Part shown: piece after piece, positions 1-9,617 of the stretch
How positions within the stretch are numbered: the first letter of the stretch is position 1
Layout of the letters: every line of letters starts with the position of its first letter
DNA from: a virus
Taxonomy: Duplodnaviria; Heunggongvirae; Uroviricota; Caudoviricetes
Virus record (IMG/VR): IMGVR_UViG_2531839668_000010
Span: 1 to 9,617 of that record
Length of the DNA: 9,617 bases
Strand: one strand, 5' to 3'
Program-made: the position numbers and the translations under genes
The notes under the pieces: model-generated
What the model was told of the DNA's origin: nothing
The model's database searches: none
The model's input: the letters and a program-made list of their open reading frames with translations, nothing else

Positions 1-219
1 TTACATCCACATAATTTGCTGCCCTGACGGCAACGGGTGCGGCCTTACGGCGTGGACTTCTCCCGGCTTCACGATGTATCGCTGTACCGACTCATAAGTG
101 ATGAACGTGGCGCTGCAATTCACGTTCTGACACTGGTGATAACGCTCTTTTGTCGTGTCAGTGATATAGCGACTTGTACGCGCATGTGCGGCATGCTGGC
201 ATAAAGGACAATGAAACAT
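1..219 (-). CDS. ogr: Ogr, zinc-finger late-gene transcriptional activator (P2 Ogr/Delta family), 72 aa
   Basis: Minus-strand ORF ending in TAA at 3..1. Translation from the ATG at 219..217 reads MFHCPLCQHAAHARTSRYITDTTKERYHQCQNVNCSATF...QQIMWM, which matches P2 Ogr as I recall it, including the CxxC-x22-CxxxxC zinc-binding cysteines. The ORF-track start at 294 is a TTG extension that runs through the predicted promoter, so I do not use it. A GGAAGAGG Shine-Dalgarno-like motif lies about 8 nt upstream of the ATG at 219. Confidence 0.9.
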   Translation of the reverse strand: MFHCPLCQHAAHARTSRYITDTTKERYHQCQNVNCSATFITYESVQRYIVKPGEVHAVRPHPLPSGQQIMWM

Positions 220-253
220 CGCGAGCACCTCTTCCGGTTTTGTTGATGGTGCC

Positions 254-282
254 ATTTTAGTTAATTTATCCTTATAAAACAA
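254..282 (-). promoter_or_regulatory. Putative sigma70 promoter for ogr (-35 TTGTTT, 17-bp spacer, -10 TAAAAT)
   Basis: Read on the minus strand: TTGTTT at 282..277, a 17-nt spacer, and TAAAAT at 259..254, about 35 nt upstream of the ogr ATG. This is a motif match only; ogr is known to have its own promoter in P2. Confidence 0.4.
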
Positions 283-300
283 ACAGATAAACAATAGACA

Positions 301-1464
301 TCACTCATCACCTTCTGTTTCGTACTCCACATCAGAAAGCCTGACCTCAAGCTCTAAGGACGTCGTGAAGCCGCTATTATTCAGAAAATGTGTCACCTTA
401 GTGATTGTCCAGTCCTGCTCGTCTATGACGCGCTTAAAGCCTGACACTTTAACCGGTGTTTCCGTGTAAATATCTGCCCGACCGGTAGCCAGGCTGATGG
501 AGAACTCCGCAACGCCCCGTTGCAGTTTATCCCACTTCGCCTGAGCGGCGCGCATGGCCTGCGCTTTCGTGGCATATACCGTGGTCAGGGCAAAAACGTT
601 GTCAGCCTCACCGGCCATGTATTCACCTTCACGCGCTTCCGGTACTTTAGGCGCTTTCTTCTGCCTGACCGGTTTCGCTTTCGGGTGCTCCAGTGCGCGC
701 AGGTGTTTCTCTTTCTTTTTGCGTTTCAGTTTTACCTTCTGCTTTTGAGGCTTCGGGTCTTTGGTGTGTAACCACTTTGCCGTTACGCCGGTGTAGGCTC
801 CACGGTCAGCAATCGCAAAATGATGGCGGTCGCCGTCGCTGCGGGTTATGGTGACCTGCGGGATTTTTTTACCGCTGGACGTCACCCCCTGCCCCGCTTT
901 GAGAAACAACAGTTTTCCCATTTTTACCGACACCTCACCGCCGTTGCGTTCAGCAAGGCGGGTCAGGAATTTTGCATCAGACTCCTGCGACTGGTCGATG
1001 TGCGGGATTTTAATTCCGGCCAGTGACGGAGCGACACTGGCTTCCAGCCTGTTACGGGAGGCTATCGCCTCAACAATCGCACCGAGCGTGGTGTCATGCC
1101 AGGAGCCTTCACGGCGGGAATTGAGCGTCCCGCGAAAATCTGCACTCCGGGCGCGGATGGTGACCACATCCGGAGCGCCCCGGTGTTCAACCTCATCAAC
1201 GGTAAATGTCCCTTTGCATACCAGGGCAAAACCTTTCCAGCCGATATAAACCGTCAGGACAGCGCCACGAACCGGCAGCCCGACCTGCCCGTCGGCATCG
1301 TTCAGTTCAATATCAAGCTGGTCAGCCTCAAAGCCCCGGTTATCCGTCAGGGTCATACTCATCAGACGGTCGCTGATATTGCCGGTAATATCCCTGCTGT
1401 CGAGCATCAGCATGTAATCCGGCGTCAGCGTACTGCCTGCATCAAATGTCAGCGCATCCAGCAT
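301..1464 (-). CDS. D: Phage tail protein D (P2 gpD, late control gene D family), 387 aa
   Basis: Full-length minus-strand ORF with ATG at 1464..1462 and stop at 303..301. Length and sequence (MLDALTFDAGSTLTPDYMLMLDSRDITGNISDRL...) match P2 gpD as I recall it. Its start overlaps the U stop (TAATG), indicating translational coupling, and it lies upstream of ogr as in P2. Confidence 0.9.
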   Translation of the reverse strand: MLDALTFDAGSTLTPDYMLMLDSRDITGNISDRLMSMTLTDNRGFEADQLDIELNDADGQVGLPVRGAVLTVYIGWKGFALVCKGTFTVDEVEHRGAPDVVTIRARSADFRGTLNSRREGSWHDTTLGAIVEAIASRNRLEASVAPSLAGIKIPHIDQSQESDAKFLTRLAERNGGEVSVKMGKLLFLKAGQGVTSSGKKIPQVTITRSDGDRHHFAIADRGAYTGVTAKWLHTKDPKPQKQKVKLKRKKKEKHLRALEHPKAKPVRQKKAPKVPEAREGEYMAGEADNVFALTTVYATKAQAMRAAQAKWDKLQRGVAEFSISLATGRADIYTETPVKVSGFKRVIDEQDWTITKVTHFLNNSGFTTSLELEVRLSDVEYETEGDE

Positions 1465-1943
1465 TATCCCGCCCCCGTCATACCCGTGAATTTAGTCGCC
1501 AGACTGCCAGCCTTACCGATGAGCGATTCCGCCTGTTTACCGATATCGCCATAAAGCGCGGCCAGTGATTCATCAACGCGGGTGAGTGACAGCGTAAAAT
1601 CAATTTTCCGGGGTGTGCCGTCTGCAAAGAAAATACTCCCTGTTTCACTCACCTTGCTGATGACATACATGCCGTAAATCATGCCCGTGCCATCCAGCAA
1701 CGGCCACGCCCGGCCTTCCTCTGCCATCAGTCTGAGCGTGGTCATCGTCAGCTTTCCGCCGGTCAGTTCAGGATAAAGCACACCGGCAAGCGTGATGTTT
1801 TCCTCACCCGCACCGAGAAACTGAAAGGCATCCCGTTTGCCGATACGGGAATTTGACGGCCAGCGATAATCTGATTCACGCTGCATGGTCTGGTGTGGCA
1901 GCGTCTGGCGCATAAAAACAAACATACCTAACGCGAGCATCAT
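1464..1943 (-). CDS. U: Phage tail protein U (P2 gpU), 159 aa
   Basis: Minus-strand ORF with ATG at 1943..1941 and TAA at 1466..1464 overlapping the D start. The length of 159 aa and the U-D-ogr synteny match P2. Confidence 0.85.
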   Translation of the reverse strand: MMLALGMFVFMRQTLPHQTMQRESDYRWPSNSRIGKRDAFQFLGAGEENITLAGVLYPELTGGKLTMTTLRLMAEEGRAWPLLDGTGMIYGMYVISKVSETGSIFFADGTPRKIDFTLSLTRVDESLAALYGDIGKQAESLIGKAGSLATKFTGMTGAG

Positions 1944-1944
1944 T

Positions 1945-2232
1945 TTTCGTTACACGCCGGAAATGAAAACCGCAATGGTGCTCAAGGCAAAAGACGTCAT
2001 CCGCCGTGGCTGTCTGGAATATGACGTCAGCGCCACCGACATCACCAGCTCGTTTATGGCTATCCGCAAGACCATGACCAGCAGCGGACGCAGCGCCACT
2101 TATGAGGCCAGCCGCAGCGAGGAAGCCAGCCACGCCGACCTCGCCTGGGCGACCATGCATGCCCTGTTAAATGAGCCACTCACCGCCGGTATCAGCACCC
2201 CGCTGACATCCACCATTCTGGAGTTTTACTGA
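1945..2232 (+). pseudogene. P: C-terminal remnant (~95 codons) of the terminase large/ATPase subunit gene P (P2 gpP), 5'-truncated
   Basis: A plus-strand frame is open from 1870 to TGA at 2230..2232, and that stop overlaps the Q start codon (TGATG), the coupled P-Q arrangement expected in P2. The sequence ...RSEEASHADLAWATMHALLNEPL resembles the C-terminal nuclease-domain end of large terminases. The frame cannot extend upstream of 1870 and the U start lies at 1943, so at most ~95 codons of P remain (P2 gpP is roughly 590 aa). The assignment rests on synteny and motif resemblance, not on an alignment. Confidence 0.5.
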
Positions 2233-3266
2233 TGAGCAAGAAAAAAGGGAAAACACCGCAGCCAGCGGTGAAAACAATGACCGCCAGCGCCCCGAAAATG
2301 GAGGCATTCACCTTTGGTGAGCCGGTGCCGGTACTCGACCGCCGTGACATTCTGGATTACGTCGAGTGCATCAGTAACGGCAGATGGTATGAGCCACCGG
2401 TCAGCTTTACCGGTCTGGCAAAAAGCCTGCGTGCTGCCGTGCATCACAGCTCACCGATTTACGTCAAACGCAATATTCTGGCCTCGACATTTCTCCCGCA
2501 CCCGTGGCTTTCCCAGCAGGATTTCAGCCGCTTTGTGCTGGATTTTCTGGTGTTCGGTAATGCGTTTCTGGAAAAGCGTTACAGCACCACCGGTAAGGTC
2601 ATCAGACTGGAAACCTCACCGGCAAAATATACCCGCCGTGGCGTGGAGGAGGATGTTTACTGGTGGGTGCCGTCCTTCAACGAGCCGACAGCTTTCACGC
2701 CCGGCTCCGTGTTTCACCTGCTGGAGCCGGATATTAATCAGGAGCTGTACGGCCTGCCGGAATATCTCAGCGCCCTTAATTCTGCCTGGCTGAATGAATC
2801 AGCCACACTGTTCCGCCGCAAGTATTACGAAAACGGCGCTCATGCCGGATACATCATGTACGTCACTGATGCCGTGCAGGATCGCAACGATATCGAAATG
2901 CTCCGCGAAAACATGGTGAAGTCGAAAGGCCGCAACAACTTTAAAAATCTGTTCCTCTATGCCCCACATGGGAAAGCCGACGGCATTAAAATTATCCCGC
3001 TCAGTGAGGTCGCAACGAAGGACGATTTTTTTAATATCAAAAAAGCCAGCGCCGCTGACCTGCTGGACGCGCACCGCATCCCCTTTCAGTTGATGGGAGG
3101 CAAGCCGGAGAACGTCGGGTCGCTGGGTGATATTGAGAAAGTGGCAAAGGTCTTTGTCCGCAATGAGCTTATCCCGTTACAGGACAGGATTCGGGAAATA
3201 AACGGCTGGCTCGGTCAGGAGGTCATCCGCTTTAAAAACTACTCACTGGACACTGACAACGACTGA
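2232..3266 (+). CDS. Q: Portal (capsid portal) protein, P2 gpQ, 344 aa
   Basis: Complete plus-strand ORF with ATG at 2232 and a GGAG motif 9 nt upstream. The sequence (MSKKKGKTPQPAVKTMTASAPKMEAFTFGEPVPVLDRRDILDYVECISNGRWYEPP...) and length match P2 gpQ as I recall it. It lies next to cos and is oriented away from it, as in P2. Confidence 0.9.
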   Translation: MSKKKGKTPQPAVKTMTASAPKMEAFTFGEPVPVLDRRDILDYVECISNGRWYEPPVSFTGLAKSLRAAVHHSSPIYVKRNILASTFLPHPWLSQQDFSRFVLDFLVFGNAFLEKRYSTTGKVIRLETSPAKYTRRGVEEDVYWWVPSFNEPTAFTPGSVFHLLEPDINQELYGLPEYLSALNSAWLNESATLFRRKYYENGAHAGYIMYVTDAVQDRNDIEMLRENMVKSKGRNNFKNLFLYAPHGKADGIKIIPLSEVATKDDFFNIKKASAADLLDAHRIPFQLMGGKPENVGSLGDIEKVAKVFVRNELIPLQDRIREINGWLGQEVIRFKNYSLDTDND

Positions 3267-3270
3267 ACAT

Positions 3271-3293
3271 CGCCGCCTGCGGGCGGCTTTTTT
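3271..3293 (+). terminator. Rho-independent terminator downstream of Q
   Basis: GC-rich hairpin GCCGCC-TGCG-GGCGGC (3272-3287) followed directly by a T6 run (3288-3293), 5 nt after the Q stop codon. Confidence 0.65.
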
Positions 3294-3435
3294 ACAACCC
3301 GCCATCACGCCCTCACACGCTCACCACCGCACAAAACAGCCCGCAGACACACCAACGCCCCGGCTAACAATCTAAACGCCATCACGACGCGCTCAGACGC
3401 TGAAAAAATAAAATCAGCACCACCGCCAGCGCGCA

Positions 3436-3454
3436 GTGCTTTCCCCGCCTCGCC
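3436..3454. other. P2-type cos site (19-nt cohesive-end sequence, joined form)
   Basis: The plus strand reads GTGCTTTCCCCGCCTCGCC, the reverse complement of the P2 19-nt cohesive end GGCGAGGCGGGGAAAGCAC as I recall it. It lies about 170 nt beyond the Q stop, the same relative position as at the P2 left end. Confidence 0.75.
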
Positions 3455-3541
3455 CGCCCGCTTCATGGGGCAGTTTGAATGCAGTTGAATCACTATCTTT
3501 AACCCGCACCAACACTACCTGAAGCTCATCAAAAAGATATT

Positions 3542-3580
3542 TTGAAACAAATGCATTATCATGCAACGTAACCATACAAT
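3542..3580 (+). promoter_or_regulatory. Candidate promoter region for the cargo ORF (TTGAAA -35-like at 3542-3547; TACAAT -10-like at 3575-3580)
   Basis: AT-rich region upstream of the cargo ATG at 3620 with individually good hexamers, but their spacing is not canonical. A strong AGGA ribosome-binding site lies at 3611-3614. Confidence 0.25.
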
Positions 3581-3619
3581 ATTGAGAATTGTGTTCTAGA
3601 AAAATCCAGAAGGAAAAAC

Positions 3620-4414
3620 ATGCAGATCAAAAAAGGAACAGTCTGGCATACTTACACAACCCAGTCACCAACATATGACAATGCGGAGGAAACTGCATCG
3701 CAATTAATCAAAACAGGTATGTTTTTGGCGATTTTAACCCCTGATAACACTTTTAAGTGTCTTTCAGGCTGTAATGTGTTATCAACAAAGTTATCAATGA
3801 AATACGAGAATAATGGAGTTAGCGTCAATTTGGGTGATGCTAATTTTTTAAACTCTCCCGGCTTATGCGATTTAACAATCCATTCATTCTACAATTGTAT
3901 CAACTTGAGACTATCAGAAAACAAACTATTCCATATCACAGAGCAATCATATTACAACAACATTATTTGTTGTCAAAAACCCATTTTATTTGGTTGCGGA
4001 GAAAATGAGTTTTTCTTAATTCCAATAATACGCCTATATCGAAATGGCATATCCCATATAACTTTCATCGACGAAGAACGTTATGATAATGAATTAAATT
4101 ATTTCATTGACACAAAAATAAATCTCCCTTTTAATGCCAGCAGTTCAATCATTGCCAGCACGGAGTATACAAACAGAGTCATTGAGCTTGACTTATCACC
4201 AATGAATTTGGTCCAGCGAGTTATAGCCAAGAGATTATTGTCAACACAAATCAAACAGGTGGAAGTAAAATCAAGAGATATATCTTGCGACAACTTAACA
4301 ATCAATGGAAAATATATTAACTACGCAAAAGAATTTGAACTACAAAATAGCTTAAGCGATATCGCTCGCACCACAATAGCAATAATTCACAACACATTAA
4401 GAAAAAAACACTAA
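3620..4414 (+). CDS. Hypothetical protein, 264 codons: N-terminal segment of a frameshift-split low-GC cargo ORF of unknown function
   Basis: ATG at 3620 preceded by AGGA with a 5-nt spacer. GC is about 30-40%, against about 55% in the flanking phage genes. I find no Walker A, HUH, reverse-transcriptase or other motif I recognise. The frame ends at TAA 4412-4414, just after an A7 run (4402-4408). Confidence 0.7.
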   Translation: MQIKKGTVWHTYTTQSPTYDNAEETASQLIKTGMFLAILTPDNTFKCLSGCNVLSTKLSMKYENNGVSVNLGDANFLNSPGLCDLTIHSFYNCINLRLSENKLFHITEQSYYNNIICCQKPILFGCGENEFFLIPIIRLYRNGISHITFIDEERYDNELNYFIDTKINLPFNASSSIIASTEYTNRVIELDLSPMNLVQRVIAKRLLSTQIKQVEVKSRDISCDNLTINGKYINYAKEFELQNSLSDIARTTIAIIHNTLRKKH

Positions 4415-5232
4415 AAGATATTTTATTTGGCAGAAAAACAACAGACTTCTATCATGGATGGCAAGGGAAACCTAATATTTATATTTTTAGCCATGACAAC
4501 CAAAAAAGCAACGCCAATAAAAATAGCAAATACAACAAACAATTAATATCTTCACTATTAAGCAAGAGCACTTTTTTTAATGATGAAAAAGACAAGCAAA
4601 ATCACATCGACCTCAGAGTATTTAATGACTTTAATTATTATTCAGAGCAAGGAGCAACCCTCACACTATGTTCAAAAAAAGTAGAATTTAAAAACATCAC
4701 AGATTCGTATTCCGAATCAAATATCATATGGGACAACCAAGTAAAAAGTGACCTGAGAGATTTTATATCTTTTTTTTACGAATCCAAAATAGAACAAGTC
4801 AAGAATGAGAACAACCATATTGGCCTAGCCACAACCCAAGAGGAAATCATTCAATTTGAGGAATGGTTAAGAGTCTTTTCAAAAAAATATGGAGAAATAC
4901 AAAACATTATATCCAACAACGTCCAGTCAAATGATTTAGAACTGGCTCGAAAGAACCTTGCCAAAATGTTAAAATCAAGAATGCAAGTTATAAAACTAAA
5001 AGATGCAAGCAAAAACGAAATAAGCAACAGGAATATTACTATAACGTTTGGCTTAGTTGCCTCAACATCTCTCTCACCTGTGATAACGAAACCACTCTTT
5101 GAAAACTCAGGTATTACCAAGATAATAAAACATCTTAATCTAGGTGGCTATACAGAAACCATTTATTATATTTTTTCCGCTATTTTTGTATCAGTAGTAT
5201 TATTGTTCATCAATAAACTCAACAGAAAATAA
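4408..5232 (+). CDS. Continuation of the cargo ORF in the -1 frame (~274 codons, no start codon of its own before 4966); predicted C-terminal transmembrane helix
   Basis: My manual translation shows this frame free of stop codons from 4351 to TAA at 5230-5232 (293 codons), in sequence where stops should be frequent. It contains no ATG, GTG or TTG until 4966, so the 88-aa ORF in the track (4966..5232) is only the tail of a longer coding frame. It overlaps the end of the upstream frame across 4351-4414. The C-terminus ...TIYYIFSAIFVSVVLLFINKL is a hydrophobic stretch of helix length. Confidence 0.6.
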   Translation, partial: TLKDILFGRKTTDFYHGWQGKPNIYIFSHDNQKSNANKNSKYNKQLISSLLSKSTFFNDEKDKQNHIDLRVFNDFNYYSEQGATLTLCSKKVEFKNITDSYSESNIIWDNQVKSDLRDFISFFYESKIEQVKNENNHIGLATTQEEIIQFEEWLRVFSKKYGEIQNIISNNVQSNDLELARKNLAKMLKSRMQVIKLKDASKNEISNRNITITFGLVASTSLSPVITKPLFENSGITKIIKHLNLGGYTETIYYIFSAIFVSVVLLFINKLNRK

Positions 5233-5764
5233 TCTCCTACCCCTGCGTTTATAAGTGGGGGTATAAATTACAAAATAGAACCTACATACCCATAACAAAA
5301 TAAATGATTTTTCATCAGAGGGCTTACACTCTCTTTGCACGCCAGTCACAACATCTTACTCTATTTCAAGGAACTATCTTCTTTACTGATGATTTTGTTT
5401 TCTTATACCATGCATTAACCCCCCAGGATTTTCCCGAAACCTCATAGCCATATTAGTGAATAACACCGCCATCAGACAAAATAAGCATCTATGACACATG
5501 AGAATTAATCCGCTTGACACAAGAAGCACCCACCCTGTGATTTTTGAAACATTAACTGATTATTTTTATTACTTGGCTCACGATGAGTTATACTTCGACA
5601 GAAGGTCACTCACAATGATTTTCTTAGCCAAATTAGATGCTCTTTTATATTTGAGTTAAATTACATGCTAACGATTCAATATAATTTAGTCTTCTATTTC
5701 AGTATACTATTGACCTTCTTCTGCCTTAGAGTCGCTCTGCATACCAAATTAGTTGTGTTTTTAC

Positions 5765-8041
5765 TCAAATGGATAACGAGAATCCCGGCCACTCATCAGC
5801 GACCGGATACGTGAATTTTTTCCCGTCGTAATTTACGGTTGCCCCACGCGCCAGCGCCTCAAGCTCCCATCGCTGAGGCCTGATACCATTCTGAACAAGG
5901 TCAACGCGGATACGGGTGATTTGCATTCGTTCCGACCGGGTCAGTCTGGCCGACGGTGCAATTTCATGTGTTTTTAACGGACTTCCGTTTCTTTGCTGAC
6001 GATTTGGTGTTTTCAGACCGTGTTTTAATGCTCCCCTGAGCGCCCTCACGACCTCCGGGTCATTCCATTCGATAACACCGTCATCAACCAGATTTAGCAC
6101 TGCTGCAGCGTGCTCAGAAGGTGTGGGAGCCGGTAACGAAGCATCACTACCGGTGAGCTTTCCACAGTTATTGACAGGACTCCGAGGCGCGGCGATGCCG
6201 CTTTTTAAAGTCAAAGGCTCAACGACCGGAACTTTCGGCACAATGCGCCAGTCCGTCGTTCTGGTGATATGAATATGACGCGCGCCGAGATGCGGCGCGT
6301 AAATGCCGACCACTCTCTCGACTTCTTCCTCGTACTCGTTAACGTCATCCGACAGACTACGGGCGACCCTGACAGTCTGACAATCGCGCGGGACATTTGC
6401 CCCGCCCTGCGCGCTGATATACAGCGCAAAATCACCACTGTCTGCGGCGGCGCGTGCAGCCTCGACGCGCTCGTCAAACTCATCAGCAATGCTGACGCCG
6501 CGAGGCAATTTGCGTAGTTCACGGTAAGCCCCCATTGTCGGCAGGCCAACCGTTTTAAATTGCGGAATGCGCCACGTTGACGCCCATGCGGTAACAGCCG
6601 CTGCAGTGTCTTTCAGCGGCCTGCCGGTGTCGTTATCGAGCTGACCATCCAGTGCATAGCCGTCGATGTTTTTTGAAATGTATTTCGCGATATATCCCGC
6701 AGCACCGCCCCGGTTAAGGTGTTTTGCCTGAAAACGGTTTCGCGCGGCTCCTCTTTCGTCGCCATCCTCTTTGAGCGCATAGCGACGCATGATTTCGATA
6801 ATCTGGTTACGCTGGCGTGGATGACAAAAAAGCATCATATGCCAGTGCGGCGTTCCGTCGTGGTGTGGCTCGACGACTCGCAAACCGTAGACCTGTAAAT
6901 CATTATCCTTGAATGCCGTGCGCATCAGGCTCCAGATACGGCAGAGATAACGCTGCGCATCCTTTGGATTAAATGCCTCATCGTTCCAGCCGTGATTAAG
7001 CTGAACGGTTTTACTTTCGCCTTTTCCGACCTGACGTGTCGGGTGATACTTTGACGGCGCGGTCAGCGTGATAAACATCCCCACATCACCCTCTGCGGCG
7101 GCGTAACGCTCAATACCGGCAATGGTGTTCATCAGCTCCATCCGGCGAATTTCAGGATTAGAAATACTGCCCATCACCTTACTGATAAGGTCGATGCGCT
7201 CGCCGGTTTCCCTGTTTTCAAGGTCACACGATTTAAGAAATTCCAGATTTGCCTGGCGGCGCGCACGCACATCACGAATGGCGTGTTTACTGGCATAAGG
7301 AGAACGGTCTTTATTGACCTCCCCGACAGCTATCAGTAACGCCTCATGCCAGCGCATACGCTGGCCTTTAAGCTGATGAGTCCACCACTCATCGTTAAAC
7401 AGGCGGGCAATGGCAGAATATGCCTGCCTCGTGGTCATCTGTCCTTTACGGTATTTTTTCCAGTAGAGCGGGGAAATATTGAAAGCACGTGCAGCGCCAG
7501 CAACATGACCATACAGGTGAGCCTGCGCCTCATCCGTAAACAGCGATTCTTTTTCACCATGCGCATCAACCCATGCATCGCAGAGTTCCTCATACATCAT
7601 GAAAAGCTGCGATGAGATACGGGCGGCAAACTTTTTCAGCTCCTTGTCATTCATTCCCGGCAGGCGCGCATAGTGGTCACGCTCTGCCAGAAACAGCAAC
7701 GACGCGTCGGTGTTCATTTCATGGCGCTGATTCACACGCTCAATGCGCGGCCATAAACGACACTGAAAAGTAGATGTGAGGAAATAAAACCCGTGCACCG
7801 GGCTTTTATTGCGCCGGATGTAGTCATAGCGTGAAGTAAACAGCGAGCGCAAAAAGTAAGGCAGGCGGTTAATCGTGGATAAAACACCTTGCACCTGACG
7901 CATCTCGTCACGTGTAAGAGGTCTTTCGCGCCCGACAGCCTCGCGTGGCGCGTTCCATGCATAAGCACCGGTAAACGCCTTACCGGTGCCTGCGGTAAAT
8001 GCTGACGGAGGGACAAAACGCCCGGAGACTTTAACGGCCAT
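5765..8041 (-). CDS. A: Replication initiation protein A (P2 gpA, HUH rolling-circle endonuclease), ~758 aa from the ATG at 8041
   Basis: Long minus-strand ORF ending in TAA at 5767..5765. It carries an HUH motif (PHWHMML, about nt 6830-6850) and paired tyrosines (GYIAKYIS, about nt 6680-6694), as expected for P2 gpA. The ORF track starts at a TTG at 8083 (772 aa); I prefer the in-frame ATG at 8041, which gives a length close to P2 gpA and a short overlap with the upstream ORF stop. Confidence 0.9.
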   Translation of the reverse strand: MAVKVSGRFVPPSAFTAGTGKAFTGAYAWNAPREAVGRERPLTRDEMRQVQGVLSTINRLPYFLRSLFTSRYDYIRRNKSPVHGFYFLTSTFQCRLWPRIERVNQRHEMNTDASLLFLAERDHYARLPGMNDKELKKFAARISSQLFMMYEELCDAWVDAHGEKESLFTDEAQAHLYGHVAGAARAFNISPLYWKKYRKGQMTTRQAYSAIARLFNDEWWTHQLKGQRMRWHEALLIAVGEVNKDRSPYASKHAIRDVRARRQANLEFLKSCDLENRETGERIDLISKVMGSISNPEIRRMELMNTIAGIERYAAAEGDVGMFITLTAPSKYHPTRQVGKGESKTVQLNHGWNDEAFNPKDAQRYLCRIWSLMRTAFKDNDLQVYGLRVVEPHHDGTPHWHMMLFCHPRQRNQIIEIMRRYALKEDGDERGAARNRFQAKHLNRGGAAGYIAKYISKNIDGYALDGQLDNDTGRPLKDTAAAVTAWASTWRIPQFKTVGLPTMGAYRELRKLPRGVSIADEFDERVEAARAAADSGDFALYISAQGGANVPRDCQTVRVARSLSDDVNEYEEEVERVVGIYAPHLGARHIHITRTTDWRIVPKVPVVEPLTLKSGIAAPRSPVNNCGKLTGSDASLPAPTPSEHAAAVLNLVDDGVIEWNDPEVVRALRGALKHGLKTPNRQQRNGSPLKTHEIAPSARLTRSERMQITRIRVDLVQNGIRPQRWELEALARGATVNYDGKKFTYPVADEWPGFSLSI

Positions 8042-8306
8042 ATGAGCCAAAAGCCTCTGAACAACGCTTGCTGAGTTGCTCAACCTGCGCGTTTAAATCA
8101 GCAAAAGATTTTGCGCTTCCGGTCAGAATATCGTGATGCATCAGGCCGGAAACGAGCTGGCCTAATTTCGGGTAATAACCAACCACCGCCAGCCATTCCT
8201 GACCGGCGTTTTTACCGCTTTCCGCTCTCTTTTTCTCGTGGAGAATAAACTGAAAGCTGTCACTGGTAACGACATAACGTTCGCCAATTTCAATACGAAT
8301 ACTCAT
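8031..8306 (-). CDS. Small early-operon protein of unknown function (P2 orf83-like position), 91 aa
   Basis: ATG at 8306..8304 overlaps the upstream gene's stop (ATGA). It sits immediately upstream of A in a tightly coupled operon, in the position of the small ORFs between B and A in P2. The specific orf number is not verified. Confidence 0.7.
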   Translation of the reverse strand: MSIRIEIGERYVVTSDSFQFILHEKKRAESGKNAGQEWLAVVGYYPKLGQLVSGLMHHDILTGSAKSFADLNAQVEQLSKRCSEAFGSYGR

Positions 8307-8527
8307 GCCGTTCTCCGGTAATGTTTGTTTTTTGCTTCAAAGACTGACTGACAGGAAACACAACGCGTGGCTGACGGATAAGCCGCACGACGGGCAGCAG
8401 GTATTGGCGCGTCACACTCTTCGCAAACCAGCGCAGAAACACCGCAATGTTTTACCCTTGCCGCGTTAATCTGGCGCTCCAGTAATTCAGCCTGTTGTTC
8501 CTGAATAAAATCTACGTTGTCCGGCAT
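8303..8527 (-). CDS. TraR/DksA-family C4 zinc-finger protein (P2 orf82-like), 74 aa
   Basis: Carries a CEEC-x17-CVSC four-cysteine motif typical of TraR/DksA C4 zinc fingers. Its start overlaps the upstream stop (TAATG). P2 has a TraR-like ORF at this position. Confidence 0.8.
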   Translation of the reverse strand: MPDNVDFIQEQQAELLERQINAARVKHCGVSALVCEECDAPIPAARRAAYPSATRCVSCQSVFEAKNKHYRRTA

Positions 8528-8829
8528 TACCAGCTCCTTTTGTCGTTCAGCTTCTTAAATTCATCAGCGCAATAACTGGCGAGTTCTGTCGTTAATTTTG
8601 TCAGTTCATCCACTGAGGAAATTTGCTTGTGGAATACAGCGCGTTTAACAAGTAAATTGACCACATCAGACAGGAGGTTTAATTCACTCTGATAAATCGC
8701 GATAACAGATTCAGTTATTTCGCGCTTCTCTTTATCAATACCAAGTTGAATAAGAGACAAATCACCATTTTTCATAACGGCGATTTTTAAGGCGTTATTC
8801 AGTAATACAACCGAACGAGAACAGGACAT
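8527..8829 (-). CDS. Small early-operon protein of unknown function (P2 orf81-like position), ~100 aa
   Basis: The ORF-track start at 8832 is a TTG. The ATG at 8829..8827 overlaps the upstream stop TGA (8831..8829) and is the likelier start. Confidence 0.65.
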   Translation of the reverse strand: MSCSRSVVLLNNALKIAVMKNGDLSLIQLGIDKEKREITESVIAIYQSELNLLSDVVNLLVKRAVFHKQISSVDELTKLTTELASYCADEFKKLNDKRSW

Positions 8830-9053
8830 CAAAGCACCTCCCCGCGAGACAATCCGATATTGTGAAATTTTTCCGACTCCTGACTGAGCAGCTCAACTAT
8901 CTCCACGCGGGATAACTCCGCCTTTGTGATGTGGCGAATCATGGCGTCAAGATGAGAAGAAAAGCGCGTCGCAGCGTCGGCCTGTGCTTCGGTTCTGGCC
9001 TGTTGCAGCAGTAATGCGTATTTACCGCACTGATTTTCAGAAACTGTATGCAT
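8829..9053 (-). CDS. Small early-operon protein of unknown function (P2 orf80-like position), 74 aa
   Basis: ATG at 9053..9051 with a GGAG motif about 9 nt upstream. It is the first gene after B in the operon. Confidence 0.65.
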
Positions 9054-9116
9054 GACTTTCTCCAGGCAAAAAGAAGCCCCGCACGATTAAGTGCGTTAAA
9101 AACTCTGGTTAATTAT

Positions 9117-9617
9117 TTAATGCAGATATTGCTCTGGTTTTACCGACGTCAGAATTGTCGGTGCATACTCAAACAGACTGAATAATTCACGTAATGCACG
9201 GAATAAAGCATCACGCCAGTAACATGATTCTTCATTAATTCGCCAGTACGGCTGATTGAATTCTTTTTCTGTCAATCCCGCATGCATAAATAAAGTACGA
9301 CGCTGACTGACTGTTAAAAAACTAATATATGCATACTCACTTGCGCCGACCTGACGGCGTTTTGAGAATGCGCCACGCAATTCATCAATTGCACAAACCA
9401 GTCGTTCACGTTCGACGTCGTTCATTTCTTCAAAACGCATCGTTGCGTGACGCTGTTTTAACTGCGCATGAAAGCAAACCGTTAGCCGTTCGCGCTCCAT
9501 CATGTGATTATAATAATCACATGTATCCTGCCAGCGAGGAACGGCAAGATGCTTACCAATTATCCGTCGCATAGCTGCTGGCTGTTTTTCAACGAGATTG
9601 AGCGTCATCACTGTCAT
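9117..9617 (-). CDS. B: Replication protein B (P2 gpB, helicase-loader-like), 166 aa
   Basis: Complete 166-aa minus-strand ORF whose ATG is the last three bases of the window. Length and sequence (MTVMTLNLVEKQPAAMRRIIGKHLAVPRWQDTC...) match P2 gpB as I recall it. It lies upstream of the small ORFs and A, as in the P2 early operon. Confidence 0.85.
   Translation of the reverse strand: MTVMTLNLVEKQPAAMRRIIGKHLAVPRWQDTCDYYNHMMERERLTVCFHAQLKQRHATMRFEEMNDVERERLVCAIDELRGAFSKRRQVGASEYAYISFLTVSQRRTLFMHAGLTEKEFNQPYWRINEESCYWRDALFRALRELFSLFEYAPTILTSVKPEQYLH

Follow-up and report, generated by a model that had tools for sequence, protein, structure and literature searches.

The window, a stretch of 9,617 nucleotides analysed over its whole length, comes from the chromosome of Escherichia coli O157:H16 98-3133, where the element to which it belongs sits between pflB and pflA. 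Comparison with phage P2 (BLAST against NC_001895) resolves four collinear blocks of 96–97.5% nucleotide and 95–100% amino acid identity; the P2 gene order is preserved (ogr-D-U ... P-Q-cos ... A ... B-cox-C-int), with a tyrosine integrase beside a repeated att core. This 13-nt core, GTCAGTTATTGGT, is found at both ends of the element, at L001 11875 and 24971, and the distance between the two cores gives a true length of 13,096 bp. A first-pass annotation of the window had described a deletion derivative of a P2-family prophage, roughly 12–13 kb in size, and had asked for the prophage ends; the BLAST comparison and the collinear genes bear out that description, and the att cores, flanked by pflB and pflA, supply the ends and the exact size. 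At attR the native ATG of pflA has become AAG, and the annotated PflA start lies 19 codons upstream, in phage DNA. The int ORF encodes 331 aa and matched tyrosine-recombinase models, although below their curated cut-offs. All ORFs of the element were assigned, to P2 core genes, to IS30 or to a single cargo gene; an Rfam search of the window found no RNA families. Coordinates are collected in Table 1.

Table 1. Features of the window, with their correspondence to phage P2.
Feature	Position	Strand	Remarks
ogr, late-gene activator, 72 aa	1..219	-	72/72 aa identical to P2 Ogr; RefSeq name ogrK
D, tail gene, 387 aa, full length	301..1464	-	382/387 aa identical to P2 gpD
U, tail gene, 159 aa, full length	1464..1943	-	155/159 aa identical to P2 gpU
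Deletion junction	1948..1953		P2 nt ~22302 (just upstream of U start) joined to P2 nt ~1505 (within P); BLAST against P2
P', terminase large-subunit gene, last 94 codons, pseudogene	1948..2232	+	94/94 aa identical to P2 gpP C-terminus; RefSeq: partial, N-terminus missing
Q, portal gene, 344 aa, full length	2232..3266	+	339/344 aa identical to P2 gpQ
tQ-like intrinsic terminator	3272..3287	+	GC stem and T-run; counterpart of P2 tQ
cos, cohesive-end site, 19-mer	3436..3454	-	exact reverse complement of P2 cos GGCGAGGCGGGGAAAGCAC
Hotspot cargo gene at tin/old position	3620..5232	+	537 aa in RefSeq record; frameshifted in window, 264-aa ORF 3620-4414
A, replication initiator, HUH nickase, 758 aa, ori within gene	5765..8041	-	733/758 aa identical to P2 gpA
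ori nick region within A	6150..6215	-	65/66 nt identical to P2 29860-29925, annotated nick site 29892 included
orf83, orf82 (TraR/DksA-like), orf81, orf80, small early genes	8031..9053	-	89/91, 73/74, 95/100 and 73/74 aa identical to P2
B, replication gene, 166 aa	9117..9617	-	164/166 aa identical to P2 gpB; start codon at window end

What remains of P2 is the lysogeny module (int, C, cox), the replication module, Q, U and D, ogr, cos and one hotspot cargo gene. The retained full-length genes each begin with ATG and run without an internal stop, and the products of orf80–83 have 95–99% amino acid identity to P2. The int, C, cox, A and B reading frames are open, including those of A, B and int, where inactivating mutations would have told against the first-pass proposal. 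An internal deletion of 20.8 kb has removed P2 nt 1506–22301, comprising the N-terminal 496 codons of P and then O through T, so that head, lysis and most tail genes are gone; by BLAST against P2 the complete morphogenetic and lysis module (P, O, N, M, L, X, Y, K, R, S, V, W, J, I, H, G, FI, FII, E, T) is absent. Because this segment is missing, the element is a defective prophage and not a phage. Packaging and structural genes had been reported as missing, which stands with the correction that the last 285 nt of P survive. The claims that cos is intact and that Q, U, D and ogr are full length hold without amendment. The cos site lies between Q and the tin/old hotspot. Q, U and D are three late genes left without their promoters, that of Q (PP) having gone with the PP/PO region (P2 3016–3127) inside the deletion.

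The B-A operon had likewise been described as intact, with HUH and paired-tyrosine motifs in A. Both genes and both motifs are kept (HWHMMLF for HUH; YIAKYISK, with the YxxxY spacing, for the paired tyrosines), but an IS30 copy of 1,221 bp (L001 21651–22871, CT target duplication) stands between the operon and its early promoter. It is inserted between orf78' and B, co-directional with the operon, and lies just outside the window, at 39 nt from the right edge and 32 nt upstream of the B start codon, or 34 nt with the CT repeat counted. Judged by this position, IS30 would cut B-A off from the early promoter Pe-cox. Between cox and A only one promoter-like match was found, inside B, and none at the IS30/B boundary that could act as a replacement. 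A simple terminator scan of IS30 found no intrinsic terminator, and read-through of the insertion, or an outward IS30 promoter, might still drive B-A. The reading frames on which excision and replication depend are all uninterrupted; apart from effects of position, therefore, nothing in the element is irreversibly dead, a point which counts against reading it as decayed.

The cargo region stands out by its base composition, with 31–35% GC against 52–57% in the flanks. The gene is shorter in the window than in the RefSeq record because the window has a run of A7 at 4402–4408 where the record has A8. Its product is a full-length match to phrog_24946, a family of unknown function; Pfam, PADLOC and NCBIfam searches gave no family, and no recognised defence domain. 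The same cargo, at about 98% identity, is carried by otherwise intact P2-like prophages in at least 11 other records (H2–H12).

The yegQ/yegR site of this chromosome is empty. A second, apparently intact P2-like prophage occupies cpxP/fieF in the same chromosome; its genes include P, O, N, M, L, Q and those of the tail. Its cos 19-mer is identical to that of the remnant, and the cos flanks are about 95% identical for some 60 nt towards Q and 45 nt towards the cargo. A co-resident P2-like phage, which the first-pass annotation had named as one possible helper, is thus present. The two prophages are 95.7–97.0% identical over 2.05, 1.54 and 3.87 kb, and the cargo is bracketed by 1.5 and 3.9 kb of 97% homology, which makes homologous cassette exchange the likelier route for its movement. 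Most plausibly, two homologous crossovers, one in the conserved Q-cos flank and the other in the A flank, would carry the cargo into an intact P2-like phage such as the one in this chromosome. The repressor, Cox and Int of the remnant differ from those of the cpxP/fieF prophage, so that no means is known by which the helper could derepress the remnant or bring about its excision.

The junction between U and P' is rare. With window positions 1800–2100 as query, and counting matches that covered at least 80% of it, we found the junction in one of 5,426 complete E. coli genomes; in 1,617 others of these the two halves of the query are held apart. It recurs in one short metagenome contig (L049), there beside the helper's cargo. 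If real, this contig would mean that the remnant lineage exchanges DNA, and had the element moved as a unit it would be evidence against purely vertical decay. Strain MFDS1001074 has this prophage too, again between pflB and pflA and again with the IS30, but less of it has been deleted. The proteins int, C, Cox, B, A, cargo, Q, U and D have the same accessions in both strains, and the DNA is 99.98–100% identical. In this sister strain the junction is lysC'(8378)/P'(1502) and genes V through T are still present; taking its sequence as left parent, the 98-3133 junction has a TAC microhomology. A smaller deletion at the same locus suggests stepwise decay in place, and the comparisons as a whole point to this rather than to satellite-like spread. 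At least three events would be needed: insertion of IS30 into orf78, 32 nt upstream of B; loss of head and lysis genes from a break within terminase gene P; and a further loss that began at this point in P once more and ended shortly before the start of U. The remnant would then have been passed on vertically as chromosomal DNA.

Our preferred explanation, which we consider probable when taken as a whole, is that the window covers the larger part of a defective P2-like (Peduovirus) prophage whose insertion site is the 5' end of pflA and which has decayed in place, has no meaningful mobility and yields its cargo by crossover. The first-pass annotation had instead suggested, as speculation, satellite-like behaviour that spreads the cargo. 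In full, this would entail a helper-dependent mobilisable element, excised by its own Int and Cox, replicated by its own A, B and ori, cut at cos and packaged either as a dimer in P2-size heads or as a monomer in small heads, with the cargo transduced during lytic growth of the helper; we regard it as very improbable. In its favour are an exact cos shared with the co-resident intact helper, the intactness of int, cox, A, B and ori, the size that a dimer would have (26.2 kb, or 78% of the P2 genome), and the packaging of cos cosmids in trans by P2 lysogens (PMC9942202). The lack of capsid and terminase genes (N, O, M and most of P) beside a helper-compatible cos is also what a satellite would have, and ogr could, given established P2 biology, trans-activate the late genes of the helper. 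Against it, IS30 separates Pe-cox from B-A; gpA reportedly works only in cis, an observation credited to Lindahl in 1970, and a helper would thus be unable to replicate the element; the differing repressor and Cox leave no known derepressing signal; and the element ORFs include no helper-exploitation genes (epsilon, delta, sid, psu or analogues), only P2's own activator ogr. Size, which the annotation had itself made a test, argues the same way, as 13,096 bp fits neither the P2 (33,593 bp) nor the P4 capsid (11.6 kb; PMC9942202): a monomer is 113% of the P4 and 39% of the P2 genome, a trimer 117% of the latter, and efficient packaging of cos cosmids depends on size matching and Sid (PMC9942202). 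The rarity of the junction, the sister strain decaying in place, the other mini-P2 remnants, which differ in junction and each occupy the att site proper to their int, and the presence of the cargo in intact prophages give no support to a spreading unit. Excision, replication and packaging at any meaningful rate are most likely beyond the element, though rare packaging in trans may occur.

It is also conceivable, if unlikely, that the remnant is kept because the host benefits from it. Protection against other phages would come from the cargo, as a candidate anti-phage gene, and from the C repressor; the prophage end would supply the pflA start, and selection would have trimmed the dangerous lytic functions. 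In favour of this, the RefSeq record has an uninterrupted cargo ORF, which does not differ between two strains; C, cox and int are likewise uninterrupted, the altered pflA start is as described above, and conserved defence genes have been reported from defective P2 elements (PMC13586616). However, the cargo lacks a recognised defence domain, the time spanned by two genomes is too short for purifying selection to show, and the retention of the useless late genes Q, U and D fits recent neutral decay; the convergent architecture of at least ten independent remnants, which might speak for selection, arises in part because hits were ranked by how much of the window they covered. The junction could in principle have been created during assembly, had the strain's two P2-like prophages, which are about 97% identical, been collapsed into each other, and the single homopolymer base that separates the window from RefSeq version 3 does indicate errors in earlier assembly versions. 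This we consider extremely improbable, given a closed chromosome in which each element is flanked by its own unique att-site genes, the reappearance of the junction in an independent contig, and the different junction at the same P' start in the sister strain.

The closest counterparts of the element are known P2-type prophage remnants, which it resembles in P2 gene order, in 95–100% protein identity, in the internal loss of morphogenetic genes, in keeping a cos-proximal hotspot cargo with replication and lysogeny genes, and in its chromosomal position, the att site that belongs to its integrase. Near-identical defence genes are kept in defective P2-like elements already described (PMC13586616). 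It differs from other remnants in the join of the U start to the last 285 nt of P and in the IS30 upstream of B, both peculiar to the 98-3133/MFDS1001074 lineage, and it is far less reduced than the K-12 remnant. With satellite P4, whose helper is P2, it shares small size, a P2-type cos, its own integrase, a cos-proximal hotspot cargo and the lack of capsid and terminase genes. P4, unlike the remnant, has its own primase-helicase (alpha) and replicates independently of helper control, derepresses and trans-activates its helper (epsilon, delta) and remodels the capsid to 11.6 kb (Sid, Psu), whereas the remnant has P2's own cis-acting A with B, separated from their promoter, at 13.1 kb, and no evidence of spreading. 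The P2/P4 cos cosmids that serve as transducing vectors (pACK and the P4 cosmid; PMC9942202) are a parallel in that non-phage cos DNA is packaged by P2 proteins in trans, but they are multicopy free circles of 11.6 or 33 kb, with sid and psu supplied for small heads, while the remnant exists in one copy only, integrated, and excision and replication would have to come first. Defective prophages of E. coli O157 can reportedly be rescued by others, co-resident phages helping excision, packaging or recombination (PMC2669165); these are mainly lambdoid and the rescue was demonstrated experimentally, and the parallel with the present remnant is one of concept.

As stated, the finding matters little, since defective P2-like prophages with hotspot cargo are already documented and there is no sign of a new kind of satellite. 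The value of 98-3133 is as a test case, with a cos-bearing remnant and an intact heteroimmune P2-like helper in one chromosome and homologous stretches of 1.5 and 3.9 kb to either side of the cargo, which bears on how often defective elements return cargo to viable phages and on whether remnants with cos are ever packaged.

The deletion endpoint in P is not peculiar to this lineage. Independent P2 remnants break repeatedly at the same TA of terminase gene P (P2 nt ~1502, CCGC/TACACG), an endpoint joined to nine different partners and used by prophages at three or more att sites, and the deletion endpoints have a CnGnTAnCnG-like motif in common. Possibly, though we would stop short of calling it probable, the erosion of P2-like prophages is non-random, large internal deletions arising by sequence-selective break-and-join at TA in this context, with a dominant hotspot in P used independently with at least nine partners. 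The hotspot would survive each event, and deletions would therefore nest outward from it, the outcome being convergent 'mini-P2' elements in which Q, cos and the cargo are retained together with the modules for replication and lysogeny. Should the recurrent endpoint and motif hold up across all available genomes, they would point to a specific molecular route of prophage domestication, which would account for the likeness among remnants of one phage family. A search of IMG/VR for more truncated examples, with the 2117 site and the TACACACC variant, returned only intact genes with synonymous changes.

Several explanations of the endpoint were set aside. Resemblance to the ori nick, the attP core or cos is at chance level (only an 8-mer or 11/14 nt), and three different integrases are involved; Chi sites number zero in P2; and hairpins at the 1502 and 2117 sites are not significant (DNA folding z-scores −1.3 to +0.6). 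The IS30 target here (AAAGGCT/CT/GACCTTT) is unlike the motif, and IS30 stays at junctions of its own making, precise excision being absent (PMC9333248). Gyrase and Topo IV have published determinants (−4G/+8C, −2A/+6T, −1T/+5A) around a 4-nt stagger, whereas the arms of the motif are separated only by TA, and the gyrase consensus ...CGGCGGTAT NNNN ATACCGCCG... does not fit. The deletions might be the work of a type IA topoisomerase, of some other dimeric nuclease or recombinase that cuts with a 2-nt stagger, or of template switching where forks stall at a fixed site. C at −4 is a hallmark of type IA topoisomerases. The in vivo motif of EcTopoI, TCNTTA/T, shares the C at −4 and the TA but gives no clean match in register or at the G at −2, and was kept only as a lead.

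The window corresponds to NZ_CP051001.1 2,540,818–2,550,435 on the minus strand, with a 100% match except for one base, and belongs to a remnant prophage situated between pflB and pflA in E. coli O157:H16 98-3133 (locus L001, fetched with 12 kb on either side). Its right edge falls exactly at the B start codon, beyond which lie, in outward order, IS30, cox, the C repressor gene and int. BLAST comparison with P2 produced four collinear blocks at 96–97.5% identity, while P2 nt 1506–22301 (~20.8 kb) are missing. The first-pass annotation had described a deletion derivative that lost its packaging and structural genes but kept cos, the B–A replication genes and full-length Q, U, D and ogr, and this description holds, with the qualification that the last 285 nt of the terminase gene P (P') remain. 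The cohesive-end 19-mer of P2 is present as an exact reverse complement at window 3436–3454, where cos had been placed; ogr, D, U, Q, orf80–83, B and A are all full length with ATG starts and no internal stops, encoding proteins 95–100% identical to those of P2; gene A retains the HUH and paired-tyrosine motifs (HWHMMLF and YIAKYISK); and the ori nick region agrees with P2 at 65 of 66 nt. The immunity and integration genes share just 28–52% identity with those of P2; the remnant is a relative of P2 that has a repressor, Cox and att site of its own. Defective P2-like prophages retaining hotspot cargo have been described already (PMC13586616), and the remnant is a typical one.

Coordinates of prophage features and of deletion endpoints in P2-like remnants
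Feature	Coordinates	Record, locus or strain
Block 1, ogr-D-U	P2 24342-22302	BLAST vs NC_001895
Block 2, last 285 nt of P + Q + left cos end	P2 1505-1	BLAST vs NC_001895
Block 3, right cos end, 48 nt		BLAST vs NC_001895
Block 4, A through B	P2 30297-26426	BLAST vs NC_001895
IS30	L001 21651-22871	98-3133
Helper prophage	NZ_CP051001.1 ~989,450-1,019,000	L024 29576-50000 + L025 1-10864
P endpoint	P2 nt 1501-1506	98-3133, K_EC180, H6, PE15
P endpoint	P2 nt 2117/2118	26561, 38A23CPO011
P endpoint	P2 nt 1457	01G17CRGN001
P endpoint	P2 nt 2505	GmF046
P endpoint	P2 nt 2666	E423
P endpoint, at an ISEc12	P2 nt 2342	EC2
Loci with the ~1502 endpoint		window, L003, L005, L006, L013, L021, L028, L045, L048, L049
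Partners of the 1502 endpoint	P2 nt 22302, 8378, 22409, 18756, 19067, 18475, 2513, 12757, 11317	

A 13-nt core, GTCAGTTATTGGT, occurs at L001 11875 and 24971 and sets the element length at 13,096 bp, close to the 12–13 kb estimated earlier. This core coincides in part with the first pflA codons. The gene's own ATG and ribosome-binding site have been left at the pflB-proximal end, followed by phage DNA (L001 11873–11893), and at the int-proximal end pflA has AAG instead of ATG (L001 24912–24989); PflA is annotated from a start 19 codons upstream, with an N-terminal extension encoded by phage DNA. Hence, pflA expression may depend on the prophage end.

Just outside the window, beginning 34 nt past position 9617, orf78 is interrupted by a complete IS30 of 1,221 bp, flanked by a CT target duplication. 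The insertion has the same orientation as the early operon and lies 32 nt upstream of the B start codon. In the P2 record (NC_001895) Pe drives B and A via cox and orf78; in the remnant 1.2 kb of IS30 separates B–A from Pe, and a consensus scan of the IS30/B boundary found no promoter-like site. Nor did the scan find a simple intrinsic terminator within IS30, so that polarity of IS30 on B–A is no more than an inference. Terminators in IS30 were reportedly described by Dalrymple and Arber.

A walk along the 98-3133 chromosome by gene names located an apparently complete P2-like prophage of ~29.6 kb, the helper, between cpxP and fieF, and found the yegQ/yegR site empty. The helper carries int, C, cox, B, A, Q, full-length P, O, N, M, L and the lysis and tail genes, including an invertible tail-fibre segment adjoining a Gin-like recombinase; its tail-fibre gene is split by PGAP, yet the ORF is continuous and intact at 399 aa. 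Helper and remnant are 95.7–97.0% identical over 2.05 kb (ogr-D-U), 1.54 kb (P'-Q-cos) and 3.87 kb (A to B), and their cos 19-mers are identical within flanks of ~95% identity. The two differ in repressor, Cox and Int as well as in cargo, which in the helper comprises a GNAT gene plus small ORFs.

That such a helper might mobilise the remnant in the manner of a satellite had been proposed in the first-pass annotation, and the exact cos, compatible with the resident helper, and the open ORFs relevant to excision and replication are in keeping with it. However, excision and replication would have to come first, and the early operon is under the remnant's own C protein, whose repression a heteroimmune helper has no known means to remove; moreover, IS30 parts B and A from Pe. 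The helper's A cannot substitute for that of the remnant, since gpA, according to what Lindahl reportedly found in 1970, acts only on the DNA encoding it. P2 lysogens do package cos-bearing plasmids in trans, but packaging is efficient only at DNA lengths of 33 kb or 11.6 kb, Sid being required for small heads (PMC9942202), and the remnant at 13.1 kb matches neither. Our gene inventory contains no equivalent of sid, psu, delta or epsilon, through which a satellite would exploit its helper.

Population data provide no sign of horizontal spread either. A 301-nt query across the deletion junction of the window (U|P') was unbroken in 1 of 5,426 complete E. coli genomes, while in 1,617 others its two halves lay apart, as in intact prophages; the junction was found once more, on a 3.3 kb metagenome contig (L049). 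A close relative exists in MFDS1001074, whose pflB/pflA site is occupied by the same prophage, with the identical IS30 insertion, identical accessions for the int, C, Cox, B, A, cargo, Q, U and D proteins and 99.98–100% identity in prophage DNA, but which retains genes V through T and has the junction lysC'(P2 8378)|P'(1502). The same site, IS30 and proteins combined with differing deletions argue that the two strains represent successive stages of decay at one locus under vertical inheritance. Comparative evidence does not support the satellite-like reading, and we consider meaningful mobilisation of this kind highly improbable.

The cargo occupies an island of 31–35% GC (window 3620–5764) and, in the RefSeq record, is a single ORF of 537 aa (window 3620–5232 read with A8). 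It is split in the window, leaving a 264-aa ORF, because the A run at 4402–4408 is A7 instead of the A8 of NZ_CP051001.1; it is intact at 537 aa in MFDS1001074 as well. The difference probably stems from a sequencing error at this homopolymer in an earlier version of the assembly, although it may reflect phase variation. The protein matches phrog_24946, of unknown function, from end to end, with no Pfam match above threshold and none in PADLOC or NCBIfam, and its C-terminal end is hydrophobic and could anchor it in a membrane. The ~530 nt after the ORF (to 5764) contain no convincing ORF, Rfam match or terminator.

At least 11 other records (H2–H12) have the cargo with its flanks, at ~98% identity, in P2-like prophages that are otherwise intact; it is already carried by viable phages. 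One of these, H8 (NZ_CP134387.1), is an 88,440-bp non-chromosomal record of strain TUM11352 with the Q-cos-cargo-A-B block at 98% identity, accompanied by terminase and portal genes; the TUM11352 chromosome has the block too. A better route for cargo movement than satellite-like mobilisation would be an exchange with an intact P2-like genome through homologous double crossover. In 98-3133 the segments on either side of the cargo, 1.5 and 3.9 kb long, are ~97% homologous to the resident helper, and the swap would add only ~0.8 kb to the 29.6-kb helper genome. An instance of such exchange may be preserved in L049 (OGPO01007986.1, 3,282 nt), which combines the U|P' junction with the helper's cargo and has the remnant (W) or helper (H) allele, never a third, at 49 of 49 differing sites, in four blocks (WWW, 9 H, 9 W, then H through the helper's cargo). 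This contig is either a true gene conversion between both prophages or a short-read assembly chimera from a two-prophage strain.

The sole result here that might surprise a specialist is a recurrent, motif-associated deletion endpoint, CCGC|TACACGCCGG, located in gene P at P2 nt ~1502 (window 1948–1953). Independent mini-P2 remnants of similar build, with other cargos, occur at cpxP/fieF or yegQ/yegR on other E. coli chromosomes; among ten independent lineages collected irrespective of P endpoint (table), the left breakpoints are all different and the P breakpoints clustered. Scanning IMG/VR and metagenome contigs with patterns directed at the 1502 site yielded five further junctions. A single TA at ~1502 has been joined to nine partners, and the remnants concerned occupy three or more att sites. 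Two more endpoints recur, one at ~2117 (L004, L008) and the other at ~19067 (L005, L028). The P'-Q-cos segments of 98-3133, K_EC180 and H6 differ by 40–50 nt per 1,500, the same as between unrelated P2-like phages, so the deletions are separate events. Since 98-3133 and MFDS1001074 have a common P' start with different partners, the hotspot was either used twice within a single lineage, or the first junction served as the starting point of a second, nested deletion.

Shared microhomology includes TA, often TAC, in ~16 of 22 junctions (TA makes up 4.5% of P2 dinucleotides). In a small sample of twenty distinct parental sites, represented by the P2 reference and aligned on TA, with one partner common to nine junctions and part of the junctions found by a pattern targeting the 1502 hotspot itself, C stood at −4 in 15 sites (background 0.24, p = 2.6e-6), G at −2 in 15 (p = 1.4e-5), C at +2 in 14 (p = 9.5e-5) and G at +4 in 10 (p = 0.011), giving a palindrome-like context, C(−4) n G(−2) n TA n C(+2) n G(+4). 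GnTAnC was present at 11 of 20 breakpoint sites against 7.2% of all 1,496 P2 TA sites (p = 2e-8), and the 7-mer CGGATAC, with one mismatch allowed, at 11 of 19 against 6.3% (p = 3e-9). C at −4 is known to characterise type IA topoisomerases. TA sites are cut in vivo by EcTopoI (PMC9352719), whose AT-rich motif, however, disagrees with the breakpoint motif in register and at G(−2), so that a type IA enzyme is a weak lead as the deletion agent. The spacing of the motif is at odds with the determinants of type IIA topoisomerases (PMC10117906), and IS30 was rejected because it does not excise precisely (PMC9333248). Hairpins at the breakpoint sites were not significant, P2 has no Chi sites, and resemblance of the endpoint to ori, att or cos was at chance level only.

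Insertion sequences lie at or close to the breakpoints of other remnants. EC2 has ISEc12 (IS21 family) exactly between U and P' (L009 4994–7297), and E423 has ISApl1 (IS30 family) inside gene A (L026 11137–12111). The P'-Q-cos segment of 26561 is identical to that of EC2, without the insertion sequence and with its endpoint at the 2117 hotspot.

Follow-up and report, generated by a model that had tools for sequence, protein, structure and literature searches.

The short stretch at positions 1944–2232 of the DNA analysed here, a 9,617-nt segment of a tailed-phage genome that we call the window, marks, with high confidence, the place where a P2-like prophage has truly lost an internal segment, and the end of this deletion inside terminase gene P lies at a preferred deletion site. 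The join was made without homology, the only sequence shared being the three nucleotides TAC, and its P-side endpoint, P2 position 1502, which belongs to a small set of preferred deletion endpoints, has been joined to at least nine partners in independent events. The endpoint pattern agrees with an enzyme that recognises intact sites, and with neither random decay nor selection. We regard it as an even call that P2-like prophages of Escherichia coli are dismantled by an undescribed, sequence-preferring break-and-rejoin activity at TA-centred palindromes (CSGNT/ANCSG, the slash marking the centre) instead of by random decay, with codon 498 of P as a prime site and hybrid junctions that stay active, such that deletions would grow stepwise.

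The element and its deletion scar

The window corresponds over its full length to the chromosome of E. coli O157:H16 98-3133 (NZ_CP051001.1); a single-base indel near window position 4409, away from the join, is the sole difference between the two. In strain 98-3133 the P2-like prophage site is the pflB/pflA interval, which holds a defective prophage of about 13.1 kb between att repeats of 13–19 nt (at 12176 and 25272 of the host locus, L001), with int, C and cox on one side and pflB on the other. BLAST against P2 (NC_001895) returned four colinear blocks at 96–97.5% identity: ogr, D and U (window 1–1953, P2 24254–22302, 97.5%), the remnant 'P with Q (window 1951–3454, P2 1502–1, 96.1%), cos (window 3436–3483, P2 33593–33546) and the stretch from A to B (window 5778–9617, P2 30297–26458). 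This colinearity, in the order ogr-D-U...P-Q-cos-(cargo)-A...B, together with the att site and the integrase, makes the element a P2-like (Peduovirus) prophage.

On the minus strand, the late-gene activator ogr (1–219, 72 aa) is intact, 97.5% identical to P2 24254–24036 and annotated as ogrK in NZ_CP051001.1. The tail genes D (301–1464, minus strand, 387 aa; annotated as a 'late control D family protein') and U (1464–1943, minus strand, 159 aa) are also intact according to the ORF list and their alignment and colinearity with P2, though U has lost its promoter pF and its Shine-Dalgarno sequence. Beside U stand seven nucleotides of the T–U intergenic spacer (1944–1950, TTTTCGT on the plus strand), identical to P2 22311–22305 and to the prophage of strain MFDS1001074. 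The deletion junction itself (1951–1953) is the 3-nt microhomology, which places the crossover anywhere from between 1950 and 1951 to between 1953 and 1954, and it opens the remnant 'P (1951–2232, plus strand), the 3' part of the terminase large-subunit gene with codons 498–590 and the stop, 96% identical to P2 1502–1221. The P stop (2230–2232) and the start codon of the portal gene Q, which begins at 2232, overlap within 2230–2234; Q (2232–3266, plus strand, 344 aa) is intact by ORF list, P2 alignment and annotation, and its late promoter pP is deleted.

Beyond Q, the terminator tQ (3272–3293, plus strand), a GC hairpin followed by a T run, was transferred by alignment from P2 160–181, and the 19-nt cohesive-end sequence of cos (3436–3454), which reads GGCGAGGCGGGGAAAGCAC on the complementary strand, is where the alignments to the two P2 ends overlap. 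The position of old/tin in P2 is taken by a low-GC cargo gene (3620–5233, plus strand) for a 537-aa hypothetical protein, found in 12 of 5,426 genomes; the window copy is frameshifted near 4409 by the one-base indel relative to NZ_CP051001.1, and for this gene no Pfam family scored past its curated cut-off and PADLOC reported nothing. The replication gene A (5766–8042, minus strand), which contains ori, is intact, 97% identical to P2 A and annotated as 'replication endonuclease', and the early genes orf83, orf82, orf81, orf80 and B (8032–9617, minus strand) are colinear with P2 28044–26458, with B cut at the window end.

The original prediction had read about 95 codons of a P-like frame upstream of Q, with the U start at 1943 within about 20 nt of that frame, and both readings were right in substance: the exact figures are 93 codons (1951–2229) before the stop, and a gap of 7 nt from the U start codon at 1941–1943. 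Its assignment of 1945–2232 to the 3' end of P is likewise borne out, by the P2 match over 1951–2232 and by a Pfam match of the translated ORF 1885–2232 to Terminase_6C (positions 73–154 of 155, E = 1e-19). What remains of P is the C-terminal part of the nuclease domain, with neither a start codon nor a promoter of its own, and the annotation of NZ_CP051001.1 at the join is a P pseudogene 'missing N-terminus' beside an intact tail gene.

The alignment to P2 that had been proposed as a check puts the breakpoints at P2 1502 and 22305, with TAC at the join. Neither the window nor the host locus contains any of P2 1503–22304, in agreement with the earlier statement that everything between P and T, late promoters included, is absent. 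By the P2 annotation, this removes the 5' 497 codons of P, the genes O, N, M, L, X, Y, K, lysABC, R, S, V, W, J, I, H, G, FI, FII, E and T, and the promoters pV, pF and the divergent P/O late pair (pP/pO); the P-operon promoter, at P2 3016, lies in the deleted stretch. A single deletion of roughly 20 kb had been proposed, and the size stands (a 20,802-bp internal loss relative to P2), while the single step goes further than can be proved given the sister strain MFDS1001074, described below. Compared with a complete, virion-forming P2-like prophage the element lacks O, N, M, L and four late promoters as well as the capsid, scaffold, small terminase, lysis, baseplate, fibre, sheath, tube and tape-measure genes; since the structural and lysis genes are gone, it cannot build virions alone, as had been foreseen. 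The 13.1-kb prophage retains int, C, cox, B, A/ori, the cargo gene, cos, Q, U, D and ogr. The U, D and Q reading frames are intact yet, to judge from the P2 annotation, probably silent because the late promoters have been lost, and the Shine-Dalgarno sequence of U, AAGGAGG, was deleted along with the spacer. A 1.2-kb IS30 copy between cox/orf78 and B, outside the window, should in addition be polar on B and A, so the element is doubly crippled, by the 20.8-kb deletion and by IS30 in its early operon.

The fine structure of the join depends on which parent it is compared with: taken against P2 it looks blunt, and taken against MFDS1001074 as the true parent it shows the 3-nt microhomology. The parental T–U spacer in MFDS1001074 reads TTAAGGAGGTA/ACGAAAAATG, of which the window keeps ACGAAAA alone; the U-side parent (from MFDS1001074) is ...TTTTTCGTTACCTCC, the P-side parent ...ATATCCGCTACACGCC and the product TTTTTCGTTACACGCC. 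No repeat at the join exceeds 3 nt when the window is compared with these parental sequences, and neither filler nor an insertion sequence is present. The join lies between two short, TA-centred sites, GCGTGTA/GCGG and GGAGGTA/ACGA.

The prophage of strain MFDS1001074 occupies the same site and, apart from its deletion state, is the same element: it shows 0 mismatches to the window over 1–1950 and 99.98% identity over 1951–8041. A single mismatch across 4.5 kb of host DNA beside the prophage marks the two strains as close relatives. In MFDS1001074, T and the T–U spacer are still present, and the deletion is smaller, taking out 6.9 kb from P to lysC and stopping at the same nucleotide of P (P2 1502 with 8380). 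Thus the state of the window can be reached either directly or in two steps, and either route requires two events at one nucleotide in a very short time. The two-step route, a variant of the main explanation in which an intermediate like MFDS1001074 underwent a second deletion (lysC' to T) from its hybrid junction, is a serious contender, though we lean against it. The near identity of the sister prophage and its host flank speaks for this route, as does the hybrid junction GTGTA/TCCGG, which still matches the motif described below; direct deletion from an intact ancestor would give an identical product, which leaves the window equally compatible with both, and the nearest relatives with intact P and the same cargo, at 99.5–99.7% identity, weigh on the other side.

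Recurrent endpoints and a shared motif

P2 1502 (codon 498 of P; X/TACACGCCGGAAATG) is joined to nine different partners in ten genomes or contigs. The window and a metagenome contig (L277) share the partner 22305. In K_EC180, whose prophage lies near fieF and has a different integrase and att site, the partner is inside U, at 22412; in MFDS1001074 it is in lysC, at 8380, and in NCTC9100 it is in T, at 21297. Among IMG/VR contigs the partners are FI at 18478 (L018), FI at 18758 (L081) and P itself at 2538 (L031), and among further metagenome contigs they are H at 12757 (L273) and J at 11317 (L276). Deletions with this endpoint take away between 1 and 20.9 kb.

Six of these ten junctions came from searches that demanded the endpoint, and the rank of 1502 as the hottest site is therefore inflated. 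K_EC180 and L081 were found without selection on the P endpoint, yet end at 1502: the former was retrieved solely by the closeness of U and P sequence, the latter by a scan that was anchored at a distance of 11 nt and left the upstream context free. This unselected scan, of 120 loci, gave 98 with full P, 19 that ran off the locus and four truncated copies: one ended at P2 1501/2, one at 2505 and two, joined to different partners, at 2117. Complete E. coli genomes hold roughly 21–30 truncated P copies, and U and P sequence are adjacent in 98-3133 and K_EC180 only, among 5,426 complete genomes.

Altogether we mapped 35 deletion junctions of P2-like prophages to P2 coordinates; this small set mixes genomes, IMG/VR contigs and metagenome contigs, and for most junctions P2 served as a surrogate parent in place of each true parent. 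Within it, P2 8379 was used five times (with partners 1502, 10576, 10669, 18478 and 23806), and 18478, 18757/8, 8948/50, 18032/6, 10576/8 and 2117 were used twice each, a ranking of hot sites that depends on how the loci were retrieved. Hot sites also pair with one another, for example 1502 with 8380, 1502 with 18478, 8379 with 18478 and 8379 with 10576. In the subset not chosen for 1502, seven coincident endpoint pairs were observed against 0.27 expected (p = 1.5e-8). Several decayed prophages, L031 and L039 among them, have three or four colinear deletions each, and no inversion between sites was found among the mapped junctions.

The endpoints share a palindrome-like motif, CSGNT/ANCSG, with TA or TG at its centre. 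TA lay within the crossover microhomology of 16 of the first 31 junctions, against a TA dinucleotide frequency of 4% (p = 7e-15), and TA or TG in 21 of the same 31; three of the four junctions mapped later had TA, and about a third of junctions had neither dinucleotide at the crossover. When 42–45 unique parental sites were aligned, the consensus was C(-6) S G(-4) N T(-2) R(-1) / N C(+2) S G(+4), with T at -2 in 29 of 45 sites and C at +2 in 29 of 45 (p about 1e-8 each). Given TR, C stood at +2 in 22 of 26 sites (p = 3e-8) and G at +4 in 19 of 26 (p = 5e-6). The motif is dyad-symmetric around T/A, with the core GNTANC. It is kept on the retained flanks and, when these were tested separately, on the discarded flanks; its presence on the latter marks it as a property of the intact sites and not of microhomology or of the retained part. 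Exact matches to GNTRNCSG number 74 in the 22.7-kb late region, and 11 of these are observed endpoints. An argument for a 2-nt exchange region came from partners with unlike central dinucleotides, either of which can appear in the product; it is weak, since it takes P2 as surrogate parent and use of the true parent removed the TA × TG mismatch of the window. We found no description in the literature of P2 deletion hotspots, of endpoint recurrence, of TA-centred prophage scars or of this motif.

All events at 1502 discarded the 5' part of P and kept 'P-Q-cos, and two pattern scans of IMG/VR yielded no member of the reciprocal class, in which the O-side of 1502 would be kept. The 150-nt segment on the Q-side of 1502 has 1,801 occurrences in complete genomes and its O-side counterpart 1,753; about 18 of the Q-side excess of 48 is due to better detection of divergent phages. 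We infer that this asymmetry reflects putative selection: removal of lysis and other late genes may be tolerated or favoured, and deletions in the opposite direction would cost the cargo and replication genes.

Candidate agents and competing explanations

The sequence preference on each flank of either partner, the crossover confined to a central dinucleotide and the restriction to deletions point to a putative two-site break-and-rejoin protein, whose recognition of the sites is suggested by the motif. Such a protein would bind two intact sites and break and rejoin them inside the central dinucleotide, whether as a nuclease with a 2-nt stagger followed by ligation or through a recombinase- or topoisomerase-like exchange. 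The deletions may then persist since lethal late genes go with them, which would account for the Q-cos-cargo side being kept.

Several familiar routes to such a deletion were set aside. Homologous deletion would require direct repeats at least about 20 bp long at the two parental endpoints, whereas the parents share TAC only; the breakpoint 24-mer, even with 8 mismatches allowed, occurs just once in P2, and a 24-nt BLAST overlap in L031 proved spurious. An adjacent deletion mediated by an insertion sequence is contradicted by P2 sequence on both sides of the join with no extra bases, and IS30, the sole such element, lies about 7.7 kb away. IS30, which makes 2-bp target duplications and prefers palindromic targets, was considered separately; its target here, AAAGGTC[AG]AGCCTTT, is off-motif, and no insertion sequence lies at any junction. 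Integrase action at a secondary att site is not indicated either, as the core GTCAGTTATTGGT is unrelated to the breakpoint, and the use of one P endpoint by prophages that differ in integrase and att site (pflB/pflA versus fieF) counts against an integrase origin. The ori site nicked by the P2 A protein in rolling-circle replication, GCGCCTCG/GAGTCCTG, has no similarity to the breakpoint on either strand, and the nick contexts expected of terminase cleavage at a pseudo-cos do not fit. Recognition at a distance, as by type IIS or type III restriction enzymes, was rejected, with no enriched k-mer at a fixed offset within 45 nt, and hairpins or cruciforms at the hot sites form no consistent structure (z-scores from +1.7 to -2.5). 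Rpn nucleases have been reported to lack sequence specificity and were set aside on that ground.

Among known enzymes, gyrase reportedly promotes homology-independent recombination (Ikeda and co-workers), and illegitimate recombination by gyrase or Topo IV, in which two cleavage complexes swap halves at preferred sites, deserves a hearing but is improbable. The sites are indeed short palindromes, GC-flanked and centred on a pyrimidine-purine step, and the published 133-bp gyrase consensus includes CGGCGGTAT....ATACCGCCG. The two patterns are nevertheless out of register, with G instead of A at the equivalent of +5 and TA instead of AT beside the cut, and the crossover shift of 4 nt that gyrase predicts for half of the products was seen in no junction. 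The determinants of type IIA topoisomerases are -4G, -2A, -1T / +5A, +6T, +8C with a 4-nt stagger (PMC10117906); no register of our endpoint matrix satisfied both arms, and the crossovers were not displaced by 4 nt. Topo I cleaves at the AT-rich motif TCNTTA, with C at -4 and the cut in TA (PMC9352719). The endpoints share with it a common TA cut and, on one strand, a possible C at -4, and they have GC-rich flanks with G at -3 from the cut.

Ordinary random illegitimate deletion, with the shared endpoints due to coincidence or to selection for a fragment of P, is very unlikely. Defective prophages commonly lose late genes, and the searches that demanded 1502 inflate its count. Selection, however, cannot explain why nine events, each with its own partner, end at precisely one nucleotide; K_EC180 and L081 hit 1502 though found regardless of their P endpoint; several other sites recur, the motif is kept on discarded flanks, and the coincidence of endpoint pairs outside the 1502 selection is far beyond chance.

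We give just as little credence to a selected mini-P2, that is, a helper-dependent, satellite-like deletion derivative whose endpoints reflect selection for packaging size. Its attraction is that cos, ori/A, int/cox and ogr are what a packageable replicon needs, and that without IS30 the element, at about 11.9 kb, has roughly a third of the length of P2; multimeric packaging into P2-size heads is known for P4 sid mutants. The deletions at the same site, however, remove anything from 1 to 20.9 kb and show no preferred size, IS30 breaks the early operon between cox and B, capsid-size and helper-control genes are absent, and the exact element occurs in one complete genome only. We found no evidence of mobilisation of the 13.1-kb element; with cos, ori, int and ogr kept, it could in principle act as a helper-dependent mini-phage, but the deletion sizes, the gene content and the single complete genome lend this no support. 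That P-O...T is present but collapsed in the assembly is scarcely credible: nothing was found in its favour, and the join sits in a finished chromosome where it is annotated as a P pseudogene, recurs identically in an independent metagenome contig (L277, with flanks 97.6% identical to the window and other cargo), is accompanied by deletions ending at the same P nucleotide in the sister and in unrelated genomes, and has no repeat to mislead an assembler.

Relation to known systems and meaning

Defective P2-like prophages of E. coli are known, among them the ogrK-D' remnant of K-12 and the P2-related prophage of E. coli B. As in the window, these have lost essential late genes, keep ogr with tail or early parts and an att site, and make no virions alone. 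What differs here is a scar mapped to the nucleotide and a P endpoint at which deletions of separate origin, in strains that are not related, also stop. Taken by itself, a P2 prophage with a deletion is of a familiar kind; the reuse of a nucleotide and the shared palindromic motif are unfamiliar.

Deletion hotspots at protein-defined sites have reportedly been described at the origin nick of M13 or pC194 and at terB, where forks are arrested (Michel, Ehrlich, Bierne). Like the endpoints mapped here, those hotspots have one nucleotide-fixed end, variable partners and little or no homology. The partners in P2-like prophages, in contrast, are non-random, follow the same motif and themselves recur, and thus both ends look like sites. 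None of the nearest known precedents (origin nick, terB and gyrase recombination) accounts for the data in detail.

The putative break-and-rejoin activity resembles recombination at pseudo-sites by serine recombinases, or re-ligation of 2-nt-staggered ends, in its short dyad-symmetric sites, in its crossover at a central dinucleotide that is usually identical in the two partners, and in that deletions alone were seen. Unlike serine recombinase sites, the half-sites here are about 5 bp, and the element encodes no such recombinase or nuclease; the likeness is one of sequence. We know of no hix, gix or res site that the motif matches.

Satellite P4 and other helper-dependent elements are, like the 13.1-kb prophage, small and integrated, with cos, replication genes, an integrase and a late-gene activator and with no structural genes. 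The element differs from P4 in that it is derived from the helper type by deletion, lacks genes for capsid remodelling or helper derepression, and has its early operon split by IS30.

The reused endpoints call for caution in reading common prophage scars, which need not mean common ancestry. If an enzyme is responsible for them, prophage domestication would be partly deterministic and its decay products predictable, and the activity could come from the host, the phage or a competing element.

The U–P junction and its expression signals

The deletion that joins tail gene U to the 3' remnant of the terminase gene P in the window is present, at an identical junction, in a metagenome contig (OGPO01007986.1, positions 1–1612). 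The flanks of the two junctions diverge by 2.4% and the cargo regions are not the same. Either the junction is old and the elements carrying it have recombined since, or it was formed twice at both endpoints. At window 1941–1953 the deletion also cost U its Shine–Dalgarno sequence, which reads AAGGAGG in the parent. With the late promoters pF and pP gone as well, U, D and Q have intact frames but no obvious signals for their expression.

Deletions in other P2-like prophages

We detected further internal deletions in several related prophages. The prophage of W13-16 (locus L281, 3800–7428) has ogr joined straight to the final 59 codons of P, with TA as the microhomology between P2 coordinates 24052 and 1398, and a reverse-transcriptase gene adjoins its cos site. 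The NCTC9100 prophage (locus L005) has a P–T deletion and, apparently, another one between A and the cox region, which would have produced by fusion its 1,782-bp open reading frame annotated as a Cox-family protein (14318–16099). Strongly decayed P2-like prophages, IMGVR_UViG_2541047837_000005 and IMGVR_UViG_2548876938_000002, carry three or four colinear internal deletions, and their surviving late-gene islands, 160–1,000 bp long, all retain the original order and orientation. At the junction of P2 10930 with 19460 in locus L285, the microhomology is CCGG (context AATCCGGT) in place of the TA or TG found at the crossover of the endpoint motif CSGNT|ANCSG; therefore, this motif does not cover every event.

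Cargo gene, early operon and attachment site

The cargo gene of the window (3620–5233) takes the place of old/tin in P2. It encodes a 537-aa product in the RefSeq chromosome, but in the window a 1-base indel near 4409 shifts its frame. Its product had no Pfam match above the curated cut-off and none in PADLOC. The gene was carried by only 12 of 5,426 complete genomes, and TUM11352 has it additionally on an 88-kb plasmid. Outside the window, at the host locus of the 98-3133 prophage (L001), an IS30 copy lies between B and cox (21950–23172). Its insertion point corresponds to P2 26426/7, the duplicated target is the 2-bp AG, and the element interrupts the early operon at a point upstream of both B and A. 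The att repeat of the prophage (GTCAGTTATTGGT...) occurs at 12176–12194 and 25272–25290 of the same locus. Because the integrase-side copy falls within the sequence annotated as coding for pflA, the 5' end of this gene seems to come from the end of the phage.

What the first reader, a model, noticed from the sequence alone, without database searches (positions are those of the whole stretch)
4351..4414. Cargo ORF is split by a frame change at an A7 homopolymer (4402-4408)
Seen in sequence: the 264-codon frame ends at TAA 4412-4414, immediately after AGAAAAAAACAC. The -1 frame is stop-free from 4351 to 5232 but has no ATG, GTG or TTG until 4966. A 205-codon stop-free stretch without a start in about 30% GC sequence is very unlikely by chance, so both frames are coding and belong to one gene of about 537 codons. 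Inference: either a 1-nt insertion in an ancestral A6 tract (real pseudogenisation or a homopolymer sequencing error), or slippage at the A-run. The heptamer A_AAA_AAA (4402-4408) is in the right register for -1 ribosomal frameshifting and would give ...HNTLRKK-TLKDILFGRK..., but I see no downstream stimulatory hairpin or pseudoknot.
Basis: partly seen in the sequence, partly recalled or inferred. Interest (0 to 1): 0.7.

Follow-up and report, generated by a model that had tools for sequence, protein, structure and literature searches.

The report
Homopolymer frameshift in a prophage cargo gene
A gene of unknown function, sitting in the anti-phage "hotspot" of an E. coli P2-like prophage remnant, is broken in two because a run of eight A's has lost one base; this is an ordinary but recurrent loss-of-function mutation, not a programmed frameshift.

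Summary
ORF 3620-4414 ends just after an A7 run (4402-4408), and the -1 frame stays open to TAA 5230-5232. Both frames belong to one 537-codon gene.

- **Intact allele:** it exists in many E. coli genomes (WP_001165947.1) and has A8, not A6. The window therefore carries a 1-nt deletion; A6 would not restore the frame.
- **Closest relative:** the window differs from E. coli O157:H16 98-3133 by this single base over 9.3 kb.
- **Not a one-off read error:** three independent assemblies are identical to the window.
- **Recurrence:** the 264-aa product occurs on 23 contigs and four gene haplotypes. An A9 allele occurs on 11 contigs, and the intact protein on 369. The other homopolymers tested in the gene vary far less.
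- **No programmed frameshift:** all 24 aligned homologues are single ORFs, there is no stimulatory RNA structure, and an A8 run is expected from codon usage alone.
- **Leakiness:** any -1 slip or +1A transcript would recreate the wild-type protein exactly, so the allele may be slightly leaky.

The gene is a single-gene cargo next to cos, between portal gpQ and replication gene gpA. This is the P2 defence hotspot. The protein is membrane-anchored, with no known family or fold.

The parts
3620..5232 (+). Whole disrupted cargo gene. It is the A7 allele of the 537-aa gene WP_001165947.1, and differs from the intact allele by one missing A.
   Evidence: L001 and L004 carry a single 1614-nt CDS. Window versus L001: 9300 nt, 0 mismatches, 1 gap.
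3620..4414 (+). Upstream reading frame: 264 codons plus TAA. It encodes the truncated product ending ...RKKH (protein P0002). An AGGA-type ribosome-binding site lies at about 3611-3614.
   Evidence: The exact 264-aa protein is in public collections on 23 contigs.
4402..4408 (+). A7 homopolymer (A8 in the intact allele). It is the site of the 1-nt deletion. It is also an A_AAA_AAA heptamer in register for a -1 slip.
4408..5232 (+). Downstream part of the gene in the -1 frame (residues 264-537 of the intact protein), ending at TAA 5230-5232. The frame is open from 4351. It has no start codon before 4966.
   Evidence: It aligns without gaps to 24 homologues.
5155..5214 (+). Predicted C-terminal transmembrane helix (residues 513-532), followed by a basic tail. 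It is lost in the truncated product. A conserved, moderately hydrophobic segment (residues 472-492, ITITFGLVASTSLSPVITKP) precedes it.
   Evidence: Hydropathy 2.1 over 19 residues. The segment is conserved in distant homologues.
3436..3454 (-). P2 cos cohesive-end sequence GGCGAGGCGGGGAAAGCAC, an exact match. It marks the left edge of the conserved cargo module.
   Evidence: The query sequence was recalled from my own knowledge of P2. Expected chance matches: 0.01.
2232..3266 (+). Portal protein gpQ (344 aa), the left flank of the hotspot.
   Evidence: RefSeq annotation of the identical locus L001. Pfam Phage_portal.
5765..8041 (-). Replication endonuclease gpA (758 aa), the right flank of the hotspot.
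   Evidence: Pfam Phage_GPA.

Best explanation
The window carries a genuine loss-of-function allele of a single 537-codon prophage cargo gene. Replication slippage shortened an A8 run to A7. Translation therefore stops three codons later, giving a 264-aa N-terminal fragment that lacks the conserved C-terminal half and its membrane anchor.

The tract is the gene's main indel hot spot, and the same change has arisen several times in nature; an A9 expansion also occurs. The frameshift is not programmed. At most, rare transcriptional slippage (+1 A) or an unstimulated -1 ribosomal slip on A_AAA_AAA restores the exact wild-type protein at a low level, inferred to be about 1% or less for the ribosomal route.

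The gene is a single-gene cargo of the P2-like phage defence hotspot between cos/gpQ and gpA. I infer that it is a membrane-acting phage-exclusion or defence protein, but its function is untested.
For: **Shown**
- Intact single-ORF alleles with A8 occur in 12 complete E. coli genomes.
- The window equals L001 apart from one missing A over 9300 nt.
- Only A5, A8 or A11 are in frame, and the -1 slip product equals the wild type.
- Three other assemblies (GCA_000194645.2, GCA_013037185.1, GCA_025718335.1) are 100% identical to the window.
- A7 lies on four gene haplotypes, three of which have exact A8 counterparts.
- Exact look-ups of variant products gave these contig counts: A7 23, A9 11, T8 tract -1/+1 2 and 2, A7 tract at nt 1263 1 and 2, two other 7-nt tracts 0, 6-nt tracts 0-2, intact protein 369.
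- There are no secondary lesions downstream in any A7 allele.
- All 24 aligned homologues are single ORFs aligned without gaps across the junction. A profile search found 239 cluster representatives; of the 150 listed, most are full-length proteins of about 510-590 aa.
- No RNA structure follows the tract.
- Synonymous-codon shuffles give an A8 or longer run in this linker 53% of the time.
- The location next to an exact P2 cos site, between portal and gpA, is confirmed.
- The same slot is used by homologues in Klebsiella, Pantoea, Serratia and other hosts.

**From the literature**
- WP_001165947 is listed as a single 'hypothetical' P2-hotspot locus in Rousset et al. 2022, Table S5 (PMC9122126).
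- Unstimulated heptamers in E. coli frameshift only 2-10 times above a background of about 0.055% (PMC4066793).
- Transcriptional slippage can partly rescue frameshifts in A runs (PMC1088944).
Against: - I could not see raw reads, so a platform artefact in some of the A7 assemblies cannot be excluded. L014 is a noisy assembly with other split genes.
- Many of the 23 A7 contigs come from one project and may be clonal, so the excess over the equally long T8 tract is not significant when counted as independent events (at least 4-5 versus at most 4).
- The cargo module is nearly invariant among diverged phage backbones. Some sharing of A7 could therefore reflect recombination rather than recurrent mutation.
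- The function of the protein, and hence the phenotypic meaning of 'loss of function', is inferred from location only. PADLOC, Pfam, NCBIfam, PDB sequence searches and fold searches found nothing significant.
Confidence: 0.72

Rival explanations
1. Stochastic ON/OFF switch (contingency locus). The A8 tract is maintained because reversible slippage (A7 <-> A8 <-> A9) lets lysogen populations toggle a costly or self-toxic membrane-acting defence protein.
For: - Both OFF lengths (A7 and A9) occur in nature, and only +/-1 variants are seen.
- A7 occurs on several haplotypes that also have A8 forms.
- Downstream sequence is undecayed in every OFF allele.
- An A8 run sits at the same codons in homologues of 75%, 73% and 50% identity.
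- A 33%-identity relative is split at a T8 run at almost the same residue.
Against: - The tract is what codon usage predicts for (L/R)KKT (P about 0.53). It is absent in four of the nine homologues examined (longest run in the linker 3-5 nt), and a fifth has only A7.
- A8 is short for a bacterial phase-variation tract.
- Counted as independent events, the excess over the T8 tract is not significant.
- All 12 complete genomes have A8.
- No switching rate has been measured.
Confidence: 0.13
2. Sequencing or assembly artefact. The real genome has A8, and the missing A is a homopolymer under-call.
For: - The difference from L001 is one base in a homopolymer.
- Long-read or older assemblies of this locus do show homopolymer errors: L002 has many, and L014 has split terminase and gpA genes.
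Against: - The window is 100% identical over 6.9-9.6 kb to three separately deposited assemblies with no other indel.
- A7 also occurs on three further haplotypes.
- Among the A7 loci there are no indels at any other tract of the gene.
Confidence: 0.1
3. Programmed recoding. The A7 allele is the designed form, and full-length protein is made by -1 ribosomal frameshifting or transcriptional slippage in a set ratio to the 264-aa product.
For: - The heptamer A_AAA_AAA is in the correct register, and the slip product is exactly the wild-type protein.
- Stand-alone C-terminal-half homologues exist in the wider family.
Against: - The majority allele and all 24 aligned homologues are single ORFs.
- No downstream hairpin or pseudoknot is present, and I saw no SD-like element upstream in the sequence.
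- A7 is shorter than the runs of 9 (8 in some organisms) reported for bacterial transcriptional slippage (PMC1088944).
- Unstimulated heptamers give well under 1% frameshifting (PMC4066793).
- The C-terminal half modelled alone folds poorly (pLDDT 56 versus 79 for the full length). This argues against two independent products.
Confidence: 0.03

Closest known systems
Homopolymer-indel pseudogenes with leaky rescue by transcriptional slippage (for example apoB with an A8 run, and disrupted E. coli ORFs discussed in Baranov et al. 2005, PMC1088944)
   Same: A 1-nt change in an A run splits a gene. An extra A added by RNA polymerase, or a -1 ribosomal slip, would recreate the exact wild-type protein.
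   Different: No expression data exist here. The tract (A7) is shorter than the runs of 9 (8 in some organisms) on which that paper reports bacterial slippage, so any rescue is expected to be weak.
Homopolymer-driven phase-variable defence genes (phase-variable restriction-modification systems of Haemophilus, Neisseria, Helicobacter and Campylobacter; from my own knowledge)
   Same: A coding-region mononucleotide run occurs in nature in ON (A8) and OFF (A7, A9) lengths, in a gene at a defence locus.
   Different: The tract is poly-A of only 8 nt, it is expected from codon usage, it is not conserved across the family, and no switching rate has been measured. E. coli is not known for this type of phase variation.
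Programmed -1 frameshift sites such as dnaX (A_AAA_AAG) and the IS911/IS3 transposases
   Same: A slippery lysine heptamer in the X_XXY_YYZ register joins two overlapping frames.
   Different: There is no upstream SD-like or downstream structural stimulator, the two-frame layout is not conserved, and the heptamer ends in A rather than G.
P2 hotspot cargo genes old and tin, and the other systems catalogued by Rousset et al. 2022 (PMC9122126)
   Same: The location is the same (between cos/gpQ and gpA), the module is low-GC and swaps between phage backbones, and this very protein is listed in their Table S5.
   Different: There is no similarity to old, tin or any PADLOC model. It is not among the systems they tested. 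Its activity is unknown.

Membership tests
Programmed -1 ribosomal frameshift cassette | Slippery heptamer X_XXY_YYZ in the zero-frame register | tested here: met
   A_AAA_AAA at 4402-4408, with codons AGA AAA AAA.
Programmed -1 ribosomal frameshift cassette | Stimulatory element: a downstream hairpin or pseudoknot, or an upstream SD-like sequence | tested here: not met
   Folding of 4409-4490 gave z -0.23, and 4360-4560 gave z +0.24 against shuffles. No GGAGG/AGGA lies within 20 nt upstream.
Programmed -1 ribosomal frameshift cassette | The two-frame arrangement and the motif are conserved in homologues | tested here: not met
   All 24 aligned homologues are single ORFs. The intact A8 allele is on 369 contigs against 23 for A7.
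Transcriptional-slippage recoding site | A long A/T run (typically 9 or more, 8 in some organisms), conserved together with a split ORF | tested here: not met
   The run is A7 here and orthologues are unsplit. The criterion is from PMC1088944.
Homopolymer phase-variable (contingency) gene | Tract length variants that toggle the frame coexist in natural populations on the same background | tested here: met
   A7 (23 contigs), A8 (369) and A9 (11). A7 and A8 occur on identical haplotypes.
Homopolymer phase-variable (contingency) gene | The tract is longer or more conserved than composition and codon usage predict | tested here: not met
   Synonymous shuffles give P(run of 8 or more in the linker) = 0.53. 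In four of the nine homologues examined the longest run in the linker is only 3-5 nt, and a fifth has A7.
Homopolymer phase-variable (contingency) gene | A high, reversible switching rate measured within a clone | not testable with these tools
   This needs read pile-ups, amplicon deep sequencing or fluctuation assays.
P2-like phage defence-hotspot cargo (Rousset et al. 2022) | Located between replication gene gpA and portal gpQ, adjacent to cos | tested here: met
   Portal at 2232-3266, cos at 3436-3454, cargo at 3620-5232, gpA at 5765-8041. The definition is in PMC9122126.
P2-like phage defence-hotspot cargo (Rousset et al. 2022) | A variable, compositionally distinct module exchanged between related phages | tested here: met
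   GC is 30-36% in the module against 50-59% in the flanks. The module is nearly invariant while the backbones differ by 2-5%.
P2-like phage defence-hotspot cargo (Rousset et al. 2022) | Demonstrated anti-phage activity, or homology to a known defence family | tested here: not met
   PADLOC gave 0 hits. Pfam and NCBIfam gave nothing above threshold. PHROG 24946 is of unknown function. Activity cannot be tested here.
Frameshift pseudogene (recent) | Intact single-ORF orthologues exist, and the disruption is explained by one indel | tested here: met
   Restoring one A gives a protein identical to WP_001165947.1 / P0001.

The most novel reading that the evidence does not exclude
The A8 run acts as a reversible stochastic switch. 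It turns a costly, membrane-acting prophage defence or exclusion protein of a so far uncharacterised family OFF (A7 or A9) and ON (A8) in E. coli lysogens, and slippage gives a trickle of full-length protein from OFF alleles. This would be a phase-variable, phage-borne immunity gene in an enterobacterium.
Probability: 0.13. Interest if true: 0.55.

Novelty: new member of a known kind. Interest (0 to 1): 0.27.

Why it matters
Taken at face value this is a routine result. It corrects the annotation: one gene, not two, with A8 as the intact state. It also warns that the '264-aa hypothetical protein' entries in databases are truncated alleles.

It has modest wider value for two reasons:
- **An uncharacterised family.** The gene is a single-gene occupant of the P2 defence hotspot. 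The family has 239 cluster representatives, no known domain and no fold match, which makes it a reasonable candidate for a new membrane-acting anti-phage protein.
- **A natural experiment.** The population holds matched ON and OFF alleles that differ by one base. This allows tests of the gene's function and cost, and of the claim that defence pseudogenes are rare in P2 hotspots (PMC13586616).

Tried and rejected
- **A6 ancestry:** rejected. A6 gives a 284-aa product, and no A5, A6, A10 or A11 allele exists in the 15-billion-protein collection.
- **Stimulatory RNA structure:** none found. Rfam gathering-threshold scan of the whole window gave 0 hits.
- **Function by sequence:** PADLOC gave 0 hits. 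Pfam gave only sub-threshold noise. NCBIfam gave 0 hits. A PDB profile search gave 0 hits. PHROG 24946 is of unknown function. Ten distant family members also have no Pfam domain above threshold.
- **C-terminal half modelled alone:** this gave a poor model (pLDDT 56), so I did not use it for fold searching.
- the afdb50 library was unavailable. The phage database search found no match.
- **Second gene in the downstream frame:** rejected. The first start codon is at 4966 and has no ribosome-binding site upstream.

Full report
**Observation.**
- An A7 run occupies 4402-4408.
- The 264-codon ORF 3620-4414 ends at TAA 4412-4414.
- The -1 frame is open from 4351 (after TAG 4348-4350) to TAA 5230-5232.
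- Its first ATG/GTG/TTG is at 4966.
- With the local composition (31.5% GC), 293 consecutive sense codons have a chance probability of about 7e-11. The four other frames of the region have longest open stretches of only 29-98 codons.

**Context.** The window is a degraded P2-like prophage of E. coli.
- The RefSeq annotation of an essentially identical locus (L001, E. coli O157:H16 98-3133) gives the gene order. It runs late control D, tail protein gpU, a C-terminal terminase fragment, portal gpQ (window 2232-3266), the cargo gene, then replication endonuclease gpA (5765-8041, minus strand) and early genes.
- An exact copy of the P2 cos sequence lies at 3436-3454.
- The cargo region has 30-36% GC against 50-59% in the flanks.
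- This gpA-cos-gpQ interval is the published defence hotspot of P2-like phages, which holds old and tin in P2 itself (Rousset et al. 2022, PMC9122126).

**One gene, and the intact tract is A8.**
- A megablast search of 5,426 complete E. coli genomes found the locus in 12 of them.
- In most of these the region is one CDS of 1614 nt, WP_001165947.1, 537 aa.
- All nine fetched loci have A8 at this tract. In the noisy TUM11352 chromosome (L002) the G that precedes the tract is missing as well.
- The window matches L001 over 9300 nt with 0 mismatches and a single gap, which is this A.
- Rebuilding the gene with different tract lengths shows that A8 gives a protein identical to the intact one. A5 and A11 are also in frame. 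A6 gives a 284-aa truncation and A9 a 285-aa truncation.
The event is A8 to A7.
- The product of a -1 slip on A_AAA_AAA is identical over all 537 residues to the wild type.

**Real or artefact.**
- The exact 264-aa product is in public collections on 23 contigs, against 369 for the exact intact protein.
- Ten A7 loci were fetched. Three of them (GCA_000194645.2, GCA_013037185.1, GCA_025718335.1) have the same prophage remnant next to pflB and are 100% identical to the window.
- The other seven lie in more complete P2-like prophage contexts that differ from the window by about 2%.
- Within the gene, A7 sits on four haplotypes defined by SNPs at 4159, 4452, 4467, 4527, 5040 and 5139. Three of these haplotypes also occur with A8.
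- None of the A7 alleles has any other indel in the gene.
- I conclude the allele is real and has most probably arisen more than once.
- Two caveats apply. I cannot see reads, and one A7 locus (L014) is a noisy assembly.

**Is the tract special?** I generated the products expected from +/-1 changes at every homopolymer of 6 nt or more in the gene, except the A6 run near the 5' end, whose products would be too short to look up. I then looked them up by exact sequence.

| Tract (gene nt) | -1 variant, contigs | +1 variant, contigs |
|---|---|---|
| A8 (783, this tract) | 23 | 11 |
| T8 (1152) | 2 | 2 |
| A7 (1263) | 1 | 2 |
| T7 (954) | 0 | 0 |
| A7 (1056) | 0 | 0 |
| T6 (225) | 0 | 1 |
| A6 (884) | 0 | 0 |
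| T6 (1553) | 0 | 2 |

- A5, A6, A10 and A11 versions of the focal tract are absent.
- The focal tract is thus the dominant indel site, and both OFF lengths exist.
- Many A7 contigs come from one project, however. Counted as independent events, the excess over the T8 tract is not significant.
- A synonymous-codon shuffle shows that an A8 or longer run in this linker is expected 53% of the time, given the amino-acid sequence (L/R)KKT and the gene's codon usage. The tract is A8 in four of the nine homologues examined, including the intact E. coli allele itself. It is A7 in one and only 3-5 nt in four.
- There is therefore no evidence that the tract is selected.

**Programmed frameshifting.**
- All 24 aligned homologues (33-77% identity; Escherichia, Klebsiella, Enterobacter, Lelliottia, Serratia, Pantoea, Citrobacter) are single proteins of about 535-540 aa. 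They align without gaps across the junction.
- A profile search of 1.84 billion representatives found 239 relatives. Of the 150 listed, most are full-length in one stretch.
- RNA downstream of the tract folds no better than shuffled sequence.
- In E. coli, heptamers without stimulators frameshift only 2-10 times above a background of about 0.055% (PMC4066793).
- Bacterial transcriptional slippage is reported for runs of nine, and of eight in some organisms (PMC1088944).
- Recoding is therefore not the design here. Only weak adventitious rescue is plausible.

**The protein.**
- The full-length AF2 model is reasonably confident (pLDDT 79, pTM 0.77). It shows an alpha/beta N-terminal region, long helices from about residue 366, and a C-terminal hydrophobic helix at 513-532 followed by a basic tail.
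- The C-terminal half modelled alone is poor (pLDDT 56). The two halves seem to be interdependent, which argues against the 264-aa fragment being a designed product.
- No domain, family or fold match was found.
- WP_001165947 appears in Rousset et al.'s Table S5 as a one-gene 'hypothetical' P2-hotspot locus. It is not in their table of tested systems.
- Of the eight homologues whose loci were fetched, five sit between or beside the portal gene and gpA. One lies next to phage tail genes, and the Serratia one lies in a chromosomal context beside a portal remnant.
- The cargo module (about 3432-5830) is nearly invariant among backbones that differ by 2-5% in portal and gpA.
- That it is a membrane-acting exclusion or defence protein is an inference from location and topology only.

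**Verdict.** This is an ordinary but well-documented homopolymer frameshift allele (A8 to A7) of an uncharacterised P2-hotspot cargo gene. It is recurrent in nature and possibly slightly leaky. The phase-variation reading is not excluded, but it has no positive support beyond the coexistence of A7, A8 and A9.

Noticed in passing
window 301-2232: The prophage is a remnant. Late control gene D (301-1464, minus strand) and tail gene gpU (1464-1943, minus strand) directly abut a C-terminal terminase fragment (about 1948-2232, plus strand), so most late genes are deleted or rearranged. The same junction, next to ogrK and pflB, occurs in L001, L012, L013 and L016.
   Followed up: partly
window 3432-5830: The cargo module, from cos to the 3' end of gpA, shows 0-2 SNPs per 200 bp among P2-like prophages whose portal and gpA genes differ by 2-5%. 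This indicates recent exchange of the module between phage backbones.
   Followed up: partly
window 5233-5764: A 530-bp AT-rich stretch with no annotated gene lies between the cargo stop codon and the gpA stop codon, and is conserved as part of the module. It holds only a 53-aa ORF (5498-5659) and has no Rfam match.
   Followed up: no
L024 1004-2615 (metagenome contig ERZ27247416 k141_259127): A distant homologue (90% identical to the Citrobacter-type P0040) is also split by a frame change at a T8 run (L024 1764-1771). This corresponds to residue about 258-260, almost the same place in the protein. Its N-terminal part is called as two further fragments.
   Followed up: partly
proteins P0099, P0113, P0118, P0121 and others: The wider family includes proteins of about 266-340 aa that match only the C-terminal half (profile positions about 265-535) and start with Met shortly before the conserved GKP motif. 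They may be stand-alone versions or fragments of split genes.
   Followed up: no
L003 and L008 (E. coli C7 and C3), equivalent to window 4881-4887: A different homopolymer (A7 to A8) is expanded in these two complete genomes, giving a 438-aa truncated product, WP_249531605.1.
   Followed up: partly
L005 (NZ_CP134387.1, 'plasmid' pMTY11352_3, 88 kb) and L002 (chromosome of the same strain): Strain TUM11352 carries the P2-like phage with this cargo twice, once on a record labelled as a plasmid and once in the chromosome. The chromosomal copy has many homopolymer indels and several genes flagged as frameshifted, which looks like assembly noise.
   Followed up: no
[not shown]
   Followed up: partly

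What the first reader, a model, noticed from the sequence alone, without database searches (positions are those of the whole stretch)
5158..5220. Predicted C-terminal transmembrane anchor on the cargo protein
Seen in sequence: the last ~25 residues (GYTETIYYIFSAIFVSVVLLFINKLNRK) include an 18-20 residue hydrophobic stretch followed by basic residues, consistent with a single C-terminal membrane helix (tail-anchor topology). Established knowledge: many single-gene abortive-infection and defence effectors pair a cytoplasmic sensing domain with a membrane-disrupting or membrane-anchored C-terminus. Inference: the protein may act at the inner membrane, which fits an exclusion or abortive-infection role, but this is compositional prediction only.
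Basis: partly seen in the sequence, partly recalled or inferred. Interest (0 to 1): 0.5.

Follow-up and report, generated by a model that had tools for sequence, protein, structure and literature searches.

The report
Membrane hairpin on orphan prophage cargo protein
The hydrophobic tail is real and conserved, but it is the second of two membrane helices at the end of an uncharacterised 537-residue protein that sits alone in a known anti-phage hotspot of a P2-like prophage, and in this copy the gene is broken by a one-base deletion.

Summary
Window 5158-5220 encodes TIYYIFSAIFVSVVLLFINKL, as reported. On this one sequence the hydrophobicity is only weakly above chance: 157 of 2000 shuffles reach it. 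Across the family it is decisive. In 67 of 68 homologues, down to about 15% identity, the most hydrophobic 19-residue window is this C-terminal one, always followed by a basic tail. A second hydrophobic helix (5032-5088, NITITFGLVASTSLSPVIT) lies about 20 residues upstream. It is the most conserved segment of the protein. An N-in/C-in two-helix hairpin therefore fits better than a single tail anchor.

The protein equals WP_001165947.1. It has no Pfam, NCBIfam or PADLOC match and no convincing structural relative. It is the only gene between portal gpQ and replication gpA, the P2 hotspot that carries old/tin. Relatives occupy the same slot in diverse P2-like prophages and once the P4 hotspot. 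Distant relatives lie near DUF4238, type IIG restriction-modification and toxin-antitoxin genes.

In this window an A8 run is A7 (4402-4408), which separates the N-terminal 264 residues from the membrane part.

Best reading: an untested single-gene membrane-acting phage-defence candidate. Mechanism is inferred, not shown.

The parts
3620..4414 (+). N-terminal ORF fragment of the cargo gene (264 codons plus a premature stop). It corresponds to residues 1-263 of the intact 537-residue protein, the predicted cytoplasmic alpha/beta region.
   Evidence: ORF list; three-frame translation; the intact homologue WP_001165947.1 is annotated in L001 at 9321-10934; the AF2 model has pLDDT mostly 85-94 over residues 1-260.
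4402..4408 (+). A7 homopolymer, the frameshift site. All nine related E. coli loci examined have A8 here. In the 0 frame it reads AGA AAA AAA CAC, that is A_AAA_AAA. A -1 slip would give LRKKTLKD, the wild-type sequence.
   Evidence: A-run 7 in the window, 8 in L001, L002 and L007-L011; the window equals NZ_CP051001.1 with 0 mismatches and 1 gap over 9617 bases.
4405..5232 (+). C-terminal continuation of the cargo gene in the -1 frame (residues 263-537 plus stop). There is no ATG, GTG or TTG before 4966.
4930..5031 (+). Residues 438-471, the cytoplasmic part of a long predicted helix (438-482) that runs straight into the first hydrophobic helix.
   Evidence: AF2 secondary structure; translation.
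5032..5088 (+). First hydrophobic helix (TMa), NITITFGLVASTSLSPVIT, residues 472-490. It carries the family signature F477, G478 and, just after it, P492.
   Evidence: Translation. KD19 is 1.23 here, the family mean is 1.80, and 55 of 68 members reach 1.6. It has the lowest entropy of any segment, 2.09 bits against 2.78 overall; F477 is kept in 88%, G478 in 96% and P492 in 99% of members.
5089..5157 (+). Connecting loop of about 20 residues (KPLFENSGITKIIKHLNLGGYTE), predicted periplasmic. It holds the invariant Pro492 and an aromatic residue at 494.
   Evidence: family loop mean length 20, 2.0 K/R against 2.0 D/E.
5158..5214 (+). Second hydrophobic helix (TMb), TIYYIFSAIFVSVVLLFIN, residues 514-532. 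This is the stretch the finding reports.
   Evidence: AF2 helix 509-535.
5215..5232 (+). Basic C-terminal tail KLNRK plus the stop codon.
   Evidence: the family tail averages 3.4 K/R against 0.35 D/E.
2232..3266 (+). P2-type portal gene gpQ, the left border of the hotspot.
5765..8083 (-). P2-type replication endonuclease gpA, the right border of the hotspot.

Best explanation
The reported stretch is a true membrane-spanning helix. It is the second helix of a C-terminal two-helix membrane hairpin, with N-terminus and C-terminus both cytoplasmic and a loop of about 20 residues outside. The protein is 537 residues long and belongs to an orphan family (WP_001165947.1, PHROG 24946). The first helix is sequence-conserved (F-G ... 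P ... P-x-aromatic) and continues a long cytoplasmic helix. The second helix is variable but uniformly hydrophobic, so probably lipid-facing, and ends in a basic tail. The gene is the sole cargo of the P2 gpQ-gpA hotspot. It most likely acts as a single-gene anti-phage system. In this model the large cytoplasmic part senses infection and the hairpin, probably after oligomerisation, compromises the inner membrane (abortive infection, holin-like or channel-like). Shown: the sequence features, their conservation, the location and the lack of known homologues. Inferred: topology, defence function and membrane damage. In this window a 1-nt deletion in an A8 run disconnects the hairpin from the sensor part. 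This copy is therefore inactive or a sequencing artefact, apart from rare slippage.
For: The hydrophobic helix sits at the stated coordinates. It is conserved in 68 of 68 homologues and is the global hydrophobicity maximum in 67 of 68. A second hydrophobic segment lies 20-60 residues upstream in 59 of 68, and it is the most conserved part of the protein. The tail is strongly basic and the loop is neutral. AF2 (pLDDT 79, pTM 0.77) predicts helices 438-482 and 509-535. Pfam, NCBIfam and PADLOC give nothing for the query or for 68 relatives. There is no PDB relative by sequence or by fold. The gene lies between gpQ and gpA in the window and in 15 of 16 IMG/VR loci, whose portals are 67-99% identical. 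That locus is the published P2 defence hotspot carrying old/tin (PMC9122126). WP_001165947 is listed there 7 times as the lone 'hypothetical' occupant. A 33%-identical homologue sits in the P4-satellite hotspot between int and psu/delta. Most randomly chosen unknown genes from the P4 hotspot proved defensive, 6 of 8 (PMC13586616). Distant relatives adjoin DUF4238, PIN, toxin-antitoxin, AAA_15/DUF3696, type IIG restriction-modification and PD-T4-6 genes, and no partner gene is conserved.
Against: There is no experiment of any kind. On the single sequence the hydrophobicity is not significant (157 of 2000 shuffles). The first helix is only marginally hydrophobic in this protein (KD 1.23, Hessa sum +5.9). 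In the wider family it contains prolines and often a charged residue, so it may be re-entrant rather than spanning. In this particular protein the loop carries three Lys, so the positive-inside argument rests on the family rather than on this sequence. I could not see model coordinates or PAE, so burial of the helices was not examined. Many neighbours of distant homologues are housekeeping genes. No deposited phage genome carries a homologue. The gene is frameshifted here and, at another A-run, in two cattle strains.
Confidence: 0.5

Rival explanations
1. Single-span tail anchor. Only residues 514-532 cross the membrane (N-in, C-out). The upstream conserved hydrophobic segment is an interfacial, re-entrant or protein-protein contact helix. 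The C-terminus merely tethers a cytoplasmic effector or sensor to the inner membrane.
For: The last helix is by far the more hydrophobic (KD 2.11 against 1.23 here; family 2.53 against 1.80). The first segment has Pro, Ser and Thr and, in many relatives, an acidic residue. Only 55 of 68 members reach 1.6. Bacterial tail-anchored proteins exist (my own knowledge).
Against: The C-tail averages +3 net charge in 9 residues in every clade, which by the positive-inside rule favours a cytoplasmic C-terminus. The upstream segment is hydrophobic in all members, lies at a fixed distance and is the best-conserved segment. Its Wimley-White octanol sum is favourable in 67 of 68 members.
Confidence: 0.2
2. 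Membrane-located but non-lethal exclusion. The protein blocks entry or an early membrane step of a superinfecting phage (Sie-like, as in P22 SieA, T4 Imm or HK97 gp15) rather than killing the cell.
For: It is prophage-encoded, located in the inner membrane and sits in a hotspot that holds exclusion genes.
Against: Only about 20 residues are predicted outside the cytoplasm, whereas about 470 residues are cytoplasmic. Known Sie proteins are small, on my own knowledge. The family is also common in non-phage contexts across many phyla.
Confidence: 0.12
3. Not a defence gene. It is a moron or mobile-element cargo with some other membrane function, for example a lysogenic-conversion factor, a regulator tethered to the membrane, or an addiction or lysis-related module.
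For: There is no homology to any known defence protein. Several distant homologues have housekeeping or polysaccharide neighbours. One of 68 relatives weakly matches a two-TM holin family (PF07332, E 1.4e-4).
Against: It consistently occupies the P2 and P4 defence hotspots as a lone gene. Defence neighbours occur in unrelated phyla. Unknown genes from these hotspots have a high hit rate when tested (PMC13586616).
Confidence: 0.15
4. The hydrophobic helices are not in a membrane. They form the buried core of a soluble oligomer or pack against the globular domain. The apparent TM signal is partly a by-product of AT-rich codon usage.
For: The single-sequence shuffle test is weak. The C-terminal half modelled alone folds poorly (pLDDT 61.5, pTM 0.36), so the helices may depend on other contacts.
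Against: GC-rich homologues from Acidobacteria, Cyanobacteria and Deltaproteobacteria keep the same two hydrophobic helices and the basic tail. The second helix is free to vary as long as it stays apolar (entropy 2.82 bits), which is typical of lipid-facing rather than core positions. It has 19-20 consecutive apolar residues flanked by aromatic and basic residues.
Confidence: 0.05

Closest known systems
Occupants of the P2 gpQ-gpA (cos-proximal) hotspot: old/tin of P2, Rst_DUF4238, Rst_3HP and the 2TM+1TM+TIR system of phage AC1 (Rousset et al. 2022, PMC9122126)
   Same: Same genomic slot, AT-rich cargo, own transcription unit opposite to gpA. The AC1 system also uses transmembrane proteins as presumed effectors.
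   Different: No sequence similarity to any of them (PADLOC and Pfam negative). It is a single polypeptide rather than TIR plus separate TM proteins, and its activity has not been tested.
Defence effectors with transmembrane helices (CBASS Cap14/Cap15, Pycsar PycTM, the retron-Ec48 2TM effector, lambda RexB, SLATT-domain proteins)
   Same: A cytoplasmic sensing or signal-receiving part is coupled to one to four membrane helices thought to depolarise the cell.
   Different: These are mostly small effector proteins activated by a separate sensor or nucleotide signal. Here a novel-fold region of about 470 residues is fused to the hairpin. No SLATT or other Pfam TM-effector domain is detected in 68 members.
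CorA/ZntB-type channels (including CorA effectors of type III CRISPR systems)
Class II holins and pinholins (two TM helices, N-in/C-in, charged basic C-tail)
   Same: The last 70 residues or so have the same layout. One relative weakly hits Phage_holin_3_6.
   Different: Holins are stand-alone proteins of 70-150 residues in lysis cassettes. This hairpin is fused to a large domain and lies outside the lysis module.

Membership tests
   Residues 514-532 of 537, KD19 2.11; conserved in 68 of 68 relatives.
   A second conserved hydrophobic helix lies at 472-490 in all members. Family mean KD is 1.80, and 55 of 68 reach 1.6. Whether it fully spans the membrane is unresolved.
   The basic tail (3.4 K/R against 0.35 D/E) argues against it by the positive-inside rule. 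Reporter fusions are needed.
Cargo of the P2 gpQ-gpA defence hotspot (Rousset 2022) | Located between replication gene gpA and portal gene gpQ, next to cos, in a P2-like element | tested here: met
   Window: Q 2232-3266, gene 3620-5232, A 5765-8083. The arrangement is the same in 15 of 16 IMG/VR loci. The accession is listed in Table S5A.
Cargo of the P2 gpQ-gpA defence hotspot (Rousset 2022) | Demonstrated anti-phage activity | not testable with these tools
   It is not among the tested systems in PMC9122126 or PMC13586616 as far as the held text shows. It is absent from the DefensePredictor supplements held.
Any known or candidate defence family in PADLOC-DB v2.0.0 | A significant profile match | tested here: not met
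   There are 0 hits for the query. Among 68 relatives only one marginal hit appears (PDC-M18B, E 0.006).
CorA/ZntB metal-ion channel superfamily | A GMN (or related) motif at the end of TM1, and a Pfam CorA profile match | tested here: not met
   The alignment shows F-G-L ... P ... P-x-W/F and no GMN. There is no CorA hit in Pfam for 68 members.
CorA/ZntB metal-ion channel superfamily | Fold similarity of the cytoplasmic domain plus a stalk helix continuous with TM1 | tested here: inconclusive
SLATT, holin and other Pfam transmembrane effector domains | A Pfam profile match | tested here: not met
   No SLATT match. One of 68 members matches Phage_holin_3_6 at E 1.4e-4.

The most novel reading that the evidence does not exclude
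A widespread protein family with no Pfam, NCBIfam or PADLOC model is a new single-gene anti-phage system. The family has 239 clusters at 50% identity, spread from Enterobacterales prophages to Acidobacteria, Cyanobacteria and Deltaproteobacteria. In this reading a cytoplasmic sensor of a fold without solved relatives directly gates its own conserved two-helix pore-forming hairpin, a 'sensor-tethered holin or channel'. P2-like phages and P4 satellites carry it in their defence hotspots.
Probability: 0.3. Interest if true: 0.6.

Novelty: new member of a known kind. Interest (0 to 1): 0.4.

Why it matters
If the intact gene protects against phages, it would add a compact one-protein system to the defence repertoire. 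It has an unrecognised fold and a built-in membrane effector. It would also supply a family signature (W-x-G-[KR]-P, D-x-R-x-F-D-D, F-G ... P ... P-x-W plus a second TM helix and a basic tail) for annotating about 240 sequence clusters that current tools miss. It would illustrate that 'hypothetical' lone genes in the P2 hotspot are worth testing. For this particular window the practical point is smaller. The gene is interrupted by a homopolymer indel, so an automatic annotation would split it and lose the link between the cytoplasmic part and the membrane part.

Tried and rejected
- Pfam, NCBIfam and PADLOC scans of the frame-corrected protein gave only noise (Deltameth_res, SerK_C, below cut-off). 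Pfam and PADLOC scans of 68 relatives also gave only noise.
- A profile search of PDB sequences gave nothing below E 0.04.
- Foldseek found nothing at E <= 0.001 against either the PDB or BFVD: the best matches were E 0.16 (PDB) and E 2.1e-3 (BFVD, TM-score about 0.1). Scattered TBP-like, Med18/20 and PYP hits at probability below 0.4 are a lead at most. The afdb50 library was unavailable.
- Modelling the C-terminal half alone, to search its fold separately, gave a poor model (pLDDT 61.5, pTM 0.36), so I did not search with it.
A clade-III sub-alignment worked.
- A second homologous-protein run with the 68-sequence profile returned only the close family again.
- There was no hit in 50,697 deposited phage genomes. 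Rfam found nothing in the window. Promoter and terminator scans around the gene were not above the shuffle expectation.
- I tested whether the gene is unusually rich in A-runs, which would suggest phase variation. It has 3 runs of at least 7 A against 1.5 expected, P 0.19, so it is not.
- I looked for a conserved partner gene. There is none: no Pfam family recurs in more than 2 of 13 clade-III neighbourhoods.

Full report
**Setting**

The window is a defective P2-like prophage.
- ogr, D and U lie at 1-1943 on the minus strand.
- U abuts a C-terminal remnant of the terminase gene P (1948-2232), followed by portal gene Q (2232-3266).
- The cos-proximal spacer comes next, then an AT-rich island (GC 0.30-0.37 against 0.50-0.59 in the flanks).
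- Replication gene A (5765-8083, minus strand) and the early genes follow.

The window is identical to E. coli O157:H16 str. 98-3133 (NZ_CP051001.1) over all 9617 bases except for one gap. In that genome the element sits between pflB and pflA.

**The gene**

The only long reading frame in the AT-rich island is split.
- ORF 3620-4414 encodes 264 residues.
- The -1 frame then stays open, without any ATG, GTG or TTG until 4966, down to a stop at 5230-5232.
- The break is an A7 run at 4402-4408.
- Adding one A gives a 537-residue protein that is identical to WP_001165947.1, annotated 'hypothetical protein'.

All nine related E. coli loci I fetched have A8 at this run. Two cattle isolates (C3, C7) are instead frameshifted at another run, A7 to A8 at the position equal to window 4881-4887, which truncates the protein at residue 438.

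Whether the window's A7 is a sequencing error or a recent mutation cannot be decided from the sequence. The complete absence of other differences from NZ_CP051001.1 fits either explanation.

The site reads A_AAA_AAA in the zero frame, and a -1 slip would regenerate exactly the wild-type peptide LRKKTLKD. This follows from the sequence. Any actual slippage is speculation.

A-runs are not enriched beyond what the composition predicts.

**The observation**

- The 19-residue window 514-532 has a mean Kyte-Doolittle value of 2.11.
- Its Hessa-scale sum is +0.33 kcal/mol.
- Its Wimley-White octanol sum is -12.4 kcal/mol.

The protein is rich in I, L, F and V, so 157 of 2000 shuffles reach the same maximum. 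On its own the stretch is therefore suggestive but not significant.

**Family evidence**

- A word-indexed search found 26 clusters, 33-100% identical, all 534-540 residues and all from Enterobacterales.
- An exhaustive profile search found 239 representatives at E <= 1e-3, mostly 530-570 residues.
- These fall into three clades: the enterobacterial one, a small second clade, and a large one from Acidobacteria, Cyanobacteria, Deltaproteobacteria, Chloroflexi, Armatimonadota and Betaproteobacteria.
- In an alignment of 68 diverse members (14-50% identical to the query), the C-terminal window reaches the 1.6 threshold in 68 of 68, with a mean of 2.53.
- It is the most hydrophobic window of the whole protein in 67 of 68.
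- It is followed by a tail with 3.4 K/R against 0.35 D/E on average.

GC-rich relatives keep the feature, so AT-biased codon usage does not explain it.

**A second helix**

Every member also has a hydrophobic segment 20-60 residues upstream. Here it is residues 472-490, NITITFGLVASTSLSPVIT, window 5032-5088.
- It is weaker in this protein (KD 1.23), with a family mean of 1.80 and 55 of 68 members at or above 1.6.
- It is nevertheless the best-conserved segment of the protein: entropy 2.09 bits against 2.78 overall, with F477 in 88%, G478 in 96% and P492 in 99% of members.
- The last helix, by contrast, is variable (2.82 bits) but always apolar.

AlphaFold2 with the 25-sequence alignment gave a usable model (pLDDT 79.3, pTM 0.77). 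In it a 45-residue helix (438-482) runs into the first hydrophobic segment, two short helices follow, and a 27-residue helix (509-535) ends the chain.

The connecting loop is about 20 residues and electrically neutral in the family. The N-terminal region of about 470 residues has no signal peptide-like segment, and the C-tail is strongly basic. The most economical topology is therefore N-in, two crossings, C-in.

That is an inference from the positive-inside rule. In this particular protein the loop has three lysines, and the first helix could be re-entrant.

A conserved inner helix paired with a variable outer helix is the pattern seen in oligomeric channels, where the first helix lines the pore. 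This comparison rests on my own knowledge and is an analogy only.

**What the protein is not**

- There is no Pfam, NCBIfam or PADLOC match for the query.
- There is none for 68 relatives, apart from one holin_3_6 hit at 1.4e-4 and one marginal PDC-M18B hit.
- PHROG 24946, of unknown function, covers the protein end to end.
- There is no PDB relative by profile.
- Foldseek against the PDB and BFVD finds nothing at E <= 0.001.
- The C-terminal half modelled alone is poor. The half starting near W281 therefore probably needs the N-terminal part. I did not pursue the short 'C-half only' database entries, many of which start mid-sequence and look like split or truncated genes.

**Context**

- In the window and in 15 of 16 IMG/VR loci the gene lies between gpQ and gpA of P2-like elements. 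Their portals range from 67 to 99% identity and their gpA from 35 to 99%.
- This is the cos-proximal hotspot of P2-like phages that holds old/tin and many validated defence systems (PMC9122126).
- WP_001165947 is listed seven times in that paper's Table S5A as a lone 'hypothetical' occupant. It was not among the systems tested.
- A 33%-identical homologue in Citrobacter koseri lies between int and the psu/delta genes of a P4-like satellite, the P4 hotspot.
- A 2026 study found that 6 of 8 randomly chosen unknown loci from the P4 hotspot protect against phages (PMC13586616).

Distant relatives have no conserved neighbour. In 13 clade-III neighbourhoods no Pfam family recurs more than twice. Several of these sit beside defence or mobile-element genes:
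- type IIG restriction-modification/DrmMI-like and PD-T4-6 genes;
- PIN, DUF4238 and toxin-antitoxin genes in Cyanobium;
- AAA_15/DUF3696, an RNA ligase and HicA;
- integrative-element genes in Cellvibrio.

Others sit among housekeeping genes. No deposited phage genome has a homologue.

**Interpretation**

What is shown:
- a conserved pair of C-terminal hydrophobic helices with a basic tail;
- on an orphan-family protein;
- as the single cargo of a defence hotspot;
- disrupted in this copy.

What is inferred, in decreasing confidence:
- the last helix spans the inner membrane (about 0.85);
- the two helices form an N-in/C-in hairpin (about 0.6);
- the gene is an anti-phage determinant (about 0.55-0.6);
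- it works by infection-triggered membrane permeabilisation through oligomerisation of the hairpin, which would be holin-like or CorA-like in layout only (about 0.35).

The rivals are a true single-span tail anchor, a non-lethal exclusion function, a non-defence cargo function, and non-membrane burial of the helices.

**Novelty**

The family has been catalogued (PHROG, RefSeq, Table S5A) but is uncharacterised. A membrane-anchored candidate defence gene in the P2 hotspot is a further example of a known kind, not a new principle. The lack of any detectable relative for the cytoplasmic region of about 470 residues is the more interesting aspect.

Noticed in passing
window 1943-1948: The prophage is a deletion remnant. 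The start of tail gene U (1464-1943, minus strand) abuts a C-terminal fragment of terminase gene P (1948-2232, plus strand). All head, lysis, baseplate, fibre and sheath genes between P and U are therefore missing. RefSeq annotates the same junction in NZ_CP051001.1.
   Followed up: partly
window 1-9617 vs L001 5702-15319: The window matches E. coli O157:H16 98-3133 with 0 mismatches and a single 1-base gap, the A-run at 4402-4408. The window ends about 40 bases before an IS30 transposase gene in that genome. This looks like a contig break at a repeat.
   Followed up: partly
window 4881-4887 (L002 and L009 equivalents): A second, independent homopolymer frameshift allele of the same gene (A7 to A8) occurs in cattle strains C3 and C7. 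It truncates the protein at residue 438, so it also removes the membrane hairpin. It may be real inactivation or a long-read homopolymer error.
   Followed up: partly
window 5233-5764: A 532-bp AT-rich stretch lies between the cargo stop codon and the end of gpA. It has no convincing ORF and no Rfam hit. It is over 99% conserved in all copies of this cassette and absent from the other cassettes fetched here; a 72%-identical homologue (L018) has only about 50 bp at this position. Its function is unknown.
   Followed up: partly
L021-L025 (e.g. L022 1971-3587 and 4444-4513): In the 34%-identity subgroup, the conserved cos-region segment (equal to window ~3421-3490) lies downstream of the gene. 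There the gene sits between Q and cos rather than between cos and A.
   Followed up: no
L003 8001-11413: In the Citrobacter koseri P4-like satellite the homologue overlaps the integrase stop codon. Two further unannotated genes (319 and 242 residues, opposite strand) follow it before delta/psu. They may be another unknown hotspot system.
   Followed up: no
H7 / L010 (NZ_CP134387.1, plasmid pMTY11352_3) and H11: Strain TUM11352 carries the cassette twice, once on the chromosome and once on an 88-kb plasmid, each flanked by portal and gpA genes.
   Followed up: no
P0085, P0107, P0028 (database proteins): Several entries of about 267 residues start with Met at the same point, just before the W-x-G-[KR]-P motif (residue ~270), and contain only the C-terminal half with both hydrophobic helices. 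They may be real short forms or recurrent split genes.
   Followed up: partly
model mebc626882b77, residues ~1-260: Foldseek's weak top hits for the N-terminal region repeatedly involve curved-sheet folds: TATA-box-binding-protein-like viral proteins, Mediator Med18/20, PYP/PAS and dCACHE. All are at low probability and are only a lead for the sensor domain.
   Followed up: no
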